Part shown: positions 1 through 64,000 of the stretch, in pieces | Layout: the number at the start of each line of letters is the position of its first letter | How positions within the stretch are numbered: the first letter of the stretch is position 1 | Source of the DNA: a virus | Virus record (IMG/VR): IMGVR_UViG_3300025009_000051 | Span: 1 to 64,000 of that record | DNA: 64,000 nt | Reading direction: 5' to 3' (one strand) | Translations under genes and position numbers: made by a program | Notes under the pieces: model-generated | Seen by the model: only the letters and a program-made list of their open reading frames with translations | Told to the model about the DNA's origin: nothing | The model's database searches: none

Positions 1-667
1 ATTTAGTAATGTTTTTACTTGTCGAGTGAATATCAATTTCTAAAAACATTTCTGCAACGCTTACTATCGTAACACTACAATCAAACCCACCTCCAGGTTT
101 TAAATTCCAACTAAAATTTGATACCGGCCCTTGCATGGCATCATAATGTCCTCCAGATTGTTTTACATTATCTAAAATATTTTTAATTAATTCCCTATCT
201 GATTTAGGAGGATAATTAGATAAATTAATATCTACATTCTCATTAGAAATTCCTTTGCTCCATCCCCATTCTAATAATAAATGGATACCGCAAGTCATGT
301 ACAATAATTCTAAAGTATTTAATTGTTCTAAATCCCAGCAAGTAAAACTAATTGTGGCTTCTCTGGTAGACCCCATTGCTCCTTTATTTGATACTGAAAC
401 ATCTGTTATACCTGGCATCGGTCTTCCTGAATAACTATCATACATTTCTTGAAACCCACTTCTAATGGTATTGTTTAATGATAACCCACCAAATAAAATC
501 CATTTCTTTCTTAAATTGTCATTATTGTCCACCGATGCCATAGAGGTTAATCTGACCCATGGCTGCTTTTCGCTGAACCATTTGATGTTGTCAGCATCTA
601 AATTGTCTTGTCTTTTAGATAAAGTATTTTTTATTTCTGAATTGACTTCTGATAGGAATAGTCCCAT
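1..667 (-). CDS. Putative baseplate hub/tail-associated protein, runs off window start (partial)
   Basis: Not in the ORF track. Open frame from ATG at 667 (MGLFLSEVNSEIKNTLSKRQ...PWVRLTSMA...RPMPGITDVSVSNKGAMGSTREATISFTCWDLEQLNTLELLYMTCGIHLLLEWGW...FSWNLKPGGGFDCSVTIVS) to the window edge with no stop. Preceded by a TATATTTAT motif and lies next to baseplate genes. Confidence 0.7.
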   Translation of the reverse strand, partial: MGLFLSEVNSEIKNTLSKRQDNLDADNIKWFSEKQPWVRLTSMASVDNNDNLRKKWILFGGLSLNNTIRSGFQEMYDSYSGRPMPGITDVSVSNKGAMGSTREATISFTCWDLEQLNTLELLYMTCGIHLLLEWGWSKGISNENVDINLSNYPPKSDRELIKNILDNVKQSGGHYDAMQGPVSNFSWNLKPGGGFDCSVTIVSVAEMFLEIDIHSTSKNITK

Positions 668-670
668 TTT

Positions 671-692
671 TTATATTTATTAATAAATATAA
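671..692. promoter_or_regulatory. Perfect 22-nt palindrome TTATATTTATTAATAAATATAA made of two back-to-back TATATTTAT putative late promoters
   Basis: Read directly. Lies between divergent genes at 667(-) and 776(+). A similar 20-nt palindrome occurs at 55041-55060. Confidence 0.55.
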
Positions 693-775
693 ATCATTTT
701 TAAATATAATTTTTTTGTTTCATTTATTTTTTGTATAATTTCAATATTTATTTAAACTAACACAATTAAATTAAG

Positions 776-1303
776 ATGAAAAAAATAGTAACCATTTTTG
801 TATTATTCTTTTTACTGAATAATATGCATGCACAAATTCAAAATATCGATAATTCCAAAGATCTCCTAATCTTTCGATTTTATGAACAAGACACTTTATT
901 AATAAATATTGATACTGCATATATATTCAATAAAAGAACTTTTAATTTATACAACAAAGCATACGACGCATACAGAACAAACAAGACCTGCTCCTTATTT
1001 TATGAACCCATTTTACTGGATCTGAATAATCAAATAGCTTTCCACGAATCGGAATATAAAAAACTCAATAAATTATTTGATGAACAACTTATAAGTAATG
1101 AATTTTATTTAGCGGAGTCAAATAAAAATATTGAATTTCTTAAAAATAATAATAGACTTCTCTCAGATAACAATATTAAATTAAACGACGAAATAAAGGC
1201 TCTTAATAAAAGCTATAAATGGAAAATGGTTAAGGTAGGCGCAATTTCTTTTGGGATAGGTTGTACTGCAACCACAATAGCGTGGCTATTATTGAAAAAA
1301 TAA
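776..1303 (+). CDS. Exported coiled-coil protein with N-terminal signal peptide and C-terminal membrane anchor
   Basis: MKKIVTIFVLFFLLNNMHA/Q signal peptide, central coiled coil, hydrophobic C-terminus GAISFGIGCTATTIAWLLLKK. Confidence 0.7.
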   Translation: MKKIVTIFVLFFLLNNMHAQIQNIDNSKDLLIFRFYEQDTLLINIDTAYIFNKRTFNLYNKAYDAYRTNKTCSLFYEPILLDLNNQIAFHESEYKKLNKLFDEQLISNEFYLAESNKNIEFLKNNNRLLSDNNIKLNDEIKALNKSYKWKMVKVGAISFGIGCTATTIAWLLLKK

Positions 1304-1308
1304 AATCT

Positions 1309-1872
1309 TTAATTTAGCCTATCTATAATACCAATAATTAAGGAATCAAAAGATATATTTAAATAATCTTCTAACTTTTCATCTAACTTTTCATCTTCAT
1401 AATAGGTTAAAAGAAATTCAAGGATATTAGAACTAAGAATATATGTATCACCAATATATTCAGATAATTCAATATCTTTATATTTAAATTTGTGCAGTTT
1501 ATTTCTTGATTCTTTAGATAGATTTGCTATTTTCATTTCTATCTTTTGTTCAATCTGTTCTTTATTTTCTTTAATATTATTAATATAAATTATTCTTCTA
1601 AGATAAGATAACAGATTGTATTTGTTATAATTCAAAGTATGTTCTAACAAGGTAATAGCAGCATCTGAAGTTAAATGGTTTTTATATTGATCTATTAACA
1701 TATCCAATTTATATGATATAGCAGATAAAATCGTATTCTGTTTTGCTTTGTCTTTTTTAGATGATTTACCAACAATTATTTCTTTAACAATTAAAAAAGA
1801 TAAAATTAAAACAAGACCAATTATCTTTAACCAGTCATTTTCTATTTCTGTAAAAAAATTCTCGAAGTTCAT
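1309..1872 (-). CDS. Single-pass membrane protein (possible holin-type lysis protein)
   Basis: One N-terminal TM segment (WLKIIGLVLILSFLIV) followed by a soluble helical domain; function inferred only. Confidence 0.55.
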   Translation of the reverse strand: MNFENFFTEIENDWLKIIGLVLILSFLIVKEIIVGKSSKKDKAKQNTILSAISYKLDMLIDQYKNHLTSDAAITLLEHTLNYNKYNLLSYLRRIIYINNIKENKEQIEQKIEMKIANLSKESRNKLHKFKYKDIELSEYIGDTYILSSNILEFLLTYYEDEKLDEKLEDYLNISFDSLIIGIIDRLN

Positions 1873-1880
1873 GTTATGAT

Positions 1881-2246
1881 TTAAAACGTGGTTTGTAATT
1901 TTTTATTTTCTTGTTTTAATTTAATTTTTTCGTCTGTCAAATCTTTTATAATATCATGTAACTCATTCATCTTATTATTTAATTTTAATATTTCTTGTTT
2001 ATAGATTTTATTTTCTTGATATATTAAATCTACTTTATCTTTTAATTCCTTTAATTTTTTGGCGCTATTTTTTTCTATTAATTTACTTAATGTATCACTC
2101 GCAATTATTTTTTCGATATTATTGCAAATAAATAAAGAAATATATTCGTCTAAAGATTTTTCTTTTTTAATTAATTTATTATGAGAATAAAAAATATACA
2201 AGAATGATAAGACTAATCCTATCACCATTAAAATGTCAAACACCAT
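1881..2246 (-). CDS. Membrane-anchored coiled-coil protein
   Basis: N-terminal TM segment, C-terminal heptad-rich coiled coil. Confidence 0.6.
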   Translation of the reverse strand: MVFDILMVIGLVLSFLYIFYSHNKLIKKEKSLDEYISLFICNNIEKIIASDTLSKLIEKNSAKKLKELKDKVDLIYQENKIYKQEILKLNNKMNELHDIIKDLTDEKIKLKQENKKLQTTF

Positions 2247-2255
2247 ATCAATTTA

Positions 2256-2558
2256 TTATAGATTTTTTAAGACGTCATTTTTTATGATTGTATCCGTGTT
2301 CATTGGTATTCGAATTTGTAAATTAGGTTCTACAGACATAGTTCCTTTTCCTAAAAAATTGGCTCTGGCAATATAAACCCATTTGGTTACATCTCCATCA
2401 TAATATTTTTCTGCATATAAATCTAATCTGTCGCCCTGTTTACTTATTATATAAATATCATTTATATCGTACTCGACTTCAGAAAATTTTACTGTAGATA
2501 AATATTCTTTACCAGATTTTGTTTTTAATTTTTTATTATTTGAATACCTATTTATCAT
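2256..2558 (-). CDS. Baseplate wedge protein, LysM-like (T4 gp53/tail X-like)
   Basis: GDRLDLYAEKYYDGDVTKWVYIARAN...LQIRIP motif typical of gp53/LysM-like baseplate proteins. Confidence 0.75.
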   Translation of the reverse strand: MINRYSNNKKLKTKSGKEYLSTVKFSEVEYDINDIYIISKQGDRLDLYAEKYYDGDVTKWVYIARANFLGKGTMSVEPNLQIRIPMNTDTIIKNDVLKNL

Positions 2559-2872
2559 TAAATCAATTCTGTCAATTTAGTTATTTTACTACCATCTGAT
2601 TTAAAATAAAATCTTCTTGCATTTAACATCTTTAATTTTGCATCTATACTGTTAAATAAATTTTGTAATTGTAAACTTGATAATTTATCAAAATCTTCTT
2701 TTACATATATCCTATAAGCAGCAAATGCAGATTCAATAGTTAATTTTTCATGTTCTTCTAAAAGTTCATGTTGATTTTCTAATACTCTTGTTAGAAAATC
2801 TTTCATTTTATTTTGAAATTCTTCTGAAGCTAATATTTCGTTGAGTGATTTTTTTTGATTTTTCATAAACAA
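2558..2872 (-). CDS. Hypothetical protein
   Basis: 104-aa ORF coupled to the gp53-like gene; TATATTTAT motif at 2883-2891. Confidence 0.6.
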   Translation of the reverse strand: MFMKNQKKSLNEILASEEFQNKMKDFLTRVLENQHELLEEHEKLTIESAFAAYRIYVKEDFDKLSSLQLQNLFNSIDAKLKMLNARRFYFKSDGSKITKLTELI

Positions 2873-2905
2873 TTTTTTACTAATAAATATAAAAATATTT
2901 TTTTT

Positions 2906-4717
2906 TTAAAATTTATTTAGATTTACATTTTTGATTTTTGATTCTCCTTCTTTGAATTCAAATTCATTTTCTTTATCAAAATTTTCTTTTTCTGATTTTT
3001 CTGAGTTAAATGAAGTTTGGCTTGAATCTGTAGTATTAAAATTATTCCAATGGCTACTCGCAATATAAATATTTTTAGAGTTGGGTGATTTATTACCAAT
3101 TACATCAAATGATATTGTCACTTTCACAATCATAGGTAATTCCATAATAATATCCCAAGGATAATTTGCATCTATATCATATGATAAACTTGTTATAACC
3201 ACCGGCAAAGTATTTGTTTTAGAATTATCTGATAATAAATTTCCTAATTTTAAATCTACAACTTTACCATTCATTAATCCACTATCACTTATATCAGGAG
3301 AAACAAGTTGAGCTAATCTATTCAATTTTAAATAAATTCCTCTCATTTCTTTTTCTGATGTAGCTGCAACAATAAAATTAAAATTAATTGTTCTTTTTAA
3401 TCCTTCATATACCTTTACATCATCTGCTCTTCCTATATATTTTGTATCTGTCCAAGAAGGGTCAAAACTATAAGTCAAACCTTCAATAGTACATCTGAAT
3501 TGAATACCTCCAATAATTAATTTAACAAAATCTTGACTATCGTCTACTCCATCTAAACCTTTATCTACATTACCATATATCACATCTGTATCACCAGAAC
3601 CAACTTCTGGAATTCCTAATCTTTTAAAATAATTCCAATTCTCATTATAAGTTAAATTGCTATCATATGTAGAATAGACAGTTTGAAATTTATCTACAAA
3701 ATTATCTTTAAATTTTTTGGATTCAAAATTATTCCATTTCTTTTCTGCCATTTCTGATAATGATTGATATGTATTATAACCTTGCAAATTTTGAATTGTC
3801 ATTGTCTCTCCGCCCGCAACAGACGAAAATCCAGGTTGTTCACCTCCTGCTACATATAATCTATCATATACAGAATATTTTTTAGAACTTTCATCTTCTA
3901 GATATATTACATCACCATTATCCAAATGTTGTTCGGCCTGATTAATTGGCTCGGCAGTTCTAATAAGAGTTGTTCCCAATCCATAAATAGATTTAGGTCC
4001 ACCAAATCCAGAAATAGTTTTTAAAGTTCTATCAGTTGCAATAAAAGAAATAAATTTATTTTGTGGGATTAATTTTAATAATTCATCTAACCCACCTTGA
4101 GCTTTTATTTTTTTTAAAAATGAATTATTTTCTTTAGAATTTTGTGCTTCTGCAACTCCTCCCATTTCTTCTGCTTTGTCGTATCCTCTTTCACGATATA
4201 CTTGAAGTAATCTATTTTGAAGTTTATAATTATCATCATTATTATTTATTTTCATTATATCATAATAATTCCCATCTGAAATTAATCCATGATTTTCTAT
4301 ATGTAATCCTATGGATTTTCCGGCTACATTCATTAAAAACTTTGCGGGATTATATATTCTTCTTTCATTTGCTAATCCTAATAATGTTTCAGATTTTGGA
4401 TTCATTAAATATAATCCTGCTTGCTTAGTATTAAATAATAATCCGGTAGGAGATTTCATAAAATTACCAATTCTTTTAATGTCTGCTATTTCCCTATCTA
4501 AAAATACAGATGTACCCGCAACTTGAAAATCTAATAAACTTTTTTTTGAGTTACCCCAATATTTTCCTTTTTCTCTCAACTCAGGTAATCCGGTAGTATC
4601 ATATGAATAATCTATTTTTGATGCATCAATAGGAGTTTTATTAGACTCAGATTTTGTAGTATTTAAATCAGATTCTAAAAAAATATCTAAAAGAGGTTTA
4701 TTTTTGAATAATGCCAT
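2906..4717 (-). CDS. Baseplate/tail-tube initiator-like structural protein
   Basis: C-terminal tube-fold segment IQFRCTIEGLTYSFDPSWTDTKYIGRADDVKVYEGLKRTINFNFIVAA...PVVITSLSYDID..PW; structural-gene context. Confidence 0.65.
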   Translation of the reverse strand: MALFKNKPLLDIFLESDLNTTKSESNKTPIDASKIDYSYDTTGLPELREKGKYWGNSKKSLLDFQVAGTSVFLDREIADIKRIGNFMKSPTGLLFNTKQAGLYLMNPKSETLLGLANERRIYNPAKFLMNVAGKSIGLHIENHGLISDGNYYDIMKINNNDDNYKLQNRLLQVYRERGYDKAEEMGGVAEAQNSKENNSFLKKIKAQGGLDELLKLIPQNKFISFIATDRTLKTISGFGGPKSIYGLGTTLIRTAEPINQAEQHLDNGDVIYLEDESSKKYSVYDRLYVAGGEQPGFSSVAGGETMTIQNLQGYNTYQSLSEMAEKKWNNFESKKFKDNFVDKFQTVYSTYDSNLTYNENWNYFKRLGIPEVGSGDTDVIYGNVDKGLDGVDDSQDFVKLIIGGIQFRCTIEGLTYSFDPSWTDTKYIGRADDVKVYEGLKRTINFNFIVAATSEKEMRGIYLKLNRLAQLVSPDISDSGLMNGKVVDLKLGNLLSDNSKTNTLPVVITSLSYDIDANYPWDIIMELPMIVKVTISFDVIGNKSPNSKNIYIASSHWNNFNTTDSSQTSFNSEKSEKENFDKENEFEFKEGESKIKNVNLNKF

Positions 4718-4736
4718 TTTTTATTATGTGTTTATA

Positions 4737-4763
4737 ATAAATATAAAACATGGTTATATTTAT
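4737..4763. promoter_or_regulatory. Divergent pair of TATATTTAT putative late promoters (4737-4745 on -, 4755-4763 on +)
   Basis: Each copy lies 17-19 nt upstream of the ATG of a large structural gene; the same motif precedes many other genes. Confidence 0.6.
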
Positions 4764-4780
4764 TTAAAAAATAGAATTAT

Positions 4781-7624
4781 ATGAGTAACTTTGTACCAAT
4801 AGGAAGAAAAAAAATATTCAAACAAAATTTAATAGAATTTCAAACAAAAATAGTTGACAGTTCTATAAATTCTAAAAATTATTTTAATGTTGAGTTTCCT
4901 TCTATTTTAAAAGCAGGAAAAAATTTAATTAAATTAAAACCTACTGGTAGCATCAACGCAGATAAAATATTAATAGAAATTTTAGATTCTAATAATAACC
5001 CAATAGTATATGAATTTTCTGAATATAAAGATAAAGATAATGCAATATTAATTAACGCCATTATTTATCCAGAAACAGCAAACGGAATCGGATCTATAAC
5101 ATTAATAGGAGTTGCTTCTATTGATTTAATAACTTTTTTACCTATAACAAATTTAAATGATTATAATATTAAATGGAGTTCAGAAATTGAAATAAATAAA
5201 TATTCTATAACCGAATCTACAATTATATTTGATGAATATCCAGAAATTACAATAAATAAAAATTTTGTGCCCTATAATAATTTAGATTTTATTTCTGGTA
5301 GAAATGTTACAATATCAGGATCTATAGACGAATATTATTATTTGCCTTCTATGAAACTGACAACAGAAAACGAATTTGATATAAAAAGAAAATCTTTAGC
5401 TTCAGATTCATCTCAATCTACAATTTCAGAGAATGCACAAATTAATTTAGATAATGTTGAAAATATTGAAATAAAATTTGTACAGAAAAAAGATACAAGA
5501 ATAGTTGCACCAAATGGGTTTGCATTTGAAGAATTTAAAAGACCGGTGGTATCTATAGACGGTACTTTTGGATATACCTTTACAAAAGAAATGATTGGAG
5601 CCGAAATAACTATTTCAAATATCACACAACCATCTTTACCTGCAAATCATTATTTTAGTTCAAGTATAGATTTAAATTATGAAACTACAATTACCAGAGT
5701 ATTAAATTCTACCACTATAGAATTAGCCGAGCCATTTGTGAGAAGAATATATAAATTGAACTCAACTACAAATAAAAAATTATATTCAAATTATGTATTT
5801 CATTCTTTTTCTGGTGGGACTGCTACAATTGTTTATAATGGTGAACCTACGTACACTGCGAGCGAATATTATAATAATAATGCAAGCATAAATATACAAA
5901 CATTAAATCCGTTTTCTGGATTAATTGATAAAATTAAAATATATGAAAAAAGCTCGGCTGCTCAAGTACCATATAAATTAATCCATGAAGAAGAAATTTT
6001 AAGTAAGAATATATTCATAGATAGCAATAATATTATTCCGGATTATAGTGTCGGCGATTTTAAAAGTTTGGCTCACTTCAATACATATTGGGATTATAGT
6101 GGAAGTGGGCCTGTAGACCCAACATCAAATGCATATCTTTTAAATTCGATTTATTTATATAAATCAAGAATATTGCCCAAGACAGGTATAAATGTATATG
6201 CAAATCATAAATATCAAATAATTTTTAATTTGATAGGAAGCAATGAAACAAATGAGGATAATTTAGATGTAGATGCCACCGGAACTTGTGTAAATTCTAC
6301 AACGAATATTGCAACAATAACAATATCAGAAGATAAAGAATTAAAATATAATAATCTTTCATTTTTATTTGAACCAGAAAAAGACGGTACCTTTTTTATT
6401 AATTTTAATACTTCTTCTGGATTTTGGTATATTTCAGATGTGAGAATTTTATCATTTGCTGAATATGGGTTTAATCCTAAACTATACAATTTTAAAATTC
6501 CAATTAATCCTTTATGGCCAAATGAAATTGTAAATTTTAAATTTGAATTTTATAATTCTAAAAACGAAAAATCTAATCAATTTGTAGAAATAAAGAATAT
6601 TATATTTGATTCATATACTCCAACTATAATCGCTGGGGATTATAATTTGCTTTCGGGCAGTTTAAAATTTGGATCCATTTCAGATGTGGGCATTGAATTA
6701 TTTGGTTCCGCAACCGGATCATATATTAAATCAAAAGGATACGAGGGTCAAGCCGGAACTGTTCCGGGTTTCATGCTATGGTCAGGCTCCGTTTCTGCGG
6801 GCAGCGAGTCCTATTCTGATGTAGGTATTGAAATATATGTATCAGACACAAAAAAAATTGTATTATCATCAGATCCTTTGAAAGAAGATATTGTGCAAGT
6901 TGAATCTGGATCTTTTAATAGCAGTGATTTTTTATTTGGAGATTCAACAAAAGCTCTCGGATTTATCAGTGGAAGTAATGGAACAGTAGAAGCAAGAATT
7001 TATAAAAGCGGTAGTTATCAAGATTCTATTTTTCATATAACTGCATTTAATGATATGTATCCGGCAGATCAAGAACCATTGATATATATAGATGTTAGAT
7101 CATCTGCTGCTTATCATTTAACTGGTATGTATTTACAAGTGATAAACACTCGTGGTACAGGTTCTTCTTATAATTATGGATTAGATAATTATACATCTGC
7201 AGGATCTGGGGACGTTAGAGGAGTTAATATAGATGCATCGGCGAATGGTTCTGGAGACAATGCATATGGTATTTATAGCAAAGGTAGAACAGGAAGCAAT
7301 GGATATGCATATGGAGGATATTTTATAGGACAAGTAACAAATTCTACACTATATAAACCGTTTGGTATTTATGCATCTGCAGTAGATACTGTAGGAACTT
7401 CTACCGGATATGCAGGGTATTTTGATGATGGAGATGTATATATAGCAAATAATGTTGAAATACAAGGTAGTATGGACATCGAAAGTAATATAATTTGTAG
7501 TGGTTCGGTCGATTCTTATTTAGGTTTTGCTTGTGCGGGATATTCTGGTATTACATCTACATTTGAAGATAATATTGGTAGAACTGTTAGAATTAGGGGC
7601 GGAATAATTTATGATATTACATAA
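4781..7624 (+). CDS. Large virion structural protein (baseplate/tail fibre-like)
   Basis: 947 aa, beta-rich; C-terminal Gly/Tyr repeats (AYGIYSKG, AYGGYFIG, PFGIYASA, GYAGYFD) typical of fibre beta-helices. Confidence 0.6.
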   Translation: MSNFVPIGRKKIFKQNLIEFQTKIVDSSINSKNYFNVEFPSILKAGKNLIKLKPTGSINADKILIEILDSNNNPIVYEFSEYKDKDNAILINAIIYPETANGIGSITLIGVASIDLITFLPITNLNDYNIKWSSEIEINKYSITESTIIFDEYPEITINKNFVPYNNLDFISGRNVTISGSIDEYYYLPSMKLTTENEFDIKRKSLASDSSQSTISENAQINLDNVENIEIKFVQKKDTRIVAPNGFAFEEFKRPVVSIDGTFGYTFTKEMIGAEITISNITQPSLPANHYFSSSIDLNYETTITRVLNSTTIELAEPFVRRIYKLNSTTNKKLYSNYVFHSFSGGTATIVYNGEPTYTASEYYNNNASINIQTLNPFSGLIDKIKIYEKSSAAQVPYKLIHEEEILSKNIFIDSNNIIPDYSVGDFKSLAHFNTYWDYSGSGPVDPTSNAYLLNSIYLYKSRILPKTGINVYANHKYQIIFNLIGSNETNEDNLDVDATGTCVNSTTNIATITISEDKELKYNNLSFLFEPEKDGTFFINFNTSSGFWYISDVRILSFAEYGFNPKLYNFKIPINPLWPNEIVNFKFEFYNSKNEKSNQFVEIKNIIFDSYTPTIIAGDYNLLSGSLKFGSISDVGIELFGSATGSYIKSKGYEGQAGTVPGFMLWSGSVSAGSESYSDVGIEIYVSDTKKIVLSSDPLKEDIVQVESGSFNSSDFLFGDSTKALGFISGSNGTVEARIYKSGSYQDSIFHITAFNDMYPADQEPLIYIDVRSSAAYHLTGMYLQVINTRGTGSSYNYGLDNYTSAGSGDVRGVNIDASANGSGDNAYGIYSKGRTGSNGYAYGGYFIGQVTNSTLYKPFGIYASAVDTVGTSTGYAGYFDDGDVYIANNVEIQGSMDIESNIICSGSVDSYLGFACAGYSGITSTFEDNIGRTVRIRGGIIYDIT

Positions 7625-7641
7625 AAATAAATTAAAATAAA

Positions 7642-7673
7642 TTTGTTTAATTCATTTATTCGTTGTATATTTG
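7642..7673 (+). promoter_or_regulatory. Bacteroidota sigma70-type early promoter TTTG-N20-TATATTTG
   Basis: Matches the -33 TTTG / -7 TAnnTTTG consensus; embedded in a repeated about 70-nt cassette. Confidence 0.8.
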
Positions 7674-7702
7674 TAATATAAAAACAATTAAATATATTAA
7701 CA

Positions 7703-8623
7703 ATGAAAACAAAACTTTTTTTAATTTTAATGATATTTGTTCAAGTAACTTTTGGACAATTGCAAATTCAAAATTTGAGTTGGGAGTATGAAGATGAACA
7801 ATTAAATGTTAATATGTCTGTTTCAGATCCTATTAATAATTTTAAGCCTTATTTAGTAATGTATCATTCATACAACGAAATTTTAGATGGTGGGGATATT
7901 ATGATGACATCATTTAATACTGGGTCTAACACAATTTTAACTTCTGGTGAGACATTTTTGTTTAATATATCTGAAGAAATTGAATGGCCACTAATAGAAT
8001 ATATAATATTTCAATTGGGGAGTTCAGTAGATCCGACCGGACCAAGTGATACAATAGCAATAAAAATTTTCAAAAAAAGAGGAACAGTATATGTTTCAGA
8101 TATAAATATAACAGTCAACAATGATATAATTCAATTTAATTATGATTATCAAAATCAAACTACAAATCATCTGACATTTAATCATTTAGTTTATTTATCA
8201 AATGATAGTATTCTATCGGAAGAAGATGAATTGTTATTTAATGAAGAAGAAGAAATAGGCATTGGCGAAACTGAAACTATTAATTCAAATGTTACTGCAA
8301 ATGTAACAAATAAATATTTAATATTTGAAATGAAATATTCATTAAATGATCCTTATTATTGTGATAAAAAATACATTTATTTTGGACAAACAGAAATAGA
8401 AGAAATTCAAATTTCTAAAATATATCCAAATCCAACCAAAGATATCATTAATATTCCTACTGAAATAAATAAAGTATTGATATTTGATATAACAGGTAAA
8501 TTAATTCAATCAGTAACTAATACAAATCAAATAAATTTAATTGATTATACTTCTGGGGTATATTTTGTAAAAGGATATAAAGATGATGTATTATTAACTG
8601 AAGAAAAAATTATAAAACTTTAA
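7703..8623 (+). CDS. Secreted protein with T9SS (Por) type A C-terminal sorting domain
   Basis: Signal peptide ending TFG/Q; Ig/CARDB-like YLSNDSILSEEDELL; CTD IYPNPTKDIINI...IFDITGKLI...INLIDYTSGVYFVK...KIIKL. Confidence 0.85.
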   Translation: MKTKLFLILMIFVQVTFGQLQIQNLSWEYEDEQLNVNMSVSDPINNFKPYLVMYHSYNEILDGGDIMMTSFNTGSNTILTSGETFLFNISEEIEWPLIEYIIFQLGSSVDPTGPSDTIAIKIFKKRGTVYVSDINITVNNDIIQFNYDYQNQTTNHLTFNHLVYLSNDSILSEEDELLFNEEEEIGIGETETINSNVTANVTNKYLIFEMKYSLNDPYYCDKKYIYFGQTEIEEIQISKIYPNPTKDIINIPTEINKVLIFDITGKLIQSVTNTNQINLIDYTSGVYFVKGYKDDVLLTEEKIIKL

Positions 8624-8956
8624 CTAATATAACAATTTAATTCGAAGTTATTTCCAACATCGTTGCCTCGATTAAATATTTGAATGTGAAGGGCCTTATT
8701 TTTTAAGGCTTTTCCATTTTTTTGTCAACAATATCATATATCTATTAGTTTTACCTTCAGAAGGTTTCTTTGGCCCCATTCCTATTTTTTGAGCAGTTTC
8801 TTCATCATCATATTCATACCCTTGTTTCTTAGCATACTCTAATGCAGCGTTTATAGCAGAAGTAAATGATGAATGATATAGAGGATATTTTTCTTCTTTT
8901 AAAACTTGTTTGATTAAATCTTTTATTTCTGTCAAGGTGATTTTAGAATTTGCCAT
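8620..8956 (-). pseudogene. Small head-type protein gene with an apparent 1-nt frameshift in an A7 run (8717-8723)
   Basis: Removing one A extends the 86-aa ORF (LTKNGKALKNKALHIQIFNRGNDVGNNFELNCYIS*) to a stop at 8620-8622 that overlaps the stop of the convergent gene. Could be an assembly error. Confidence 0.6.
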
Positions 8957-9015
8957 AGTTATTTTTTTAAATAAATATAAAAAATATTTTTTTATTTTAA
9001 ATTAATTTTGTAAAT

Positions 9016-9324
9016 TTGTATAATGAATTAATAAATAAAATAATCATGAATATAAAACTAAATTCCAACGAACAAATAAGAATTGAAACTTCTTATACAA
9101 GAATAGACAATAATTTTATAAATATTACTTCTTTAAATGATTGTATTGGATTAAGAATTACCAATTGGTCTAATATAAGACAATATACCGAAATCAGAAA
9201 AAAAGATAATCAAATAGCAATGTTCATTTTTAAGAAAAAAAGAGATAAAAAATATGCTAATTTGGGTTGGTGGGAAGATGCTGAAGTAGTATATAGCTGC
9301 AACGAAGTTAAACTCGAAGAATAA
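9016..9324 (+). CDS. Hypothetical protein
   Basis: ORF track; TAAATTTG promoter-like motif upstream; start may be the internal Met at about 9046. Confidence 0.55.
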   Translation: MYNELINKIIMNIKLNSNEQIRIETSYTRIDNNFINITSLNDCIGLRITNWSNIRQYTEIRKKDNQIAMFIFKKKRDKKYANLGWWEDAEVVYSCNEVKLEE

Positions 9325-9407
9325 ATTTGAAAAAATTATTAAAATAAATTAAAAATAATTTTTTTATATTAAAATAAGTTGTATATTTGTATAGTAAAAT
9401 AAAAAAA

Positions 9408-10742
9408 TCATATAAAAGAGTATAAATCTATATAACTCTTCTTGCTTTGATTTAATCTGAAAACACTTACCAGATGCTCTTGAATAGCCTCTTCGAGTGA
9501 AACTCGATATTTAAATTTCAAGTTTTTTACAAGCGTGAACAATTTCTTCCAATCTTCAACCCATTCAATTCCCATTTCCTTCCATTGGTGTTGAATTGAA
9601 CTTTTTGGGCTGAAGACTGGATAGAAACCATTCTTGTTTTTCTTTACCTTCCACTCATAGCCTCTCCTTGCAATTTCAATGCTTGCATTCACCGAATCAG
9701 TGAAATCATATTGGAGATTTCCAATGAAAGATGAATATGCCGGATTGACTGAATGAAGATTGATTTGAAAGATGTTTAATCTCTTATTTAGATTTGAGAC
9801 GAATAATTCTCGCTTCCATAAATTTCTATTCTTCCTATTTCCAAGATGATTATATTTTTGGTTCAAACTTAATTTCATTTTGAATTTAAGATCTTCAATG
9901 AAAACATTTTTACATTGAAAATGCTTCGCAAGAATTGAAATTGATTTTGAGATTTGAATTGTTTCAAATTGAAGCTTGTCCTGAAAATATTTCATCTTAG
10001 ATGAATTTGAACTCAAATCCGAATTTAAAATTTTATCAAAAATAGGTTGAAGTGAATATTCTTGTGTATGAATTATATTCCCATCTTCAAGGATTGAAAC
10101 TCCTATGTTATCGGGATTTAGATCAATTCCAAGATATCTCTCATTCTTCAAATTTAAATTCTCTCCATCTTTAAATTCTTCAAATGAAATATAAAGTTCT
10201 TTTTCTGTCAATCTGACCGAGTAGGTATAACCGTCATTTTCATTCAACATTTCTAATTTTTCTAACACCTTCTTATAATTATTTCTTAGATTTGGTAATT
10301 TCAAAAAATAATGTTCTTTTCTATTCACCTTAAATTCGATCATACTATCATTCAATAAATGCAAGTTGCACATTCTATTACCATGATAATTAGCTTCACC
10401 TTGAATATTCAAAGGAAGCAATCTCTTTTCTTTCAATTCTTCTTTTGTCATCTTTCCTTTCATTCTTTCAATAAAATTTTTCTTTCCTCCAAAAACAATC
10501 TTCTTTTCTTTAAATCTTGAATGAAGTTGATTGGCCTCCATAATCGCACATTGTTGCAACCAGCTGTTAGCATTTTCAATTCCCCTCAATTCTTTCAGGC
10601 TATGTCTAATATTAATTTGTTTCATCTTCTCTTGGTATCTATTAAATGCATATCTAACAATCAATGAATATTCTCTTCGAAGCTCTTTCAGCTTCTCATA
10701 AAATCTTTCATTTGCAGTATATGGAATTTTAATAGTTATCAT
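9408..10742 (-). mobile_element. tnpB: TnpB-family (IS200/IS605/IS607 accessory; Cas12f-like) RuvC nuclease, no transposase nearby
   Basis: RuvC-I YLGIDLN, RuvC-II VFIEDL, VNPAYSS motif, RuvC-III TDSVNASIEIARRG. No Zn-finger cysteines. Base composition looks less AT-rich than flanks. Confidence 0.85.
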
Positions 10743-10829
10743 TTTTTATTTCTATACTATAATTATATATAATTATAAATATAAAAAATAAAAAAAGAAC
10801 ACATTTTTTTAAAAATAAATTAAAATAAA

Positions 10830-10861
10830 TTTGTTTGTTTCATTTATTCGTTATATATTTG
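10830..10861 (+). promoter_or_regulatory. Early promoter TTTG-N20-TATATTTG
   Basis: Near-identical to the cassette at 7624-7692. Confidence 0.8.
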
Positions 10862-10890
10862 TATATGAAAACAATTAAAAACAAGAAACA

Positions 10891-11730
10891 ATGTTACAAA
10901 AGACACAAGAAGATTTAAAAATGAGTTTGGGGTGGGAAGTATTAAGAACTCCAAACTATGTAAAGATAGGTGAAGAATTTAAAAATATTGGGACAGAATC
11001 TTTACTAAGAAATGACACGTTTAATAAAATTCATAAGACGGCGGTGGGGGAAAGTTTTCAATTTACATCTATTAAGCAAATGGAAGAAGTAGTTGAAAAT
11101 TTTAGTTTAATTTCGGGTTACCCCATTGTGGGGTTTGATGAATTTTACGGAGGCTCAAAAGTTATTGCTTATTTGAAATCAGACAAAGAACAAATTTGTG
11201 GATATGATTTTAAAGAATTCTTAACAGTTATTGGAGGGTTTGATGGGCAGACTTCATTCTCGATTGGAACTACTTCAATCTTGTTAAGATGCCAAAATCA
11301 ATGGTCAAAAATTTTAATGCACGCTACGGTTAAAAATACAAGACATCACATCGAAAAAAGAAAAGATTTAATGAAGGAATTTGAAACATACATTGTAAAT
11401 AAAAATCAATTGTATGATCAAATTGAAAATTTTCAAAACATTAAGGTTGATCGAGGACTTGCATTACAGTTAGTTGAAAAAATGATTTTCAACCCAGAAC
11501 TTCCAAAAGAAGAACAATCCACAAGAGCGTTAAATAAAGTTTCTGACATTATGATATCGGTAGATGGAGAAATGTTAGATCTTGGAAACAACGGATTTGG
11601 ATTTTTTAATGGGGTTACTCACTTCACTACCTACCAACAGAAATCAAAAGATGTAGTTTTTGGAAATTTGTTTGGAACAAAACAAAAGATGAACCAAAAA
11701 GCATTTGAATTAGTAGCGAACTTACAATAA
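10891..11730 (+). CDS. DUF932/DUF945-family phage/plasmid protein
   Basis: LGWEV..TP, LLRND, GGFDGQTSFSIGTTSILLRCQNQW, TRHH and FFNGVTHFTT motifs. Confidence 0.75.
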   Translation: MLQKTQEDLKMSLGWEVLRTPNYVKIGEEFKNIGTESLLRNDTFNKIHKTAVGESFQFTSIKQMEEVVENFSLISGYPIVGFDEFYGGSKVIAYLKSDKEQICGYDFKEFLTVIGGFDGQTSFSIGTTSILLRCQNQWSKILMHATVKNTRHHIEKRKDLMKEFETYIVNKNQLYDQIENFQNIKVDRGLALQLVEKMIFNPELPKEEQSTRALNKVSDIMISVDGEMLDLGNNGFGFFNGVTHFTTYQQKSKDVVFGNLFGTKQKMNQKAFELVANLQ

Positions 11731-11752
11731 AACTTTTTTAAAAATAGAGATA

Positions 11753-11905
11753 TTAAGAGTTAGAATTTTCTTTTAATATCTCTTTTAATTTATTTTCAAT
11801 TAGAATAGAATTTAATTTTGATATACTATAACCATTATTATCACAATATTCTTTAAATTTTGTGTATAATTCTATAGAAATTGAAATTGTAGCGTGTTTT
11901 TTCAT
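11753..11905 (-). CDS. Ribbon-helix-helix (CopG-like) DNA-binding protein
   Basis: MKKHATISISIELYTKFKEYCDNNGYSISKL pattern; start moved to the internal Met, 10 nt after the upstream stop. Confidence 0.65.
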   Translation of the reverse strand: MKKHATISISIELYTKFKEYCDNNGYSISKLNSILIENKLKEILKENSNS

Positions 11906-11915
11906 AATATTCAAT

Positions 11916-13265
11916 TTAATTTGTAAATGTTTTTCTAAAATGTATAAATTCTCCACTTATTATTCTCGGATCATTCAAAGATAATCTTTTTTTGATGCCA
12001 TCTTTATTTTTGCATAATATAGTACCTTTATTTACAGATACTAATTCTCCAGAAATATATCTTGAATCAGTTTTAAAAATATTAAAAGTATTTCCATCTT
12101 TATCTTTTACTGTGAGTCGTCCTGTGGCAGCGTGTTTCAATTCTCCAGAAATATATCTTGGATCATTAACTAAAACTTGAAAAGTATTTCCATCTTTATC
12201 TTTTACACTTATTTTTCCTTTAGACAATGCTTTAACTTCTTTATTTAAAAATCTTGGATCGTCTGTCTTAATTCTAAAACATTTATTTTTATCATCTACC
12301 ACAAGAACAGTATTTACAAATGGAGATTTCAATTCTCCAGACAAATATTTATCATTATCACATCTTATATAAATATTTTGATTTTTTTCATTTTTAACCA
12401 ATACACCTATAATCAATTCTTTTGTAATTAATCTTAAATCATTTTTATGCACATAAATCTTTTTATCATTTTTATCGAATGCTATTAGCATATTTTTGTG
12501 TATGCTTTCTAATTCTTTATTTTTATCGTTGCACTCTATTCTTGAAATGTTCCCATCTTTATCTCTTACACAATATGTTCCTGTCACAATACCTTTAAAT
12601 TCGCCAGATTCTAATCTAATATCATCGTTATATGCATGAATTTTTTCTCCTTTATTATTTTTATAAGTGTGTTTTCCTTTTTTTCCTTTATTTATTCCAA
12701 CAAATTCTCCAGATAAATATCTCGGATCATTGTTATCTGTTTGAAAGGTATTTCCATCTTTATCTTTCACAACAATTCTATCTTTAAAAATACTGATTAA
12801 TTCACCTGATAAATATCTTGGATCTGTTTTATCTACTTGGAACGTATTACCTTTTTTATCTTTTACTGGAATTTTTCCTTTGGTTATACTAATCAATTCT
12901 CCAGACAAATATCTTGGATCATTGATAGAGACAGAAAAAGTATTTCCTTCTTTATCTCTCACCGGTAATAATCCGGTTGTATTAAACCCTCCCCCGTGTA
13001 TGATATTATATGTATCTTCTTGTTTTACAAATTCTTCGTCTACCATTTCTTTTTCTTTCTCTATCATTTCTTCTTTAGTATCAAAATCAAACAAAATTTC
13101 TTTTTTAAAATTTTCTATACCACATTCTTGAATTGCTTCTTTTATTAATCTGCCAGATCCCATATATTCATCATTTATATTACTGGTTGCATGCTGCCCA
13201 ATATAAATTTTACCATTCAAAATATTAGTTATCTTATAAATTAAATAATGTTTTCTTTTTTCCAT
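11916..13265 (-). CDS. GIY-YIG homing endonuclease with about 11 tandem 32-aa repeats
   Basis: N-terminal LIYKITNILNGKIYIGQH...YMGSG...EKE...YN; repeats of the form VKDKDGNTFxxxxxDPRYLSGELxxxxKG. Confidence 0.85.
   Translation of the reverse strand: MEKRKHYLIYKITNILNGKIYIGQHATSNINDEYMGSGRLIKEAIQECGIENFKKEILFDFDTKEEMIEKEKEMVDEEFVKQEDTYNIIHGGGFNTTGLLPVRDKEGNTFSVSINDPRYLSGELISITKGKIPVKDKKGNTFQVDKTDPRYLSGELISIFKDRIVVKDKDGNTFQTDNNDPRYLSGEFVGINKGKKGKHTYKNNKGEKIHAYNDDIRLESGEFKGIVTGTYCVRDKDGNISRIECNDKNKELESIHKNMLIAFDKNDKKIYVHKNDLRLITKELIIGVLVKNEKNQNIYIRCDNDKYLSGELKSPFVNTVLVVDDKNKCFRIKTDDPRFLNKEVKALSKGKISVKDKDGNTFQVLVNDPRYISGELKHAATGRLTVKDKDGNTFNIFKTDSRYISGELVSVNKGTILCKNKDGIKKRLSLNDPRIISGEFIHFRKTFTN
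11925..12974 (-). repeat. Degenerate coding tandem repeats of about 96 bp (about 11 copies)
   Basis: Recurring GTATTTCCATCTTTATCT and TCTCCAGA(A/C/T)A(A/T)ATATCT(T/C)GGATC on the + strand. Confidence 0.8.
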
Positions 13266-13309
13266 GTTTTTTATAATATATATAAAATAAAAAAATTTTT
13301 TACTTTATT

Positions 13310-13341
13310 TTTGTTTGTTTCAATAATTATTATTATATTTG
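13310..13341 (+). promoter_or_regulatory. Early promoter TTTG-N20-TATATTTG
   Basis: Exact spacing; precedes an accessory operon. Confidence 0.75.
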
Positions 13342-13364
13342 TACAAAGAAACTAAAACAAAGAA

Positions 13365-13697
13365 ATGAAAACAAATAAATTTAAAAACTTCTTAAGAATC
13401 TTATTCGCAAGAATCTTTAATCTATCATATGAAGTAGACAATAAACTTGTCAGAAAACACATATATACATTCTTATACATCATAAAAGAATGGAAATACC
13501 TGGATACAATCTCATATGTCAAAGTTTACAGAAAAAATGAAAAATTAATTGTAGAAATTGAAACACATCGTCCAGAAATATTAATTGGTATGCGAGGTTC
13601 GCTTATCAATGAATTAACAGAATTTTTAAAGAAAGAACTTAACACCGATTTAGAAATTAAACTTAAAGAATGCCAACTTTGGCACAAATTGTTTTAA
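13365..13697 (+). CDS. KH type II domain protein resembling the ribosomal protein S3 KH domain
   Basis: IVEIETHRPEILIGMRGSLINELTEFLKKEL matches the S3 I.T.RPG.LIG..G..I..L motif. Confidence 0.7.
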   Translation: MKTNKFKNFLRILFARIFNLSYEVDNKLVRKHIYTFLYIIKEWKYLDTISYVKVYRKNEKLIVEIETHRPEILIGMRGSLINELTEFLKKELNTDLEIKLKECQLWHKLF

Positions 13698-13707
13698 TAA
13701 ATATACT

Positions 13708-13929
13708 ATGACAGCAGAACAAAAAGAAATATTTCGATTATTACAAGAAATTTTAGAAAAATACCCAGATTTTAGATTTGGGCAATTATTATATGTTTTA
13801 AATGTGACTCAATTCTCTGATATAACTAATCCAGAACATAAAGATTTTGATTTACGAGATATATTTTATGATTCTGATGAATATATATTAAAAAGAATTA
13901 AAGAAGCCATTGAAAAAGCAAAACTATGA
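13708..13929 (+). CDS. Hypothetical phage protein
   Basis: KYPDFRFGQLL motif; operon context. Confidence 0.6.
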   Translation: MTAEQKEIFRLLQEILEKYPDFRFGQLLYVLNVTQFSDITNPEHKDFDLRDIFYDSDEYILKRIKEAIEKAKL

Positions 13930-14258
13930 TAATATCAAATTTTAAAATAGAAAATCGATGTGCAAGACAAACCACCATAGCTATAATAGTTAATAATGGT
14001 AAACATTGGATCGGAACCAATAATTGTGAGTCACCCCAAGAATCTTGTCCAAGAAAAGATTTGCCTACTGGAGTAGGGTATGAGTTATGTAAAAATATTT
14101 GTAGGCAGCCAGGGCACGCTGAAGAAAATGCTTGCAAGATTGCAGGTAAGAATGCTGAAGGAGGGATTCTATTTTTACTTGGTCATACTTATTGTTGTGA
14201 TAACTGTATCAAGAGTATGGCAGAACATAAAATAAAAGAAGTAATAATTATATCTTAA
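13926..14258 (+). CDS. Cytidine/deoxycytidylate deaminase-family protein
   Basis: HAEENA and YCCDNC Zn ligands. Confidence 0.8.
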   Translation: MIISNFKIENRCARQTTIAIIVNNGKHWIGTNNCESPQESCPRKDLPTGVGYELCKNICRQPGHAEENACKIAGKNAEGGILFLLGHTYCCDNCIKSMAEHKIKEVIIIS

Positions 14259-14269
14259 AAAATTCAAAA

Positions 14270-14545
14270 ATGAAAAAAATTAATTTAGTTATATTATTAT
14301 TGTTATTAATTTCTATATTTTCTTGCGTTGAATCAAAAGAAGATAATGAAAAATTAATAGACGGTAATGTTGAAATTGACTATGTGAAAAGCAATACTAC
14401 ATTAACAAATGCAAAAATAATTGAGATGGATTCTTGTGAATATATTCAATATCATGTATATTTTTATGAAGCTATTACTCATAGAGGCAGATGTAAATAT
14501 TGTGCAGAAAGATTAAAAAAAGCATTAAACAATTTAGAAAAATGA
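14270..14545 (+). CDS. Putative lipoprotein
   Basis: Lipobox-like ISIFS/C; C-terminal ITHRGRCKYC. Confidence 0.65.
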   Translation: MKKINLVILLLLLISIFSCVESKEDNEKLIDGNVEIDYVKSNTTLTNAKIIEMDSCEYIQYHVYFYEAITHRGRCKYCAERLKKALNNLEK

Positions 14546-15129
14546 TATTAATAGGAGATACTCATGGAAAGGTCAATCAATATTGGAAACTAATTCAAAA
14601 AAATAAAAAAGAAGATTCAATTCAGGTTGGAGATTTTGGATTTCTTAGTCAACATAATTGGTTTAGAAATAATTTAAATACCATTCAACATAATATCTGC
14701 TTTGGAAATCATGACTGGCTCCCATTTGTAAATGAACAATATTCTTGTGGAGATACAAAGTATTATCCAGAACAAAATTTATGCACTATTCGTGGAGGAT
14801 ATTCATATGATAAACATTTAAGAACAATTGGAATAGATTGGTTTCCAGATGAAGAAATGGAATATTCAAGATTAAAAGAAGTGATAGAAGAAATTATTGC
14901 AATTAAACCTAAGATAATTGTTTCTCATACTTGTCCAAAGAAAATTGCTTTAGAATTATTTAAATATCCACATCAAGATCCGTCTATTACAGAACAAGCT
15001 ATGCAATTTTTATTTGAAGATTATCAACCAGAATTCTGGATATTTGGACATCATCATAGATCAGTTAATAAAGTAATTAACAATACAAATTTTATTTGTT
15101 TGAAAGAATTAGAAATTTATAAAATATAA
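14542..15129 (+). CDS. Calcineurin-like metallophosphoesterase
   Basis: GDTHG, GDFG, GNHD, SHTCP and FGHHH motifs; start reassigned to MILIGDTHG. Confidence 0.85.
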   Translation: MILIGDTHGKVNQYWKLIQKNKKEDSIQVGDFGFLSQHNWFRNNLNTIQHNICFGNHDWLPFVNEQYSCGDTKYYPEQNLCTIRGGYSYDKHLRTIGIDWFPDEEMEYSRLKEVIEEIIAIKPKIIVSHTCPKKIALELFKYPHQDPSITEQAMQFLFEDYQPEFWIFGHHHRSVNKVINNTNFICLKELEIYKI

Positions 15130-15141
15130 AAGAAAAGAATT

Positions 15142-15879
15142 ATGAAAAAATTATTATTGTTTGTTGTTTTTGCATTATTTTTTATTAATGTGTTTTCTCA
15201 AAACGATACATTAAATTATTATGATTTAAATAATAATCCTAAAGGAAATTTTAACACTTATATTTCCGAAGATAGTTCAATTTTCCATGTGGGAGATACA
15301 ATAAATGGAAAGATAATATCGAAAATTATAATTGGTGGTACGCGAGGAGATTATAAAGCTCAATACTTGACAAATGATCACAATTTATATTTTTTTGACG
15401 ATATTAACAATTCTATTACCTTTTCTACTCAAAATGGTGAAATATATTATTCGGAAATAATTGTTAATAATAAAAGTAAAGAAGATTTATATTTTTTAGC
15501 AAAAGAGTGGTTTGTCGTGGCATTTAAATTCCCCAAATATGTAATTCAGATAGATGATAAAGATAGGGGAATAATTTTTGTTAAAGGTGCATTCGAAGTT
15601 TTTACCTGTTTTAATAACTATAAAGAATTGGGGCAAGTAAATTTTACAATTTCTATAGAAGCCGAAAATAACAAATATAGATATACAATTACAAATGTAT
15701 GGCACGAATGTGACAATGTGCCTACTCCCGGCAATCTATTAAAAGACTCCCCGGGCGGGCATTGGTCTAATACTATGGGAGAAAAGAATTGGAATTGTAT
15801 AAAAAAACAAACTCAGCAAAACATACAAGATTTAAAATTAAGTATTATTTCGCACATGGATAAAGAAATAAAATGGTAA
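15142..15879 (+). CDS. Secreted protein with DUF4468-like domain
   Basis: Signal peptide ending VFS/Q; SKEDLYFLAKEWFV..FK....VIQIDDKDRGII..KG motif. Confidence 0.7.
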   Translation: MKKLLLFVVFALFFINVFSQNDTLNYYDLNNNPKGNFNTYISEDSSIFHVGDTINGKIISKIIIGGTRGDYKAQYLTNDHNLYFFDDINNSITFSTQNGEIYYSEIIVNNKSKEDLYFLAKEWFVVAFKFPKYVIQIDDKDRGIIFVKGAFEVFTCFNNYKELGQVNFTISIEAENNKYRYTITNVWHECDNVPTPGNLLKDSPGGHWSNTMGEKNWNCIKKQTQQNIQDLKLSIISHMDKEIKW

Positions 15880-15901
15880 TGTTAATTAAAATATAAAAGA
15901 A

Positions 15902-16135
15902 ATGGATAATGAATTGAGAATTTTAGTAGAAAGATTGGACAGAATTTTTCCTCACTTAAAATTATACTATGAAGGAGAATGTTTTTTAGATGAGAAAAGG
16001 CAAAAGAATGGCAAACAATCTGATATTGAAAAAATGCCTATGGATAATTTTGCTCCGCCAAGAGAATATGATTGGTATGATGTCATAAGAATTCTTAAAG
16101 AAAACGGTTTAGAAATAAAAAATAAATTAACATAA
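15902..16135 (+). CDS. Hypothetical protein
   Basis: ORF in co-oriented operon. Confidence 0.55.
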   Translation: MDNELRILVERLDRIFPHLKLYYEGECFLDEKRQKNGKQSDIEKMPMDNFAPPREYDWYDVIRILKENGLEIKNKLT

Positions 16136-16149
16136 AAATATAAAAAGAA

Positions 16150-16644
16150 ATGGAAAAATTTAGAATGTATGGATTCGTTCCGTTCAATATATCGGAAATC
16201 CAAAAGGGGATTCAGTTTGGGCATGCAGTTGTAGAATATGGATTAACATATGGAACAACAGACGAATATAAACATTGGGCAAATCACGATAAAACATTTA
16301 TCATATTAAATGGTGGCACAACTCGATATGTCTATTTTGATATGAGAGCTCCAGGAATGCAGCCAGGAGCAATGAATCAAATAGTAGAAACTTTAACTGA
16401 CATGAAAATTAAATTCTCAACTTTTCATGAACCAGATTTGAATTATGCTTTAACTGCAATTGTATTTTTAGTTCCTGATAAAGTGTTCGATAAAGAAACT
16501 TATCCAGATTTCGATTTTGGTGCAGACTTTTTAGATGACGAAAAAGCATATGAAGAAGGATGGCATAAAAAATGGTTAGAATCAATAGGAGGAGAAACAA
16601 ATGAACTATTAAGAAAATTTTTATCTAAATACAGGTTAGCATGA
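16150..16644 (+). CDS. Peptidyl-tRNA hydrolase type 2-like phage protein
   Basis: QKGIQFGHAVVEY, TFIILNGG and FHEPDLNYALTAIVF motifs. Confidence 0.65.
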   Translation: MEKFRMYGFVPFNISEIQKGIQFGHAVVEYGLTYGTTDEYKHWANHDKTFIILNGGTTRYVYFDMRAPGMQPGAMNQIVETLTDMKIKFSTFHEPDLNYALTAIVFLVPDKVFDKETYPDFDFGADFLDDEKAYEEGWHKKWLESIGGETNELLRKFLSKYRLA

Positions 16645-17351
16645 AAGAATATAATAATTTATACATACCAGAAGATGGATCTACAATTGAATTGCTTGAA
16701 CCTTGGAAATTAAAAGAAAAGACCAGTTGGGAATTTAAACAATTGAATAATGAAATACCAAGATGGGCAAACAAAGATTTTTCATTTACATTTCCAATAG
16801 GAACAAAGATAAGATTCTCACGTATGTTTGTATATCATGATTCAAATTGCAATATTGATATAAAACATTCTGAATTAAGAAAGATGCTTAAAATATGTGT
16901 ATCAATATCAGATTTAAATAATATTACCAAGTTTAAGGTTATAGATAATTTTAGCAATAAAAAACCAAATCAACCTAAATTTATCTTGACATGGAATTGG
17001 ATTCCTGAACCACATATAGGTAAAGAATTTACTTATTTTGAATATCCAGATGTATATAAATATATAGATGAAAATATTATTGAATATGCAAGTAAAAATG
17101 TTTCTACTTCTTGGTGCAATGAAATTGTCAATGGATTACTTCCTACTGCAAGATTAATATTTAAATCTACAATTAAAAAACAGGAAGCAGAACTATTTGG
17201 ACAGAAGCATATAGAAATTGTCTTGACATTAAGAAGTTTTAAATATGAAATTTTAGACGGGAGCGAAAATCATTTAGGATTTGCTAACAATCAAAAAGGT
17301 GTTAGAAAAATTGCAAGAAATTATGTTGAACAATTAATTAAAACAAAGTAA
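16641..17351 (+). CDS. Hypothetical protein
   Basis: 236-aa ORF overlapping the upstream stop. Confidence 0.6.
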   Translation: MKEYNNLYIPEDGSTIELLEPWKLKEKTSWEFKQLNNEIPRWANKDFSFTFPIGTKIRFSRMFVYHDSNCNIDIKHSELRKMLKICVSISDLNNITKFKVIDNFSNKKPNQPKFILTWNWIPEPHIGKEFTYFEYPDVYKYIDENIIEYASKNVSTSWCNEIVNGLLPTARLIFKSTIKKQEAELFGQKHIEIVLTLRSFKYEILDGSENHLGFANNQKGVRKIARNYVEQLIKTK

Positions 17352-17352
17352 T

Positions 17353-17823
17353 ATGACAGATTCAATAATTCAATTTAAATATTCCGACGATGTTCATATG
17401 GTTGGAATTTATATAAAAAGTGATACACATCAACATACTTTTATTCCGTTGTTATATGATATTGTAAAATCATGCGAATATACAAATAGAAATAGAAGTT
17501 GGTCTTATGTGGTAGCAGAAATTGTGACAAAAATAACAAATAAATATGAATCATTGGTTAGTTTTGTTTTAGAGTCTCAATTTGACCTACGGATGGTAAT
17601 TCATAAATATTCAATCACAATTACAGAAAATATGTATGAAACAACAGAAAATAAACTTTTAGATTTTTGTAAAATTAAGTATATAGATAAAGAACAATCG
17701 TTTGATGGATTATTGAAAGATTTTTATGAAAAAATAATTAAAGAAAATAATAGATATAGAATTACCGAACTTGAAGAAGAGATTAAGGAAAAACAAGAAG
17801 AATTAAAAGAATTATTAAAATAA
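17353..17823 (+). CDS. Hypothetical protein
   Basis: 156-aa ORF, coupled to the previous gene. Confidence 0.6.
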   Translation: MTDSIIQFKYSDDVHMVGIYIKSDTHQHTFIPLLYDIVKSCEYTNRNRSWSYVVAEIVTKITNKYESLVSFVLESQFDLRMVIHKYSITITENMYETTENKLLDFCKIKYIDKEQSFDGLLKDFYEKIIKENNRYRITELEEEIKEKQEELKELLK

Positions 17824-17834
17824 ATTAAAATAAA

Positions 17835-17866
17835 TTTGTTTGTTTCATTTTTTCATTGTATATTTG
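17835..17866 (+). promoter_or_regulatory. Early promoter TTTG-N20-TATATTTG
   Basis: Third near-identical cassette; followed by ATG at 17895 (MTHLTL..., 43-aa ORF). Confidence 0.8.
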
Positions 17867-18078
17867 TTTTATAAAAACAATTAAAAACAAAGAACATGAC
17901 ACATTTAACATTAATCGAAATTTTAGAGCATTTAAAGAACGAGCGAGATGATATGATTTGTGATATTAATAGTGAATGGATCGAAGAACCAGAAAGAGAA
18001 AATTGCAAACTCAATTATTATTATTGAATTCAGCCATTTCTAATTTAGAAGTTATTCAAAATTTAAAAAATAAATAAT

Positions 18079-18513
18079 ATGCAACCATACCTAATACAAC
18101 GAGCAAAATTTAATATTCAAGAAGATAAAAAAGGAATTGATTCAGTTATATCATTGGATTATATGGGTAGCTCTGAATTTGAATGGGGGGGGGCATTACC
18201 AAAATCTTTACTTGGTATAAGAGGAGAAATAAAAAAGTATATTTATTTAGATGTTGCAATAAAAGGTAAAATGATTACTGTATTTTTTAATGGTAATCTA
18301 AAAAATGAAATTGAGCAGTATTTAATCGAACTTTCAGAAAATAAACATCATTTAAAAGAGTTTTCTGCTTTTGATAAATATATTAATGAAGACGGGTATT
18401 TTAAAGATAAGTTTGATTTTTGGTGGGACATTGAAAATAATGTAATGTTCTGGAAAAAGAATTTGGAATTTGAAGAAAAATTTAAATTGGTAATTGTTAA
18501 GAAACCAGAATAA
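18079..18513 (+). CDS. Conserved-looking hypothetical phage protein
   Basis: LDYMGSSEFEWGG.LPKSL motif. Confidence 0.65.
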   Translation: MQPYLIQRAKFNIQEDKKGIDSVISLDYMGSSEFEWGGALPKSLLGIRGEIKKYIYLDVAIKGKMITVFFNGNLKNEIEQYLIELSENKHHLKEFSAFDKYINEDGYFKDKFDFWWDIENNVMFWKKNLEFEEKFKLVIVKKPE

Positions 18514-18530
18514 GTATTTTTTTAAAAATA

Positions 18531-18568
18531 AGAAAGGATAAAAATTAATTTATCCTTTTTTTTATCTT
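18531..18568. terminator. Bidirectional intrinsic terminator between convergent genes
   Basis: AAGGATAAA-aatta-ATTTATCCTT stem with A and T tails. Confidence 0.6.
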
Positions 18569-18763
18569 TTATTCTTCATCCTCATTATCGGAATGTTCTA
18601 CCACATATGCTTTCAATTCTCGCTTAGCTTTCAAATAATTCTTTCTCAATTCATGAAATTTTTCATCATATACATCTTCCCAGCTTGAATATCCATCAAA
18701 ACAATAATCAAACCCTTCTTCCGACATTTTATAATTTACAATATTGAATATATTTTCTTCCAT
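18569..18763 (-). CDS. Hypothetical protein
   Basis: 64-aa ORF downstream of dut. Confidence 0.6.
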   Translation of the reverse strand: MEENIFNIVNYKMSEEGFDYCFDGYSSWEDVYDEKFHELRKNYLKAKRELKAYVVEHSDNEDEE

Positions 18764-18771
18764 AGTTTTTT

Positions 18772-19326
18772 TTAATTTTTATATCCACCCGAATTTCCAA
18801 ATCCTCCTCTATCTTTATCATCTAAATTATCTACTTCTACAAATTTAATTTTAGAATTAAATAACCATCTTAATTTAACATACCAAGGAGCGTTCATGCT
18901 GATTCTAATACTAAATTGGCATATTCGTTCTCCTTCTGAAATTATAGTATCGTTTAAAGCTATGACAGAATATTTCCAGATATCAAATGTACCCGAGTAC
19001 GCATCATCAATAACAGCATAATGATTTCCTTGTATCAATCCTTTCTTTAAAAATAGACTACTTCTTGGAACAATATTAGCTTCAAAATATTTTGGTAATT
19101 TCATTGATACACCAAGTGGAACTAATTTAGAATCAAATTCAGTAATATAAAATCTATTTTCTTCTATACTATTGTATGAACTTTTCATTAAATCAAACCC
19201 AACAGGATATTTTTCTATTTGTTTAGGATAATTTAACTCAATTGTTTCTGCACTTTTTAAATCTATCCAATTTCCGTGCTGTTCAATTTTACAATTCTGA
19301 TTATGATACTTGATTTTTATTTTCAT
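18772..19326 (-). CDS. dut: Trimeric dUTPase
   Basis: WIDL, IVPRSS, AVIDDAYSG, GERICQF and RGGFGNSG motifs. Confidence 0.9.
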   Translation of the reverse strand: MKIKIKYHNQNCKIEQHGNWIDLKSAETIELNYPKQIEKYPVGFDLMKSSYNSIEENRFYITEFDSKLVPLGVSMKLPKYFEANIVPRSSLFLKKGLIQGNHYAVIDDAYSGTFDIWKYSVIALNDTIISEGERICQFSIRISMNAPWYVKLRWLFNSKIKFVEVDNLDDKDRGGFGNSGGYKN

Positions 19327-19335
19327 ATATTTCTT

Positions 19336-20025
19336 TTAGTTTAAAATTTCTATGTATTCTGGTTGAATGTTATCTAATGTATATATTCCATCAATAAAAT
19401 TTGGGTCTTTAAAAAATCTAATATTTGATAATAAATCACTGACTCTCATTTTTAAAATGATTAAAGGTTCTGCAGAATAACTCCCTAAATTTTTAATTAA
19501 TTTTTCTGTATTCTTTAAATCGGTTATAAAATAAATTCTATTTAGATGTTTGTCTCTTTTACTTTTTGATTTTGGATATAATCCTTTTTCTTTTATTTTC
19601 TTAAGATTTATTTCAGAAGTGATATGATAAATAAAATTTAATTTATCTTTATTTATTTCAATATCATATTTTGCTTCTAAGATTAAAATTAAATATTCAT
19701 AGTCTGATAACAATACCTTATTAAATAGTTCTTCATTAAATTTTCTTTTTTGAATATCTTTATTTCCTAAATATTTTATTTGAAATTGAGATACAAACCA
19801 TCCCAAATTATTAATCAAAGGAAATAATTTATCAATATTATCTAATTTAATTATTTTTAATTCTATTGTGTTTTTATCTTTGTCTACTTTAAAAATCTTA
19901 TAATCATTGTTTTGAAGAATAGAAATTGAATTTTCTATAGAATGAGTTATAATTAATCCTTCATATAATTTAGTATTGTTATATAAAGATAAATCAGATA
20001 ATATTTCTTTTAATTTAATTTCCAT
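19336..20025 (-). CDS. Tpt1/KptA-like ADP-ribosyltransferase-fold protein (paralog 1)
   Basis: IYHIT....IKEKGLYPK...RIYFIT...FKDPNF..GIYTLDNIQPEYI; paralog of 23678..24436. Confidence 0.6.
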   Translation of the reverse strand: MEIKLKEILSDLSLYNNTKLYEGLIITHSIENSISILQNNDYKIFKVDKDKNTIELKIIKLDNIDKLFPLINNLGWFVSQFQIKYLGNKDIQKRKFNEELFNKVLLSDYEYLILILEAKYDIEINKDKLNFIYHITSEINLKKIKEKGLYPKSKSKRDKHLNRIYFITDLKNTEKLIKNLGSYSAEPLIILKMRVSDLLSNIRFFKDPNFIDGIYTLDNIQPEYIEILN

Positions 20026-20291
20026 TTTCTTGTAATTCTTAAATATTTTGGACCTTTATTTAAATATTTATATTCTTTACCATTATATCCAGATAAAGGT
20101 TTTACCCAATATTGAATACTATACCAATATATAGTTTGAATCTTTCCAATTGCTCTGGCAGAAAGCACTCCTCCTTCCATTAAATCGTAACTTACTGGTT
20201 CATATTTTATAATACAATTTTCTTCACATTTGGTTAATCTGATAAAAAACCACTGTAAGATAATTCTGTTTAATAATTTCATTGGTTTCAT
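20010..20291 (-). CDS. Hypothetical protein
   Basis: ORF in minus-strand operon. Confidence 0.55.
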   Translation of the reverse strand: MKPMKLLNRIILQWFFIRLTKCEENCIIKYEPVSYDLMEGGVLSARAIGKIQTIYWYSIQYWVKPLSGYNGKEYKYLNKGPKYLRITRKWKLN

Positions 20292-20322
20292 ATGTTTATA
20301 TTTTAATTTTTAATTAATATTT

Positions 20323-22342
20323 TTATCCGCACAAGCTGGCCCCGCAATCCAAGCATCTAAGGCAACCGTCTGTATAAATTAAATTTGAACTACCACAATT
20401 CTCGCACGTTTGTCCTTTAGCTTCTACTCCATCTTTAACAAATTTTTTCAATATCCTTATAACTCCTTTTTTCCAAGTTGTCATAATAAATTGTTCATCA
20501 TTTTCAAATTTTAAACTTGCTACCAATTTAATTACATATTCCATTGGATGCCGGTGTCGTAACAATGAACTAATTAATTTAGCCATGTTCCAAGCCTCTC
20601 TATCAAATACTCTATTTAATCCTTGCATTATTACTTCATATCCTTGTTTGTCTTTATAAATGAAGTCATACCTACTTCCATGTCCATTATCTTTAATTTT
20701 TTTAATAATGCCTTCTTCTACATAACCTGGTACATTAAAATCATCTAATTTACCAGTAAAAATTTCATATGGATAAGTTTCTTTTTCTGATTCTTTATAT
20801 ACTCCTATAAATCCAATCCATTGTTCTTTATTATTTTGAAACTGTATAACTTTAGCAACTAATTCAGAAGGTCTTCGTTGAGCATTATTTGTAATAAATT
20901 GCTTTAATTCTGGTTTTTCTGATTCTTTATTTATTAATACTCCAGATCTACTTCCGTCTCGATATATGGTAAATCCTTTACAACCTACTTCCCAGGCTTT
21001 TTTATATAATTCATCTACTGTTTCTACTGTTACATCATTAGGAAGATTATGGGTAACGGATAGGCTATGGGAGACATATCGCTGGATTATTCCTTGCATT
21101 TCTACTTTCTTAATCCAATCTATTTCGTTTGCAGTTGCTTTATAGTATGGTGATTTACTAATAATAAAATCTAAAGTTTTTTCATCTATTGATGTTAAAT
21201 CTGGTTTATAATCTATATCGAACCATTTAGTATTTAATTTAAACCAATTTGAATCATACCATTCAACAAATTTAGGATGAAATACATTATACGTTTCCCA
21301 ATAATCTCCGTTTGCATCTGGCTCCGACGCTCTTGTATCTTTATCGTTTGGATTAATTTTTCTTTTTCTCTTATAAGATATATTAAATGCTGGTTCTAAT
21401 CCTGAAGTTGTTTGTGTCATGAGGGAAACGGAACCTCCAGGAGCTATCGTAGAGATACTAATATTTCTTCTACCATAATATGAATGTAGAGTTTTTAGTT
21501 CTTCATCTAAGCCAAATAAGAAATTCATAAATTCATCATCTTCCTCTAATTCAGGAGTATAATCAGGAAATGCTCCTCTTTCTTTTGCTAATATACAACT
21601 TTGTTTATATTCATTTATTGCTTTTATTTCAAATACTTTTTTTGTAAATTCATTTGCTTCGTCTGTTCCATATCTCAGGTTCATCGCTGCTATCATATCT
21701 CCTAATGCGGTAATTCCTAACCCAGTTCTTCTTGCGTTGAGAGCGTTAGATTTTATTTTTTTCCACAAATTAATTTCTGTTTGTTTTACTATGTCATCCT
21801 CAGGGTCATCTTTTATTTTCTTTAAAATTGAATTTATTTTTTCAATTTCTAAATCTATCACATCATCTAATATTTTTTGTGCATATCCAACATGCAATTT
21901 AAATAAATCGAAATCAAATTTAGAATCATTTTGAAATTTATTAATTACATAATTAAATAAATTTATTGATAATAGAATGCATTCAGAAAAAGGAGACATG
22001 CCAATTTCCTTTTTTTGTTATAAGTATTATTTTAAAAATACTATCTTAAATTTCTTTAAGTGTCGGACTATATCTTCATTTAAAATGTTAAATGCCGGGC
22101 GCTCGTGTTTGGTTTATTGTTAAAACTACTCACCAATTAGTCTCTGAACCTTATTTGATACTATTATGTTTATTCTCAAATTTTGGCTGCTGATTGCCTT
22201 GTATAAAAATATTTAGGTTTCCAGCAATTCACCCGATGTTTTAATTGAGGCAAAATTATCTACCACAATCTACTGATAAAATAGATTTATCAATATAATT
22301 TTTAATTTTCTGCTTTGAGCGTGTTATTTTTTTTATTACCAT
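20323..22342 (-). CDS. nrdJ: Class II ribonucleotide reductase C-terminal half preceded by a 25-aa IntC; join(22342..22262,22008..20323)
   Basis: After intron removal: MVIKKITRSKQKIKNYIDKSILSVD/CGEIGMSPFSECILLSINL...TIAPGGSVS...EGCLRCLDCG, 588 aa. With the 291-aa N-extein this gives an 854-aa NrdJ. Confidence 0.88.
22009..22261 (-). mobile_element. ORF-less group I intron (253 nt) in nrdJ
   Basis: P GAATTGCTGGAAAC (22217-30), Q AATCAGCAGCC (22185-95), R TTCAGAGACTA (22138-48), S AAGATATAGTCC (22065-76). P3 CGGGTG/CGCCCG. P1 exon AUUGUGGU pairs with GCCUCAAU, with U.G at the splice site. Terminal G at 22009. Splicing restores C-G-E-I. Confidence 0.92.
22268..22342 (-). mobile_element. Split intein C-fragment (25 aa, ends ...ILSVD before the +1 Cys)
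   Basis: Sits directly before CGEI; completes the intein whose N-fragment ends without block G at 24436. Confidence 0.75.
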
Positions 22343-23579
22343 AATAGTATTGTTTAAATTGGTTAAAATTATTAAAATATTTATTTATTGTATCTTCACT
22401 AATTCCTAAATTTTTTGGAATTATTTTTTGAGATTTTAATTTCTTAATTTCTATCAAAAATTCCTGCATTTCAATATTTGGATAGTGAGTAAAAATTTGC
22501 GTGCTGGCGTTCACTAATTTATTTTTAAAAACTTTTTTCACCCTTTCTGGAGACATTGTTTTTCTTTTTGTTTTTCCTGTTTGGAGATTATATTTTAAAG
22601 TGCAACCTGAAGAACAAGTTTTTTTATCATTATTTTGTCTATCTTTAAATTCTTTACCGCACATAATACAATTTTTATTTATTATTGGATTTATATTGTT
22701 ATATTTTTCTTGATTCTTTCTACTTCGTTCTTTAGCCTTTTCAGATAATTTTTTAATAATTTCTGGATTATTTTTATAAGTTTCTTTTATTGCGTCGCCA
22801 ATTTTTTTCCTATATAGCGGATCCTCACATCTTTTTTTAGCCTTTTCTCCAATTAATTTTTTTGTCTGTTCACTGCATTTTATACCATACCTTGGATTAT
22901 TTTCTCCTCTGGTATCGATTTGGATTGTAGCAATATTATTCTTCCATTCATTTACATTTTCTTTTATATTTGGATATTGCTTTAAAATATATGCATAACT
23001 TGTTAATATTTCAAATTCGATGTTTAAAGTTTTAAAATATTTTTTAAATATGGTATATTTTTTTAGCAACTCTTTATTTTTTATTTTTCCCGCTTTTATT
23101 TCGTAAATTTTTATTAATTCATTATCTTTATAAATAAAAATGTCCGGTTTATAATTTAATTTATTAACATGATAAATTTCACATTCTGTTTTAATTTTAT
23201 ATTTGGGAGAAGTATATATGTTTAAATAAAAATTTAATAAATGAATATATTCTGCTTGGCTTCTACAAAAATGCTTATTATTGTGTATTGTCAAATAGCC
23301 GGAATATCCTCTACTGTGATTATTTTTATTTATATTTTCATAAATTTTTCTTTGCTTTTCAATTTCAATTATATATTCGCTTTCAATTAAATTTGTCTTC
23401 AATATCCAATACGATTTTGATAATTTTGTATTGGAGGAATTAATAAATTTTATAATTATCTTTGCTTCATTGTCTTCTATTTTATCAAAATTAAAATATT
23501 CTAAAGTCTTTGTTATATGTTTGTCAAATCCAGTTCTTACAGTCAAATTAGATAATTGTTCAAGTTCAATTTTTGTCAT
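22302..23579 (-). CDS. Free-standing homing endonuclease, PD-(D/E)xK (TnsA-N-like) with NUMOD3 and Cys motifs
   Basis: CRSQAE...YKPDIFI...IYEIKAG; GENNPRYGIKCSEQTKKLIG; CIMCGKEF...TCSSGC; own TATATTTAT motif at 23605-23613. Confidence 0.75.
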   Translation of the reverse strand: MTKIELEQLSNLTVRTGFDKHITKTLEYFNFDKIEDNEAKIIIKFINSSNTKLSKSYWILKTNLIESEYIIEIEKQRKIYENINKNNHSRGYSGYLTIHNNKHFCRSQAEYIHLLNFYLNIYTSPKYKIKTECEIYHVNKLNYKPDIFIYKDNELIKIYEIKAGKIKNKELLKKYTIFKKYFKTLNIEFEILTSYAYILKQYPNIKENVNEWKNNIATIQIDTRGENNPRYGIKCSEQTKKLIGEKAKKRCEDPLYRKKIGDAIKETYKNNPEIIKKLSEKAKERSRKNQEKYNNINPIINKNCIMCGKEFKDRQNNDKKTCSSGCTLKYNLQTGKTKRKTMSPERVKKVFKNKLVNASTQIFTHYPNIEMQEFLIEIKKLKSQKIIPKNLGISEDTINKYFNNFNQFKQYYYGNKKNNTLKAEN

Positions 23580-23677
23580 ATATATTTATTTAAAATTATT
23601 ATAAATAAATATATACAAAATACCTTTTTACAGAAATGAAGCTTGTTTTACTTCAGGTTTAATTATTTTTGTAATTT

Positions 23678-24436
23678 TCATAATTCTATAATTTCAATGA
23701 TTTTTATATTTTTTGGGTGTATATTTTCTAAGGTATAATATCCATTTGAAAAATTGGGATCTTTAAATAATCTATCTATCCCATCAGTATTTATTTCATA
23801 TATCACAAATTTATTTTCTTTAACTTTTAGATATTTTTGTATTGGGCGCCCGAGTAATTTTGCATCTTCTATTGTCTTGGAAAAATAAATTCTATCTGGA
23901 TGAGTAGATATTTTATTTTTTGCCTTTGGAGTTAAACCATATTTTTGAATTTTATCTTTGTTATAATAAGGAGAAATATGATATACTTTATTAGGTATAT
24001 CTACTTCTAAATCATATTTAGCTTCTAACACAATTTGAATATAAGAATAGGTATCGACTAATTCTAATATTTGATTTACAATTAATGCGGACCATTTTTT
24101 TCTTTGTACTTTATCTGTAAGGTATATTATTTTTGCGGGAAACCATCCAAGATTATTTATTGTAGATAATATAAGATTAAAATTAGATAAAATAAATTTA
24201 ACATTTTTTTTATTGATTAATAATTCTATAGTATTGTTTTTTTTAGAACAAGATAAATAATTATAAGTAGAATTTAAAATTCTAATACTGGAAGATATAT
24301 CAGTTGTATGAATTAATCCTTCATATAATTTTTGTACTTTATAATCATATTCCATTTCAGATATTAAACTCTCATCTAAGCAGGATCGTTTAAATCTTTT
24401 CAGCCATGATTTAGTAATATTGGTTTGATTTATCAT
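23678..24436 (-). CDS. Tpt1/KptA-like ADP-ribosyltransferase-fold protein (paralog 2), between the nrdJ halves
   Basis: VYHIS....IQKYGLTPK...HPDRIYFS...FKDPNFSNGYYTLENIHP; ATGA overlap with the nrdJ-N stop. Confidence 0.6.
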   Translation of the reverse strand: MINQTNITKSWLKRFKRSCLDESLISEMEYDYKVQKLYEGLIHTTDISSSIRILNSTYNYLSCSKKNNTIELLINKKNVKFILSNFNLILSTINNLGWFPAKIIYLTDKVQRKKWSALIVNQILELVDTYSYIQIVLEAKYDLEVDIPNKVYHISPYYNKDKIQKYGLTPKAKNKISTHPDRIYFSKTIEDAKLLGRPIQKYLKVKENKFVIYEINTDGIDRLFKDPNFSNGYYTLENIHPKNIKIIEIIEL

Positions 24437-25830
24437 ATTAATTCGTGTTTTTCTGTTAATTCATACGCAAATAATTGCCCTTTATCTGTGTTCACTATAT
24501 CAAAATATTTAAATCTAATATTATCATTTATAATAATATCTTCATCTACAATAAATTCTTCTTTATTTAAAATACTAAAAAAATTATAATTGGGAGATGC
24601 AGTTAAATCATATACATCTTCTTTCATATCTGTTTCTATACAATTTAATACTTCTACCAATCCTTCTCCAGATATAATAAATTTACCTATTATATTGTCA
24701 ATTACTACTTCTTCAAAATTTTCATTATAAAATTTATGTTTTGAATTAATTAACATAAATTCACCATTAGAAAATTCAATTTTATACAATTCAGCTTGTT
24801 CTTCTGTTAATAATACATCTTGTAAATCTGAATTATATAATTTACCTTCTTTATCTCTTGTTATTATTTTATAATTGATTTTTTTAAAAGTTTCTAATAA
24901 ATTTTTAATCTTAATCCATCCTAGATTAGTTAATACCAATGTATCTCCAATTACGCAAGGATTTGTGCTTGTGGTTTTATATTGAGGATAACTATCAGAA
25001 GGACTATAATTGACAAGTTTATCCCAAAACAATATTCCTGGTTCTGCACTCTTCCAATTATTTTCTATTAATTTATTCCAAATTTTTCTTGCATCTACTT
25101 CTTTAGTATAAATCGGATTATCTGAATCTATAGGATATTGCTGAGTATAAGTAGTACCATTTATAACCGCATTCATAAATTCATTATCGATTTTAACCGA
25201 AATGTTAGCACCGGTTATTTTATTTGTATCTAATTTTGCATTTATAAAATCTTCTGCATCCATATGTTTAATATGAATTGAAAGCATAAGAGCTCCTCTT
25301 CTTCCATCTTGTGCAACTTCTCTTGTACTATTAGAATATCTTTCCATAAAAGGAACCACTCCTGTAGATGTTAAAGCTGAATTTTTAACAGGTGTACCTT
25401 TTGGTCGTATGTGAGACAAATCATGTCCAACTCCACCTCTTCGTTTCATCAATTGCACTTGTTCTTGATCTGTCATTAATAATCCACCATAACTATCAGC
25501 TTGATTACCTATAACAAAACAATTGCTTAAACTTGTATATTGATTATTATTTCCAACTCCAGACATTGAACCTCCTGCAGGTACTATGTATTTGAATTCT
25601 TTTAATAGTTGATATATTAATTCTTCTGATAATGGATTTTCATATTTTGATTCTATCCTATGTAATTCTTTAGCTAATCTTTTATGCATGTCATCTGGGT
25701 TAGTTTCGAATAAATTTCCTAAACTATCTTTCAAACAATATTTGTTAATCCAGACATTTGTTGCGAGTTCGTCGCCTTTAAAATATTCTAAAGTTTTATT
25801 AAATACTTCTTCTCGAGTATATGATTTCAT
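24433..25830 (-). CDS. nrdJ: Class II ribonucleotide reductase N-terminal half fused to IntN
   Basis: SLSNCFV, MKRRGGVGHDLS, VAQDGRRGALM, GANISV, AEPGILFWD and TSTNP followed by intein CVIGDTLV. Confidence 0.92.
   Translation of the reverse strand: MKSYTREEVFNKTLEYFKGDELATNVWINKYCLKDSLGNLFETNPDDMHKRLAKELHRIESKYENPLSEELIYQLLKEFKYIVPAGGSMSGVGNNNQYTSLSNCFVIGNQADSYGGLLMTDQEQVQLMKRRGGVGHDLSHIRPKGTPVKNSALTSTGVVPFMERYSNSTREVAQDGRRGALMLSIHIKHMDAEDFINAKLDTNKITGANISVKIDNEFMNAVINGTTYTQQYPIDSDNPIYTKEVDARKIWNKLIENNWKSAEPGILFWDKLVNYSPSDSYPQYKTTSTNPCVIGDTLVLTNLGWIKIKNLLETFKKINYKIITRDKEGKLYNSDLQDVLLTEEQAELYKIEFSNGEFMLINSKHKFYNENFEEVVIDNIIGKFIISGEGLVEVLNCIETDMKEDVYDLTASPNYNFFSILNKEEFIVDEDIIINDNIRFKYFDIVNTDKGQLFAYELTEKHELI
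24436..24957 (-). mobile_element. Split intein N-fragment (174 aa)
   Basis: Block A CVIGDTLVLTNLGWIKI, block B-like INSKHKF, block F EDVYDLT..NYNFF; ORF stops without a terminal HN/C. Confidence 0.85.
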
Positions 25831-25835
25831 ATTAG

Positions 25836-27233
25836 TTAAAATTTAGATTGAATTTTTTGGTGCATTTGAAATAATGAATTCACCTTTTTTGAATTATTTT
25901 GATTGTGTTGCTCTACAATTTTTCCTGTTTGTCTATTTAATTCTATTTCTTGACCTTCTTCTGATTCTTCATCATACACCTGTATTTGACCATATTTTAA
26001 ATCTATTGACATTGGATAAGACATTCCGTCGGGACCTACTCTACTTTTTATTATGTGTCCTTTTCCTGTTTTTGAAATTTTATCTTTATTAGTTCTATTT
26101 TGAGACATAACAAAATCAGCATGAAATAATTTCTCCCACGCACCGGATATAGATTTATCTTGAATTATATCTTGCTCATCGGCACTTCCCCTATTTCCTT
26201 GGCTAACGCTGATACAAGGAATATTATATTTTTGTGCAATTTCACCTTTAGCTTCAATATACAACTGTCCTAATATTTGATCGTCTCTTTTATTCTTTCC
26301 AACATTTATTGCTTTCATTAAATCTAAATAATCGATAAATACTTCATCTGGCTCGAATTCAATTGCTCTTGTTTTTTCTATATGTGCTATTAAAGTATTC
26401 ATTGATGCCGACCCCGCAGGATATTCTTTTATTATTAACATTCCTGGAATGTCTTTCAATTTAATTTTTATATCATCTTTATATTTTGTTAATTGTTCTA
26501 CAGGAATACCAGAAAAATAAGTATCAAATCTTTTTGCCACATATTGCGCACTCAATTCAAGAGTATAATAAATTACATTTTTTCCAAGTGTCATTGAATG
26601 TGCAGCCATATTTATCATTGTCCATGATTTTCCACCCCCAGGTTTCCCCACAAAAATCCACAATTCTCCCGCACCCGGCCCTCCTTGTGTGACATCATTT
26701 ATAATAGGCCAAGGAGTTGGAATTGGGTTTCGTAAATCTACTGCATATCTGCTATCTATATCTTTTTTATAATCGTGCCCCAAATTCTTATCTGTTCCAG
26801 CTTGACCGGCTTTCTTTATTATTTCTTGTATTTCATCATATTTTCCTATCTGCAATAAATCTACAGAATCAAGAATAGCTTGTTTTAAAACTTGATTTTT
26901 ACAAAAAGTAATGGTTTCGTCTCTGATAATTTTTAAATCATCTGACTCCATCATTTTATAACTTTCTAATAAATTTATTCTTACAGATTCTTTTAATTGT
27001 TCGTTAGTAATCTTTTCCAAATAAATTTTCATAGCATCTGCCGTGGGTGCTTTATTATACTCGGTGTAATATTCTAAAATTTTAGAAATGATATAACGAT
27101 TTCCTTCATTATCAAAATATTCAGGTAATAAAATATCTGACACTTGAATCAAATAATTTACATCCATCAATAATGAACTTATAACTTTTATTTGGAAACT
27201 GCTACCATAATCTGATAACTTGTCTACTGTCAT
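25836..27233 (-). CDS. dnaB: DnaB-like replicative helicase
   Basis: Walker A GKPGGGKS, YYTLELS, FIDYLDLM and SQGNR motifs. Confidence 0.9.
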   Translation of the reverse strand: MTVDKLSDYGSSFQIKVISSLLMDVNYLIQVSDILLPEYFDNEGNRYIISKILEYYTEYNKAPTADAMKIYLEKITNEQLKESVRINLLESYKMMESDDLKIIRDETITFCKNQVLKQAILDSVDLLQIGKYDEIQEIIKKAGQAGTDKNLGHDYKKDIDSRYAVDLRNPIPTPWPIINDVTQGGPGAGELWIFVGKPGGGKSWTMINMAAHSMTLGKNVIYYTLELSAQYVAKRFDTYFSGIPVEQLTKYKDDIKIKLKDIPGMLIIKEYPAGSASMNTLIAHIEKTRAIEFEPDEVFIDYLDLMKAINVGKNKRDDQILGQLYIEAKGEIAQKYNIPCISVSQGNRGSADEQDIIQDKSISGAWEKLFHADFVMSQNRTNKDKISKTGKGHIIKSRVGPDGMSYPMSIDLKYGQIQVYDEESEEGQEIELNRQTGKIVEQHNQNNSKKVNSLFQMHQKIQSKF

Positions 27234-27290
27234 ATTTTTTATACTTTAAAATAAAAAATCATATAAAAGAGATCAATATCTTTTGTAAGA

Positions 27291-28310
27291 TTAAACTTTG
27301 ATATAATTGGTTAGATTAGAAAATACTTCTGTCACCCATTTTTGAGTATATTTAATTATTGTTCCTTCTAATCCATCTACTGTCGAATATTTTAAAAATG
27401 AAAATGTATTTAATTTTGGTACTTCACTTTCTAATATCTTTTTTATTTCTTCTTTTTGACTTTCAAATAATAATGGTTCTTCTAACTGCATTATTTTATA
27501 ATTCAATTGCATTCGTTCTTTACTATTTTTCATATCAGAAAGAATTTTATATTTATCTAAATCTGCACAAGTATCTAAATAATTGTATATATCATCTACT
27601 GTTCTTCTTTTATCTTCAAATAAAAATGGTATTCTTTTTTGTAATGTTTTTAATCCTACTCCACTAACTCCTGGAATATTATCTGAATTGTCACCATTAA
27701 ATATTTTATGAATTATAAAGTTTTTTGGTATTAAATCAAAATTTTCTTTAATGTAATTTTCATCAATTATGATTTTTTTTGTTGGAGAATAAACGAAAGT
27801 ATCTTCATCTATTAATTGATAAAAATCTTGATCTGTACTCATTATATATTTTTTAGAATTTTTATGAGTATGAACAATATGTGCAATTACATCGTCTGCT
27901 TCTGCATTATCTATCATTACAATGTGAATAGGAAATAATTTTAAATAATCTAATAATCTATTCAACTGTAATTTTATTGCAAAATTTTCTTCTTCTACAG
28001 AATTATATATTGAATTTTTAGGAGCGGTCTTGACAACATTTCTATTAGCTTTATAATCTGGAAATATTGCTTTCCTTTGAGATGAACCATTTACTCCATC
28101 AAATACAACTATACAATGAGTAGGTTTTAATAATTTTATTGCATAACCAAGAGATAATAAGAAACCACCATATCCACCAATAGGAACACCGTTATCATTT
28201 ACAATGTGTGATATAGATGTTCCTCTGATGAATGTATTCATACCATCTACTAATAAGATGTTAGAATCTAGAGTTCTAATTTGATTTGTAAGATTAGAAA
28301 AGAAACTCAT
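27291..28310 (-). CDS. 5'-3' exonuclease / RNase H (PolI 5'-exo/FEN family)
   Basis: LLVDGMN, VVFDG, EADDVIA, STDQDFYQL and GDNSDNIPGVSGVGLKT motifs. Confidence 0.9.
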   Translation of the reverse strand: MSFFSNLTNQIRTLDSNILLVDGMNTFIRGTSISHIVNDNGVPIGGYGGFLLSLGYAIKLLKPTHCIVVFDGVNGSSQRKAIFPDYKANRNVVKTAPKNSIYNSVEEENFAIKLQLNRLLDYLKLFPIHIVMIDNAEADDVIAHIVHTHKNSKKYIMSTDQDFYQLIDEDTFVYSPTKKIIIDENYIKENFDLIPKNFIIHKIFNGDNSDNIPGVSGVGLKTLQKRIPFLFEDKRRTVDDIYNYLDTCADLDKYKILSDMKNSKERMQLNYKIMQLEEPLLFESQKEEIKKILESEVPKLNTFSFLKYSTVDGLEGTIIKYTQKWVTEVFSNLTNYIKV

Positions 28311-28311
28311 A

Positions 28312-29733
28312 TTAATCTTCTTCTGCGTAAGTATCTTCTAAAAATCCAGATTCATCTACTCTCTCGAATATGATGTTTTCTTCACTTAATTCTGAAGTTT
28401 TGTATTGCATAATTAATGTATCCGCCATAGCATTGTAGATTTGTTCTTTTAGATATGGATTTGTAACTGTAATATATTCTTCAAAAGTTTTTCTTTGAAA
28501 TTTATGTTCTAAAGGTAAATCATCTTTATCAGATTTTTCTAAATCTATCCATGTGTACCAAGCTCCACCTTTTTTAATTAATCCATATAAATCCAAGGTA
28601 TCTAACCAATTTTCATATTCATTAATACCTGAATCATAATAGATATTAAATTCAGTTTTTCTTAAATTTGGACCACATCTGTTTTTCTTTACCTGTGCTA
28701 AAGTAGTAATACCAATGACTTGTTCTACTCCATTTACTTTACCTTTTATTTGTCCTGCAGGTTTTAATCTTATTCTTACAGAAGCATGAAATCCAATAGC
28801 TTGACCTCCTGAAGTGGTGTTGTGATTTAACCAACCATTTGCATAATAATTATGAATGTCTTTAATATCAAAATCTACAACATTCATTTTTTCAGATACT
28901 TTCGTAAATTTAGAAGAAAAATCTTTAGCGTGCACCCAATCCGTTCCGTCCCAAACTCTATGATTTCCTGAGCATTTTAAATTTCCATCTGTATAATGTT
29001 CTAAAACAGATTCTTTAATGATAAAAGATTTTATAGGTTTATATACATCTTCACCTGTTTTTAAATCTTGACCTAAAATCTCACAATTTAATTCTGGATC
29101 TATATCAAATATTTCAGGATTTTCAAAATCATCATTATTAGCAAATCTATCACTGAAATCTTTTATTGATATTTCTTCTTCAGTATATTTTTTTGAACGA
29201 TATCCTTTATCATTTGATTTCCAATCTGATTTATATCTAATTTTGATATTAGTAGAATATGGATCAACACAATAAGGATCTCCAAAAGAAGTATTATGAG
29301 AAACAATATCATTAGATAAATATGAATGATCCCCATCTAATTCAAAATCTACAATTGGTATTATATAATTTGTAGCATCTACACAAAAAGGAATCCATAA
29401 ATTATTATTCTTTAATAAAAAATTTCTATAATTATTATTTTCACATAAAAATCGAGTTTCTAAAAACCCTTCAGACAAATCATTTATATTTCTACATAAA
29501 ATTTTATGTTCGTCTGCAACTTCTAAAGATTTATTTTCATATGTAATAATATACATTTTTGTATCTGGCTTTCTAATTAAATTTATAACTCTATTCCATT
29601 TTCCGTCTTGAGTTAAAATTTCGTAATTTTTTGAGGATACATCATAAGGTTTGTTAATTTCCATTTTGGTATAATCATACCCCAATTCAGCAAAAAAATC
29701 TTTAATATTTATTTCTAATTCTGTGCTATACAT
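28312..29733 (-). CDS. recA: RecA/UvsX C-terminal part: IntC (147 aa) + TSFGDPY + mini-intein (151 aa) + C-extein
   Basis: ...DIVSHN/TSFGDPY/CVDPYS...GWLNHN/TTSGGQAIGFHASVRIRLK...VKKNRCGP. Confidence 0.9.
   Translation of the reverse strand: MYSTELEINIKDFFAELGYDYTKMEINKPYDVSSKNYEILTQDGKWNRVINLIRKPDTKMYIITYENKSLEVADEHKILCRNINDLSEGFLETRFLCENNNYRNFLLKNNNLWIPFCVDATNYIIPIVDFELDGDHSYLSNDIVSHNTSFGDPYCVDPYSTNIKIRYKSDWKSNDKGYRSKKYTEEEISIKDFSDRFANNDDFENPEIFDIDPELNCEILGQDLKTGEDVYKPIKSFIIKESVLEHYTDGNLKCSGNHRVWDGTDWVHAKDFSSKFTKVSEKMNVVDFDIKDIHNYYANGWLNHNTTSGGQAIGFHASVRIRLKPAGQIKGKVNGVEQVIGITTLAQVKKNRCGPNLRKTEFNIYYDSGINEYENWLDTLDLYGLIKKGGAWYTWIDLEKSDKDDLPLEHKFQRKTFEEYITVTNPYLKEQIYNAMADTLIMQYKTSELSEENIIFERVDESGFLEDTYAEED
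28819..29271 (-). mobile_element. Contiguous mini-intein in RecA loop L2
   Basis: C1 CVDPYST, block B SGNH, block F VVDFDI..IHNYYANG, HN/T junction; no endonuclease domain. Confidence 0.88.
29293..29733 (-). mobile_element. Large C-fragment (147 aa) of an atypically split intein
   Basis: Starts without block A; ADEH block B, IVDFEL..DHSYLSNDIVSHN/T. Confidence 0.85.
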
Positions 29734-30680
29734 AATATTTCTTTTATTTGTTTTTTAAATTTATTTGTTTCGTTTATAATGTCGTGTTCCCATATTTCAA
29801 AATAATGAATATCTTGACCGTATTTAGTGTATATCTGTGCTTTCTTTCTTTTGTCCCTATTTATATTGCTCCTTTGTACTCCTTGTAAATTATTGTAATT
29901 ATAAATTTCTGGATTTGCATGCCAATAATCTCCTTGTACTTCGATAAAAATATTTTCCCTAATCCTGAAATCTACAGAATACCAATAATCTTTATTATTA
30001 TAGTCTTGCACACATACCATTTCATTATATCTATATTGAATATTGTTTTCTTCTAAAATATTTTGAATTTTTAATTCCGGTCTTGTTATTCCGCCCGCAA
30101 ATTTCCAACCCTCTCGTTTAAATGTCTTTCCAAAATATTTTTTAAACCAAGGGGCATAAGGAACACTAATTACTTCTTTAAATAAAGATTTAAATTCATT
30201 TTTTGTATATTTTTCAATATTATTTTCTAACCAATCCAAAGTTTCTTTTCTAAATAACATATTTGAATTAAAATATGCTTTTACTCTAATTTTATTTGCT
30301 TTTAATATTTCTGCATCTGTTAAGGTATTAGAATAAGAGTTAATATGCCATTCCCTTATATTTAAATATTCTGATATTAATCTATATGAATAGTAAGGTT
30401 TTTTTAACATTTCAAATATAATTTTTTTATCTTCTTCTGAAATTTTAAATTTGCGTGATTCTGATATTTTCTTTTTTGTTTCTTCACTTGTAAAATGCCC
30501 CATTAAACTTTTCTGTCGTTTTAAAACAGATTCTGGCGATTTTGGTACTCCCGGCTTACATCTATTAAAATGTTTAAGTTTGCAAGTTTCAGAACAAAAA
30601 TATCTTGTTTGTTTTTTTGATATTATAAAAATATTTTCATTGGGTATTTCATTTTTACAAGGAAAAAAATTGCATTTCAT
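29715..30680 (-). CDS. Free-standing Vsr/DUF559-like (EDxHD-type) homing endonuclease with NUMOD3
   Basis: TRPELKIQNILEE...SVDFRI...IEVQGDYWHANP...RDKRK...IWEHDI; GHFTSEETKKKIS; TATATTTAT motif at 30693-30701. Confidence 0.8.
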   Translation of the reverse strand: MKCNFFPCKNEIPNENIFIISKKQTRYFCSETCKLKHFNRCKPGVPKSPESVLKRQKSLMGHFTSEETKKKISESRKFKISEEDKKIIFEMLKKPYYSYRLISEYLNIREWHINSYSNTLTDAEILKANKIRVKAYFNSNMLFRKETLDWLENNIEKYTKNEFKSLFKEVISVPYAPWFKKYFGKTFKREGWKFAGGITRPELKIQNILEENNIQYRYNEMVCVQDYNNKDYWYSVDFRIRENIFIEVQGDYWHANPEIYNYNNLQGVQRSNINRDKRKKAQIYTKYGQDIHYFEIWEHDIINETNKFKKQIKEILCIAQN

Positions 30681-30734
30681 AAGTTTTTTATAATAAATAT
30701 AAAAGAACTTAAAAAATAAAGTTTATTTTAGTTG

Positions 30735-31442
30735 TTACGTTATTTTCTTCCGAATAATAATATTAGTTGTTTCTGGATTTACACAACCAAGCTTAACCCG
30801 TAATTGTTGGTTTATAATTAATATAGCATTTGTCTTACCAATTAAACTTGTAATTTTTCTCATTGCTTTAGAATTGATAATAGCTTTATCAGTGTTCCAT
30901 CCTTCTTTCTTATAATCTCCTTCATATTCATTTAAAGCTACTGCACCAGATTGAGAATCAAATACAATTGTTACTGGAACATCTTTCTTTTCAGATTGAA
31001 TTTTAATTAAAATATCTTCAATAGTTTGATAAATATCTTCTAATATATTCATTTCAACATAAACCATTTTTGATAAATCGACTCCAATAGCTTCCAAGAA
31101 TGTTGTATCCGATGCATGCTCTGTGTCAATGTAAACTCCAATTCCACCGAGTTTTTGAGTATTTTTTATTGCGTGAGCAGCTAATAGAGACTTCCCCGAC
31201 GCCTCCAAACCTGATAACTCGATAATCTTCCCGCGGGGCCATCCTCCTTCCCTTTTATTTGAAATAGCAATGTCAAGTGTCGGACTACCTGTAGAAATCC
31301 AACCTTTAACTTCTTCTTGTGCATTCAAAAATAATGCTACATCTTTATCTTTAAATTTGCTATTAATATTTTGTTTAATAATTGATGCTAAATCAAGATT
31401 ACTTTCTTTTAAAGGTTCTTCACCCTTTGATTTTTTTGCCAT
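30735..31442 (-). CDS. recA: RecA/UvsX N-terminal part ending in a 16-aa IntN
   Basis: Walker A GLEASGKS, YIDTEHA, VFDS, INQQLRVKLG followed by CVNPETTNIIIRKKIT*. Confidence 0.92.
   Translation of the reverse strand: MAKKSKGEEPLKESNLDLASIIKQNINSKFKDKDVALFLNAQEEVKGWISTGSPTLDIAISNKREGGWPRGKIIELSGLEASGKSLLAAHAIKNTQKLGGIGVYIDTEHASDTTFLEAIGVDLSKMVYVEMNILEDIYQTIEDILIKIQSEKKDVPVTIVFDSQSGAVALNEYEGDYKKEGWNTDKAIINSKAMRKITSLIGKTNAILIINQQLRVKLGCVNPETTNIIIRKKIT
30738..30785 (-). mobile_element. Short N-fragment (16 aa) of an atypically split intein
   Basis: CVNPETTNIIIRKKIT aligns with the N-terminus CVDPYSTNIKIRYK of the neighbouring contiguous intein. Confidence 0.8.
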
Positions 31443-31468
31443 ATAACTTCTTTATTAAAAATAGTTAA

Positions 31469-31498
31469 AAAAAGAGTGACAAAAATATCACTCTTTTT
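31469..31498 (-). terminator. Intrinsic terminator after SSB
   Basis: AAAAAGAGTGA / TCACTCTTTTT 11-bp inverted repeat. Confidence 0.65.
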
Positions 31499-31516
31499 AA
31501 TTAAAAATAAATTATT

Positions 31517-32521
31517 CTAACCAAACAATTCTTTGAATTTATCGGTTGCTGCACTAACAGCGTCTGTATTCTTTGGTTCTTCTTTTGGAGCTTCTACTTT
31601 TTGTTCAACCTTTGTTTCAGATTGAGTAGACGTCGTTGCAGGAGCATTGTATTTAATTTCTTCTTTCTTATCTGTCTTTCTATTATCTTCTTTTTCTTTC
31701 TTATTCAAATAAATATCTAAATCTCTTTGCAATTCTTCAAAAGTAGGTTTTCTATAAATATCATAAATATCAATTTGATTATGTAGAATTTCATAAGCCA
31801 AATCTTTATCAGTTGTTAAAACTGAAGATTTATTTTCAAATTTAACATTTGTTTCTCCAAAAGTTTTAGTACTCCACGGACCTTTATAGTTAGGATATTT
31901 TTTCATAGTTTGTTCCTTATTCTTTTCTGAAGGAGTATAAGTAACTTCTAAATCATAACCTTTCTCAGGATCTGTAAAATCTACATCTTCACCAGGTTTA
32001 ATTACATTAAAATCTAATAGATTCTTTTGAAGTGTTAAAGCAGCTTTCACAATTTCGGTAAAAATTCCTTCACTGTGAGTCCACCATTTTAATTCTTTTT
32101 CATTTTCTCTATCTACCATGATACAATTATATCTTGGAATTGCTTGTTCTTGAGCAGCATTTTGTTTTCCTCCTAAGATTTCGGTACCAAGAAAATACAT
32201 TTTTTTGCCTTCTTCCGGTTGTGGGTTTGTTTTATTGAAAGTTAATTCGTTACCAGCTTTAATTTGTTGAACTGCAAAATCTACAATTGGATCTTGTTCG
32301 TTAAAATTCTTTAAGCTTAGTTTCCCGCCCGGACAAACTGCATAGTGCATGTTTAATTTAAGAAATGGATCTTGAGGAGTGTCCTTTAAAGGAATAATTC
32401 TAATTCGATTTAATCCGGGTTTAGGTGCCCATAATCTTGGATCCCTTTCAAATGATTTGCCTTCGTTTTTACTCTGAAGGTCTTCGAGTTTTTTTCGTAA
32501 ATTGTCTAAATTTAATCCCAT
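31517..32521 (-). CDS. Single-stranded DNA-binding protein (T4 gp32-like)
   Basis: LWAPKPGLNRIRIIP...PF...HY...DPIVDFA...FTDPEKGYDLEV; acidic tail ending KFKELFG. Confidence 0.8.
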   Translation of the reverse strand: MGLNLDNLRKKLEDLQSKNEGKSFERDPRLWAPKPGLNRIRIIPLKDTPQDPFLKLNMHYAVCPGGKLSLKNFNEQDPIVDFAVQQIKAGNELTFNKTNPQPEEGKKMYFLGTEILGGKQNAAQEQAIPRYNCIMVDRENEKELKWWTHSEGIFTEIVKAALTLQKNLLDFNVIKPGEDVDFTDPEKGYDLEVTYTPSEKNKEQTMKKYPNYKGPWSTKTFGETNVKFENKSSVLTTDKDLAYEILHNQIDIYDIYRKPTFEELQRDLDIYLNKKEKEDNRKTDKKEEIKYNAPATTSTQSETKVEQKVEAPKEEPKNTDAVSAATDKFKELFG

Positions 32522-32598
32522 GTTGTAAAAATTTAAATTTGGTTAATAAAAAATTGTTAAGATATTATAGTAAAAAAATTAATATAATCAAAAAATAT

Positions 32599-32931
32599 TT
32601 AATGTTTTTTTAAAAAGATTTTTTTCAATTGTTCTTCGTTAGTTAAAATCAATAAATTATTAGGAAACTCGTTCCAATCTATTACATAATTATTATTTAT
32701 TTCGATTAATCGATTTAATGAATTTATTGTAAAGTATATATTATAAGGTGTCTTTCTTTGAATTACTATTGTCTTTGGTATTTTGATATCTATATAATTA
32801 TAAATTAAAAATACTTCGTCTGAATTATCTTTGTTATAATAAGAATAAATATTATTTTCTGTATGTTTTTTAATTGTATTGTAAGAATCTATTCTTGTTT
32901 CCTCGGTGGAGAAAGTGCATAACATCCTCAT
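32599..32931 (-). CDS. Conserved hypothetical protein next to PolA
   Basis: MLCTFS...IQRK...YFTINSLNRLI...IDWNEF.N.LIL pattern. Confidence 0.6.
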   Translation of the reverse strand: MRMLCTFSTEETRIDSYNTIKKHTENNIYSYYNKDNSDEVFLIYNYIDIKIPKTIVIQRKTPYNIYFTINSLNRLIEINNNYVIDWNEFPNNLLILTNEEQLKKIFLKKH

Positions 32932-32981
32932 ATTCTTTTTTATAATAAATATAAGAAATATTTATTTTTTAAAAGAATTTT

Positions 32982-34337
32982 CTATTTCAATTCATTATAA
33001 TTTGTAGAACTTTGTTTAGTTTTTAAACTGAATACTTTATTAGATAAGATATTTTTTATTTCTTCAATATGCTGCATTTCATCTTTATGAATATCTAACA
33101 ATAAAGAATCATAAGTGTATAATAAAATATTTATTTTTTTGTTTTGAATAAATTCTAATAGATTGTCAATGAGCATTAAGGTCAATTCAAATTCAGACAA
33201 CTGTAAAGAATAATTTAAAAGCTTGCTTGCAGTAACTCCTTCTACATTTTGAATTTTCCTTCCTGTTAGCATTGAATTAATGAATCCATTAGATTGATAG
33301 GTATCAAAATCTTGAATAGTTAATTGCTTTACTTTTTTAAAATAAGGTATAGATAACAAAGTGTCAGGAATGCCTCCATACAAATAATTAAAATTTTTAC
33401 TTTTTGTTTGTTTATATTCTTCTTCATTTAATGTTTCTTTATTAAAATAATATCTACCTAAATATTCATGCATATTAATTCCATTTGGAATTTCATACCC
33501 GACCATTTTTGCTAATATTGCCAAGTGATATGCAGTATAATCAAATTCAATTAATAATCCATTTTCTTTATATTCACTAACAATCCATTTTCTTTTATTG
33601 CTGTTCTTATCTAATGCTGAAAAATTTATTCCTCCAAATTTATTAGAAGCCCTACCAGTAGAAGTATAAATATTATATTCAGAATAGATTTTTGTTTGTT
33701 GTTCATTTAAAATATGATTTTCTATTTTATCTGGAAATGCTGTTATTAATGCTTCTTTATCAAATGGTATTCCAAAAGATTCAATTTTAAATAAATTTAG
33801 AATAATAGAATTATTATAGTATTCGTAATCGGTATCAAATAGATGAGAATTTAATTTTTCTAACTGAATAAGACTTTTATTTATTATAGGAATTAATGAT
33901 TGATAATGAATAGATATAGGAATTATATCACATTTTATTTTTTTATATTTTGAATATTGATTATGATTGTGCTCTACTTCTATCTTTTCAAATTTATCTT
34001 CTTTCAAATAACTCAATAAATTAATATCAAAAATATTTTCAGTATTGCTTACATTTAATTTTAGAAATGATTTTTTGTCTAAAACAAATATATTTTTCTT
34101 TTCATCTATATCTAATTTATCAATTGTAAATTCAATATCATAATGACTGACATTTATGATATAATCAAACTCTAATTCATATGAACTATTTAATAATCCA
34201 ACATAATAGAATAAAATAGAATTTATTTGATAATGAATTTCAGAATAACGATATACAGGTAATATTAATATATTATCGAATTTAGATAACTTATCAATAT
34301 ACTCTTGATAATTTTTATGATTTAAGATTATTTGCAT
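32982..34337 (-). CDS. polA: Family A DNA polymerase (short; exonuclease region degenerate)
   Basis: Motif A IEFDYTAYH, motif B TKSKNFNYLYGG, motif C LYTYDSLLLD. Confidence 0.85.
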   Translation of the reverse strand: MQIILNHKNYQEYIDKLSKFDNILILPVYRYSEIHYQINSILFYYVGLLNSSYELEFDYIINVSHYDIEFTIDKLDIDEKKNIFVLDKKSFLKLNVSNTENIFDINLLSYLKEDKFEKIEVEHNHNQYSKYKKIKCDIIPISIHYQSLIPIINKSLIQLEKLNSHLFDTDYEYYNNSIILNLFKIESFGIPFDKEALITAFPDKIENHILNEQQTKIYSEYNIYTSTGRASNKFGGINFSALDKNSNKRKWIVSEYKENGLLIEFDYTAYHLAILAKMVGYEIPNGINMHEYLGRYYFNKETLNEEEYKQTKSKNFNYLYGGIPDTLLSIPYFKKVKQLTIQDFDTYQSNGFINSMLTGRKIQNVEGVTASKLLNYSLQLSEFELTLMLIDNLLEFIQNKKINILLYTYDSLLLDIHKDEMQHIEEIKNILSNKVFSLKTKQSSTNYNELK

Positions 34338-34432
34338 ACCAGAATTATAAATAAAAAAAAGAAAATAAAAAATTAATTCTTACTTTCTTTTAAAAAAACC
34401 TACACATATGTAATATATAATTATTATTTTTT

Positions 34433-36811
34433 TTATTTTGGATATACGTTCATTTCATCTATCTTATAAGCAACCCATTTTCCCATTGCTTTACCGTCCA
34501 TTTGAACTGTTCCACCTTCTTCTAATAAAGTAATTAATTTATCTAATCTAGATAATAATGCATCTTCCTCTTTACTCTTACCTTTTTCTTTATTGCCACC
34601 AATTGTCCCTGATGTTAAACTTGTAATTGCACCTAATATTGGAATCAATGGAGCCATAACTGCTAATCCAGCTGCTAATCCTATTAAACCAACTCCCATA
34701 CTTGCAAATCCTGCTCCTATTAAAAATAATTGAGGAGTAATAGAAGCTAATTCAGAAACCATCGGAACAATTGCACCTAAATTATCTTTCATAGAACCCA
34801 TTGCTTCTGATATTGATGATAACCCCGCTCCTAATACCATTAGAGCTCCGCCAAGTGCAATAAATCCTATTACACCCGCTCCAAATATTATTGCTCCTGG
34901 TCCGGCTATTAATGCTCCTAAACCAAATACCATTCCAGTAAATATTACTAAAGCTGCTCCAGCAGTTAATAATGCTTCTCCGTTTATATTTTTTGTAAAC
35001 ATTGATAATCCAAATCCTAAAGGAATTAATGCTGCAGATAATATAGCCATTCCAATTGCACCTTGAATTAATCCTTTTGTATCTTTTCCTATTAATCTCA
35101 TAATTCCTACCATAGCTGCTAACGAACCCATTCCAATTATAGCTGATTGCCATTCTACTTTATTGAACATCATTAATCCAAGAGCTAATAATGGTAATGT
35201 AGCGACTAATACTCCAGTAGCCAATGCAAAATTAACCAATGCTCCTTTATCCATAAATTTCCAACTATTTATCCAATTTACTATTGGATTTCCCATTGCC
35301 ATTCCTTTTACTTTTCCGGCTGCTCCCATTCCTTTACTAATTGCTCCACCTGGTGCAGATGCCGCTAAATTTCTTGAAGATACTCCTGGACCTAACGCTC
35401 CCCCAATTCCTCCGGCTGCTCCGGTTGCTGCTCCTGATATATCTGTTGCTTTTTGTATTGTTTTAATTCTTAATAATTGTTTAATCATTCCCCATAAACC
35501 ACCTACAACAGATTTAATTCCTTTTGCCATTGCACTGAATACATTCAATTGTTTCATATTTACTAACATCAATAGAGTAGAACCAATTGTATCTTTATAT
35601 TCCCACGCCGATTTTCCTATTCCTTTAATAGCTAACCAATTTCTTCCTAACCAACTGTGATGAATAGATTGTTGATTATTTAATTCTTCTTGATTTTTAA
35701 GCATGGTAGAAAATTCATCTAAATCCATTCCGAACATTTCTGCCATTTTCTTTCTTGCTATTATATTTTGATTTTGGAATTCCTCATAAGAACCCATTTG
35801 ATTTAATACTTCTTTTAACATGCCTGCTTCATCTTCCATGAACATTAATTCTCTGGCCTTTCCTAAATTAATATTTTTACCTGTTAATACAGATAATTCT
35901 TGTTCATTTGCCATTGAAGTTTCTACATCTAATAATGATTCCGACATGCTTTTTAACGAAGCCATTTCTATTCCTAATTTATTTGCACTTACAGCTGCAC
36001 TAATTAAATTTTTTGTTGATTCTTTTGTTCTACCCGCAAACATGCTTGAATTTTCTGCTATTTGGCTCATTACTTTTCCTGGAGCGACTCCATTTGCAAT
36101 AGCTAAACTCTCAGCAAATTTTATAGTGTTTAATTCTGTCTTATGTGATAATTCAACTAATTCTGCTCCTGATTCAGCACTGACATTATACCAAGAACTT
36201 AATCTTCCAACTTCTTTAATATTTTCTTTTGTTGCTAATCTTAAAGTATTTGCTTCGCTTACCAAAGCAGCTGCGGCCTCTCTTGATTCTGATAATGATA
36301 CTCCCAAAGCAATTCCTTCTAATGAAGCACCCCCTAAATTTCCAGCTAATGTGAAAGCTTGTTCCCCAGATAAACCTAATTCTTTACTTGCTCCTGCCCA
36401 TTCTTTAACAAATTCTCCAACATGATGACTTAATGAAGTAAGTAATAATGCACTCGAAACTCTCCAATCAGATAATAATGCTTTAATATTTATGTGTACA
36501 GCTCTTAATTTATCTGACCATTCATTAAATATATTATTTTTCTTTAATTCTGCTACTTTGTCATTTATTTCTCCTTGTAGTGTTAATTGTTTTTTTAATT
36601 GAGAGGTAAAAGATTCTAAATCATTTAATTCTGATCCTGTGGCTTTTCCTTTTTCTTTTTGTATTTTTGACAGTTGTCTTGCAATATCTTCTTGAATTCC
36701 CATTTGTTTGGTCAATTCTTCGTTATCACTTAAATATTCGGCTAACTGAGAAGATAAAGAACTAAATTCTTCAAAATAATCATATTTTTGACCTGGAGTT
36801 GGACCTGCCAT
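34433..36811 (-). CDS. Tail tape measure protein
   Basis: Helical N-half with LSVLTGKNINLGKARE...ARKKMAEMFGM; Gly/Ala-rich hydrophobic repeats; C-terminal VQMDGKAMG. Confidence 0.75.
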   Translation of the reverse strand: MAGPTPGQKYDYFEEFSSLSSQLAEYLSDNEELTKQMGIQEDIARQLSKIQKEKGKATGSELNDLESFTSQLKKQLTLQGEINDKVAELKKNNIFNEWSDKLRAVHINIKALLSDWRVSSALLLTSLSHHVGEFVKEWAGASKELGLSGEQAFTLAGNLGGASLEGIALGVSLSESREAAAALVSEANTLRLATKENIKEVGRLSSWYNVSAESGAELVELSHKTELNTIKFAESLAIANGVAPGKVMSQIAENSSMFAGRTKESTKNLISAAVSANKLGIEMASLKSMSESLLDVETSMANEQELSVLTGKNINLGKARELMFMEDEAGMLKEVLNQMGSYEEFQNQNIIARKKMAEMFGMDLDEFSTMLKNQEELNNQQSIHHSWLGRNWLAIKGIGKSAWEYKDTIGSTLLMLVNMKQLNVFSAMAKGIKSVVGGLWGMIKQLLRIKTIQKATDISGAATGAAGGIGGALGPGVSSRNLAASAPGGAISKGMGAAGKVKGMAMGNPIVNWINSWKFMDKGALVNFALATGVLVATLPLLALGLMMFNKVEWQSAIIGMGSLAAMVGIMRLIGKDTKGLIQGAIGMAILSAALIPLGFGLSMFTKNINGEALLTAGAALVIFTGMVFGLGALIAGPGAIIFGAGVIGFIALGGALMVLGAGLSSISEAMGSMKDNLGAIVPMVSELASITPQLFLIGAGFASMGVGLIGLAAGLAVMAPLIPILGAITSLTSGTIGGNKEKGKSKEEDALLSRLDKLITLLEEGGTVQMDGKAMGKWVAYKIDEMNVYPK

Positions 36812-36813
36812 AA

Positions 36814-37107
36814 TTAATCTTTATGTAATTTACCGGTTTTCAAAAAGTTTTTATAAAAATCCATTGCATCATTACTTGACATATCTTTAGTATCTTCTCT
36901 TGCTTTAGCTAATCGTTTTTTAAATTCTTTAGATGATTCATCGAAATCAGGATTCTTTTTTTTCATTTGTTTTAATGCTTCTTTCTCTCTTGCTTTCTTT
37001 CCTATATCGTCTAGATAATTCATTAAGCTATCAAAAATACCTTCATTTATTTTTTTATTTGATTGTATCTCTTCAGTGACTAATTTAGATATGATGGTTT
37101 GTTTCAT
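36814..37107 (-). CDS. Small virion/head-type protein
   Basis: IISKLVTEE...INEG propeptide-like N-terminus; TATATTTAT motif at 37123-37131. Confidence 0.55.
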   Translation of the reverse strand: MKQTIISKLVTEEIQSNKKINEGIFDSLMNYLDDIGKKAREKEALKQMKKKNPDFDESSKEFKKRLAKAREDTKDMSSNDAMDFYKNFLKTGKLHKD

Positions 37108-37574
37108 GTATTTTCTTTATAAATAAATATAAAAAAATTTTTTTATTAAAAAATAATTGTTACATTTGTGTTGTGAAACTTAAATATTATGAAAACTAAA
37201 GAAAAAAGATTATGACACCAAATATAGGAGGATGGTATAAACGCAAATGGAAATCATATATACCAACAGATGAAGAAGCAAAATGGGGAATAGAAACATG
37301 GATAGCATTAGTAATTCTGATAGTTGCAATATTACTAACTTTATAACTTTTGGGTATAAGCGTATGTTTACACAAAAATTAATCAACAAACTAAAATTTA
37401 AAATATATGAAAAGTTTAATTGAAAAACTAAAAGCATTACGCTTATACTTTGTTATGAAACGTTCAAAGATTTCTCCATGTGTAAATGATGCTATGTTTG
37501 AAAATAATAGAAGATATTTGGAATTATATAACGATGTTATGAATGTTTCATAACAATAAATTAAAAATAAACAT

Positions 37575-37772
37575 ATGAAAAAATTTAGAATAATATCATC
37601 TACTCCGGGCGAAAAGTAGACAGCATATAAAGCACAGGTTAGGTGTAAATTTATTTTTTGGACCTTTTGGGTAGATGTTTCTGATATTTGGAGATCATCC
37701 ATTTCTACTTGTGAAAACGATATAAAATTTTACAAAGGTGAGATTAGTAATGTAGTTAAAGAAATATCTTAA
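37575..37772 (+). pseudogene. Small accessory ORF with in-frame TAG at 37617-37619
   Basis: MKKFRIISSTPGEK*TAYKAQVRCKFIFWTFW...; resembles the K.RI...Y..Q.K.LF.W family at 48451 and 48875. Confidence 0.5.
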
Positions 37773-37844
37773 AAATAATCGTAAAAATATTTTTTATTTC
37801 AAAATATTGTTTTAACTTTGTAATAAGAAACTAAAACGAATTTT

Positions 37845-38087
37845 ATGATAAACGAAGTATTTTATCCAGAAATGAATCAAACTAATTTATTAGATTCAGA
37901 TTTAATCGTAGAAAGATTATATAAACAATATAAAGTCAAATGTAAAGAAGGAATTGAATTAGTTGAAAATAAATCAATTAAATTTCAATATAAGAAAGAT
38001 AATAGAAATGTTTATTATGTTTCTGAAAGTGGATTAAAAAAACTTGAGAAAAAATATAACATTTCTTATTCCGCTTTATTAGATTAA
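37845..38087 (+). CDS. Hypothetical protein
   Basis: Preceded by a TAACTTTG promoter-like motif at about 37813-37820. Confidence 0.55.
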   Translation: MINEVFYPEMNQTNLLDSDLIVERLYKQYKVKCKEGIELVENKSIKFQYKKDNRNVYYVSESGLKKLEKKYNISYSALLD

Positions 38088-38092
38088 GTTAA

Positions 38093-38611
38093 ATGAAAAA
38101 TGATATGAAAATGAATATAACAGAAAAAAATCAATCTACTACACCGCAAGATACTCCCCAAATTTATTTGGCTGTATTAAATATAACATCATATGTGGGT
38201 CAATGTGGAGATGCCGAACACGTCTACGGACATTTAATTTTATCCAATCATGCTGAGGTTACTGTAGATAATGTCGAGGAATGGAATGTGAAATATTTGG
38301 GTGAAACCATCGAAATAACAAGGCCACTTACTTTAGAAATAGCAAAAGCATTAGATAAAAAGGACGGTCATAAAACACACCAAAGACATTTCAGGATGAT
38401 GCAAGACAAGGATAAATTTATCGAAGAATACCCCGAAATTCAGGTAACAATCCGTTTTGATACGTTTGAAGAAGTTGTTAATGCGGGAATTGAAAAGTGG
38501 AAAGAATTGAATATAGAATGTCCGTTCATAAGTCTTTATGAAGGTAAAAAATATAAGGCAAATAGTTATGAACCAACAAGCACGGTTATTCTTCAATATG
38601 AAAAGTTATAA
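38093..38611 (+). CDS. Hypothetical protein
   Basis: ORF in operon. Confidence 0.6.
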   Translation: MKNDMKMNITEKNQSTTPQDTPQIYLAVLNITSYVGQCGDAEHVYGHLILSNHAEVTVDNVEEWNVKYLGETIEITRPLTLEIAKALDKKDGHKTHQRHFRMMQDKDKFIEEYPEIQVTIRFDTFEEVVNAGIEKWKELNIECPFISLYEGKKYKANSYEPTSTVILQYEKL

Positions 38612-38652
38612 ATGAAAATTAATTAACCAATAAATAAAAATAAATTTAAACA

Positions 38653-40797
38653 ATGAAAGAATTCACAAGGTTAATTCAAGCACAGTTTGATAAAATGTGT
38701 GCTACAGGAAAACTGTTCAGAAGCTCATTAAGTGGGCAAGAAGTTTGGGATTTATATATTAAAGGATTTTTACCTAAGTATAATCCAATATTTAGAGACC
38801 CAGACAGTTCTACGCATAATTGCAATCTTTGCAAAAACTTTATACGAAGATATGGTAATATTGTAGCAATAGATGAAAAATATGATATTGTTACTATGTT
38901 TGATATTTATCCTCCGGAAGAATTTGAAATGGTTGTAAAAAGTTTGTCAACTGCTATTAAGAAAGCTAAAATAAGTGAAGTATTTTTTGAAACATTTGAT
39001 GAATTGAATTCTCTTCCTTATGAACGATGCACTAAAAGCAACGAAAAATTCAAATTGGGAGTAGATGTGAATTACAAACAATACACAAAAGAAGAAGCCG
39101 AAAAATTTGGTGTCACATTCATTAAGCCAGAAGAAATAAGAACATTTGATCATTTACATTTATATTTACCAAAACAATATGTAGATATGAGTGGAAAATC
39201 AATTGAATCCATTATGGCTGAATATCGAGATGCTAAAGAAGTATTTAAAAGAGCAATGGATGAAATTCCGGTAGATACTTTGAATCTTGTAGTTGATTTA
39301 ATTAATCAAGGAAGTTTGTTAAATGGTCAAACACATTTATATAAGATACAACAAATCTTACCATTGAAGAAAAATTACGATGAACTTGCAAAATCAAAAA
39401 CAGATACTTGGTGCTGGGTTAATTCATATAAACTTCCTTTCGCAAAATTTAAAAACGAATTGATAGGAGTATTATGTACTGAGTTAGCTGAAGGGAAAGA
39501 ATTAAACGACGCCTGCCAAGCATGGAATAAAAGAGTTGATCCTGCAAATTATATGAAGGCTACTGCTCCAATCACTAAAAATCAAATTGAAGAAGCAAGA
39601 AAATTTGTAGAAGAAAATGGTTATACCGAATCATTTGATAGAAGATTTGCATCTATAGATGATATTAAAGCTTCTGAAATTAAGCATATTAATGTTGGGG
39701 ATGGAAGAATGAAATCAGTTTCTATTTTTGATAATGTTAAATCAACTTCTACAAGACATAAAAGAAGTGAATTCGATGGAGTTGAAGAAGTATCGATAGA
39801 AAAATTTATGCAAGACATTTTACCTGGTTGTACTTCGGTAGAAGCGTTTTTAGCAAATAAATTTGGTGAAAATATGGTTTCACTCACTACTTCAAACAAT
39901 AAAGAAGGCAAACCCATTTTTAAATGGTCTAATAATTACAGTTGGACATTCAATGGAAATTTGGCAGGTAAAAGTATGATTAAAGAAGCTGTCCAAACCA
40001 AGGGTGGAAAAGTAGATGGAGTTTTGAGATTTTCAATAATGTGGGCAGAAGGTGAAACAAACGATAATTCAGATTTAGATGCTTGGGCGGCAGAACCAAA
40101 TGGAACAGCAATTGGATATTCGTCGGGATATAGAAAAGATCGAGGAAACACCAGAACTTCGATGTCAGGACAATTAGATGTTGATATCACAAATCCAGAT
40201 AGCTATTATCATAAAAACATTGTTGAAAATATAGCTTGGACAGATTTAAGTAAAATGAAAAATGGAAGTTATAGATTTTGGGTTAATCAATTTTCTGCAA
40301 GAAATTCTAAAGGATTTAAAGCCGAAATAGAATTTAATGGAGAAATTTATTCTTATGTTTACGACACGCCAGTTTCAGGGAATGTCAATGTTGCAGAAGT
40401 TACTTTGAATAATGGTGAATTTACAATTAAACACATTTTACCAGAAAGTGAAACTTCATCAAAAGAAATTTATGGATTACAAACAAATGAATTTCACAAA
40501 GTCAATTTAGTATGTTTAAGTCCGAATCATTGGGATGATAATAAAGTTGGAAACAAACATTATTTCTTTATGTTAGAGGGTTGTAAATGTCAGACAAGCA
40601 TTAGAAGTTTTCACAATGAAAATTTAATACCAGACTTATTATTGCACAGAAAAGTATTGGAAGTATTAGGTGCAACGAATATGATTAATCCTACAGAAAA
40701 ACAATTATCAGGATTAGGATTTAATGCTACAGTTCGAGACGAAGTCATTTTAAGATTACAAGGTACATTTAAAAGAGTAATAAAAGTAAAATTTTAA
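38653..40797 (+). CDS. Large uncharacterised phage protein with C-terminal YfaP/DUF2135-like beta-sandwich
   Basis: HNCNLCKNFI Zn-like motif; VDPANY; GVLRFSIMW...SDLDAWAAEPNG...GQLDVD...VENIAW...Y.FWVNQF. Confidence 0.65.
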   Translation: MKEFTRLIQAQFDKMCATGKLFRSSLSGQEVWDLYIKGFLPKYNPIFRDPDSSTHNCNLCKNFIRRYGNIVAIDEKYDIVTMFDIYPPEEFEMVVKSLSTAIKKAKISEVFFETFDELNSLPYERCTKSNEKFKLGVDVNYKQYTKEEAEKFGVTFIKPEEIRTFDHLHLYLPKQYVDMSGKSIESIMAEYRDAKEVFKRAMDEIPVDTLNLVVDLINQGSLLNGQTHLYKIQQILPLKKNYDELAKSKTDTWCWVNSYKLPFAKFKNELIGVLCTELAEGKELNDACQAWNKRVDPANYMKATAPITKNQIEEARKFVEENGYTESFDRRFASIDDIKASEIKHINVGDGRMKSVSIFDNVKSTSTRHKRSEFDGVEEVSIEKFMQDILPGCTSVEAFLANKFGENMVSLTTSNNKEGKPIFKWSNNYSWTFNGNLAGKSMIKEAVQTKGGKVDGVLRFSIMWAEGETNDNSDLDAWAAEPNGTAIGYSSGYRKDRGNTRTSMSGQLDVDITNPDSYYHKNIVENIAWTDLSKMKNGSYRFWVNQFSARNSKGFKAEIEFNGEIYSYVYDTPVSGNVNVAEVTLNNGEFTIKHILPESETSSKEIYGLQTNEFHKVNLVCLSPNHWDDNKVGNKHYFFMLEGCKCQTSIRSFHNENLIPDLLLHRKVLEVLGATNMINPTEKQLSGLGFNATVRDEVILRLQGTFKRVIKVKF

Positions 40798-40828
40798 AAA
40801 AAATATAAACAATTTAAATCAAAAAGTC

Positions 40829-41203
40829 ATGTATAAACAAGCAAGTCAATTAAAATTAAGAGTGCAAACTCGAGTAGGCGGATTATCCGTAGAACAATTG
40901 TGGGATTTAAATCAATCTGATTTATCCAATGCCATTAAAGCTGTTAAGAAAGTATTAAAGAAAACTGATGACGATGAATTATCATTTTTGGAAGATACGA
41001 AAGTAGTAGATGTTGAAAACCAACTTAGGTTTGATATTTTGAAAGATATTTATCTTACCAAGAAGAAAGAAGCTGACGAACTCAGAACTGCCGCAGAAGT
41101 TAAAGAACACAATCAAAAGATTTATGCAAGAATGGCAGCAAACAACGAAAAACAATTGGATAATTTATCTAATGAAGAACTTCAAAAGTTGATTAAGCAA
41201 TAA
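40829..41203 (+). CDS. Helical partner protein of the 714-aa protein
   Basis: ASQLKLRVQTRVGGLSVEQLWDL...SFL...LRFDILKDI...LSNEEL pattern. Confidence 0.65.
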   Translation: MYKQASQLKLRVQTRVGGLSVEQLWDLNQSDLSNAIKAVKKVLKKTDDDELSFLEDTKVVDVENQLRFDILKDIYLTKKKEADELRTAAEVKEHNQKIYARMAANNEKQLDNLSNEELQKLIKQ

Positions 41204-41268
41204 ACTTTGTTATTTTGAGGAGTGTGATATTAATTGCACTCTTCAAATTTTTATTTAAATTATTTGAA

Positions 41269-41484
41269 ATGATTAAGAAATTAAATATCAATCTAAATGA
41301 TTATGAATACAAATGTGGTGATGGATGTTGCGATAATTATGGCACAATAACCACAATAGATGGAATTGAATTATCGTGCCATAATCAAGATCCAGGAACA
41401 ATAGTAAAACAAATTTTAGAGCATCTTGGATATGAAGTAAAAGTTACTCTAAGCTATAATGGAGAATTAATTGCAGAATGTTAA
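41269..41484 (+). CDS. Hypothetical protein
   Basis: YKCGDGCCDNYG motif; start reassigned to the internal Met. Confidence 0.6.
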   Translation: MIKKLNINLNDYEYKCGDGCCDNYGTITTIDGIELSCHNQDPGTIVKQILEHLGYEVKVTLSYNGELIAEC

Positions 41485-41507
41485 AATAAAAAAAAATCAT
41501 AAATAAA

Positions 41508-41867
41508 ATGGCAAAATTAAGAAGAACAAGAGATGGAGAAGGTGAAGAAGGTTCTATGACAGAAGCAATTGCTTGGAATGAAGACGGAACATTTAAAGAA
41601 ATAGTAGGTGAATCACCTGTAGTGGGTTGTTCTATGAGAGTAGGAAGTCCATTTGCAAGATCTTATTCAACCAGAGATTGGTGGATGACCACAGTAATTA
41701 CAGAAATATTGGAAACAATAAAAAATGAAGAAACTCATTATGTTAGGTTTAAAACTCAAAATTCAGAATATGAATGGTGGATTGGAAAATATCCAAAAGA
41801 AAAATTAAAAAGAAACATTTCTTTTGAAAATATAAAAGATACATCTTTTTTCAACTCAGACAAATAA
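41508..41867 (+). CDS. Hypothetical protein
   Basis: WWMTTVITEI...FKTQNSEYEW motif. Confidence 0.6.
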   Translation: MAKLRRTRDGEGEEGSMTEAIAWNEDGTFKEIVGESPVVGCSMRVGSPFARSYSTRDWWMTTVITEILETIKNEETHYVRFKTQNSEYEWWIGKYPKEKLKRNISFENIKDTSFFNSDK

Positions 41868-42035
41868 AAAATAATTAAAATAAAAAATTATGACCACCGA
41901 AATTATTAACATTGCTCTTATACTTGTTATCATTCTTAATTTAATTTCTGTATATAGAAATTATAAAATTAAACAATATGATATTGCAAGTGTAAATTTA
42001 TTTGTAGCAATTTTTTGTATTATTGCATTATTTAT

Positions 42036-42293
42036 ATGAAATATCCAAAATTGACGACTCAATTTGGAAGATGGACTTGTAATGATTGTGGTAAAGACTG
42101 TATGGAAGATAATAAGGACTATTATATGGTCAAACATGAAATATGGAATGAACACGGAGTCGGAGAAGGAATGCTGTGCATGGATTGCATGGAAAGAAGG
42201 ATGGGCCACAAACTAACCAAAGAAGATATTCTAGAATGTTTTGTAACGACCATATTTAATTCATACACTTCTAAAATATTAAGACAAAAATAA
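42036..42293 (+). CDS. Small Zn-finger protein
   Basis: CNDCG...YYMVKHEIW...LCMDCMERRMG. Confidence 0.65.
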   Translation: MKYPKLTTQFGRWTCNDCGKDCMEDNKDYYMVKHEIWNEHGVGEGMLCMDCMERRMGHKLTKEDILECFVTTIFNSYTSKILRQK

Positions 42294-42373
42294 AGAGTCA
42301 TTAAATAAAAAATATTTGAAAATTAGAAGAAAATAACTTATAATTCTATTTATTAATTAAATTTTTAAAAAAT

Positions 42374-42751
42374 ATGTCAACAGAAATTTTAACCAACAAA
42401 GGTGCATTTGTTTCATCCTTAATGAGAAACAACAGAAAGATAAAAGAAGACAGAGCGCAAGCTATTGCAGAAGACGTCGAATTAAAGTATAAACGTCAGA
42501 TCGAAGATTTGGAAATGGAAATCAAACAACAATATCGAAATTTGAATTCCATGATGGATTTATCTCCAGACGATGCTAACAGTTTAGTTCCAGCTAAGAA
42601 TTTTGATGCAAGTAAATATGTTGCAGAAGATCAAGAAATTGCATTGAAAATTCGTAATTTAGAAATTAAATTAGAATTGGCAAGATCAAGATATAAAAAA
42701 TTATTTGTAGAAGAAGCTACTGAAGAATTAATTTCAACTAAAGAAGAATAA
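42374..42751 (+). CDS. Coiled-coil protein, first gene of the vWA-AdSS operon
   Basis: LMRNNRKIKEDRA...LSP; 2-nt gap to the vWA gene. Confidence 0.7.
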   Translation: MSTEILTNKGAFVSSLMRNNRKIKEDRAQAIAEDVELKYKRQIEDLEMEIKQQYRNLNSMMDLSPDDANSLVPAKNFDASKYVAEDQEIALKIRNLEIKLELARSRYKKLFVEEATEELISTKEE

Positions 42752-42753
42752 TC

Positions 42754-43641
42754 ATGGGAGGAGGATTTTATTCGTTGGCGAGTAGAAGTACTCGAGCTAC
42801 TTCTTCTGGTTATTATACTAAATCAGCAAATGAGATATTTTCTCATTCAATGAAAGAAAGTATGAACCCAAAGAATGCCAAATTAAGAGAGTCAAGGGAT
42901 TCAACAGATAATCCAAAATCTCTTGCAATTATTGTTGCATTAGATTTAACTGGTTCCATGGGGCATATTCCGCACGATTTGGTTAAAGATGGTTTGCCCA
43001 CAATGGTAGATACAATGTTACAAAAGAAAGTGGTTTCTCCACAAATTTTATTTCTTGGGATAGGAGATCATGAATGTGATAGGGCACCATTACAAGTTGG
43101 TCAATTTGAAACAAGCGATGAATTAATGGATAAATGGCTAACTGACATTTGGATTGAATTCGGAGGAGGCGGTAATACCGGAGAAAGTTATTTATTAGCT
43201 TGGTACTTTGCTGCTTATCACACTGCAACAGATTGTTTTGAAAAAAGAGGACAAAAAGGATTTCTATTTACAATTGGAGATGAAGCAACATTAAAAACTC
43301 TTCCTACACATGCTTTAGATAATATTATGGGATTGGGACAATATCAAAACTTTACTGCAGAGGGATTATTGAAAGAAGCTCAAAAGAAGTATAATGTATT
43401 TCACATTCATGTTACAGAAACCGGAGCAGGAAGAGATGAAAGAGCCCAACAAAGTTGGAAACAATTGATAGGACAGAATGTAATTTTTGTGAATGATTTT
43501 AAAGATATACCAATTACAATTGCAGATTTAGTAGCAAAGAATAATAAAACAAATCATTCTGAAATTATTGATGGGGTATCAACTAAAGAAGAAGTTAAAA
43601 TAAATTCAGACACTGAGCAAATTGAAGAAGAAATATTGTAA
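42754..43641 (+). CDS. vWA (MIDAS) domain protein
   Basis: IIVALDLTGSMG, GGGNTGESY, FTIGDE. Confidence 0.85.
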   Translation: MGGGFYSLASRSTRATSSGYYTKSANEIFSHSMKESMNPKNAKLRESRDSTDNPKSLAIIVALDLTGSMGHIPHDLVKDGLPTMVDTMLQKKVVSPQILFLGIGDHECDRAPLQVGQFETSDELMDKWLTDIWIEFGGGGNTGESYLLAWYFAAYHTATDCFEKRGQKGFLFTIGDEATLKTLPTHALDNIMGLGQYQNFTAEGLLKEAQKKYNVFHIHVTETGAGRDERAQQSWKQLIGQNVIFVNDFKDIPITIADLVAKNNKTNHSEIIDGVSTKEEVKINSDTEQIEEEIL

Positions 43642-43654
43642 ATTTTAAAATGTT

Positions 43655-44773
43655 ATGCAAAAAGTCCAATCAGTAATTGGATTAGGTTTTGGAGACGAAG
43701 GTAAAGGTATAACTACCGATTACCTTTGCTCTAAAGCTGATAATCCATTAGTAATAAGATTTTCAGGAGGCCAACAAGCAGGGCATACTGTTTATCTAAA
43801 TGATAAGAAGCATGTGTTTTCTAATTTTGGCTCTGGTACTCTTCGTGGAGTTCCAACTTATTGGTCTAAATATTGTTCATTTGATCCTGAAGGGGCATTA
43901 AATGAATTAAAAGTTTTAAAAGAAATTGGAATAGAACCGATCTTATATATAGACTGCAAATGTCCTATCACTACACAATTCGAAAAATTCTTTAATCAAA
44001 AAAATAATTTTGCTCATGGTACCGTGGGAGTCGGAGTTGGCCCAACATTCAAAAGAGAAGAAGAGTTTTATTCTTTATTAGCAGAAGATATATTCTTTCC
44101 AGAAGTGGTTAAAATTAAATTAAAATTATTTTATAGCTATTATAATTCTACAGGATCTTTAGAGGAATATTCAAATTATTTTTTAAATTTACTTGAACAG
44201 ATAAAAAATTCATTTATAGTCACAAAGAATATGAATATGAATTTTATCAAGTATGATTTAATTGCAGAGGGTTCTCAAGGATTATTATTAGATCAGCATC
44301 ATGGATTTTTTCCTCATGTTACTCGTTCTAATACCGGAACAAAAAATTTAATTGAAATGGGATTAGAACCAGAATTATTTCTTGTCACAAGAGCGTATCA
44401 AACTCGGCACGGAAATGGTCCAATGTCAAATATAGGATTAGATTTAAATTTAATTAAAAATAAAGATGAAACAAATGTGTATAATGAATATCAAGGAGAA
44501 TTCAAAAAAACTGTTTTGGATTTGAGTCTCTTACAATATGCAACATACAAAGATGAATATATTAGAGATAATATTTTAAATGCTACTCTTGTTATCACTT
44601 GTATAGATCAATTAAATACAAGATTTCCTATAACCTTAACCTTAAAAAATGATATAAAATATTTTGATAATAAAAATGCGTTTGTTAAATTTATTAAAAA
44701 TCAATTAAATGTTAAAGAAGTATATATTTCAGAATCTCACTATGCAGACGATATTAGAAAATTTGAAGAATAA
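43655..44773 (+). CDS. Divergent adenylosuccinate synthetase-like protein
   Basis: GFGDEGKG, GGQQAGHT, EGSQGLLLD, PHVTRS and RAYQTRHGNGP present; aspartate-binding TTGRxR loop absent. Confidence 0.85.
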   Translation: MQKVQSVIGLGFGDEGKGITTDYLCSKADNPLVIRFSGGQQAGHTVYLNDKKHVFSNFGSGTLRGVPTYWSKYCSFDPEGALNELKVLKEIGIEPILYIDCKCPITTQFEKFFNQKNNFAHGTVGVGVGPTFKREEEFYSLLAEDIFFPEVVKIKLKLFYSYYNSTGSLEEYSNYFLNLLEQIKNSFIVTKNMNMNFIKYDLIAEGSQGLLLDQHHGFFPHVTRSNTGTKNLIEMGLEPELFLVTRAYQTRHGNGPMSNIGLDLNLIKNKDETNVYNEYQGEFKKTVLDLSLLQYATYKDEYIRDNILNATLVITCIDQLNTRFPITLTLKNDIKYFDNKNAFVKFIKNQLNVKEVYISESHYADDIRKFEE

Positions 44774-44978
44774 ATTATATAGATTTTTCTTTCCTTACAA
44801 AGCTTGGATTAAATTAAGAGAAGAAAGTAAAGATGAATTTGGCGATAGAATATGCTATTGTGGACATACTGATAGATGTTCATGTTTAAATCCAGATAAA
44901 ACATTATTTAAAGAATCTCTGAAAAGAGGAGATATAATTTTATGGGATAAAGAAAATGGTTGGAAACAAATGGAATAA
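44709..44978 (+). CDS. Hypothetical protein
   Basis: CYCGHTDRCSC motif. Confidence 0.5.
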   Translation: MLKKYIFQNLTMQTILENLKNKLYRFFFPYKAWIKLREESKDEFGDRICYCGHTDRCSCLNPDKTLFKESLKRGDIILWDKENGWKQME

Positions 44979-44993
44979 AAATATATTAAAAGA

Positions 44994-45025
44994 TTTGTTT
45001 GTTTCGTTTTTTTAGTTTATATTTG
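44994..45025 (+). promoter_or_regulatory. Early promoter TTTG-N20-TATATTTG
   Basis: Exact spacing; 20 nt upstream of ATG 45046. Confidence 0.75.
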
Positions 45026-45045
45026 TAGTATAAAAACAAAATAAA

Positions 45046-45467
45046 ATGAAATCAATATTTAATGGAGGTTTAGAACTTGGAATTTTTAAAATTGTTGGAG
45101 ATGAAAATTTATCTGAACAAGACTTAGAAAGAAAAAAATATTTAGAATCTCTCCCAAAAAATAAATGGGTAACTTTAGATGAAAATGGGCAAGCAATATC
45201 AGATCAAGAAGCAACTGAATTAGCCAAGAAAGAAATTAAAAAATATGCTATTATTAAAAACAAAAAATAATGGAAATACAAATTGCAAAAACTGATTATT
45301 TTAAGAAAGGAAATGAATATTCTTCTAAAGAAGACATTACAAGAATAAATTTAATTTCAACTTTATCTGGCGCGAATCTTTTCAATTATTTTGAAATAGA
45401 TTCCATAGGAACCTACATTTGCATTAAAGATTTAATTTTCAAACAACAAATTTATAATTTGAATTAA
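45046..45467 (+). CDS. Two small hypothetical proteins (45046..45270, 45270..45467)
   Basis: Coupled ORFs after the promoter. Confidence 0.55.
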
Positions 45468-45469
45468 CC

Positions 45470-46780
45470 ATGAACCAACCCTTAATTTTCAATTTTTTAA
45501 CTTCTCAAGCATGGATTAACTCTTTATATTCCTTTTCTAATAAAGTTGAAATATATCTTGTTGGAGGATATATTAGAGATATGTTAATGGGGAAAGAAGG
45601 TCATGATATAGATTTATTAATTACCAATATTTCTCATGAAGACATTCAAGAAAAAATAAAGGAATTTGGTCATTTAGTTGAAACAAATGGTCATTTCAAA
45701 ACAATAAAATTCAGACCGTTTAATTGGGATTCTAAATATGAAGACATTGACATAGTAATTCCAAGAATCGATGTTACAATGTCAGATGAAGAGTTTAAAA
45801 TTGCAAAAGAAAAAGATCCTGCCCTAAACAAACATCAAGCATTTAAGATTATTTGGGATATGAATCTCGACGCTAAACATGATTTAATTCGGAGAGATTT
45901 TACTATTAATTCAATGGCAGTAGATATTAAGACACATGAATTAATAGATCCTTTCAATGCTCAAAAAGATTTGTATAATGGCAGAATTAAAATGACTAAT
46001 GCAGATACATTTAAAGATGATCCAGTAAGAATGTTGAGAGCGTTTAGATTTGCATGTAGATATAATTTTGTAATTGAAGCAGATACACTTAATGAAATAA
46101 TCGCCAATAAAGAACTTATAGCGGGGATTTCACCTGAGAGAATATTAATGGAATTTAAGAAAAGTTTCGAACAAATTAATACTGATCCTTTATTAAAAAA
46201 ATACATTAAATTAATTCAACAAACCAAAATATTAGATGAATTAATTTCAAGAGATGAAGAATTAATATCTGACTCTTATAAATGTTATATGCTCAATAGA
46301 CCAATAACATCATTCGCTTGGTTTGTGTATTTAATTTTAGGTACTCACAATTATGTGATTTCTCCTTCAGTCAGTTACTCTGAAATATTAAAAGGAGATA
46401 AAGAAACTGAACTCGAAATTGACACAATAGATAAGATAAATAAATTTATAATTGATAAGAGTAGAGAAGATAATGATTATGTTTATAGAAAATTAGCATT
46501 TTACGTTTATAATAAATGTAAAGCTTGCACCAATTATTTTTTTAATGATAAAATAAACAATGCATTTCGAGAAATAATATCATCTAATTTTATAAAGTCT
46601 ACAAAAGATTTAGCTTTAGATGGAGAGGAAATAAAAAAATTATTAGGAATAAATGATTCTAATTTAAAAATGAGAGCTAAAGAAATTGGTGAAATGCAAA
46701 GAAAATTAATAGATTTGATTTTACAAAACATCGCAAAAAATACAAAAGAAAGTTTAACCTATTTTATTAAAACATTATGA
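45470..46780 (+). CDS. cca: tRNA nucleotidyltransferase (CCA-adding)/poly(A) polymerase family
   Basis: YLVGGYIRD, DIDL, DLIRRDFTINSMA and DDPVRMLRAFRF motifs. Confidence 0.88.
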   Translation: MNQPLIFNFLTSQAWINSLYSFSNKVEIYLVGGYIRDMLMGKEGHDIDLLITNISHEDIQEKIKEFGHLVETNGHFKTIKFRPFNWDSKYEDIDIVIPRIDVTMSDEEFKIAKEKDPALNKHQAFKIIWDMNLDAKHDLIRRDFTINSMAVDIKTHELIDPFNAQKDLYNGRIKMTNADTFKDDPVRMLRAFRFACRYNFVIEADTLNEIIANKELIAGISPERILMEFKKSFEQINTDPLLKKYIKLIQQTKILDELISRDEELISDSYKCYMLNRPITSFAWFVYLILGTHNYVISPSVSYSEILKGDKETELEIDTIDKINKFIIDKSREDNDYVYRKLAFYVYNKCKACTNYFFNDKINNAFREIISSNFIKSTKDLALDGEEIKKLLGINDSNLKMRAKEIGEMQRKLIDLILQNIAKNTKESLTYFIKTL

Positions 46781-47458
46781 AAGAAAATAAATTTACAGAC
46801 ATTAAGAAATTTGAAAATGTTGAATTCGATGGAGTAGATCCGAAAGACGCTCCCGATTATTCAGATGCATTTATTGTAAGTGCAGATTATGATGGAATTG
46901 CATTGACAGAAGAAGAACTTGATGAAATAGATGCAAGTTTAATGTATGAACTGTTAATGATTCATTTTTATGGATGTGTATAACAGAAAAATATCAATTT
47001 CTAGACGGTAGGAAATACGAAACTCAAATTAAAAAAAGAAAATTATGGAATATAAATTAAACGCACAAGACGAAAATCCATATTGGAGAAACTATATGGA
47101 TAATGTAAATAATGATGAACAATGGATGAAGGAAGTTAAATTGAACTTACCCATACCATCAAAAAGTTATGTAACATATTCAGAAGAAGAATTTGAACAA
47201 ATGTTGATAAGTGATATTCAATTTAACGATAAATGGGGAAACTGTATTTGATTATGGCTTATGAAAACAATTGTATCTAAAACAAATATTTATGAATATT
47301 ACGAATTAAATGACTATGGGCGACGCCAAGCAATAGAAAATTTTGTAAATAGTAAAATATACCAATATTCTTATGCTTGGAGTGATGAAAAACGTATAAG
47401 AACTATTATAAACGACAAAATGTATTTTACATATACAGGAGATATAGTTCCAACTTAA
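46777..47458 (+). CDS. Three small hypothetical proteins (46777..46983, 47045..47251, 47261..47458)
   Basis: Co-oriented short ORFs; the first has the DAPDYSDAFIVSA.Y.G..LTEEEL motif. Confidence 0.55.
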
Positions 47459-47514
47459 TACGTCATATTGGCATTGAATTAAATAAAAAAATTATTAATT
47501 AAAAATAAATAAAA

Positions 47515-48027
47515 ATGAAAAAATTAAGGATTATTGTGTTATTATCATTTATGGTAATGTTATTTGGATTTGGATGTGGAGAAAGCGGGTCTCCATCAGA
47601 TACAGAAATGAGCAAACAAAATGAACTAATTCTTCAAGAATCAATCAGACAATTGGGTATGCCGGCAATTGTGAATTTTCAAGAAAAGAAAAACTTGAAA
47701 TGGATATACGAATTATGTGATCAAGAAAAATTTATTTGCCATGTATATCTTTATAATGCTATGACAGGTGAAGTAGGTCAATATTTGGGTGAATGTATTG
47801 GATATGGAATTCCTTATTCTACTCAATATAGTAATCCACAAAAAGTAGATATTTGGAATTATTCATCTGAAGGAATTTATACACTACCACAAGCAGAACC
47901 TAATGGATTATTTAAAGCTGAAGGACAAAGTGCCACATGGGTTATTATGATTGATCCAGTAAGCAAAGAACCAAGACCAGTGTATATTGAACCGGATATT
48001 ATTGTATCACCATTTAAATTGAAATAA
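47515..48027 (+). CDS. Phage lipoprotein
   Basis: Lipobox FGFG/C; IGYGIPYSTQYSNPQ, PQAEPNGLF and YIEPDIIVSPFKL motifs. Confidence 0.75.
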   Translation: MKKLRIIVLLSFMVMLFGFGCGESGSPSDTEMSKQNELILQESIRQLGMPAIVNFQEKKNLKWIYELCDQEKFICHVYLYNAMTGEVGQYLGECIGYGIPYSTQYSNPQKVDIWNYSSEGIYTLPQAEPNGLFKAEGQSATWVIMIDPVSKEPRPVYIEPDIIVSPFKLK

Positions 48028-48057
48028 TATTAAATTACCATTTAAATTAAAATAACT

Positions 48058-48390
48058 ATGAAAAGAGAAATTGGAATTGGAATCTTTGTATTTGTAATCG
48101 TAATTGTCGTTGGAATAGGATTATCATACGCATTCGGGTGGATTGGAGTTCATCAGACAAAGACAATTTATAAAGAAAAAGAAAATGCAAAGAGAGAAGT
48201 GTTTGAACAAACTCAATCTTATGTAGAAGGTAAAAGACAAGAAGCATTAAAGTTTTATCAAGAATATCAAGCAGCATCATACGATGATAAACAAACAATT
48301 GAAAAAATGGTATCACTTTCGTTTGCTAATTTTGATGAAACTAAATTAGAATCTCCACTTCGAGAATTTGTTTATAATTGTAAATATTAA
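48058..48390 (+). CDS. Single-TM helical protein paired with the lipoprotein
   Basis: N-terminal TM segment; REVFEQTQSYVEGK motif. Confidence 0.7.
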   Translation: MKREIGIGIFVFVIVIVVGIGLSYAFGWIGVHQTKTIYKEKENAKREVFEQTQSYVEGKRQEALKFYQEYQAASYDDKQTIEKMVSLSFANFDETKLESPLREFVYNCKY

Positions 48391-48402
48391 TTGAATAATT
48401 TG

Positions 48403-48434
48403 AAAAGAGTAAATTAAATTGTTTTTACTCTTTT
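48403..48434 (+). terminator. Intrinsic terminator
   Basis: AAAAGAGTAAA / TTTACTCTTTT stem followed by a T-rich tail. Confidence 0.65.
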
Positions 48435-48450
48435 CTTTATTTTTAAAAAC

Positions 48451-49276
48451 ATGACAATGAAATATAGAATTAAACAAAAGACATTCCTAAATTCAGATGA
48501 AAAGATTATATCTAATATTTTTTATATTCAGAAAAAAATGTTATTTTTGTGGGTAAGAGTAAGTACCAGAGTAATACCGAATGACAATAAAGTGCATACA
48601 ACATTTAAAAAAAGTTATTTAACATTTAATTCTTATGAAAACTGTGAATCCCATTATAAAGAATTTTTTGAATGTGAAAATGTGATTACATTTAGAAACA
48701 AAAAAATATTTAAGGTATATGATATATATTTTGATTGTAGTAGATATTTTGTAATGTTTGGTGGAATTTGGGTTACATTTTCTACACCTCAAGAAGCGAA
48801 TAGAGCAATCAAAAAAGATAATGATAAAAAAGTTAAATCGACCAAAATAACCATACTCAATTTATAACAATAAAATGAAATATAGAATCAAACAAAAAAT
48901 ATCCCTGGATTCAACTGAAAAGATAATATCTAACATTTTTTATATTCAGAAAAAAATATTATTTTTGTGGGCACGAGCCAAGAGTAGAACTGGTATTTCA
49001 AACTATAATGTCTTGACATTTTCTAACTTTGAAGATTGTAAAGAACATTATGATGAAATGTTTACTTGCAAAAATGAAATATCATATAAAAATAAAAAAA
49101 TATTTACAATTTATAATGAATTTAAGATATTTGATTGGAAGTCACATTGCAATTTTGCTGTGTGTTTTTCTAATTGCTGGTTTTATTACGGTAGCATTGA
49201 AAAAGCCAAACAAGCAATAGACAAAAATTTAGATGAACAAGTTAAATCGACTAAAATAAAAATAATCGATGTATAG
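48451..49276 (+). CDS. Tandem paralogous pair (48451..48867, 48875..49276)
   Basis: Both read MKYRIKQK...EKIISNIFYIQKK.LFLW...VKSTKI. Confidence 0.75.
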
Positions 49277-51008
49277 TGATAAATGGTTTCCTCAAAATTT
49301 TTTATTTGATAATAATAATCCTTTTCATTTATATATTTTAAAACAGAATATTTCTAATATCATAAAAATTATTTTTGGTAAAGAATATTCTGTCGATTAT
49401 TATTCTGTAGATGATATTATGAATAAAAACAATAATATTATTTATATAGATCATAATATTAAAAATATAGATAATCAAATTGGTTATGTATTATTATCTG
49501 CATTTCGTAAAAAATGTGATTTTAATATTCATCAAATTATTTCTAATAGTGGTATATCTGATATAGAATATGAAAAATTAGAATTGATATGTCATGTGTT
49601 GAGTTTTCACAATGCGTTAGCTGAAATTAAAAAAGTAGTCCCCGGTTATCTAAAATTTATTAAAAAATATTTAGATTATAATTTCAAAATTTTAAGTCAA
49701 TATACTTCAGAAACAATATCAACAAATAAAATTTTATTACATCAACTATTTAAAAAAGTATTAACAGAAAATAATTGGGATACTTTTTCTTATCATTTAT
49801 TAAAATTTCATTTAGAAGAATCTTCTATATCAGAAATCAAAAATATCCAAGATAAGTTAAAAAAAGAAAAACAATTAGATGAAGAATTATTTTTTAAATA
49901 TTTTACTGAACTTTATACTGTTTTACAATCTATAAACACCAATAAAGAAAATGATTATTCAACTTTAGAAGAAGCAGAAATAAAAAAACTAACTAACACA
50001 ATTGAAAGATATGAATCAATAATTTTCAATAAATTAAAATTAGCTTCTATCAGATATTCATTAAAAAGTAATATTATAAAGTATGATACATTAAAAATAA
50101 AACAAGAGAAAGTCAATTATAAATTAAATGAACCAGTAAATATTTTATATTTAGATGAATTAAATTCAGCTTCTTTAGATAATAAATTATTTGATTTATT
50201 TGAAACAAATCCAACATTATTAAATTACAATCAAAAAATAATCTTACCTGATGGAATTAAAATAGGTAGAAAAATTTTATCTCAGTTGAAATATCGAGAC
50301 AATAATAAGATAGAAAAAAATAATTATTTATTATCAGGAAAACTGAATAAAAGATTTCTATATAAAATACCATTGGAAGATAAAAACATTTATTATCGTG
50401 AAATAGATCAAACAAAGAAACATAGAACCGTTTATATTGTTGTAGATGCATCTAAATCAATGCAGGATGATAAATGGGATAAGACTCAAAAATTTGTAAT
50501 CAGTCTTATTTATGCAATATCAAATATTAGATCATTAGATATTGAAGTGTATTATAGACGAACATTACAGAATCAAAATAAATCTGTAAAAAATTTAGAT
50601 ATTAATCCTTTTGTTTTAAAAGCATATGATAGTAAGAAAGATAAATTTGAAAAGGTTAAAAAATATTTTAAATATCTAAAACCAAGTGGAGGATCTCCTG
50701 AAGGAATTGTATTGGATTATTTATCAAATAAATTAAAACAAGATTCGATAGTAATTAATATCTCAGATGGGTTACCTGAATTTTATAATCATTCAATTTC
50801 ATATACTGGTACTGAAGCAAATGATCATACTAAAAAACAAATAAAAAAATTAATGGATAAGAATATAAATTTCATATCATATTTTATAGGAGATAGAAAT
50901 GATTATGAAAAATATAAAACTATATATAAGCATAAGCATTTCTATGTTCCTGAAGAAATTGATAAATTAGGATTGACCCTAAATGAAGTTTTATTCGACG
51001 AGGTATAA
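49269..51008 (+). CDS. CobT-like protein with C-terminal vWA domain
   Basis: SGKLNKRFLY, VVDASKSM, GGSPEG and NISDGLP motifs. Confidence 0.7.
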   Translation: MYSDKWFPQNFLFDNNNPFHLYILKQNISNIIKIIFGKEYSVDYYSVDDIMNKNNNIIYIDHNIKNIDNQIGYVLLSAFRKKCDFNIHQIISNSGISDIEYEKLELICHVLSFHNALAEIKKVVPGYLKFIKKYLDYNFKILSQYTSETISTNKILLHQLFKKVLTENNWDTFSYHLLKFHLEESSISEIKNIQDKLKKEKQLDEELFFKYFTELYTVLQSINTNKENDYSTLEEAEIKKLTNTIERYESIIFNKLKLASIRYSLKSNIIKYDTLKIKQEKVNYKLNEPVNILYLDELNSASLDNKLFDLFETNPTLLNYNQKIILPDGIKIGRKILSQLKYRDNNKIEKNNYLLSGKLNKRFLYKIPLEDKNIYYREIDQTKKHRTVYIVVDASKSMQDDKWDKTQKFVISLIYAISNIRSLDIEVYYRRTLQNQNKSVKNLDINPFVLKAYDSKKDKFEKVKKYFKYLKPSGGSPEGIVLDYLSNKLKQDSIVINISDGLPEFYNHSISYTGTEANDHTKKQIKKLMDKNINFISYFIGDRNDYEKYKTIYKHKHFYVPEEIDKLGLTLNEVLFDEV

Positions 51009-51442
51009 TTTATTATCCAAATCCAAGTCTCCTTCTCCGTGCTGTTTTCTTAAATCATTTATAATTGTTAATTCTTCATTTCGTATTGATTTATATTCAG
51101 AATCTAATTCATTGACTTCTTCTTGAATTTGTTTCTTTCTGATTTCCATATAACCCAATTTTAAAGATATAACATCATATTTTTCTTGTATGCCTTTAAT
51201 TTGATTAATTGTTTCGTCTGATAAATTTATTTGTTTCATAACTCAGTATTAATTTATTTTGCTTGAGCGTGAGATCCTTTTGCTACATAAGGAGGCATTT
51301 CAGCTTGTACTAATGTTTCTACATCTGCTTCACTTGTTATTTGATAATAATCTTCTATTGCATATACCTTAGAGTCTACTTCGCTATATCCATATACAGT
51401 ATGATATTCTTCCGCAATCCATTGTAAAACTTGTTCGTTCAT
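50991..51442 (-). CDS. Two small proteins (50991..51239 coiled coil; 51254..51442)
   Basis: ORF track; TATATTTAT motif at 51472-51480. Confidence 0.6.
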
Positions 51443-51494
51443 TTTTTAGTATTTAGGTGAATAATTTTAAAATAAATATATAATATTTTTATTT

Positions 51495-52232
51495 TTACAT
51501 ATTTTCATCTTCAGTAAGAATGATTTTTGTGGCGCTGTAAGTAACTTCACTCGATTGAATTAATTGTTGTTGCAAGTTTTGAGCTACAATAAATCCATTC
51601 ATATTAATTGTAAATGTACTTTTAACTGCTCTATCTTCACCCATATTCAATTCAATGCTTGTATCAAATCCAGGTATTCTTGCCGCAAACTTAAATTTAT
51701 TTGGTTCTCCCCAATAACTACTCTCGGCAAAATTTATTATTTCTTGAAGTTTATTCATTTGTTGCAATAACCTTGTCCATATAACACAATCATAAGTCAC
51801 TTCGATATATTTAGGTATTATTACATTGTGAAATTGTTTCTGCTTGGTTTTATTATACAACGCACTAAAATGATCATATCTATTATGTTCAGAATATTGT
51901 GAAGCGTGAGTGACATAAATTTCTGGTTTGTTTGCATCCAATTGTCTCGGATATTCTCTTGAATTTGTAAATCCAGTTCTTCTGAACATTATTAATGGAA
52001 CTTGAACCTTATTTTGTTCATCTCTAAAAAAACCATCGTGTCTTGTACTTTTCCATTTATCTGGTGAACCATATATAACAGGAACAGTTATTAGAGTATC
52101 ATTATCAATAACTCTTGGTTTTATCACTTCATTAAAATAATATTGTATTGCCCAATCTATATCATATAAATCATGAGTAACTGGTGCAATATTATCTGAT
52201 GTTCTTTTAGTATCTTTTTCTCGATTTTCCAT
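51495..52232 (-). CDS. Tail completion/terminator protein (T4 gp15-like)
   Basis: LYDIDWAI.YYF...VPVIYGSPDKW...KVQVPLIMFRRT...P..IEVTYDCVIWT; start at MENRE. Confidence 0.75.
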   Translation of the reverse strand: MENREKDTKRTSDNIAPVTHDLYDIDWAIQYYFNEVIKPRVIDNDTLITVPVIYGSPDKWKSTRHDGFFRDEQNKVQVPLIMFRRTGFTNSREYPRQLDANKPEIYVTHASQYSEHNRYDHFSALYNKTKQKQFHNVIIPKYIEVTYDCVIWTRLLQQMNKLQEIINFAESSYWGEPNKFKFAARIPGFDTSIELNMGEDRAVKSTFTINMNGFIVAQNLQQQLIQSSEVTYSATKIILTEDENM

Positions 52233-52266
52233 AAATTTGTTTTTAAATAAATATAAGAACATTATT

Positions 52267-53766
52267 TTAATTTATAGATAGAGCAGGAAATAAGTTTATT
52301 TTTTCAAATTCTTCTTTTATTGTATCAATTACAATATCTTTATAAATACTTTCACATAAAATGCTATCATGAATTGTAGCTAATAAAATATTAGGATTTT
52401 TTTCATTTATTTTTTTACATATTTTTCTTATAATTAAATCACTTTCTTCTTTTTGTAGTAGAATAGATAATTGTTTATAATCTTTTATTTTATATGAATT
52501 TATGATACTATATATTAATGGATATTTCTTTAAGAATTTTAATTCAATATCACTTATATATTTTTTCCAATATCTTCCAAAGAAAAGGTATTTGAAAAAT
52601 ATTTCTTTGAATTCATTTCTATTTTCATTTTCTGATATTAACCTATCATAAAATACTCCTTTTTCTGTTTCTTTTTTATATCTACTCCATTCTTCAATTA
52701 TAAATTCTTTCTTTTTTTCTTCCGGTAGAATATCAAGAAATGTAGTTGCTACATAGATCAATTCATCATATAGCAAAGGTTGCAAATTATTATAAAACGA
52801 ATCATAATCATAGATATTATTAATCACTTCATTTAATTTATTTACATTTAATTCTTCTGGATTTATTACTATACCTTGATATTGTAAAGAATTATTTTCT
52901 AAATATTTTTGAATTAGAATGTTGAATAAAAGAGGTTGACTATTCTTTATATCAATATTAATTAATTTATGATTGTTAGATATTTCTAAATTATTATCTT
53001 TTTCATATTGTATTCTATCGAAGTATAAATATTTTCTATAATATCTTGATAGACTGGTTAATTGAGTATAATGTCTAAAACCAGGATTAATCCATGTAAA
53101 GAAAGTATCATCTAATTGATTAAAAGATTTAATCATATAAGTATGATATTTATATTGATAATCTGTTAATATGTCAGAAATAGAATCACAAAAAATTATT
53201 GCTTCATCTTCTTTAATTTTTAAATATTTGTATTGTTTATACATTCTATTTGCATCTTCATCTTTTTCTAAATTATTATTAAATAATTTTTGATTCTTTT
53301 CTTTTAATTTTCCGATATAATCATTAGTTATTACTTTCGTTGAAATATCATCTATATAATCTTTATGCAATCGATATTGTTTAGATTTTGTTCCAACTGA
53401 ATAGGGTTCTACTAATTTTCCTTCTTTATTTTTTTTAGTGAATACATTTATTAAATTATTATCAAGTAAAACAGATCTGATATGATAATATATTCCTGGA
53501 TCATTGCCCAAATCAAAACTCATTTTATTCTTATTTATTGGAACAAAATCATGATAAGATAATTTCTTATATGTTTGTTGATAAATAATGTTATGAACAA
53601 ATAACTGATATTTGAATAATAATTTTGGTTTGTAGTCTGAAAGAGTGATTAATGTGTCTTCTAATTTTCTTGAGTAAAAAATTCTTTTTTGATTATTAGA
53701 CATTGATTTGTTTTTGAATTTTATTCTATGTATATTTGTGTGATGAATATATAAAAAATTCTGCAC
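52267..53766 (-). CDS. PolA-superfamily palm protein (TV-Pol-like), no exonuclease domain
   Basis: Motif A NIDIKNSQP, motif B R..FK..FF..LFFG, motif C LATIHDSIL; RHYTQLTSL. Confidence 0.65.
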   Translation of the reverse strand: MQNFLYIHHTNIHRIKFKNKSMSNNQKRIFYSRKLEDTLITLSDYKPKLLFKYQLFVHNIIYQQTYKKLSYHDFVPINKNKMSFDLGNDPGIYYHIRSVLLDNNLINVFTKKNKEGKLVEPYSVGTKSKQYRLHKDYIDDISTKVITNDYIGKLKEKNQKLFNNNLEKDEDANRMYKQYKYLKIKEDEAIIFCDSISDILTDYQYKYHTYMIKSFNQLDDTFFTWINPGFRHYTQLTSLSRYYRKYLYFDRIQYEKDNNLEISNNHKLINIDIKNSQPLLFNILIQKYLENNSLQYQGIVINPEELNVNKLNEVINNIYDYDSFYNNLQPLLYDELIYVATTFLDILPEEKKKEFIIEEWSRYKKETEKGVFYDRLISENENRNEFKEIFFKYLFFGRYWKKYISDIELKFLKKYPLIYSIINSYKIKDYKQLSILLQKEESDLIIRKICKKINEKNPNILLATIHDSILCESIYKDIVIDTIKEEFEKINLFPALSIN

Positions 53767-53783
53767 TTAAACAAATAAAAATT

Positions 53784-53996
53784 ATGAATGAATTAAATTT
53801 AACCAAAGAAAATGTTGGTGGATGGGTCGAATAAGTTCCATCTCATAAAAGAGGAGAAAAAGGTAGAATTAAATCTTATAATAATGAAATCCAATCTGCA
53901 TTTGTTGTTTTTCACTGCAATGATGAATGGGATAAGTATGTGAATTATACTGGACAATTAGTAAGCTATTCAGACTTAAGATTTTTACAAATTTAG
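53784..53996 (+). pseudogene. Small ORF interrupted by in-frame TAA at 53832-53834
   Basis: MNELNLTKENVGGWVE*VPSHKRGEKGRIKSYNNEIQSAFVVFHCNDEWDKYVNYTGQ...; one frame is maintained across the stop. Confidence 0.55.
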
Positions 53997-54401
53997 TTCA
54001 ATTACTACATCTTCAGTATCTGCGGGAACATGAGATAAATTATAGTTTATGCTTATATACACAATATGCTTATCACTATCTACTTCTAAAGTAATGCTAT
54101 TAACAGTAAGATAAGGTAACCAAGTAGCTATTGCAGATTTTATATCTTCTTGAACATTTAATACCAAATTTGAATTATCTGGTTCGAATAAAATTTTTCT
54201 TACATTTGTTCCATAAGAAGGTCTCATTACTCTTTCACCCTTTACAGTATTGATAAGCATTTTTAAATTAGTTCTCGCTTGATCTTTAGTTGTATAATTT
54301 AATTTAAAGAAGTTTTGATTATTACTATTTAAAGGTAAAGCTATACCAACTGCTTTGTTAGCATCTATATCTAATGGGTGTATTTTGGCGGTTAAAGACA
54401 T
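53985..54401 (-). CDS. Baseplate wedge protein (T4 gp25/GPW-like)
   Basis: YTTKDQARTNLKMLINTVKGERVMRPSYGTNV..ILFEP...AIATWLPY. Confidence 0.9.
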   Translation of the reverse strand: MSLTAKIHPLDIDANKAVGIALPLNSNNQNFFKLNYTTKDQARTNLKMLINTVKGERVMRPSYGTNVRKILFEPDNSNLVLNVQEDIKSAIATWLPYLTVNSITLEVDSDKHIVYISINYNLSHVPADTEDVVIELNL

Positions 54402-54431
54402 TTAGTTTTTTTAAATAAATATAATCTTTAT

Positions 54432-55022
54432 TTAAATTCTATTAAAATCTTCTGGAATTGGCTTCGTAATTATAAAATCATATTTTGGTTTTTCATCTCC
54501 TTCTGACATAGAAGAACATACACCGAGTTCATAAAGATTTATATTTTCTTTACCAATTCGATAAGTCAAAAAATCTTTTAAATTTATTTCTTCTATTTCA
54601 TCAAATTCTTCTGATATACCATATATAGAAAGAGTATGATGATTATGTCGATCTTGTTCGATTAGAATTGGCTGAATTTTATCATACATTAACGATAATA
54701 AATTTTCATTAATTACATCTTCAAACATTTCTACAGTTGCTTTAATGTGTCCAATTTTCATTTTATTTTAAATTTAATTTAAATGCTTCGTTAATTTTGC
54801 CACATATTCATATTCTTCTTTTTTTATAAATTCTTGATATATCTCTTTCAATAGTTTTTTAGTATAATTTATCTTGATGATAGAATATATTGAAGGCACT
54901 TCTATTAAGAAATAATCAAACGATAAAGATGAATCGATAATATGCTTAAATATTTTATTTTTATTTGTTATTAATTCTTTAAATTCTTTTCTATCTTCTA
55001 TGATAAGTGGTTTTGGTTCCAT
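54432..55022 (-). CDS. Two hypothetical proteins (54432..54761, 54774..55022)
   Basis: ORF track; the second ends in a UvrB/C-like EEYEYVAKL motif. Confidence 0.55.
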
Positions 55023-55102
55023 AACTCTAAATTTTTATTTTATATTTATTAATAAATATATTGAAAATATAAATAAAAAAAAATTAATAAACAAATTTTT
55101 TT

Positions 55103-55606
55103 ATGCCGTACACAGATTTAGCCCTTGGATTCAAATACAAAAGTAAAGAAGAGAGAAATACAGAAATACAAATAATAAAAGAATCTCATCATTTAGAATT
55201 ATCAGAAGATAGATATTATGTGTATGCGTATCTTCATCCTAAATTTCCTGGTGAATATATTTATGGCAATTTTAAATTTGATTATGCGCCCTTCTACATA
55301 GGGAAAGGGGTAAATTCTAATATCAGTTCTTATCAAAGATTATTTTCACATTTGTATTATAATCCAAAGAAAATGAAAAGTGATAAACATAAAACAATTG
55401 ATAAAATAAAGAAAGAAATGAATAGATTACCAATTATTATTAAAGTTATAGAAAATGTTTCTGAGGAAATATCATTTGATGTAGAAAACTTTTTAATAGA
55501 AAAAATAGGTAGAATTGAGAATAGAACCGGAATGTTGACTAATATTCAACGCGGTCATAAGACGAAATGGGAAAAAGAATACGAAAAAATTAAAATAAAA
55601 AAATAA
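55103..55606 (+). CDS. GIY-YIG (LEM-3-like) nuclease
   Basis: YYVYAYL...PFYIGKG...RL..H...VENFLIEKIGR...LTNI. Confidence 0.75.
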   Translation: MPYTDLALGFKYKSKEERNTEIQIIKESHHLELSEDRYYVYAYLHPKFPGEYIYGNFKFDYAPFYIGKGVNSNISSYQRLFSHLYYNPKKMKSDKHKTIDKIKKEMNRLPIIIKVIENVSEEISFDVENFLIEKIGRIENRTGMLTNIQRGHKTKWEKEYEKIKIKK

Positions 55607-55647
55607 TTTCTTATATTTATTATAAAAATTTTATTAACTTTGTAAAT

Positions 55648-56052
55648 ATGAAAAAAGAACTTAAAATCAAACTTCAACAGATAATCAAAGAAGAATATCA
55701 GAAATTAATATCTGAAAAAATAAATCCTTCTCAACTTTTAAACTGGAAGCCCGGCCTGCGTAGCCCGAAATTTGAGGCTATTTATGCAAGATTACTTAAA
55801 CCTATAGATCAAGGAAAAAAAATAAAAATTAAATATAAAGACAAAGCAGGATTTGACCGCATGACTCAAATTGAAGTAAATAATAATATTTCCAATGAAG
55901 CCAAAATTGTTGTGATTGATTTAGAAATAGGTTATTATGCACAAAATGAACTTTTTTTTATTAAAGATTTGGGCTTCTTTCATGTAAATAAACCTTATGC
56001 CGAAGAACTTAAAGATTTCCCAGAAGAATATAAAAAATATTTAAACAAATAA
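55648..56052 (+). CDS. Putative head/internal protein with LQQIIKEE leader
   Basis: Shares a 36-nt identical 5' segment with 56059..56613. Confidence 0.6.
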   Translation: MKKELKIKLQQIIKEEYQKLISEKINPSQLLNWKPGLRSPKFEAIYARLLKPIDQGKKIKIKYKDKAGFDRMTQIEVNNNISNEAKIVVIDLEIGYYAQNELFFIKDLGFFHVNKPYAEELKDFPEEYKKYLNK

Positions 56053-56109
56053 AAACATATGAAACCAGAATTAAAAATCAAACTTCAACAGATAATCAAA
56101 GAAGAATAT
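55663..56109 (+). repeat. 36-nt direct repeat AAAATCAAACTTCAACAGATAATCAAAGAAGAATAT (55663-55698, 56074-56109)
   Basis: Read directly at the 5' ends of two adjacent genes. Confidence 0.85.
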
Positions 56110-56613
56110 AATTCAATAATGAAAGAAAGTGAATTACAAGATGAATACAATAAATTCTTTGATACATTACTTTCTAAATACAATGTAAAAAGTCCAGAGG
56201 AATTATCAGATGAAAAGAAAAAATCATTCTTCAATAATATTGAAACATATTGGAAAGAGGGTGAAGGAGCAACTGAAGGATGGGAAGATAAGATAACAGT
56301 ATCTGAGAATAAGAAGACTAAATTACATCCTTTTCAAAAAGAAGCATTGAATAAGTTTAAAGAAAATAAATTTAAATTAACTTCATTATTATCAGAATTA
56401 GATATTCAAGATCCCAAAGAAGCGTATAAATTTATAAAAAGAGCTCAAGTATATTGTAAAGAAAATGATGAAGAAGGATATAAGAATATTATGGAAGCAT
56501 TTAATAAATATAATTGTGATAATCCTGAAGAAATAAATTGGGTTAAATTATATGATCAATTAAAACCAGTTTTACAGAAATGTAAGATATATGAAAAATT
56601 AAAAATAAAATAA
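56059..56613 (+). CDS. Putative head/internal protein
   Basis: LQQIIKEE leader plus a Y..FF...L.KY.V.SP......KKK.FFNNI..YW module shared with 57179..57985. Confidence 0.6.
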   Translation: MKPELKIKLQQIIKEEYNSIMKESELQDEYNKFFDTLLSKYNVKSPEELSDEKKKSFFNNIETYWKEGEGATEGWEDKITVSENKKTKLHPFQKEALNKFKENKFKLTSLLSELDIQDPKEAYKFIKRAQVYCKENDEEGYKNIMEAFNKYNCDNPEEINWVKLYDQLKPVLQKCKIYEKLKIK

Positions 56614-56626
56614 TAAATAATCAGTT

Positions 56627-57157
56627 ATGTCGTACAAAAAAATATTTAAAAAAGTTTTTTTAAAAGGTGAAAGAATAGAAGTATCGTTTTTAAAAGAACA
56701 TCAAGAAAGAAAAGAGGGAGATATTTGGGAAGAAAACGGAAAGAAGTGGACAATAGAAAATGGAATTAAAAAGACAGTATCAAGATTCAAAGAATTAAGA
56801 AAAGAAATTTTAATACCATTAACTTGTCCGAAATGTAATGAACCAATGGTAAAGACTAAAGATCCAGAATTCTATCGACTATTTAATATGTGTTTAATAT
56901 GTAAAATAGAAGAAGATGAACAAAGAAAAAAAGATGGAACTTATGAAGAATATGAAAAAGAATTGATTAAAAAGAATAAGAAAGAATGGGTGAATGAATT
57001 AGAATCAGTTCTACATGAATTTGTAGAAAAACATGACAGTGAATATATTCATAATGAATTTGGAGACGTTGAGACGGTTGAACAGAATATGAGTAAAGAA
57101 GAATTGAAAGAACTGTTAGATAAACAATTGAAAGAAATAAAAGAAAATATAAAATAA
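56627..57157 (+). CDS. Zn-ribbon hypothetical protein
   Basis: KEGDIWEENGKKW; CPKC...CLIC. Confidence 0.65.
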   Translation: MSYKKIFKKVFLKGERIEVSFLKEHQERKEGDIWEENGKKWTIENGIKKTVSRFKELRKEILIPLTCPKCNEPMVKTKDPEFYRLFNMCLICKIEEDEQRKKDGTYEEYEKELIKKNKKEWVNELESVLHEFVEKHDSEYIHNEFGDVETVEQNMSKEELKELLDKQLKEIKENIK

Positions 57158-57178
57158 ACAATTAAAATTAAAATAAAA

Positions 57179-57985
57179 ATGGCAAAATTATCTCCACTTC
57201 AAAAAGCATATAGAAAATATTTTAAATCTATGCTTAAAAAATATGGTGTTGAATCACCTGCGAAAATCACTCCTGAAGAAAAAAAGAAAGCATTCTTTAA
57301 CAATATTAGAAAATATTGGGAAAATGGAGTTGGTTCGAAAGATAAATGGGAAGAAAAAATTAATTTAGTTGAAGAAGCTAAATCAAATAAATCTTTTCCT
57401 GATGTAGTCTTAGAAAATAAAGAACTTATTGAAAAATCAGTTGTTAAAGAAAATACAATTCGAAGAATAATAGGTGAAGAATATAAGAAATTATTGAAAG
57501 AAGAAAATGAATTGTTAAAAGCACAAGATGCTGCAAAAGCAACAATGTTCAAGATTAAAAAATTATATGATGACTTTTATAATAAAATGATAAATTTAAA
57601 ATTAATAGGATCATATAAATCTACAGTTAGACCATATAATAATGGATATGAATTAGATGTTAGAGTAAGAGAAAGTGAAGATTTATGGGATAAAAATTTT
57701 AAAGAAAAATACAATGCCTTACCAAATGTAATTCAAACCATGCTATATTCTTTACCTTCGATTACATTTCAACCTGGACCTTTCCTTCAATCAGATTTAG
57801 ATAAAGGAGAAACTAATAAAATGGAAGGATATTGCTCGGTGATAAAAAATGGTAAAGGAGCTACTTCTTCTTTTAATTATGAAGTTAAAGATAAAAATGA
57901 TATTAAGAAAGCAGCAGATGAATTCTATAAAATAAATGTCGATTTTATTAAAGATGCTACTGCAGAATTAAATAAAGTGAAATAA
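57179..57985 (+). CDS. Putative head/internal protein
   Basis: Shared KY.V.SP module; IRRIIGEEY..LLKEE. Confidence 0.6.
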   Translation: MAKLSPLQKAYRKYFKSMLKKYGVESPAKITPEEKKKAFFNNIRKYWENGVGSKDKWEEKINLVEEAKSNKSFPDVVLENKELIEKSVVKENTIRRIIGEEYKKLLKEENELLKAQDAAKATMFKIKKLYDDFYNKMINLKLIGSYKSTVRPYNNGYELDVRVRESEDLWDKNFKEKYNALPNVIQTMLYSLPSITFQPGPFLQSDLDKGETNKMEGYCSVIKNGKGATSSFNYEVKDKNDIKKAADEFYKINVDFIKDATAELNKVK

Positions 57986-57992
57986 AAAATTA

Positions 57993-58691
57993 ATGCAAAA
58001 AAACTCTTTAATAGAATATTTTATCATTTTCAATAAAAACCAAATCAAAAAGATAATTTCTGAGATAAGTAATTCAAATGCTATTGAAGTTGAATCTCTT
58101 GGAAAGTATATGGTAGATGATGGTCCACAAGCTTATTTTCAAAAAATGGCAGATTATAAAAATGTAACAAAAGGAAGAGCGGAATTTTTTGGATATCAAG
58201 TTATAAACTATCTTGTACCAGATATGGAATTAGAACAACATAAAACAAATTATCCAGATGGACCAATAGAAGGATCAAGTTATTTTTATGATCAAATAAA
58301 TGATGAAGGAATAGGTAGACCAGAATGGATTAATATTTTATCAAGTAAGCATCCAGCATTAAGAAGATGGAAATGGCATATAGATAGAATTGTTAAAACA
58401 GTTGGAATGGAATATGTATCAACTATTAAAGAAAATAAAGATATTAATTTAAATAATTTCTATATTACTTATAAAGATAATCAACTTAAGATTACCGACG
58501 ATATTAAAAATAAAAAATTATACAACATTGTTTCTATTATAAATGAAAAAACTTCTCCAATTCTTATTTCTAAATTGATCTTAATTAATAATTATCAGAA
58601 TAAAAATAAATTATTCAATAAAGGTAAAAATTTTATATTGTGTGAATTTAAACAAGAAAAATTAAAGATAAAAAAAATGATTAAAGACTAA
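57993..58691 (+). CDS. Hypothetical protein
   Basis: VDDGPQAYF...GYQVINYL motif. Confidence 0.6.
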   Translation: MQKNSLIEYFIIFNKNQIKKIISEISNSNAIEVESLGKYMVDDGPQAYFQKMADYKNVTKGRAEFFGYQVINYLVPDMELEQHKTNYPDGPIEGSSYFYDQINDEGIGRPEWINILSSKHPALRRWKWHIDRIVKTVGMEYVSTIKENKDINLNNFYITYKDNQLKITDDIKNKKLYNIVSIINEKTSPILISKLILINNYQNKNKLFNKGKNFILCEFKQEKLKIKKMIKD

Positions 58692-58929
58692 TTTTTAACC
58701 ACTTTTTCTTTTATAATCCAATAAGATTAATTTTTTATTGGATTTTTTTGTCTATAATAGTAATGTCTTTATAGTAGCAATCTTATTGTTATTTGTTCTT
58801 CTATTTAATTTGTCTTCTTCAATTAGAAGTAACAACTCTTCTAAATCTTCTTTAGAAAGATTCTTCCACATTCTAATATATTTTTGTGTTTCTTTATTAT
58901 CCGCTTTTGATTTCATTTTATTAGTTTGT

Positions 58930-59337
58930 TTATGTGAACAATTCCGAAATATCTATTTTTTCTACAATGGATTCTTTTTTAAATACCACTTGAAATTTAG
59001 ATGTGTGATAATCTGTACAAGTAATTGCATAAACTCTAAAGCCAAATTTATCAATTAATTCTTTGATTTCTTCTAAAGTCAATGCTTCTTTTATTTGATC
59101 CATAGAAAGAAAAGCAAAATGATAAAATTGTATTGCAAAATTATTTATTTTTGAGTTTAATTCGGTGTCTTGTGAATGACTTGGAAATTTTGTTGCATCA
59201 TTGTGCCTATCACTTATTGCTTCATATCTAGAATGATTTAAAAGTTTTAATCCATTATAAAATCCATTAGTAGAACTTCTCCAAAATCCATCTCCTGTTT
59301 CAGGATCTTCTATTCTATAAATTGTTCTTTTTTCCAT
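58930..59337 (-). CDS. Hypothetical protein (possible ART-like fold)
   Basis: IYRIED..G.G...FAFLSMDQI pattern; fold assignment weak. Confidence 0.5.
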   Translation of the reverse strand: MEKRTIYRIEDPETGDGFWRSSTNGFYNGLKLLNHSRYEAISDRHNDATKFPSHSQDTELNSKINNFAIQFYHFAFLSMDQIKEALTLEEIKELIDKFGFRVYAITCTDYHTSKFQVVFKKESIVEKIDISELFT

Positions 59338-59378
59338 AATTTTTTATTTTGCTTAATAAAAATTATATATCTATTATC

Positions 59379-59588
59379 TTATCGTAAATATTGTGGAGTT
59401 GTTAAAGAAATACCTAATAAGAATTTTCGTGCTTTATCTACATCTTCTATATTATTTATAAAGATGTTTTTACCATATTTTGAACTGACCTCAGTATAAG
59501 ATATATTCATTTTTTCTAATCCTTTCCTTAGAACATCATTATATTTTGCTCTTTGTTTTGTTAATTGAATGTAGGTTAAATGTGTCAT
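59379..59588 (-). CDS. Hypothetical early protein (MTHLTYIQL...)
   Basis: Start reassigned to follow the early promoter at 59633-59664. Confidence 0.6.
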   Translation of the reverse strand: MTHLTYIQLTKQRAKYNDVLRKGLEKMNISYTEVSSKYGKNIFINNIEDVDKARKFLLGISLTTPQYLR

Positions 59589-59632
59589 AATTATTAATTT
59601 TAATTGTTTACCCTTATAATTATTTATATAAA

Positions 59633-59664
59633 CAAATATACAACGAATAAATGAAACAAACAAA
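59633..59664 (-). promoter_or_regulatory. Early promoter TTTG-N20-TATATTTG
   Basis: Reverse-strand copy of the cassette at 7642, 10830 and 17835. Confidence 0.8.
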
Positions 59665-59723
59665 TAATTTTTAATTAATTTTTAAAAAAATTCTATATTT
59701 ATTTGTATAAGAAGTTAAGAGTT

Positions 59724-61385
59724 ATGGCTAAAAAATCAGAAGTAATATTAGATAAAAAAACATTCATAAAATTAAAGAGGAAAGAAGAGTTTGCAAAGTG
59801 CAAAAAAGATCCAATTTATTTTATGAAAAAATATTGTAAAATTGCTCACCCTCAAAGAGGAATCATTCCGTTTGAATTATATCCATTTCAAGAAAATGTA
59901 GTACAACAATTAGAAGAACATAGATTAAATATTATATTAAAAAGTAGACAATTAGGTATTTCTACTCTTACTGCTGGATATGCATTGTGGAAATGTTTAT
60001 TTGTTTCTGGATTTAATGTAATTGTAATTGCTACTAAATCTAAAGTTGCTTCTGCATTAGTTAAGAAAGTACGAGTTATGTATAATGGTTTGCCTGATTG
60101 GATGAAAGATTCAAAATTGGGAACTAATAGAACATATGATAATGTTCAATCTCAAGAATTCGGAAATGAATCAAAAATAACTGCAGAAACTTGTTCAGAA
60201 GATGCTGGGCGATCGGGCGCCGCTTCCCTTCTTCTGATAGATGAGGCGGCCTTCATTAAAGAAAGATTAATCAATGATTTATGGTCCGCTGCTTGGCCCA
60301 CTTTGTCAACAGGAGGTAGCGCAGTAATTTTATCTACTCCAAATGGCGAAGGAGGATTTTTTCATAAAAAATGGACAGAAGCAGAAGTAGGAGATAATGA
60401 TTTTAATCCAATAAAATTGCACTGGACAGTTCATCCAGAACGAGGACAAGATTGGAGAGATGCACAGACAAGACAATTGGGAGTAAAATTAGCAAATCAA
60501 GAATGTGAATGTGAATTCACGAGTTCTGGCGAAACTGTAATAGAAGGAGACATTGTCAAATGGTATGAAGAACATGAAAATATAATAGAGCCATTATTAA
60601 AGAAATTAAGAAAAAAGTTTTTCCAATATACCGAAATAGATCCAACTAAATCTTACATAATTCCTGCCGATGTAGCGAGAGGAGATGGAACAGATAGTTC
60701 AGCATTTCATATATTAGATGCAGAAACATTAGAACAATGCGCAGAATTTAAAGATCAATTACCCCCTACTGAATATGCTTTATTATTATATTCAATAGCT
60801 AAAGATTGGAATAATGCTTTATTAATTGTAGAAAATACAGGATTAGGATGGTCAGTAATAGAAAAATTAATTGAATTAGATTATGAAAATTTATACTATT
60901 CTATAAAAGGTAACCCACACCCAGATCCAAATATGTATTTAAGAAAAGGAATAGATTTATTAAATAATGATAGTATGGTTCCTGGATTTTCTAATACATC
61001 TAAATCAAGACCATTAATCATAGAAAAATTTATATCTATAATAGAAAGTAAAGAAGTAATAATTAGATCTAAAAGATTATTAAATGAAATAAAAGTATTT
61101 GTCTGGAAAAACGGTAAAGCTCAAGCAAGAAGTGGTTATAATGATGATTTAATTATGTCATATGCTATTGGAGTATTTGTTCAAGCCTATGCACTTAAAA
61201 TAAAGCAAGCGAGTATAGATTTAACTAAAGCAACTTTAAATAGTTTTGGTAAAGATGTGGTAGAACAGAAAGAACAAATTCCATTGATATTTTCTTCTGG
61301 TTATAATAGAGCAAATCCTTGGAAAATGAATAATGGTAGAGGAACTGAAGATATTACTTGGCTGTTGAATAAAAAATCCAATTAA
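59724..61385 (+). CDS. terL: Terminase large subunit (T4 gp17-like)
   Basis: LKSRQLGIST Walker A, LLIDEAAF Walker B, STPNG, ADVARGDGTD, NDDLIMS; TATATTTAT motif at 59694-59702. Confidence 0.93.
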   Translation: MAKKSEVILDKKTFIKLKRKEEFAKCKKDPIYFMKKYCKIAHPQRGIIPFELYPFQENVVQQLEEHRLNIILKSRQLGISTLTAGYALWKCLFVSGFNVIVIATKSKVASALVKKVRVMYNGLPDWMKDSKLGTNRTYDNVQSQEFGNESKITAETCSEDAGRSGAASLLLIDEAAFIKERLINDLWSAAWPTLSTGGSAVILSTPNGEGGFFHKKWTEAEVGDNDFNPIKLHWTVHPERGQDWRDAQTRQLGVKLANQECECEFTSSGETVIEGDIVKWYEEHENIIEPLLKKLRKKFFQYTEIDPTKSYIIPADVARGDGTDSSAFHILDAETLEQCAEFKDQLPPTEYALLLYSIAKDWNNALLIVENTGLGWSVIEKLIELDYENLYYSIKGNPHPDPNMYLRKGIDLLNNDSMVPGFSNTSKSRPLIIEKFISIIESKEVIIRSKRLLNEIKVFVWKNGKAQARSGYNDDLIMSYAIGVFVQAYALKIKQASIDLTKATLNSFGKDVVEQKEQIPLIFSSGYNRANPWKMNNGRGTEDITWLLNKKSN

Positions 61386-61428
61386 AATTAATTAACTGGA
61401 TTTTAAAAATTATTTCTTAATGTATTTT

Positions 61429-64000
61429 TTACAAAGATTTTTTAACTGTATCTATCTTATGAATAATTTCTTCTTCAGTCAATATATTCTTTTCGTTTAA
61501 TAAATTAGTATTCTTCATTCTTTTAATCATTTCTTTTCTATATTGTTTTTTTCTTTCTACCAATCTTTTATTTGATTTTTCTTTATTTTTATCAAACTGT
61601 TCAAAAGTAGCTTTAATTAATCTTTGTTTTTTAGTATCTAAATCTTCTGCAGTATCTGATTTCTTTAATTTAGATTCTGACCAAGTATCTTCATCAGTTT
61701 TAGTATTAGAAGTTTCTTTAGTAACAGCTGGATCATTACCTTCTTCAGCAATTTGATTATATCTAAACATTCTTTTCAAATCTTCTGGAATATCTTTTTC
61801 TTGCCATTTTTTATAATCGTCTTCTGTCATATTAAATAACTCGGTATAAATCCATTCCATTGGAACTAATCTTGCTTCTATAAAACTCTTAGCTAATTCT
61901 AATTTACTTGTCCATAATTCAACTCTTTCTTGTTCTGCTAATTTAGAAGAAGTAGTTAATTTTAGTTCAAATTGAGTTAATTGTTCATCTGTAAATCCTT
62001 GAGAATATAAGTGTATTAAAGCAAGTTTTGTTAATTCAGTTTCTACTACTCTTTGAACTCGTTCTATTGATCTACTAAATCTAACATCTTCACTCGCGAG
62101 ATTCGATTTCGCATTCATGGATTCTTCGAAAGTTAGGAACGATTTTGGAATCTTTAAACTTGCTAATAAATTATTCATCTCATATTGAATATCTTCTAAT
62201 CCTGTGAATTCCATTCCTGGTAATGTATCAAATTCAGTTCCGCTTTTATCTCCTCGAACGGGTAAAAAGAAATCCTCCAAGCTTGAATTTTTAACAAATA
62301 TACCGTTTCTCGATTCTCCTTCATGAGTAATAGTAGCAAAATTATGATATTCGGCTACCGTCATACAATATACATCTTCTTTTTTTGTTAATAATTCAAT
62401 TTTTTTAATTTTATGATTTATTTTTGATGTAGAAACCTTTTTCATGAATTCATCTACATTTATATATCCTCTTTCTCGAATTGCTCTTTTAATTGTATGC
62501 ATCATAAATTCTTTAGGTTTTTTTCTACCTGCGTTTAATTTCAAATAATATTCATATAATCCATTAATATTATTCATCTCATCACATATTTTTCTTATTG
62601 TCATATTTTCATTTTCTGAAACGATTATCTTAATAGTATTAAATAAATAATCATCAAATTTATCTTTCATTGCATTTGTTACTTTTTCTTTATAATTTTT
62701 ATCTTCCCATCTTCGTTTATTTTCTTGTTTCATAAAATTCCTTTTCTTTAATCTTTCTTCCTTAGACATAGGATTTAATTTTAAAGTTAATTTTATTTTA
62801 TTTTTTATTTCGTTTGCTTTTTCAATTCCAAATACTTCTTCGTAAGATTTTCCCTTTAATTTATTTTCGAATTTTGATTTTTTTCCTTTTTTACTATCGC
62901 TTAATTTTTTTATTGTTTCCTCAGTTCTTATATAGGGTATCATATTTTCTTTCATCCATTTTGAATGTTCCGGTCGTTTTTTATCTTGAAAAGTTGCAAC
63001 CCTACCATTTTTAAATTGTTCAGAAACAACACCAGATATTTTTTCTCCTAATTTTTTTAATCTGATATCTGTTTCTTTAGTCTTGCCTTTGCTCCAAATT
63101 TTTAATTCTCCTGAACTAAACATTTCTTTTAATGTTGCTTTTCTTTTCTCATTAATAATATTTAATTCTTCTTGAGATTTATTATTCCACATCGTATTAT
63201 TTCTATGATATCTAATATGTTCTGAAGATGTCATAGAACAATCTAAATTATCTGGAGAATTGTTTAATTTTTTAAAATCCTTATGATGAACTACATTTTT
63301 GTTTGCATTATACTCATTTAGATTTAAAGCAGATGCAACTAATCTATGAGTATATTCATATTTTTCTGTTTTTGGATTAAAAATTAATTCATAATCTGCA
63401 ATGTTTTTTTGAGTTGATAAAGTAGTATAAAACGGCATTATAGATTCTTCTTCTTTTAAATCTTTAGCCATTTTATAATCTCCATTTCTTAACATTACTG
63501 GATGTGATGGCTCAACATCTAAATAACTACTATCATCTAAAGTTATTCTTATTATATCTGCTTCTTTAATAGTTAATCCGCACCATTCAACTTTTCCGGG
63601 TACAATTTTATTATTATCATTTTTATCTATAGAATATACATAATTTATTTTTCCTTGTTCATATTCTTCTGATAATTCTTTTATTGTTATTTCTCTTCCA
63701 TCTAATAAAGGAATTATTGAATACCATGCAATTGGCATAAGGTTAAATCTCATATTGTATTCACCCGTTTCCGGATCCATATAAGGAACCTTTTTCATAT
63801 TATTTATTACTAAATTCATATGAGCGGCTACTTCATTAGGTGGAATATTTCCTACATCAACTTTAATTACTCTTCTTTCAGGTGCTCTCATTATTCTTGC
63901 TAATAACATTGCATCTTCTAATAAAGTAATTCTTTTCCAAGTTCTTCTACCATTTTCTAAAATACTCTTACCATAAGGAATAAGATTAAAATCAGATAAT
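61429..64000 (-). CDS. Portal protein (T4 gp20-like) with intein; 5' end beyond the window
   Basis: Frame stays open past 63909 (PYGKSILENGRRTWKRITLLEDAMLLARIMRAPERR); EDFFLPVRG, TLPG, LKIPKSFL. Confidence 0.92.
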   Translation of the reverse strand, partial: LSDFNLIPYGKSILENGRRTWKRITLLEDAMLLARIMRAPERRVIKVDVGNIPPNEVAAHMNLVINNMKKVPYMDPETGEYNMRFNLMPIAWYSIIPLLDGREITIKELSEEYEQGKINYVYSIDKNDNNKIVPGKVEWCGLTIKEADIIRITLDDSSYLDVEPSHPVMLRNGDYKMAKDLKEEESIMPFYTTLSTQKNIADYELIFNPKTEKYEYTHRLVASALNLNEYNANKNVVHHKDFKKLNNSPDNLDCSMTSSEHIRYHRNNTMWNNKSQEELNIINEKRKATLKEMFSSGELKIWSKGKTKETDIRLKKLGEKISGVVSEQFKNGRVATFQDKKRPEHSKWMKENMIPYIRTEETIKKLSDSKKGKKSKFENKLKGKSYEEVFGIEKANEIKNKIKLTLKLNPMSKEERLKKRNFMKQENKRRWEDKNYKEKVTNAMKDKFDDYLFNTIKIIVSENENMTIRKICDEMNNINGLYEYYLKLNAGRKKPKEFMMHTIKRAIRERGYINVDEFMKKVSTSKINHKIKKIELLTKKEDVYCMTVAEYHNFATITHEGESRNGIFVKNSSLEDFFLPVRGDKSGTEFDTLPGMEFTGLEDIQYEMNNLLASLKIPKSFLTFEESMNAKSNLASEDVRFSRSIERVQRVVETELTKLALIHLYSQGFTDEQLTQFELKLTTSSKLAEQERVELWTSKLELAKSFIEARLVPMEWIYTELFNMTEDDYKKWQEKDIPEDLKRMFRYNQIAEEGNDPAVTKETSNTKTDEDTWSESKLKKSDTAEDLDTKKQRLIKATFEQFDKNKEKSNKRLVERKKQYRKEMIKRMKNTNLLNEKNILTEEEIIHKIDTVKKSL
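62287..63735 (-). mobile_element. 483-aa intein in portal with HNH endonuclease and NUMOD-like region; Pro at position 1, Cys at F4
   Basis: FNLM/PIAWYSIIPLLDG...EPSHP...THRLV...VVHHKDFKKLNNSPDNL...DVYCMTV..YHNF...GIFVKN/SSLEDFF. Confidence 0.88.

What the first reader, a model, noticed from the sequence alone, without database searches (positions are those of the whole stretch)
7642..8623. Phage-encoded cargo for the host type IX secretion system
Seen: an early host-type promoter drives a 306-aa acidic protein with a Sec signal peptide (Gln +1), an Ig/CARDB-like body and a clear YPNP...TGK...G.Y...K type A CTD. Known: this CTD routes proteins through the Bacteroidota T9SS to the surface or medium. 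Inference: the phage uses T9SS to display or release its own protein early in infection. Possible roles are superinfection exclusion, receptor masking, jamming T9SS or gliding, or altering adhesion. I know of no characterised phage T9SS effector.
Basis: partly seen in the sequence, partly recalled or inferred. Interest (0 to 1): 0.78.

Follow-up and report, generated by a model that had tools for sequence, protein, structure and literature searches.

The report
Phage-encoded T9SS cargo protein gene
A large uncultured phage of a Bacteroidota-type host carries a self-contained gene for a small acidic protein with both export signals of the host's type IX secretion pathway, so infected cells probably export it; such genes have been reported in phages before, and none has been tested.

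Summary
ORF 7703-8623 (+) encodes 306 aa, pI 4.3. It has a Sec-type signal peptide with predicted cleavage TFG|Q, and a full-length C-terminal T9SS type A sorting domain (Pfam PF18962 45.1 bits, cut-off 27; TIGR04183 39.9 bits, cut-off 23). The body is an orphan that resembles two CARDB-like beta-sandwich modules; the second is moderately supported and the first only weakly.

The contig is a T4-like phage (portal, terminase, tail tube, baseplate). Its gene signals fit a Bacteroidota host, and its nearest cultured relatives are Cellulophaga and Flavobacterium phages.

The promoter at 7642-7673 matches the Bacteroidota -33/-7 consensus. It is one of about 20 copies of a phage-wide promoter family. 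That family drives nucleic-acid-enzyme genes and small ORFs. A second motif (TATATTTAT) drives virion genes and both neighbours of this gene. "Early" is therefore supported by association only.

The idea is not new. Bellas et al. 2020 and de Jonge et al. 2019 reported T9SS-tagged phage genes. I found further examples in two huge phages (634 and 642 kb) and in cultured Flavobacterium phage immuto (gp015). This scan holds 196 notes with these search words in at least 182 other genomes; the seven follow-ups on phage genomes shown confirmed their observation. Export and function remain untested.

Verdict: a real new member of a known but uncharacterised kind, of moderate interest.

The parts
7642..7673 (+). 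Promoter box of the phage-wide class 1 family. -33 TTTG at 7642-7645, 20-nt spacer, -7 TATATTTG at 7666-7673. It ends 29 nt before the ATG.
   Evidence: It matches the Bacteroidota sigma-A consensus TTTG / TAnnTTTG (consensus from established knowledge). It differs at 2 of 32 positions from the family consensus, which recurs 14 or more times across the 184-kb contig, 19-57 nt before start codons.
7703..8623 (+). Complete ORF of 306 aa (stop codon included): the predicted T9SS cargo.
   Evidence: GC 23.7% and GC3 12%, against 26.7 +/- 3.5% and 17 +/- 4.7% for the contig's genes.
7703..7759 (+). Sec (signal peptidase I type) signal peptide, residues 1-19. Predicted cleavage is TFG|Q, with Gln at +1.
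   Evidence: Direct reading plus a hydropathy heuristic. There is no Cys, so it is not a lipoprotein signal. Two other exported ORFs of the phage (776, 15142) also have Q at +1.
7760..8086 (+). Body module 1 (residues 20-128): all-beta, weakly CARDB-like.
   Evidence: 8.7 bits to a profile of CARDB repeats, against a maximum of 7.7 in 2000 shuffles; hhalign probability 7%. Beta strands in the low-confidence AF2 model. ESM Atlas neighbours are CARDB clusters.
8087..8419 (+). Body module 2 (residues 129-239): CARDB-like beta-sandwich with the 'VYLSxDxxLxxxDxLL' hallmark.
   Evidence: 23.4 bits, against a maximum of 7.6 in 2000 shuffles; hhalign probability 80%. phmmer E 4.3e-4 to a 12-stretch CARDB protein.
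8420..8620 (+). T9SS type A C-terminal sorting domain (residues 240-306).
   Evidence: PF18962 45.1 bits (cut-off 27). TIGR04183 39.9 bits (cut-off 23). The best PDB sequence matches are a CTD-only chain (8glj_D) and a CTD-bearing lipase (7pzj_A), both weak.
8688..8724 (+). Intrinsic-terminator-like hairpin (11 pairs) followed by a T run, 65 nt after the stop codon. It lies in the 3' end of the convergent 86-aa ORF.
   Evidence: It is the only terminator-like site in 7300-9100; shuffles give a mean of 0.2. The fold of 8624-8730 has z = -3.64.

Best explanation
This is a phage-borne, self-contained expression cassette (promoter, ORF, terminator) for a cargo protein of the host's type IX secretion system.

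Proposed pathway:
1. Host RNA polymerase with its housekeeping sigma factor reads the Bacteroidota-type promoter. This is probably the phage's early class.
2. The pre-protein crosses the inner membrane through Sec and is cut after TFG. The new N-terminal Gln is probably cyclised, as is usual in Bacteroidota.
3. The folded periplasmic protein is recognised through its type A CTD by the host T9SS. It is moved across the outer membrane, then either released or attached to the surface after CTD removal.

The mature part is about 220 residues, very acidic, and has no recognisable catalytic domain. It looks like two CARDB/Ig-like beta-sandwiches, so it is more likely a binding or shielding protein than an enzyme.

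My preferred role is remodelling of the infected cell's surface, for example blocking adsorption of further phages. In flavobacteria, resistance to tailed phages maps to T9SS and gliding genes.

What is shown: gene structure, both sorting signals, phage origin and promoter-class membership. What is inferred: expression timing, export, CTD cleavage, surface location and role.
For: - CTD above both curated cut-offs, full length, and at the extreme C-terminus.
- Signal peptide with Q at +1.
- Phage identity: T4-like portal, terminase large subunit, tail tube, baseplate wedge, DnaB, UvsX-like recombinase and split RNR.
- Bacteroidota host signals: SD-like motifs before only 6 of 258 genes; Q at +1 in three exported proteins; a DUF4468 gene. 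The nearest cultured relatives are Cellulophaga phages phi17:2 and phi4:1 (54% identity on one protein) and Flavobacterium immuto phages.
- The gene is native to the phage: its promoter is a member of a family of 14 or more near-identical boxes spread over 160 kb; its composition matches the phage; the identical protein is recorded on 6 contigs, the longest 292,100 bp.
- Promoter classes: class 1 drives NAD ligase, RtcB, an HD hydrolase, the CCA-adding enzyme, DUF932 and KH genes and small ORFs. Class 2 (TATATTTAT, 14-fold enriched upstream of genes) drives terminase, tail tube, baseplate wedge and RusA genes. A TATATTTAT core also precedes both flanking genes, although only the 86-aa ORF's copy meets the strict class 2 pattern.
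- The same architecture (signal peptide, small beta-sandwich body, type A CTD) occurs in other phages: LR756502.1 and LR745206.1 (a 31%-identical pair with matching flanking ORFs), and cultured Flavobacterium phage immuto gp015, which has Cohesin and Por_Secre_tail domains and is conserved in 3 isolates.
- Literature: Bellas 2020. Flavobacterial phage resistance maps to T9SS and gliding genes (PMC12781566).
Against: - Nothing is measured: no transcript, no secretion and no CTD processing.
- The host is unknown, so its possession of a T9SS is assumed from phylum-level signals.
- The body has no homologue apart from one borderline CARDB match. The AF2 single-sequence model is poor (pLDDT 41), so 'non-enzymatic binding protein' rests on weak evidence.
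- No orthologue was found in related phages, so conservation cannot argue for function.
- 'Early' is by analogy with T4-type regulation and has not been shown for any Bacteroidota phage of this group.
- The superinfection-exclusion role is speculation.
Confidence: 0.72

Rival explanations
1. T9SS jamming or decoy. The CTD itself is the business end. An abundant early phage cargo occupies the PorV/SprA translocon and cuts export of host cargo (adhesins, receptors, enzymes). The body is only a folded passenger needed for recognition.
For: The body has no recognisable activity. The CTD is full length and well conserved. Huge phages carry even smaller versions of 186-199 aa.
Against: A 220-residue two-module body is more than a passenger needs. 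One cargo among the many that such bacteria normally export (established knowledge) would need very high expression to compete. Nothing has been tested.
Confidence: 0.12
2. Neutral passenger. This is a host T9SS cargo gene picked up by the phage and carried without benefit to it.
For: The CTD's nearest relatives are bacterial: Epilithonimonas at 42% identity, with other hits at 40-43%, over the CTD only. No orthologue was found in related phages. A TnpB-like gene lies 800 bp downstream.
Against: The frame is intact. Phage-like GC and GC3. A phage-family promoter and its own terminator. No bacterial homologue of the body among 1.8 billion representatives apart from one distant CARDB protein. 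The protein is identical on 6 contigs.
Confidence: 0.1
3. Virion decoration protein. This would be a Hoc-like chain of Ig-like domains on the capsid or tail, with the CTD serving only as one more beta-sandwich. The hydrophobic N-terminus would not be cleaved, or the true start would lie further downstream.
For: Ig-like domains are common on phage virions (Fraser et al. 2006, cited in PMC6949934). The gene follows a 947-aa ORF with a TATATTTAT (late-type) core 26 nt before its start and weak tail-fibre or tail-spike leads.
Against: The N-terminus is a canonical signal peptide with Q at +1. Between the listed start and the CTD (residues 240-303) the only Met codons are at residues 10 (still inside the signal peptide), 38, 53, 67, 68 and 210, so any downstream start would remove N-terminal body sequence. 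The gene has an early-class promoter, unlike the virion genes. Virion proteins assemble in the cytoplasm.
Confidence: 0.04
4. Assembly chimera: the stretch is host DNA joined to phage DNA by mis-assembly.
For: The record is an uncultured metagenomic contig, linear, with 79% estimated completeness.
Against: Phage-type promoters lie on both sides, and a phage-family promoter lies on the gene itself. There is no compositional break. The identical protein is recorded on 6 contigs in several sources, the longest 292 kb.
Confidence: 0.02

Closest known systems
Phage-encoded T9SS type A CTD genes of 'Cryophage' (Bellas et al. 2020, Nat Commun, PMC7468147)
   Same: Genes on an uncultured phage genome that end in a type A sorting domain. 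[quoted passage not shown]
   Different: The Cryophage cargos carry recognisable domains (endoglucanase, GH39, PA14) and are hypervariable island genes. This one has a small orphan CARDB-like body with no enzyme domain, and it sits behind a defined host-type promoter class in a T4-like large phage.
Flavobacterium phage vB_FspM_immuto_2-6A gp015 (YP_010114427.1, annotated 'cohesin domain-containing protein')
   Same: Signal peptide with Q at +1 (LYS|Q), one small beta-sandwich body and a type A CTD above the Pfam cut-off (34.6 bits). It is 243 aa long and lies in a roughly 160-kb myovirus that shares other genes with this contig.
   Different: The body is a Cohesin domain (36.7 bits), not CARDB-like, and there is no sequence similarity outside the CTD. 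The record as shown does not name the CTD in the product field. This phage is cultured and has a known host, so it is testable.
186-aa and 199-aa signal-peptide + CTD ORFs of huge phages LR756502.1 (642 kb) and LR745206.1 (634 kb) (records consistent with Al-Shayeb et al. 2020, PMC7162821)
   Same: Signal peptide, a short all-beta-looking body and a type A CTD (50.9 and 47.7 bits). Al-Shayeb et al. predicted Bacteroidetes hosts for all five of their genomes above 634 kb; I link these records to that study by size only.
   Different: They have half the body length and no similarity outside the CTD. The two are about 31% identical with matching flanking ORFs, whereas no orthologue of the present gene was found.
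Bacterial T9SS type A cargo (TIGR04183 / PF18962), e.g. CTD-bearing CARDB proteins of Bacteroidota
   Same: The same tripartite build of Sec signal, passenger and about 70-residue CTD, with CTD motifs conserved.
   Different: This one is encoded by a virus, its body is an orphan, and it is expressed from a phage-specific version of the host promoter.
Morons of tailed phages (lambda lom and bor, and similar)
   Same: An autonomous promoter-ORF-terminator unit that encodes an envelope protein and is inserted between genes of another transcriptional class, next to a likely fibre gene.
   Different: Classical morons are expressed from prophages. This phage looks virulent and T4-like, and the promoter belongs to a family shared with its own metabolism genes.

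Membership tests
T9SS type A CTD cargo (TIGR04183 / PF18962) | Match to the curated sorting-domain profile above its cut-off, over the full domain length | tested here: met
   PF18962: 45.1 bits (cut-off 27), profile 1-73 of 75. TIGR04183: 39.9 bits (cut-off 23), profile 1-71 of 72. Six-frame scan: 49.1 bits.
T9SS type A CTD cargo (TIGR04183 / PF18962) | Domain lies at the extreme C-terminus of the protein | tested here: met
   Residues 240-303 (PF18962) or 240-305 (TIGR04183) of 306.
T9SS type A CTD cargo (TIGR04183 / PF18962) | N-terminal Sec signal peptide for export to the periplasm | tested here: met
   Basic n-region, 13-residue hydrophobic core, T at -3, G at -1 and Q at +1. This is direct reading plus a hydropathy heuristic. 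No dedicated predictor was available.
T9SS type A CTD cargo (TIGR04183 / PF18962) | Producer cell has a T9SS (host in Bacteroidota or a related phylum) | not testable with these tools
   The host is unknown. Indirect signals point to Bacteroidota/Flavobacteriia: promoter consensus, almost no SD motifs, Q at +1 and relatives that infect Cellulophaga and Flavobacterium.
T9SS type A CTD cargo (TIGR04183 / PF18962) | T9SS-dependent secretion with removal of the CTD | not testable with these tools
   Needs expression in wild-type and T9SS-mutant cells.
T9SS type B CTD (TIGR04131) / type C (NF033708) | Match to the type B or type C profile above its cut-off | tested here: not met
   No type B hit at E<=0.1. 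The type C profile scores 17.8 bits against a cut-off of 40.
CARDB domain (PF07705) | Match to the Pfam profile above its gathering score | tested here: not met
   No CARDB hit at E<=0.1. I therefore call the body CARDB-like, not a family member.
CARDB domain (PF07705) | Detectable similarity to bona fide CARDB repeats, and a CARDB-type fold | tested here: inconclusive
   phmmer E 4.3e-4 to a protein with 12 Pfam CARDB stretches. Module 2: 23.4 bits against a maximum of 7.6 in shuffles, hhalign 80%. Module 1: 8.7 bits against 7.7, hhalign 7%. Atlas structural neighbours are CARDB clusters at TM 0.42-0.51. My own AF2 model was too poor to use.
Bacteroidota sigma-A (housekeeping) promoter | -33 TTTG and -7 TAnnTTTG separated by about 19-21 nt, upstream of a gene | tested here: met
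   7642-7645 and 7666-7673, with a 20-nt spacer, ending 29 nt before the ATG. The full pattern occurs 38 times on the contig, against 11.2 +/- 3.6 in shuffles. The consensus itself is from established knowledge. Activity was not tested.
Moron-like autonomous cassette | Own promoter and own terminator, with flanking genes in a different transcription class | tested here: met
   Promoter. Terminator-like hairpin at 8688-8724. A TATATTTAT core lies before the 947-aa ORF (at 4755) and before the 86-aa ORF (at 8979).

The most novel reading that the evidence does not exclude
The protein would be an early-expressed phage effector that the host T9SS places on the surface of the infected cell. There it would mask or disable the T9SS-dependent or gliding-associated receptor used by this and competing phages. 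That would be a superinfection-exclusion or anti-adsorption mechanism routed through a secretion system, and no phage T9SS cargo has yet been experimentally characterised.
Probability: 0.2. Interest if true: 0.7.

Novelty: new member of a known kind. Interest (0 to 1): 0.38.

Why it matters
T9SS cargo shapes the surface, motility, feeding and virulence of Bacteroidota. In flavobacteria, resistance to tailed phages commonly maps to T9SS and gliding genes (PMC12781566).

Phage genes that feed their own proteins into this pathway would be a route by which viruses rewrite the host surface during infection. They could affect superinfection, adhesion and biofilm behaviour.

This locus adds three things:
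- a clean example with a defined promoter class;
- a recurring design across several unrelated large phages (signal peptide with Q at +1, small beta-sandwich body, type A CTD);
- a culturable counterpart, Flavobacterium phage immuto gp015, in which the idea could be tested.

It does not establish a new principle.

Tried and rejected
- Sequence relatives of the whole protein. None in 50,697 phage records or in IMG/VR by peptide patterns. The 5.8-billion-protein search gave only an identical fragment and CTD-only hits.
- PHROGs: no family for this protein or for the 947-aa neighbour.
- AF2 single-sequence model: pLDDT 41 and pTM 0.32. It was too poor, so I ran no fold search on it.
- Internal repeat test of the two body halves by BLASTP: no significant similarity.
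- Paralogy with the other Q(+1) exported ORFs of the phage (776, 15142): none.
- The sigma-70 consensus scan is uninformative in this AT-rich DNA: 18 sites found against 17.4 expected. I used the Bacteroidota consensus instead.
I therefore could not inspect the 292-kb contig or the 48-kb contig that encodes P0002.
- A tblastn census of phage CTDs with three different CTD proteins is too insensitive, finding only near-identical or orthologous copies. Profile scans of single records worked better.
- The four IMG/VR contigs with CTD genes are 3-16% complete. I did not check that they are viral, so they are not used as evidence.
- Identity of the upstream 947-aa ORF: no Pfam, PHROG or PDB match. 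Only weak tail-fibre or tail-spike leads, plus 27% identity to an unannotated stretch of Microcystis phage Mel-JY01.

Full report
**What is there.**
- Window 7703-8623 (+) is an intact 306-codon ORF.
- The product is acidic: pI 4.3, and the body has 35 D+E against 10 K+R.
- It begins with a canonical signal peptidase I signal: MKTK, a 13-residue hydrophobic core, then T-F-G|Q, with no Cys. Mature residue 1 is therefore Gln (heuristic only, since no SignalP was available).
- Residues 240-306 are a full-length T9SS type A sorting domain. PF18962 scores 45.1 bits against a cut-off of 27, and TIGR04183 scores 39.9 bits against 23.
- A six-frame scan of the whole 183,716-bp contig finds this as the only match at E<=1. 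None of 14 control genomes scores over the cut-off.
- The type B profile gives no hit, and the type C profile scores 17.8 bits, below its cut-off of 40.

**The body.** Residues 20-239 match no Pfam or PHROG family.
- An exhaustive phmmer search of 1.8 billion representatives returns, besides an identical fragment, one protein at E 4.3e-4 with four matched stretches. It is 4302 aa long and has 12 Pfam CARDB stretches.
- The alignments centre on the CARDB hallmark 'vYLSxDxxLdxxDxLL'. The query carries this twice, around residues 53-70 and 162-178.
- A post hoc profile of 11 of that protein's repeats scores module 2 (residues 129-239) at 23.4 bits, against a maximum of 7.6 in 2000 shuffles; hhalign probability is 80%. 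Module 1 scores only 8.7 bits against 7.7, with probability 7%.
- The ESM Atlas model of this exact protein has CARDB clusters among its nearest structural neighbours, at TM 0.42-0.51.
- My AF2 single-sequence model was unusable (pLDDT 41).
- 'Ig/CARDB-like' is therefore a fair description. Membership of Pfam CARDB is not shown.

**Is it a phage, and whose?**
- The window and the rest of the contig encode a T4-like portal with an intein, terminase large subunit, tail tube, baseplate wedge, DnaB, a UvsX-like recombinase, SSB, an exonuclease and a split ribonucleotide reductase.
- The record is an IMG/VR contig, linear, with 79% estimated completeness. The identical 306-aa protein is on record from 6 contigs, the longest 292,100 bp.
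- Host signals all point to Bacteroidota. Only 6 of 258 genes have an SD-like motif. Three signal-peptidase-I type exported proteins have Q at +1, and there is a DUF4468 gene.
- For conserved proteins, the nearest cultured relatives are Cellulophaga phages phi17:2 and phi4:1 (54% identity) and Flavobacterium immuto phages. The best hit overall is the 462-kb uncultured phage LR756500.1, at 71%.
- The CTD gene has GC 23.7% and GC3 12%, within about 1 SD of the contig's genes. Chimeric host DNA is therefore very unlikely.

**Promoter and timing.**
- The stretch at 7642-7673 reads TTTG, 20 nt, TATATTTG. This is the Bacteroidota housekeeping -33/-7 consensus (established knowledge).
- It differs at 2 of 32 positions from a box that recurs 14 or more times across the contig, always 19-57 nt before a start codon and followed by a similar A-rich leader.
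- Genes behind this class 1 box include an NAD-dependent DNA ligase, RtcB, an HD phosphohydrolase, the CCA-adding enzyme, DUF932 and KH-domain proteins, and many small ORFs.
- A second upstream motif is an A/T tract followed by TATATTTAT. Its core octamers occur in 35-39 of 116 upstream regions and are 10- to 14-fold enriched.
- This class 2 motif precedes the terminase, tail tube, baseplate wedge and RusA genes. A TATATTTAT core also precedes both neighbours of the CTD gene: the 947-aa ORF (core at 4755) and the convergent 86-aa ORF (core at 8979). Only the latter meets the strict pattern.
- By analogy with T4-type regulation, class 1 is the host-polymerase (early) class and class 2 is the late class.
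- A terminator-like hairpin with a T run lies at 8688-8724. The unit is therefore a self-contained, moron-like cassette set between genes of the other class.

**How it probably works.**
1. The host polymerase transcribes the gene early.
2. Sec exports the pre-protein, and signal peptidase I exposes Gln.
3. The folded protein is handed through its CTD to the host T9SS. It is then released or attached to the surface after CTD removal.

The passenger has no catalytic signature and looks like two small beta-sandwiches. I therefore favour a binding or shielding role on the infected cell's surface. Anti-adsorption or superinfection exclusion is attractive because resistance of flavobacteria to tailed phages typically maps to T9SS and gliding genes (PMC12781566). 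None of this has been tested.

Rivals are translocon jamming by the CTD, a neutral captured host gene, a virion Ig-like decoration protein, and an assembly chimera. The evidence for and against each is given in the rival entries.

**Comparison with what is known.** Phage-encoded T9SS cargo is not a new idea.
- Bellas et al. 2020 described three type A CTD genes in 'Cryophage' and proposed hijacking of the host system.
- de Jonge et al. 2019 noted T9SS sorting-domain ORFs in crAss-like phages.
- I found the same design in further phage genomes. The two huge phages LR756502.1 and LR745206.1 carry 186-aa and 199-aa versions with CTD scores of 50.9 and 47.7 bits. The two are 31% identical and have matching flanking ORFs. 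Al-Shayeb et al. predicted Bacteroidetes hosts for all five of their genomes above 634 kb, which fits these records by size.
- The cultured Flavobacterium phage vB_FspM_immuto_2-6A has gp015, with LYS|Q, Cohesin at 36.7 bits and Por_Secre_tail at 34.6 bits. It is annotated only as a cohesin protein and is conserved in three isolates.
- Not all relatives carry such a gene. Cellulophaga phage phi17:2, LR756508.1 and Microcystis phage Mel-JY01 gave no match. Cellulophaga phage phi4:1 gave only a 14.2-bit match, and LR756500.1 has only a sub-threshold candidate.
- This scan's own index holds 196 notes with these search words in at least 182 other genomes. The seven follow-ups on phage genomes shown to me confirmed their observation.

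**Verdict.** The novelty is modest: this is a new, orphan-bodied member of a known but experimentally uncharacterised kind. What this report adds is the two-class promoter analysis, which places the gene in the host-type class. It also adds the recurring 'Q(+1) signal, small beta-sandwich, type A CTD' design across unrelated large Bacteroidota phages, and a culturable phage in which the hypothesis can be tested.

Noticed in passing
whole contig; examples in the window at 4755(+), 8979(-), 10783(-), 30701(-), 32953(-), 54423(-), 55612(+), 59694(+): A second, phage-specific upstream motif: an A/T tract followed by TATATTTAT, 11-32 nt before start codons. Its core octamers occur in 35-39 of 116 upstream regions and are 10- to 14-fold enriched. 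It precedes terminase, tail tube, baseplate wedge, RusA, the TnpB-like gene and others. It is probably the late (or middle/late) promoter, with no -33 element, reminiscent of the T4 late promoter.
   Followed up: partly
window 776-1303, 14270-14545, 15142-15879, 47515-48027; contig 97124-97705, 99678-100016, 105801-106094, 112904-113782(-), 156311-156553(-): A crude scan flags 13 ORFs with a signal-like N-terminus, the T9SS cargo among them. Three signal-peptidase-I types have Q at +1 (776, 7703, 15142; the last carries DUF4468). About six look like lipoproteins, with a Cys after the hydrophobic core. The ORF at 776 has a degenerate copy of the class 1 box (5 mismatches), and those at 97124 and 99678 sit behind class 1 promoters.
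   Followed up: partly
NC_055915.1 12691-13422 (L022:1006-1737): Cultured Flavobacterium phage vB_FspM_immuto_2-6A gp015 is annotated 'cohesin domain-containing protein'. It also has a signal peptide with Q at +1 and a Por_Secre_tail domain above the cut-off, and it lies next to a C-type lectin domain gene. It is a testable phage T9SS cargo candidate.
   Followed up: partly
window 61429-63909 (-): The T4-like portal gene (Portal_T4, 136.9 bits) carries an intein splicing domain (PF14890, 58.6 bits) in its N-terminal half. It is a further intein, besides those noted earlier in the RNR and RecA genes of this phage.
   Followed up: no
window 43655-44773 (+): A divergent gene of the adenylosuccinate synthase family: phrog_1211 at 167 bits; PurA models at 104-119 bits, far below their cut-offs; PurZ model at 38.6 bits against a cut-off of 300. 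It could be a PurZ-like enzyme for a modified adenine, or a divergent PurA.
   Followed up: no
window 9408-10742 (-): A 444-aa ORF with a weak TnpB-related match (TIGR01766, 17.8 bits, below the cut-off of 32), behind a class 2 motif and 800 bp downstream of the cargo gene. Earlier notes of the scan report TnpB and omega-RNA copies elsewhere in this phage.
   Followed up: no
window 4781-7624 (+): A 947-aa ORF with a Gly/Tyr-rich repetitive C-terminal third and no Pfam, PHROG or PDB match. It is 27% identical over 57% of its length to an unannotated stretch of Microcystis phage Mel-JY01, with weak tail-spike or tail-fibre leads. A TATATTTAT (class 2-like) core lies 26 nt before its ATG. It is probably a fibre.
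   Followed up: partly
LR756502.1 325583-326140 and LR745206.1 298054-298650 (L006, L007): The two huge phages share a three-gene arrangement: a DnaJ-like gene, the signal-peptide + CTD gene, and a convergent 445-452-aa ORF with a Gly-rich C-terminus. The CTD proteins are only 31% identical, which suggests long-term retention.
   Followed up: no
window 38653-40797 (+): A 714-aa protein of unknown function (phrog_1735, 719 bits) is conserved in more than 500 large phages of very different hosts (Salmonella, Klebsiella, Bacillus, Vibrio, Cellulophaga), and one record names it YfaP.
   Followed up: no

Follow-up and report, generated by a model that had tools for sequence, protein, structure and literature searches.

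A predicted natural split intein, broken between blocks F and G, and a group I intron in the catalytic motif of a phage nrdJ gene

Organization of the nrdJ locus

The window analyzed here is a stretch of 64,000 nucleotides, positions 1 to 64,000 of virus record IMGVR_UViG_3300025009_000051. The source phage comes from groundwater. The gene for its RNR large subunit, NrdJ, lies in pieces on the minus strand together with the following features:

24958–25830, minus strand: nrdJ N-extein, 291 aa, ending TSTNP (Pfam Ribonuc_red_lgN and the first part of lgC)
24436–24957, minus strand: IntN, 174 aa, with blocks A, B and F and a 45-aa tail (phmmer homologues, canonical relatives)
23678–24436, minus strand: passenger ORF, 252 aa (paralogue comparison)
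22302–23579, minus strand: putative free-standing nuclease gene, 425 aa (orthologues, motifs, low-confidence model)
22268–22342, minus strand: IntC, 25 aa, a 19-aa leader and block G (SILSVD) with terminal Asp (counterparts in other loci)
22262–22267, minus strand: Cys-Gly, the first two C-extein codons (sequence; junction reading after both excisions)
22009–22261, minus strand: group I intron, ORF-less, 253 nt (Rfam RF00028)
20323–22008, minus strand: nrdJ C-extein exon 2, 561 aa and stop, starting EIGMSPFSEC (Pfam Ribonuc_red_lgC positions 225–523)

The N-half ORF spans 25830–24433 on the minus strand. Its N-extein can be aligned with T. maritima NrdJ up to ..tNPC322 of the latter, and it continues as CVIGDT from 24957 to a stop at 24433–24435. 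The initial annotation had nrdJ-N ending TSTNP/CVIGDT with a 174-aa IntN that contains block F and lacks block G, and these coordinates are confirmed. The same is true of the small ORF that it placed at ATG 22342, overlapping the nuclease stop and encoding 25 residues that end in Asp. This ORF has 28 codons, namely the 25 residues ending Val-Asp, then Cys-Gly (22267–22262), and then AGA TAA, and it shares the last 41 nt of the nuclease ORF in a different frame. The terminal Asp codon, GAT at 22270–22268, is GAT and not AAT in contigs of a second sample as well, and these contigs have identical letters and are gap-free over 22087–22527. That Cys-Gly follows IntC also stands, but the proposal that it directly precedes the rest of the C-extein does not hold in the DNA, where the 253-nt group I intron lies between them. 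Two complete ORFs (passenger and nuclease) separate IntN from IntC, and relatives have the same layout, so that a frameshift or intron fusing the two halves is ruled out.

The intein family and its motifs

A phmmer search gave 41 homologues of IntN and 26 strong clusters (E <= 1e-10), and the insertion point in all of these clusters is NP|C of RNR genes. The IntN end position is common to 16 of the 26 strong clusters, and contiguous inteins that end VD/Cys make up eight of them. A separate IntC is present in six other phage loci, being 25 aa long in five and 27 aa long in one (L018), always with an equivalent ending; the ATG lies exactly 25 codons ahead of Cys+1 in the five and 27 codons ahead in L018. 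In the IntC pieces of these loci M, L, V, D and C+1 are invariant. The loci in which the split point and short IntC recur are 36–57% identical, and the recurrence of the short ORF in six other loci is far beyond chance. Three of them (L004, L005, and L012) have an orthologous nuclease gene between the halves, with its stop overlapping the IntC ATG, and in L009 the IntC is present without a nuclease gene and the halves are 92 nt apart. In the L006 group, relatives that use code 4, the frame is broken by 5 nt directly after Cys-Gly. Cellular genomes scanned with the intein family motif gave no match.

Block A of IntN is Cys1 (24957–24955), which directly follows TSTNP and is conserved in every full-length relative. 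Block B is N71..H74, in which H74 is invariant and the usual Thr position is an invariant Asn, giving NxxH instead of TxxH. Block F, VYDLTASPNYNFFS, lies within the 174-aa fragment; its pattern VYDLTA.PNYNFF, with invariant D117, aligns to VYD..NHNFFAN of canonical relatives, the His of HNF being replaced by Tyr. No block G follows block F in the IntN ORF. Canonical relatives end ..NHNFFANG.LVHN/C, which assigns block F to IntN and makes the last six IntC residues block G, and so the split falls after block F as annotated. It lies between blocks F and G, in a family-specific insert, and not at the endonuclease-insertion site between B and F.

The canonical His-Asn end of block G was not found in any member; all have Val-Asp followed by Cys+1. 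The terminal Asp is invariant in 7 of 7 IntC pieces and in the eight contiguous relatives, and this, with the identical second-sample contigs, shows the Asp terminus to be genuine. Split and contiguous members alike have invariant Cys1, block B His (H74), block F Asp (D117), terminal Asp and Cys+1. Four assisting positions are noncanonical yet fixed in the family: Thr to Asn in block B, His to Tyr in HNF, penultimate His to Val and terminal Asn to Asp. With these altered, the chemistry may depart from the standard scheme or run slowly. Some inteins with Asp or Gln ends are known to cyclize (PMC4031507); Asp ends are thus a known working variant, which lowers the status of this element as "canonical" but not as an intein.

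Predicted fold and complex

The model of the contiguous relative L015 has a HINT fold (pLDDT 80.5), and in the PDB it comes closest to the NrdJ-1 split intein (E 8.8e-08), with the DnaB, DnaE and gp41-1 inteins among the other top matches. Homologues, the HINT-fold model and NrdJ-1 as closest structure all agree with the initial placement of an intein at the thiyl-radical Cys. The linker in the L015 model is disordered exactly at the position of the split.

The IntN and IntC fragments of the window are predicted to dock. Modeled together they reached an ipSAE of 0.96 in three runs, compared with 0.01 for the best of three controls, in agreement with the complex that had been expected from the annotation. 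That level is attained by 58 of 80 solved complexes and by 2 of 110 mismatched pairs, a calibration that is only rough here since small custom alignments were used; the score may also owe something to solved split inteins that the model has memorized. Contacts agree in at least 97% of cases and the partner pLDDT is 87. In the model, in which the chain bore two non-native residues at its N-end and an intron-encoded Arg at its C-end, the end of IntC adjoins block F, Cys1 and the block B His.

The group I intron and the rebuilt NrdJ

The element at 22261–22009 matches Rfam RF00028 with 99.7 bits (E 6.6e-26; cut-off 50) over model positions 1–253, its full length. In P1, UGUGGU pairs with GCCUCA, with U22262 opposite G as the U.G pair at the 5′ splice site, and thus the six bases that encode Cys-Gly (22267–22262) double as the exon strand of this helix. 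The intron ends in the terminal G at 22009, and a P10 pairing between intron AAUUUU and exon 2 GAAAUU can be read from the sequence. Beyond the intron the C-extein continues as GAA ATT GGC ATG from 22008, and intron removal restores Cys-Gly|Glu-Ile in frame. With the intron directly after Cys-Gly, the C-half would exist only after RNA splicing, a step that the earlier two-fragment trans-splicing account omitted, the intron having been annotated separately. Intein and intron are only six bases apart, within one catalytic motif.

Excision of both elements in silico gives an 854-aa NrdJ that is colinear with the uninterrupted NrdJ of L003 and gapless at the junction, STNPCGEI. The catalytic residues of the extein are retained, namely N, C and E in NPCGE together with a Cys that lies 11 residues further on, and the Cys after IntC is both the +1 nucleophile and the thiyl-radical Cys. 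This is the sole RNR large-subunit gene in the 184-kb record, which is just 79% complete and so could lack a second one.

The nuclease and passenger genes

The 425-aa nuclease has invariant E110, YKPD 143–146, E160 and K162 in all four members, in what may be a PD-(D/E)xK-type core (E..PD..(D/E)xK motif on an alpha-beta-beta-beta-alpha-beta arrangement). It also has NUMOD3 motifs (4 of 4 members), a four-Cys cluster and a helical, DNA-binding-like C-terminal end, and HSDR_N_2 is found in one member of the four. Its orthologues in L004, L005 and L012 are 32–44% identical. A low-confidence model (pLDDT 56.5) matches TnsA best (Z 8.1), followed by Vsr (5.5) and I-Bth0305I (5.3), values that are within the range of common arrangements.

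The 252-aa passenger ORF starts within an ATGA that also contains the IntN stop. It has a paralogue in the 229-aa ORF at 19336–20025 (39% identity, E 2e-38), has no match in Pfam or PHROG and gives weak Tpt1/PARP-like leads. No ORF lies between IntN and the nuclease gene in the related split loci L004, L005, L009 and L012, and the window's locus is alone among the family loci in having both a passenger gene and an intron, which gives it two more chances of failure.

Assembly of the product and alternative explanations

The intein is best read as naturally split and predicted to be functional, with the break falling between blocks F and G, and we think it probable that the locus as a whole is a "fractured" nrdJ gene that still works, two splicing steps being needed to assemble its product. 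The N-half would be translated as the N-extein with IntN, the latter being the whole HINT core minus its last strand, plus the 45-aa tail. The C-half would start at ATG 22342 and consist of the 25-aa IntC, Cys-Gly-Glu-Ile and 559 further residues. With its last six residues IntC could then contribute the block G strand that IntN lacks, placed beside block F, Cys1 and the His of block B, while the N-terminal strand of IntC would pair with the IntN tail and complete a small extra domain that the family has between blocks F and G. Class 1 chemistry would proceed by a thioester at Cys1 and transfer to Cys+1, with the terminal Asp cyclizing in place of Asn; ..TSTNP would be ligated to CGEIG.., rebuilding the thiyl-radical loop of the 854-aa enzyme. 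Protein splicing would then be obligatory for NrdJ, as was first proposed. The nuclease gene between the halves probably drives homing, and the split probably arose when this gene was inserted.

The locus could instead be a decaying gene, in which the nuclease and passenger genes entered an intein that was originally contiguous, the 25-aa ORF is what remains of it and active NrdJ is no longer made. The insertions at the window's locus (passenger ORF and intron) do outnumber those of any relative, and the frame break in the L006 group implies that broken versions may exist. We nevertheless regard decay as unlikely, since all frames are open, the catalytic residues of extein and intein are intact, the intron scores as a complete ribozyme and the record has no other RNR gene; moreover, the same split point and a 25-aa IntC (27 in one locus) recur across such divergent loci, and most of the strong clusters are split at this point. 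An active enzyme might also be assembled without protein splicing if the intein pieces only clamp the NrdJ halves together noncovalently, like the split NrdA of phage Aeh1, which is cited in PMC2677866 and PMC3045599 as an RNR that works without ligation. The absence from the family of the usual Thr, of two His and of the terminal Asn also counts in favor of a clamp, but the five invariant catalytic positions speak for splicing, contiguous members must splice to free the enzyme, and some 200 intein residues remaining on the tip of the thiyl-radical loop would be expected to obstruct the active site, which makes a clamp very unlikely. Finally, IntC might be made as a fusion to the nuclease and not from ATG 22342, through a frameshift or an assembly miscount at the run of eight A (about 22327–22334) that lies in the 41-nt overlap of the two frames. 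This is extremely improbable: the second-sample contigs show no gap there, the ATG stands at a fixed distance before Cys+1 in five loci (two codons further in L018), and L009 has an IntC with no nuclease gene upstream.

Returning to the working fractured gene, we lean on balance toward a wider reading, that this lineage is normally split between F and G and that its last strand comes in trans from a peptide of 25 residues. A clip, the extra mini-domain formed by IntN tail and IntC leader, would have evolved to make the late split workable, and the set Asn/Tyr/Val/Asp would replace Thr/His/His/Asn. In the window's phage a ribozyme six bases away would also repair the five-residue catalytic loop at the RNA level, and the three elements may move as one mobile unit by nuclease-driven co-conversion.

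Comparison with known systems

In fractured genes a free-standing homing endonuclease gene separates the two halves of a split intein (Dassa et al. 2009, PMC2677866). Those described there, especially NrdA-1 to -7 and NrdJ-1/-2, resemble the present locus in that one phage-type RNR is encoded by two ORFs on the same strand, the first ending in IntN and the second beginning with IntC, and a nuclease gene lies between them. The insertion point of the NrdA fractured genes, directly N-terminal to the thiyl-radical Cys, is identical to that found here; NrdJ-1 is inserted one residue later and ends in Asn, whereas the present intein ends in Asp. Known fractured-gene inteins are cut at the usual endonuclease-insertion site, IntN having about 100 aa and IntC, which holds both F and G, about 35–40 aa (PMC10189870); in the present intein block F belongs to IntN, and IntC has 25 aa. 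Their nucleases are a Vsr-like family, and the one here is predicted to have a TnsA/Vsr-like core plus NUMOD3.

In the papers searched, natural split inteins have an IntC of about 35–40 aa, the atypical ones being short at the N side, and no natural split between blocks F and G was found there. AceL-TerL, GOS-TerL, VidaL and PolB16 OarG (PMC10189870, PMC11766414) likewise have a natural split elsewhere than at the endonuclease-insertion site, and one of their fragments is very short, but this fragment is IntN (15–37 aa), and so the present intein is the mirror-image case. Engineered C-proximal "S11" split inteins and short-IntC DnaE variants (PMC2664965; PMC11766414) also supply the last strand or strands in trans from a synthesizable IntC. 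Their cuts are man-made, from contiguous or canonically split inteins, and they differ by the absence of the added clip (IntN tail and IntC leader), whereas the split here is natural and recurs in many loci. Split inteins are standard protein-joining tools, and until now only engineering has yielded an IntC short enough for peptide synthesis. If our reading is true, a natural 25-residue IntC (last strand and clip) comes ready-evolved for fragment association, and could be the useful ligation tool that the initial annotation foresaw.

The Chy RIR1 element of Carboxydothermus hydrogenoformans is said to have been described by Amitai, Dassa and Pietrokovski in 2004 as an Asp-terminated RNR intein. 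The Chy RIR1 intein is named in PMC3653736; by description it is like the present one in its RNR host and C-terminal Asp, but it is contiguous and not split. The family described here offers many natural sequences for study of the last splicing step by Asp without the penultimate His.

An intron and an intein also occur together in one phage RNR gene in SPbeta bnrdE (Lazarevic et al. 1998; Derbyshire and Belfort 1998), to judge from the citation of that work in PMC3653736. Compared with bnrdE as cited there, the present elements differ in being six bases apart in the same catalytic motif, in the intein being split and in the intron lying in the message for the IntC half. For phage biology, the locus suggests an essential gene that is heavily colonized yet kept, a single catalytic loop having in or beside it a split intein and a ribozyme as well as the nuclease and passenger genes.

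Organization of the fractured nrdJ gene

The nrdJ gene, which encodes a class II ribonucleotide reductase (RNR), is carried in pieces on the minus strand, each half bearing one fragment of an intein (IntN or IntC). The features are as follows.

25830-24433, minus strand: nrdJ N-half ORF, with a 291-residue N-extein ending TSTNP
From 24957, minus strand: IntN, 174 residues, CVIGDT first, uninterrupted after the N-extein, with a stop at its end
24436-23678, minus strand: passenger ORF, 252 aa, whose ATG overlaps the IntN stop
23579-22302, minus strand: nuclease ORF, 425 aa
ATG at 22342, minus strand: 28-codon ORF, comprising 25 residues ending Val-Asp (IntC), then Cys-Gly, Arg and stop
22008-20326, minus strand: nrdJ exon 2, open, 561 codons, Pfam lgC positions 225-523

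Two Pfam families match the N-extein: Ribonuc_red_lgN, and lgC over positions 1-213 of its model. Every coordinate and residue of the initial annotation was found correct when the ORFs were re-read. Its placement of IntC-Cys-Gly directly before the C-extein holds for the mRNA; in the DNA, a group I intron intervenes.

Five Logan contig pieces from a second sample in the same groundwater study, at a depth of about 4-7, together span 21800-25100. They match the window without a mismatch or gap, also at the A8 run and at the codon for the terminal Asp of IntC (22270-22268); that codon reads GAT and not AAT in this contig-level check, as first reported. Among the public sequencing runs listed as carrying the sequence, none is recorded as RNA. 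Asp is present in every relative, making a miscalled AAT very unlikely. Nor can a frameshift, which had been considered as a way of joining the halves into one ORF, have done so, because 2.1 kb with two complete ORFs separates them.

A group I intron after the Cys-Gly codons

Rfam finds a complete group I intron match at 22271-22044 (99.7 bits, E 6.6e-26, model positions 1-253); no other Rfam match occurs in the window or the whole 184-kb record, and at the gathering threshold the 18 related loci searched contain no further group I intron. In the P1 helix exon UGUGGU pairs with intron GCCUCA, and the final exon U faces G, which places the 5' splice site after GGT (22262). The 3' terminal base of the intron is a G at 22009. 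Immediately ahead of the guide sequence lie six bases, AAUUUU, that could base-pair with GAAAUU at the start of exon 2, a predicted pairing that has the form of a standard P10.

Over 150 nt the intron core shares 69% identity with unannotated stretches that occur twice per genome in Flavobacterium psychrophilum phages (for example positions 2501-2640 of L027, Flavobacterium phage FPSV-F12), and some Bacteroides crAss-like phages also have similar stretches. These sequence matches suggest unannotated group I introns in those phages and a Bacteroidota host for the window phage. We also note that one low-depth second-sample contig differs in the 3' region of the intron, with a base missing at 22061 and a G inserted after 22063.

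Intein motifs and fold

The Pfam Intein_splicing match to IntN is weak. A phmmer search with the 174-residue IntN against 1.84 billion representative proteins gave 41 matches, 26 of them with E <= 1e-10; the weaker matches are ordinary mini-inteins, several at NP|C of RNRs, that read ..VYD..NHNFFANG.LVHN/C. Set beside these, VYDLTASPNYNFFS is block F, and SILSVD, the final six residues of the 25-aa ORF, block G; the comparison with canonical mini-inteins bears out the blocks of the initial annotation.

Cys1, Asn71 and His74 (block B, NxxH), Asp117, the block F NYNFF and the terminal Val-Asp-Cys are invariant in the family. From these residues, four assisting positions depart from the textbook set (PMC4031507), with Thr replaced by Asn, His by Tyr, His by Val and Asn by Asp. 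The contiguous member L015 (202 aa) was modelled as a HINT domain (pLDDT 80.5, pTM 0.82) whose top PDB hit is the split intein NrdJ-1 (E 8.8e-08), ahead of the inteins DnaB, DnaE and gp41-1. The homologues and this fold together uphold the identification of the fragments as an intein.

Predicted complex of IntN and IntC

IntN and the IntC ORF, each with its own alignment, were folded together; to reach a 30-residue minimum, the IntC chain was given two additional residues at its N-terminus and kept the intron-encoded Arg. All three runs gave a complex score (ipSAE) of 0.96, and none of three controls exceeded 0.01; of 80 solved complexes in the score benchmark 58 attain the 0.96 mark, as do 2 of its 110 mismatched pairs. 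The partner has a pLDDT of 87, and contact agreement is at least 97%. In the model the SILS strand of IntC packs along IntN 125-129, where block F ends, and 94-98, and also contacts 73-77 (the block B His) and Cys1. The first ten IntC residues contact IntN 139-145 and 163-174, in the tail. Block G is thus predicted to dock in its usual place, with an extra domain built from both fragments. The model, from a predictor whose training data include split-intein complexes, none split at this position, supports a putative IntN-IntC binding.

Two further features were considered and set aside. An apparent duplicated segment in the IntN tail and IntC (NYNFFSIL vs NYIDKSIL) has a local alignment score reached by 815 of 2000 shuffles. 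Charge complementarity (IntN -15, IntC +5 in the window) was rejected as evidence because the IntC of relatives differ, at about +1 in L005 and about -1 in L004 by our own count.

The split as a conserved state of a family

The split is a conserved state of a family. Among the 26 strong phmmer clusters, 16 are proteins that stop where the window IntN stops (..L.E.DE..). Another eight, 159-202 aa long, are contiguous inteins, and two are truncated, one protein (P0009) having been assigned to its class by eye. The contiguous members have a variable insert of 20-70 aa followed by ..[IL]L[SN]VD/C. Aligning the fragments to contiguous inteins, as had been proposed, showed that L015 is collinear with IntN and IntC linked by a few residues; the joining stretch, 178-195, is disordered in its model.

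The core tree has 26 rows (the window IntN, 22 family homologues and three canonical outgroups) and omits P0014, P0022, P0025 and P0026 as fragments. Split and contiguous inteins ending Val-Asp before Cys (the VD family) form a single clade against the canonical mini-inteins (100/99). Within it the tree does not settle the order of split and contiguous forms, and this branching is compatible with a single or a multiple origin of the split.

Scanning viral contigs with the single IntN sequence gave no match; an alignment-based scan of viral and metagenome contigs recovered 20 loci, some of which are one contig present in both collections. In six distinct split loci (L004, L005, L009, L012, L013 and L018) IntC is separate, 25 aa long in five and 27 aa in one, and lies directly before C[GSA]E; across these Met, Leu, Val, Asp and Cys are invariant. 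L004, L005 and L012 have a homologue of the window nuclease (32-44% identity) between the halves, its stop overlapping the IntC ATG as in the window. No relative was found when 185,579 cellular genomes were scanned with the family motif at that sensitivity.

Several of these loci have peculiarities of their own. At L006:9560-9700 (likewise L007, L008, L016 and L023) TGA is read as Trp, the conserved GW of block A being G-TGA; the split is the same, a GIY-YIG-like gene lies between the halves, and IntC ends ..STLNVD/CG. In this group five added bases, TAGGA, follow GGT exactly at the insertion site of the window intron, disrupting the frame ahead of GAA ATT CTC ATG and also yielding AGGAG seven bases ahead of the ATG; a scar of intron loss, a broken gene and a third gene piece are all possible readings. 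The same RNR gene is apparently split again in L009 (8635-10287), where a 316-aa C-half ORF has an IntN-like tail at its end and a canonical IntC-like stretch (..TYDIEVNKSH..) opens the ORF that follows. P0003, P0008 and P0015, proteins that host this intein, bear a further, large intein with an endonuclease nearer the start of the RNR, ending ..HNC, so multiple intein sites per gene are common in this group.

A proposed route to NrdJ

The operon would be transcribed and the intron would then self-splice out of the message for the C-half. Translation would yield the N-half and, separately, the C-half led by IntC. The 25-residue IntC would bind IntN by way of its final strand and of the clip that it forms with the IntN tail; protein trans-splicing of class 1 would follow, with Asp cyclisation as the final cleavage step, and the outcome of both splicing events would be NrdJ with an intact NPCGE loop. 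Removing intein and intron in silico leaves an 854-aa protein reading ..STNPCGEIGMSPFSEC.. that aligns to the uninterrupted NrdJ of L003 (a 635-kb phage) without a gap at the junction and with 446 identities.

That nrdJ is instead a decaying gene we consider unlikely; it is the sole RNR large-subunit gene in the record (79% complete). Assembly of the NrdJ halves by the intein fragments acting purely as a clamp, without protein splicing, we regard as very improbable, Cys1, His74, Asp117, the terminal Asp and the Cys after it being invariant. It is scarcely credible that IntC is made as a fusion with the nuclease. The overlap of the 28-codon ORF with the last 41 nt of the nuclease ORF, in a different frame, speaks for such a fusion; against it, L009 is without a nuclease gene, 92 nt separating its halves, which shows the IntC start to be independent of that gene. 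Trans-splicing after intron removal is the reading we consider most likely.

Comparison with known systems

Chy RIR1 is an intein that ends in Asp and is able to splice. Splicing by inteins ending in Asp has been described (PMC4031507). Genes fractured at a split intein, with a nuclease gene separating the two parts, are also known; in seven fractured NrdA genes the insertion point is identical to that of the window intein, whereas in NrdJ-1 and NrdJ-2 it lies one residue later (PMC2677866). For natural split inteins the lengths described are about 100 aa for IntN and about 35-40 aa for IntC, and in the natural atypical ones the short piece is IntN (PMC10189870, PMC11766414); short IntC pieces have been obtained by engineering (PMC2664965). 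In the open-access literature we found no intein that is split naturally and repeatedly between its blocks F and G, within an insert specific to its family, although an earlier description may exist.

In the window only six bases lie between the split intein and the group I intron, both of which interrupt a single catalytic motif (NPCGE). SPbeta has an intron and an intein within one phage RNR gene (cited in PMC3653736); the open-access literature yielded no description of the combination present in the window.

A different fractured nrdJ is present at L002:2437-6608 (LR756500.1, a 462-kb uncultured phage). There NPCGEI is intact, and the split intein, a canonical one, lies at ..APTG/C; its halves are separated by a nuclease-like ORF of 376 aa, and it has an IntC of ~48 aa ending SHN/T and a 647-aa repeat-rich nuclease-like ORF just upstream.

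Genes between the halves

The 425-aa protein is read as a putative PD-(D/E)xK-type free-standing homing nuclease. The four members aligned share an invariant E..YKPD..E.K pattern and four invariant Cys; all four have NUMOD3, and one has HSDR_N_2. A PDB sequence search with the nuclease profile gave no match. Its model is poor (pLDDT 56.5); the best match of the core is TnsA (Z 8.1, rmsd 4.3, 127 aligned), this low-confidence core also matches Vsr and the I-Bth0305I catalytic domain (Z 5.3-5.5), and the C-terminal 80 residues resemble a helix-turn-helix domain, likewise at low confidence.

The 252-aa ORF is treated as a passenger. In the related split loci that were read through (L004, L005, L009 and L012), no counterpart of it lies ahead of the nuclease gene on the far side of IntN. 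Neither this ORF (23678-24436) nor its paralogue at 20025-19336, to which it is 39% identical, has a family match; the only leads for the pair, weak structural ones, are RNA 2'-phosphotransferase (Tpt1; TM 0.44/0.50) and a PARP-bearing cluster.

Follow-up and report, generated by a model that had tools for sequence, protein, structure and literature searches.

The recA gene of a large phage, represented by a 183.7-kb IMG/VR virus record, is fractured on the minus strand of the window, the whole 64,000-nucleotide stretch analysed here (Table 1). One open reading frame (31442..30735, 235 aa) comprises the RecA N-extein and the 16-residue start of an intein (intein 1), and another on the same strand (29733..28312, 473 aa) comprises the 147-aa remainder of that intein (IntC), seven RecA residues, a second intein (intein 2) and the C-terminal part of RecA. 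Both RecA halves score above the Pfam cut-off of 27 bits for PF00154 (RecA), the N half with 114.8 bits (E = 6.2e-33) over profile positions 8–202 and the C half with 39.1 bits over positions 170–262, and jointly they span the profile. The N-extein can be aligned to E. coli RecA as far as approximately residue 200 and the C-extein from residue 208 on; in E. coli numbering, intein 1 separates G200 from V201 and intein 2 separates E207 from T208. When both inteins are taken out, the exteins run gap-free across L2 of E. coli RecA, and this alignment confirms an earlier note on this DNA in which the break was assigned to RecA loop L2.

Table 1 Features of the fractured recA locus, in the order in which they are read on the minus strand
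Feature	Position in window	Strand	Basis or remark
RecA N-extein, 219 aa (Walker A, Walker B, to Lys-Leu-Gly opening loop L2)	30786..31442	-	Pfam; alignment to E. coli RecA
IntN of intein 1, 16 residues from Cys1 (strands beta1, beta2), then TAA at 30737..30735	30738..30785	-	Aligned to residues 1-16 of the L003 intein
Spacer, 54 nt, from IntN stop to endonuclease start	30681..30734	-	Holds one TATATTTAT copy
Free-standing EDxHD (Vsr-like) homing endonuclease gene, 321 aa, intact	29715..30680	-	Homologues; family profile
IntC of intein 1, 147 aa, terminal His-Asn followed by Thr+1	29293..29733	-	L003 alignment; phmmer against PDB
Seven RecA residues, L2 tip with Phe-Gly-Asp-Pro, separating inteins 1 and 2	29272..29292	-	Heptapeptide identical in L003 and L006
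Intein 2, uninterrupted mini-intein, 151 aa, Cys1 to His-Asn, Thr+1	28819..29271	-	Seven extein residues after intein 1
RecA C-extein, 168 aa and stop, from Thr-Thr-Ser-Gly-Gly at the end of L2	28312..28818	-	Pfam; alignment to E. coli RecA

The span given in the earlier note, 29293-30785, runs exactly from the end of IntC to the beginning of IntN. Placed in series, IntN and IntC are collinear, end to end, with an uninterrupted version of intein 1 that a related viral contig (L003) carries at this position in RecA, sharing 63 of 149 residues (42%); the break falls between L003 intein residues 16 and 17, and IntC starts with about four extra residues. Because the L003 intein is uninterrupted and homologous over its whole length, the 16-mer is the true N-terminus of the intein. 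In a phmmer search of the PDB, IntC aligned to residues 30–128 of the gp41-1 intein, and its Met-Tyr-Ser-Thr-Glu start is common to P0065, P0091 and P0165. IntC begins within the 3′ end of the endonuclease open reading frame, the two overlapping by 19 nt (29715..29733); neither this overlap nor intein 2 is mentioned in the earlier note. The terminal residues of a class 1 intein are present (Cys1 at 30785..30783, and His-Asn ending at 29293 and followed by Thr), and block B retains its His and block F its Asp and His. All relatives examined have Thr/Ser in block B, whereas the window IntC has Ala at this position, a substitution that could slow the first splicing step. Judged from its sequence, the organisation of the locus is far beyond chance. 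The earlier note had described RecA split by an intein with a 16-residue N-fragment and a downstream frame opening with a 147-aa intein remainder that ends in His-Asn before Thr; the coordinates of the open reading frames match the first description to the base, and the second proved correct as well.

We made an AlphaFold model of the uninterrupted L003 intein (pLDDT 95.3), in which strands occupy residues 8–13 and 16–21 and a helix residues 22–28. On this model the 16/17 break falls in the hairpin turn that follows strand beta2, ahead of helix alpha1, and the predicted split position is the known S1 site as defined previously (PMC13014065). The alignment to L003 and the model together uphold the proposal that this is an atypical split with a very short IntN. 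All top Foldseek matches of the model are inteins (E as low as 7e-9), and intein 1 is predicted to adopt the HINT horseshoe fold from this 42%-identical homologue. The best PDB match is VidaL (6VGV; TM 0.77/0.79), which resembles intein 1 in a natural split directly after beta2, a 16-residue IntN and dependence on Cys1 (PMC13014065). However, the structural alignment with VidaL has only 17% identity, and HMMER comparison of the window intein with VidaL and PolB16 gave no match at E ≤ 1, indicating a lineage different from VidaL within the same kind of intein. In 2017, Neugebauer et al. reportedly described a second Lake Vida intein, UvsX-2, in a RecA-like protein. PolB16 OarG (PDB 8CPN; PMC10189870) likewise combines a natural S1-type split, a very short IntN (15 aa) and a metagenomic origin, but it is hosted by a PolB polymerase, is cysteine-less (Ser1/Ser+1) with a dispensable block B His, and is a weaker structural match (Foldseek rank 37, 17% identity).

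The endonuclease gene is present in one copy in the record. Searched as a single sequence, its product gave nothing above the Pfam cut-off and nothing in PHROGs or the PDB, and the Vsr/EDxHD assignment came only through the family profile, which matched I-Bth0305I (3R3P, E = 1.9e-9) and E. coli Vsr (1CW0, E = 2e-6). Full-length homologues share 42–48% identity, and the catalytic residues E247, D251, H254 and D276 are invariant across 33 family members. These profile matches and invariant residues substantiate the view that the intervening gene encodes a Vsr-like endonuclease. The Pfam families Vsr, DUF559, MTES_1575 and NUMOD3 were found in members of the family, with NUMOD3 clear in 10 of 33 relatives and below the cut-off in the window endonuclease (E = 0.024). 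A metagenome scan with the endonuclease returned only three more loci, all of them distant. I-Bth0305I, the EDxHD prototype (PDB 3R3P; PMC3239194), has a catalytic domain of the same family and also resides in a phage recA gene, but it is carried by a group I intron rather than an intein, and the similarity is limited to the C-terminal nuclease domain. That enzyme cuts recA at the L2 codons for Phe-Gly-Asp-Pro (PMC3239194), the same residues that stand between the two inteins of the window, and the L2 DNA of the window matches the published site at 10 of 14 bases. The intein in Mycobacterium leprae RecA (cited in PMC3239194) also has an L2 site, at a neighbouring position, although it is bacterial and uninterrupted, and RecA loop L2 is thus a known landing place for inteins.

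Group I introns within recA are known to house endonucleases of the same family (PMC2677866, PMC3239194). An alternative is that the insert is excised from the transcript, for instance as such an intron bearing the endonuclease gene, or that the stop at 30735 is an artefact of assembly or sequencing, with the intein made whole in either case. We regard this as very improbable. The interruption is a 1-kb gene and not a single base, the layout recurs in L006 and other diverged contigs, and three contigs, which may stem from overlapping data, carry exactly these 235-aa and 473-aa open reading frames; an error at the stop was rejected on these grounds. Near-identical copies of the locus show no variation among them. 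An intron was rejected because all but 54 nt of the insert is taken up by the endonuclease open reading frame, which borders directly on sequence homologous to the L003 intein, so that an intron core could not be accommodated, and because an Rfam search over 28000-31800 found no RNA family at E ≤ 1.

The arrangement has a precedent in fractured genes (Dassa et al. 2009; PMC2677866), in which a phage DNA-metabolism gene is divided into two open reading frames on one strand and a free-standing Vsr-like endonuclease gene separates the split-intein halves found at the break; the reading frames overlap, and the endonuclease brought control elements with it. RecA is missing from the fractured hosts listed there, and inteins from that set that were later characterised (gp41-1, NrdJ-1) have the usual split position and an IntC of approximately 35–40 aa (PMC13014065), whereas in the window the break is near the intein N-terminus and a second intein lies seven residues away. 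The S1-split VidaL and PolB16 inteins are known to trans-splice (PMC13014065, PMC10189870). We consider it likely that the locus is a fractured phage recA in which a cassette occupies the first of two tandem L2 inteins and trans-splicing restores RecA; splicing and homing are what we infer from the observed anatomy, homology and fold. An approximately 1-kb cassette, consisting of a stop codon, a short spacer, the EDxHD/Vsr-like endonuclease gene and a new start codon within the 3′ end of that gene, would have inserted into intein 1 at the S1 hairpin turn after beta2. The locus would then yield RecA(1-219) fused to the 16-residue IntN and, as a second product, the 147-residue IntC followed by seven RecA residues, intein 2 and RecA-C. 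Docking of the IntN strand into IntC would complete the HINT fold, and class 1 trans-splicing would then join Gly219 to Thr: Cys1 would form the thioester, Thr+1 would serve in transesterification and the terminal Asn would cyclise. Intein 2 would be removed by cis splicing, and a RecA of 394 residues with a restored L2 would require both splicing events. Presumably the endonuclease carries the cassette, or the intein along with the cassette, into recA alleles without the element.

Natural inteins with a chemically synthesisable N-piece are wanted for protein semisynthesis and labelling. To our knowledge, few such short-IntN inteins have been characterised, among them VidaL (16 aa) and PolB16 (15 aa). 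The locus adds a Cys1/Thr+1 candidate and leads to a family that comprises over 100 sequence clusters and has IntN lengths of 12–18 aa at this RecA site. The split layout also occurs in L006, L007, L010, L011/12, L015 and L056-type loci. The 150 closest cluster representatives contain 104 intein domains that are S1-type IntC segments at the start of an open reading frame, 40 of them at the same RecA site as intein 1, and split forms outnumber uninterrupted ones by approximately 3:1. Site d in this survey is presumably the position of the M. leprae RecA intein, before Ser-Pro-Glu. The earlier note had called inteins with very short IntN pieces rare, which is true of those characterised but not of sequence data, in which the RecA family is mostly S1-split; by these counts the S1-split short-IntN form is not rare in nature, and the locus belongs to a large natural family. 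The kind of intein is already known, and the locus adds a new member to it. Sixteen residues is also not the shortest IntN, as PolB16 OarG has 15 (PMC10189870) and L007 apparently 12. No match was found for IntC among INPHARED phages, for RecA-N patterns in IMG/VR or for the IntC region in a word-indexed protein search.

Insertion of the endonuclease could instead have killed the intein, in which case the RecA pieces would never be ligated and the locus would be a pseudogene or encode a non-covalent two-piece protein. The block B Ala, confined to the window allele, is compatible with this outcome, as are relatives in which recA has an intein-less break beside a gene of the same endonuclease family (a third break in L056-type loci, perhaps also L027), suggesting that RecA pieces may sometimes function unligated. 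Yet the remaining catalytic residues are all kept, both long reading frames are open with no frameshift across the two intein pieces, and the family pattern of IntN is preserved across alleles diverged to only approximately 40–60% protein identity. Loss of splicing would also burden L2 with 16 + 147 + 151 foreign residues. Because the S1-split form is the majority state of the family, dead split inteins are unlikely, and we judge this alternative unlikely for the window as well.

Expression of a trans-spliced RecA could be divided between two signals. The TATATTTAT copy in the spacer lies at 30693..30701, 13 nt upstream of the endonuclease ATG, and none is found upstream of recA-N; the motif is enriched in the window, with 28 copies against 9.7 expected, 12 of them within 60 nt upstream of long open reading frames, and it may act as a promoter element. 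The endonuclease start is without a Shine-Dalgarno-like sequence, unlike its counterparts in L006 and L003, and this counts against the reading of the locus as a working fractured recA. One explanation is that the split is retained as useful, with RecA-N under one signal and the endonuclease and RecA-C under another, such that active RecA would form only at a set time in infection. The placement of TATATTTAT and the predominance of split forms fit this explanation, but endonuclease drive accounts for that predominance equally well, and we consider a selected benefit of the split quite doubtful.

The likely trans-splicing intein and its neighbour also differ in state between relatives. Intein 2 has 14 additional residues (29197..29238) at the place where intein 1 is broken, and in L003 the situation is reversed: intein 2 is split there into a 17-aa IntN, an endonuclease gene and an IntC, and intein 1 is uninterrupted. 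Tentatively, and with low probability, these observations can be read together to mean that EDxHD genes have their standing landing pad in the RecA L2 intein family at the S1 turn rather than at the usual central site, that the split is the normal maintained state, that tandem inteins separated by seven residues alternate between the split and the uninterrupted form by repeated gain and loss of the endonuclease, and that signals in the cassette may time RecA assembly in infection. The same intein occurs naturally both split and uninterrupted (intein 1 in the window and L003, and the reverse for intein 2), and such pairs provide material for determining what lets an intein tolerate an S1 break. 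For phage biology, the DNA-binding loop of RecA emerges as a crowded target for selfish elements, where stages of endonuclease invasion stand side by side: uninterrupted inteins, split inteins with the endonuclease gene, split inteins without it and an in-frame endonuclease fusion.

The window carries a recA gene in which two ORFs hold complementary parts of one HINT domain, intein 1, and a second, uninterrupted intein (intein 2) follows downstream. Both RecA halves score above the Pfam RecA cut-off, and re-deriving the window ORFs returned exactly the coordinates that an earlier note, made by reading the sequence alone, had assigned to the split-intein locus. Earlier work had described fractured genes, endonucleases of the EDxHD type and naturally S1-split inteins that trans-splice from N-terminal fragments (IntN) of 15–16 residues; new here is an uncharacterised S1-split intein lineage in a RecA host. 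The locus is of value as a family resource and for its natural pairs of split and uninterrupted inteins.

Features of the interrupted recA locus in the window
Feature	Position	Strand	Details
RecA-N ORF	31442..30735	-	235 aa; last 16 residues (30785..30738) Cys-led, then TAA
Spacer between RecA-N ORF and endonuclease ORF		-	54 nt
Endonuclease ORF	30680..29715	-	321 aa
Downstream ORF	29733..28312	-	473 aa; 19-nt overlap with endonuclease ORF
IntC, start of downstream ORF	to 29293	-	147 residues, His-Asn end
RecA heptapeptide between inteins		-	seven RecA residues after IntC
Intein 2	29271..28819	-	151 residues, uninterrupted
RecA-C, end of downstream ORF		-	168 residues

An IMG/VR search with the IntC as query identified L003, a related viral locus whose RecA ORF carries intein 1 in one piece at the same RecA site. 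Joined on paper, the two window fragments align end to end with the 150-residue L003 intein (63/149 identical), establishing the 16-mer as an intein N-terminus, as first proposed, and placing the break between residues 16 and 17 of the L003 intein; at its start the window IntC has about four extra residues, whose codons lie within the terminal 3′ stretch of the endonuclease ORF. AlphaFold2 modelled the L003 intein confidently (mean pLDDT 95.3, pTM 0.87), with strands at residues 8–13 and 16–21 and a helix at 22–28, which puts the window break in the hairpin turn directly after β2 and before α1. Inteins split here, such as VidaL and PolB16 OarG, are designated S1; the S2 position, used in AceL/GOS TerL, and the usual central split lie elsewhere (PMC13014065). 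All top Foldseek matches to the model are inteins, led by the VidaL intein (6VGV, E 7e-9, TM 0.77/0.79, 17% identity). Sequence search does not detect VidaL and gives the gp41-1 and DnaX mini-inteins as the nearest solved relatives; the earlier suggestion of a new short-IntN intein holds in the sense of a new lineage. At window 30765-30785 (minus strand), the first seven residues of IntN resemble the consensus L2 sequence so closely that Pfam and phmmer RecA alignments run into the intein, to ORF residue 226; this likeness may be a chance agreement with intein block A.

PDB alignments to E. coli RecA end the N-extein at Gly200 and begin the C-extein at Thr208, with intein 1 between G200 and V201 and intein 2 between E207 and T208. 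Both sites are inside the DNA-binding loop L2, which spans residues 195–209 in the usual numbering, and the L2 location claimed for intein 1 holds. Removal of both inteins leaves a gap-free match to E. coli L2 and a predicted mature RecA of 219 + 7 + 168 = 394 residues. Compared with its counterpart in L006, another viral contig, intein 2 is longer by 14 charged residues, placed exactly at the S1 turn (window 29197-29238, minus strand), and L003 intein 2 is split at that same point into a 17-aa IntN, a different EDxHD gene and an IntC; the extra loop could be the scar of an earlier re-fused split or a tolerant loop. In related RecA proteins (cluster representatives P0033, P0040, P0051 and P0082), the Walker A P-loop also houses an intein, inserted ahead of Ser/Thr-Gly-Lys-Ser/Thr; a single RecA, P0033, carries three inteins, all uninterrupted.

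The stop ending RecA-N is real rather than a read error, as the earlier note required, and an artefact has very little probability: an entire gene, rather than a single base, interrupts the sequence, and this layout recurs. L006, from the same metagenome as L003, likewise has a 16-residue IntN, a 330-aa endonuclease (43% identical to that of the window), an IntC, the same heptapeptide and an uninterrupted intein 2. More distant loci break at the same RecA position, with IntN of 12 (L007), 14 (L011/12, L015), 16 (L010) or 18 residues (L056 group), and the exact 235-, 321- and 473-aa proteins are on record in three, five and three contigs, respectively. Removal of the insert at the RNA level was excluded, because Rfam found no RNA family over window 28000-31800 at E ≤ 1 and the insert could not accommodate an intron core. 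L007 (4249-6661) lacks a second intein, and its IntN, apparently of only 12 residues, would be shorter than that of any characterised natural split intein. In L027 (3694-5351), a RecA-like ORF ends four residues past the Lys-Ile-Gly of L2 and an EDxHD gene follows directly without an intein start; here the same site may have been fractured with no intein involved, in a locus that ends before the downstream part. In L056 (516-4818; likewise L057, L060, L061 and L066), recA extends over five ORFs: an endonuclease gene separates the two parts of intein 1, the intein 2 halves are only 11 nt apart with no gene between, and a third break just after Thr-Thr-Pro-Gly-Gly of L2, without an intein, has a second EDxHD gene in its gap.

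As a single query, the window endonuclease matched no family. It has full-length homologues at 42–48% identity and many distant ones, among which the Pfam families are Vsr, DUF559, MTES_1575 and NUMOD3. E247, D251, H254 and D276 are invariant in a 33-member family alignment, and the family profile matches the I-Bth0305I nuclease domain (3R3P, E 1.9e-9) and E. coli Vsr (1CW0, E 2e-6), upholding the initial Vsr-like reading and placing the protein in the EDxHD family, which was predicted from fractured genes (PMC2677866) before members were characterised (PMC3239194). I-Bth0305I, itself resident in a phage recA gene, cleaves recA at the Phe-Gly-Asp-Pro codons of L2, a loop that is also an intein site in M. 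leprae (PMC3239194); in the window, the same four residues lie between the two inteins. The endonuclease gene has one copy in the 183.7-kb IMG/VR virus record of which the window is the first 64 kb. The motif TATATTTAT occurs 28 times in the window (for example, 30693-30701, 23605-23613 and 32945-32953) against 9.7 expected, a count reached in 0 of 100 shuffles; 12 copies precede a long ORF of their own strand by ≤60 nt, the endonuclease gene among these ORFs, and it may be a phage promoter-like motif.

Intein 1 retains Cys1, the block B His, block F residues, the terminal His-Asn and Thr+1, and we consider it likely to be a functional split intein. The 16-residue strand would dock into IntC, class 1 trans-splicing would link Gly219 to Thr, intein 2 would splice in cis, and the endonuclease would propagate either the cassette or the intein. 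The chief reservation about splicing concerns block B, where every relative examined has Thr/Ser and the window IntC has Ala; a dead intein, or RecA pieces left unligated, is an improbable outcome.

A profile built from six intein sequences (alignment A3) and searched against 1.84 billion cluster representatives gave 444 matches at E ≤ 1e-3 and 116 at E ≤ 1e-10. Among the best 150 proteins, 104 intein domains start at the first residues of their ORFs, all of which begin with Met, and lack the first 10–30 or so profile positions; about 32 domains are uninterrupted. In this RecA intein family the S1-split form is therefore the usual one, not the rarity that had been supposed. The S1-type domains occupy the window's site (site a; 40), site b (48), or positions before Thr-Gly-Gly (3) and before Ser-Pro-Glu (3), and tandem a+b pairs recur (for example, P0032-P0036). 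Four representatives (P0085, P0093, P0094 and P0097) have an EDxHD domain fused in frame to an S1-type IntC and RecA-C, a form midway between nuclease genes that stand alone and nuclease domains carried within inteins.

The window is 26% G+C. Proteins identical to those of the recA locus are also encoded on a 292.1-kb contig, so the source is probably a jumbo phage. The recA locus lies in a replication and recombination block with a fractured ribonucleotide reductase, a DnaB-like helicase and a 5′–3′ exonuclease; beyond recA are one unassigned protein and a polymerase-like ORF, neither with a Pfam match. The window helicase ORF (25836..27233) has no visible intein; the neighbouring DnaB-like helicase in L006 (5165-7033) has at least one, followed by a second Cys-led intein-like stretch. 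The ribonucleotide reductase barrel domain (window 20323-25830, minus strand) is encoded in two parts, by ORFs 24433..25830 and 20323..21999, which other genes separate.

Follow-up and report, generated by a model that had tools for sequence, protein, structure and literature searches.

A candidate third branch of the adenylosuccinate synthetase family, paired with a vWA protein in phages and bacteria

In the window, by which we mean the whole 64,000-nucleotide stretch that was analyzed (positions 1 to 64,000 of IMG/VR virus record IMGVR_UViG_3300025009_000051), we found an enzyme of the adenylosuccinate synthetase (AdSS) fold encoded directly behind a vWA/MIDAS protein. We put the odds at somewhat better than even, roughly 55%, that this enzyme represents a third, uncharacterised branch of the AdSS family, one that would use GTP to activate a 6-oxopurine nucleotide within a hetero-complex with the vWA protein and would employ a nucleophile other than free L-aspartate. 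This reading was built from sequence comparisons. The features of the locus are as follows.

42316..42344, + strand, promoter-like site, TTGAAA / 17-nt spacer / TATAAT (consensus pattern match only)
42374..42751, + strand, helical-hairpin (coiled-coil) protein gene, ORF of 125 aa
42754..43641, + strand, vWA/MIDAS protein gene, ORF of 295 aa
43655..44773, + strand, AdSS-fold enzyme gene of the vWA-linked clade, ORF of 372 aa

The coordinates of the three co-directional ORFs, with gaps of 2 nt and then 13 nt, agree with the tight packing claimed in a preliminary description of this DNA. The promoter-like site falls in the 80-nt gap 5′ of the coiled-coil gene and, at 11 of 12 positions, was the top consensus match within 41400-45600, while no terminator-like site was found on the + strand inside the triad (42374-44773). 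We propose that the three genes may constitute one operon encoding one protein complex. The possibility of a Campylobacter-type deoxyinosine phage, prompted by the 26% GC content, was rejected, as the nearest relatives of a neighboring gene are from Cellulophaga phages and a megablast search returned no close record to the phage.

The 372-aa enzyme matched Pfam PF00709 with an E value of 7.9e-42, and its AF2 model (pLDDT 85) aligned in Foldseek with PurA structures at TM 0.76-0.84 (about 0.8). The profile match and the predicted model confirm the AdSS fold; the next matches after AdSS structures were SIMIBI GTPases, e.g. FtsY and Ffh. Upon inspection of the protein, we located GDEGKG at residues 13-18, with Asp and not Ser, GHT at 43-45 and EGSQG at 205-209, so that the retention of these three motifs, as first described, could be confirmed. 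Residues D14, K17, H44 and Q208 are the equivalents of E. coli PurA D13, K16, H41 and Q224, and each is invariant or at least 95% conserved across 148 family sequences. Asp occupies the column of PurA Asp13 in 147 of the 148 vWA-linked members, whereas the phiVC8 PurZ row has Ser there; according to the literature, PurZ and PurZ0 carry Ser (or Gly) at this position.

The region corresponding to the aspartate-binding loop of PurA lies within residues 272-285 of the enzyme (ETNVYNEYQGEFKK). In a sequence-based alignment at ∼25% identity, T300/T301/G302/R303/R304/R305 of E. coli PurA were placed against Y279/Q280/G281/E282/F283/K284. The Thr, Thr and Arg at positions 300, 301 and 303 thus appear as Tyr, Gln and Glu, which bears out the earlier claim that this loop has been replaced. 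The R303 position varies within the clade (E, K, H, N or A among the 148 sequences), and a basic residue, R/K284, is retained opposite PurA R305, which means that a carboxylate-bearing substrate, even aspartate, may be used. The companion claim that TKLD has become TCID fared less simply, since TCID is found at residues 315-318 but was not placed opposite the PurA TKLD by MAFFT. Given the position of the motif and the invariance of T315, C316 and D318, we consider TCID the likely equivalent of TKLD. Further residues that are at least 95% conserved in the 148 sequences, and that together make up a clade-specific signature, are E272, N274, Q280, G281, R/K284, H252 and T315-C316-x-D318.

Substrate-binding positions have changed as well. 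Functional roles in H. pylori PurA have been assigned to Asp12, Asn37, Thr121, Thr230, Val264 and Arg294, plus Arg135 from the neighboring subunit (PMC11571797). When the IMP 5′-phosphate ligands Asn38, Thr129, Thr239 and Arg143 were compared, only T239 was found to be retained: N38 is replaced by Gln in 147 of 148 members, T129 by Cys or Val across the clade, and the trans-acting R143 by Pro, His, Phe, Tyr or Gly. In addition, S240 corresponds to Arg and V273 to His in the enzyme. With the 5′-phosphate ligands changed, the substrate might be no mononucleotide at all.

The enzyme scored far below the cut-offs of the NCBIfam PurA equivalog models (NF002223, TIGR00184 and others), with 118.9 versus 402, 103.6 versus 395.55 and 108.6 versus 445, and with the PurZ model NF038379 it reached 38.6 bits, where the cut-off is 300. 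In our tree, the vWA-linked clade was monophyletic with support of 100/98 and stood apart from both PurA and PurZ. All five cassette-bearing bacterial genomes that we searched encode a full-length canonical purA (553-601 bits versus 129-158 for the paralogue), and no purB was found in the phage record. The low scores, the separate clade and the coexistence with normal purA support the original proposal that the enzyme belongs with neither PurA nor PurZ, and its role is not housekeeping AMP synthesis. The pipeline labels "adenylosuccinate synthase" and "2-aminooxy adenylosuccinate synthetase" are probably wrong for this clade.

No Pfam model gave a significant match to the 295-aa partner. Its AF2 model (pLDDT 69) matched integrin I domains, BatB and NorD in Foldseek (probability 1.0, TM by target 0.5-0.6), and its sequence carries a MIDAS motif, D64-x-T66-G67-S68; these confirm, on a predicted structure, the vWA fold and the MIDAS assignment made beforehand. 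The protein belongs to PHROG phrog_2971, to which no function is assigned, and its more than 7600 homologues all lack Pfam domains. An alignment of 144 vWA sequences revealed conservation of at least 95% at M1 and G2, at R45-E46-x-x-D49-S50-x-x-H53-P54, at the MIDAS motif and at G175-D176-E177. The first ∼55 residues form a conserved N-terminal extension that starts with Met-Gly, after which the subclades differ (MGxGxYS versus MGYSxWS). The tail is flexible and ends in a hydrophobic motif, with Leu almost always as the C-terminal residue.

We surveyed 163 related loci, 83 from phages and 80 from bacteria. The vWA gene lies directly 5′ of the enzyme gene on the same strand in 161 of the 161 loci with upstream DNA, in phages and bacteria alike, an arrangement far beyond chance. 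The relatives on viral contigs came from an alignment-based scan, as a single-sequence scan of viral contigs gave none. Carriers include jumbo phages, cultured phages, among them Vibrio, Rhizobium and Mycobacterium phages with the vWA-enzyme pair (Vibrio phage Va1, Rhizobium phage RHph_Y65 and cluster C1 mycobacteriophages are examples), and bacteria of several phyla; the phages and bacteria that carry the core of the module number in the thousands. We also found a natural vWA-enzyme fusion, P0245 (652 aa, four member sequences), which leaves the vWA N-terminus free. Because adjacency is universal and a natural fusion exists, a physical partnership of the two proteins is supported. The fusion and two intein-bearing enzymes, from two clusters with inteins within the enzyme gene, were the only long forms found. 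The AdSS-like ORF in locus L049 is similarly long, at ∼800 aa.

Conservation of the whole triad, on which the preliminary description made its reading depend, held for the vWA-enzyme pair and not for the first gene as a fixed member. A coiled-coil gene lies directly 5′ of the vWA gene in about 47% of loci (48 of the 83 from phages, 28 of the 80 from bacteria), and its stop frequently overlaps the vWA start. In about 34% of loci, a J-domain/kinase-like protein takes this place instead, so the third component of the module is interchangeable. The 125-aa protein of the window fell into no Pfam, PHROG or NCBIfam family. Its structural neighbors in the Atlas are helical hairpins, so the "coiled-coil" label given to it stands for a hairpin and for nothing beyond that. 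Clustered at 50%, the coiled-coil family comprises 451 representatives, most of which are 110-150 aa long and stand alone; N-terminally extended members showed no informative domain. In phage loci of the J-domain type, we observed 17 small acidic "MG...SFEEM" proteins encoded directly 5′ of vWA, all 17 with Met-Gly at or near the start.

Beyond the triad, or its J-domain variant, nothing within ±8 kb is conserved across the 163 loci, and conserved neighbors were therefore rejected as a general clue to function. An NrtR/ADP-ribose link did not show up in the conserved neighbor clusters or in the flanks scanned. Genes of the RNA-repair type (R2K ATP-grasp, HAD_SAK, ligases, TROVE) were neighbors of the module in just 10-18 phage loci and next to it in hardly any bacterial one. 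NAMPT occurs in the fetched flanks of three loci, in one of them directly 5′ of vWA. In the present phage, NAMPT is found 90 kb from the module. Bacterial chromosomes carry the cassette too, and its neighbors in the three loci scanned are housekeeping genes, e.g. dnaA, RNase H and rlmN. A search of PADLOC-DB 2.0 returned no significant match for the three proteins or the J-domain partner. Since PADLOC was null and the chromosomal cassettes scanned sit among housekeeping genes, with no conserved flanking gene, the counter-defence role first suggested for the module is unsupported.

The proposal that the enzyme activates a 6-oxopurine with an NTP and couples a different amine survives as the most economical reading, because the aspartate loop is replaced and the phosphotransfer residues are invariant; the added suggestion of an amine presented by the vWA protein was not supported. 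In the mechanism that we favor, the enzyme would activate a hypoxanthine-type nucleotide at C6 with GTP and pass the activated purine on to a nucleophile that is not free L-aspartate, with catalysis taking place within the enzyme-vWA hetero-complex. The N-terminal extension and metal site of the vWA protein might supply a missing part of the active site, bind the acceptor, or serve as the acceptor. Against this reading, the vWA protein could supply the missing arginines in trans. The first-gene product would act as an adaptor tying the pair to other machinery, which for the J-domain type would be host DnaK. Our literature search found no paper that couples AdSS with vWA in microbes and no published description of the module.

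Four other explanations were weighed against this mechanism. Protein purinylation, in which a purine nucleotide is joined via C6 to the α-amine of the vWA N-terminal Gly, is unlikely, albeit the least so of the four. In the J-domain type, the small acidic Met-Gly protein would be modified too, and the product would be a covalent protein-nucleotide adduct. The conservation of M1 and G2, the Met-Gly of all 17 small acidic proteins and the free vWA N-terminus of the fusion are consistent with it, and now that the arginines for carboxylate binding are gone, an acceptor lacking free carboxylates would fit. This support is purely circumstantial, however. Conservation of a Gly at the N-terminus can have structural or metal-binding reasons, and the coiled-coil partner in the window does not begin with Met-Gly. 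Ranked behind it, and likewise improbable, is a divergent but genuine AdSS that joins IMP (or dIMP) to aspartate with arginines coming in trans from the vWA protein, where PurA would use a second subunit. PurA already takes one phosphate-binding Arg from a neighboring subunit, the vWA extension has the near-invariant R45, and all catalytic residues are conserved along with R/K284. Yet T300, T301 and R303 are all replaced, the last by variable residues, the scores are three- to four-fold under the equivalog cut-offs, normal purA is already present in host genomes, and the phage record lacks purB.

We regard the remaining two as more doubtful still, and equally so. In one, the enzyme would be an ammonia-dependent re-aminase that converts (d)IMP or (d)ITP to an adenine nucleotide, thereby undoing the deamination of adenine by host systems, e.g. 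RADAR or Kongming, or repairing spontaneous damage. A small nucleophile would require no aspartate loop, and N38Q, T129C/V and the loss of R143 and R303 (ligands of the 5′-phosphate and 2′-OH) would permit a deoxy or polyphosphate substrate. Moreover, dITP is a known immune messenger that phages counter at the precursor level (Kongming preprint). Against this, such an activity would leave nothing to do for the adaptor or for the vWA protein that always accompanies the enzyme. Many bacteria carry the cassette on the chromosome, and we saw no link between the module and deaminase systems. The same preprint names another phage countermeasure, Dmp, and never mentions AdSS, and an anti-Kongming role via dIMP consumption was rejected. 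In the other, the PurA-like protein would be a GTP-driven partner of a vWA co-chaperone, MoxR-vWA-like and free of ligase chemistry. A vWA protein usually has an NTPase as its partner, either MoxR or, in related systems, a GTPase (PMC7159879), the fold matches to FtsY and Ffh fit a GTPase, and the J-domain partner points to chaperone biology. But H44, Q208 and D14, the last of which serves as the base at N1 of IMP, have the purine substrate as their target and not GTP hydrolysis alone; as they are invariant, together with several clade-specific residues of the former aspartate loop, a mere switch is hard to reconcile with the sequences.

The chemistry of AdSS has, to our knowledge, had two outcomes so far, AMP synthesis (PurA) and 2-aminoadenine DNA (PurZ), and the vWA-linked clade matches either of them in size among phage proteins. 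The rebuilt acceptor pocket and the obligate metal-binding partner point to a new purine-C6 product, whether a modified nucleotide, a signaling molecule or an adduct on a protein; purinylation, if true, would give large phages and bacteria a covalent protein-nucleotide conjugate of a new type. Since cultured phages carry the module, its function is directly testable. Of the 481 phage PF00709 proteins in a published tree, roughly 330 fall outside both the PurA and PurZ groups, a point on which that publication does not comment.

Compared with known systems, the enzyme shares with PurA (EC 6.3.4.4; PF00709; E. coli 1ADE/1CG0, H. pylori 6ZXQ) the fold, the GDEGKG P-loop, the GHT His, the EGxQG Gln and, probably, the conserved Asp of the guanine-reading motif. 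It differs in having [WYF]-Q-G-x-[FQL]-R across the clade in place of the TTGRRR loop and TCxD in place of TKLD, in being ∼60 residues shorter, and in always being paired with a vWA gene and coexisting with normal purA. PurZ/PurZ0, the N6-succino-2-amino-2′-deoxyadenylate synthase of Z-genome phages (NF038379; 6FM1, 7ODX, 7VF6), is likewise an AdSS-superfamily protein that is carried by phages and shortened, and both fall in phrog_1211 of PHROGs. PurZ, however, has Ser where the enzyme has Asp, still uses aspartate, gave a weaker fold match (TM 0.55-0.65) and lies in a separate clade; no conserved cluster around the module corresponds to DatZ, MazZ or DpoZ.

The MoxR-vWA and GTPase-vWA chaperone/co-chaperone pairs (Kaur, Burroughs, Iyer and Aravind 2020, PMC7159879) likewise combine a P-loop NTPase-fold protein obligately with a MIDAS vWA protein, have variable third components and occur in phages and bacteria. 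These pairs use an AAA+ or TRAFAC GTPase, whereas the module has an AdSS-fold enzyme with intact purine-activating residues and no effector domains fused to its vWA protein. An AAA+ MoxR ATPase gene beside the vWA gene was not among the conserved neighbors in the 163 loci. TerY-type triads, a subject of Anantharaman, Iyer and Aravind in 2012, are reportedly composed of vWA, a Ser/Thr kinase and a PP2C phosphatase. The J-domain form of the module, including mycobacteriophage gp256-gp257, resembles them in placing a kinase-like protein directly 5′ of vWA. It differs from them in that this protein carries a J domain, that no PP2C phosphatase is present and that the AdSS-like enzyme is foreign to TerY triads, and in the present window the place of the kinase is taken by the coiled-coil protein.

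The three tightly packed genes that the preliminary description had placed at 42374-44773 were found as claimed, with 2 nt and then 13 nt between the open reading frames. A predicted promoter site falls in the 80-nt gap 5′ of the coiled-coil gene, and no terminator-like site was found on the + strand within the triad.

42316-42344, sigma-70-like site (TTGAAA, 17-nt spacer, TATAAT), an 11/12 consensus match and the region's best
42374-42751, + strand, ORF for the coiled-coil protein (125 aa)
42754-43641, + strand, ORF for the vWA protein (295 aa)
43655-44773, + strand, ORF for the AdSS-like enzyme (372 aa)

Homologues of the enzyme number more than 4400 at E ≤ 1e-10, and those of the vWA protein more than 7600, a lower bound. 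We surveyed 80 phage loci from IMG/VR and three from cultured phages (Vibrio Va1, Rhizobium RHph_Y65, and mycobacteriophage MoMoMixon) together with 80 bacterial genome contigs. The vWA gene lies immediately upstream of the enzyme gene, on the same strand, in every phage locus with upstream DNA, and likewise in 78/80 bacterial contigs, the two exceptions beginning at a contig edge. The arrangement thus holds in 161/161 informative loci. Clustering of 2654 neighbour genes yielded only four widespread families, namely the enzyme, the vWA protein, the coiled-coil protein, and a protein of ~294 aa; no other window gene was conserved within ±8 kb of the module. Of the triad described earlier, the vWA-enzyme pair is conserved, but the first gene is exchanged in ~55 loci, where the ~294-aa J-domain protein takes the place of the coiled-coil protein. 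The pair also occurs as a natural single-chain fusion, a metagenomic protein of 652 aa (P0245, four member sequences) in which residues 1-261 correspond to the vWA protein (42% identical to the module's own) and residues 305-631 to the AdSS-like enzyme (36% identical).

The vWA gene is immediately preceded by the coiled-coil gene in 48/83 phage and 28/80 bacterial loci. In the 294-aa protein the HPD tripeptide is invariant, the DnaJ match falls slightly under the Pfam cut-off, and there is homology to mycobacteriophage gp256, which bears a protein-kinase domain. Phage loci of this type always have a small acidic Met-Gly protein between the 294-aa gene and the vWA gene, adjoining the latter upstream. 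In one subgroup (L046-L084) it is 41-74 aa long, with a conserved N-terminus (MG-x-N...SFEEM) and then a tail rich in Thr and Glu.

Inteins, uncommon in genes other than those for replication and repair, are present in two enzyme clusters. The vWA-linked enzymes P0243, P0244, and that of phage locus L049 (6588-8996) are split by a LAGLIDADG intein, for a total of ~800 aa; since only enzyme residues 37 onward match downstream of the L049 insert, it sits within the first ~40 residues. In eight phage loci (L023, L024, and six more), a GIY-YIG/NUMOD homing endonuclease gene occupies the vWA-enzyme interval, with gaps of 750-860 nt in several.

The 295-aa vWA protein has no Pfam match and belongs to phrog_2971, a family without assigned function; its structural model matches integrin I domains and the vWA domains of BatB and NorD. 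Across 144 vWA sequences, conservation reaches at least 95% at the MIDAS residues (D64-x-T66-G67-S68 and G175-D176-E177), at M1 and G2, and at an R-E-x-x-D-S-x-x-H-P motif within the ~55-residue N-terminal extension. The C-terminal end consists of a variable linker, a hydrophobic motif, and a nearly invariant final Leu.

The enzyme matches PF00709 in Pfam (E 7.9e-42), and its AlphaFold2 model (mean pLDDT 85) aligns with solved PurA structures at TM 0.76-0.84, with weaker matches to archaeal PurA, PurZ, and PurZ0 (TM 0.55-0.65). We mapped residues by alignment with E. coli PurA and phiVC8 PurZ and surveyed 148 distinct family members, taking residue roles from H. pylori AdSS complexes, where Asp12, Asn37, Thr121, Thr230, Val264, Arg294, and Arg135 of the neighbouring subunit contact IMP (PMC11571797). 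The phosphotransfer residues D14, K17, H44, and Q208 (PurA D13, K16, H41, and Q224) are invariant. Among the IMP contacts, N38 of PurA is replaced by Q and T129 by C or V; S240 becomes R in 89% of the family and V273 becomes H in 100%, and the position of the trans-acting R143 is unconserved. As had been noted for the aspartate-binding loop, T300, T301, and R303 are all changed: T300-T301-G302-R303-R304-R305 becomes [WYF]-Q-G-x-[FQL]-[RK], with Q280 and G281 invariant and the R303 position variable. At the noted change of TKLD to TCID, T315-C316-x-D318 is invariant; although MAFFT did not pair the two motifs, TCxD is likely the counterpart of the TKLD guanine-site motif. Because the phosphotransfer residues are invariant and the IMP contacts and aspartate loop are changed, the machinery for 6-oxopurine activation appears to be intact, and recognition of aspartate, the ribose 2′-OH, and part of the 5′-phosphate appears to have been rebuilt.

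The data show directly the fold, the conserved residues, the pairing with the vWA protein, and the status as a paralogue; from these we infer a substrate class, an NTP, and a nucleophile. Our preferred reading, with a probability of about 0.55, is a GTP-dependent enzyme working in complex with the vWA protein. It would activate a 6-oxopurine nucleotide at the expense of GTP, and the enzyme-vWA complex would then use a nucleophile other than free aspartate. Protein purinylation of the vWA partner at its invariant N-terminal Gly is unlikely. We regard as quite unlikely a genuine AdSS with its missing arginines supplied by the partner. Ammonia-dependent re-amination of inosine nucleotides is improbable, as is, to the same degree, an NTPase switch pure and simple, in the manner of MoxR-vWA.

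The window covers the initial 64 kb of an IMG/VR virus record that is 183.7 kb long, has ~26% GC, and is 79% complete by the CheckV estimate. Because the identical vWA protein sequence occurs on 6 contigs of up to 292,100 bp, the phage may be a jumbo phage with a genome larger than the record. Further genes of the record are as follows.

38653-40797, + strand, 714-aa protein, phrog_1735, function not assigned
45470-46780, + strand, tRNA nucleotidyltransferase (CCA-adding; PolyA_pol head and RNA-binding domain), 0.7 kb downstream of the module
49269-51008, + strand, 579-aa protein whose C-terminal part (residues 388-565) is a vWA domain, 4.5 kb downstream
G000:C1:133681-134568, − strand, NAMPT-type nicotinamide phosphoribosyltransferase (501-aa frame), outside the window, 90 kb from the module

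The 714-aa protein has no match in Pfam, NCBIfam, or PADLOC and occurs in 534 phage records (Salmonella, Klebsiella, Bacillus, Caulobacter, Vibrio, and Cellulophaga phages), sharing 71% identity with an uncultured phage of 462 kb and 54% with Cellulophaga phage phi17:2. This Cellulophaga-like neighbour, together with the absence of an AGGAGG-type Shine-Dalgarno sequence at the two gene junctions read, suggests a Bacteroidota host. No tRNA genes were found in the 64-kb window, and no purB or J-domain gene in the phage record. The layout of the 579-aa protein is reminiscent of Ro60/TROVE proteins, yet the record has no TROVE gene or match.

PADLOC models gave no match to the module proteins. Because the bacterial flanks vary from locus to locus and include housekeeping genes (dnaA, RNase H, and rlmN among them in the three loci scanned), the cassette is self-contained and shows no obvious placement within a defence island or prophage. 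The scanned flanks revealed no NrtR link. One group of phages carries it amid RNA-repair-type genes: an R2K ATP-grasp gene immediately follows in 17 loci, and HAD_SAK, ligases, and TROVE are close by. Such neighbours, like the CCA-adding and second-vWA genes, occur only in some phage lineages, and we do not take them as functional evidence. Many of the bacterial carriers (L087-L166) are filamentous or multicellular, among them the cable bacteria Electrothrix and Electronema, Crenothrix and other Methylococcales, Desulfamplus magnetovallimortis, and Saprospiraceae such as Haliscomenobacter; this skew may be an artefact of sampling with two peptide patterns only. The carriers also include Candidate-phyla-radiation bacteria.

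Phage records with an enzyme homologue (238) and with the vWA protein (219) have a nearly equal organism breakdown; the enzyme matches include Listeria, Staphylococcus, Salmonella, and Acinetobacter phages, and the vWA matches do not. A 2026 survey of 481 phage PF00709 proteins classed 147 as PurZ and hardly any as members of the PurA group, leaving the remainder undiscussed (PMC12884076). The window's enzyme scores 118.9 against the NCBIfam PurA cut-off of 402 and 38.6 against the PurZ cut-off of 300. A full-length canonical PurA (553-601 bits) is present beside the paralogue (129-158 bits) in 5/5 cassette-bearing bacterial genomes. A maximum-likelihood tree places every vWA-linked protein in a single clade (support 100/98) apart from E. 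coli PurA, the housekeeping PurA copies of these genomes, and PurZ, the readable result being the monophyly of this clade only, as the PurZ branch is very long. Taken together, these comparisons agree with the earlier proposal that the vWA-linked enzyme, judged by its sequence, is neither PurA nor PurZ.
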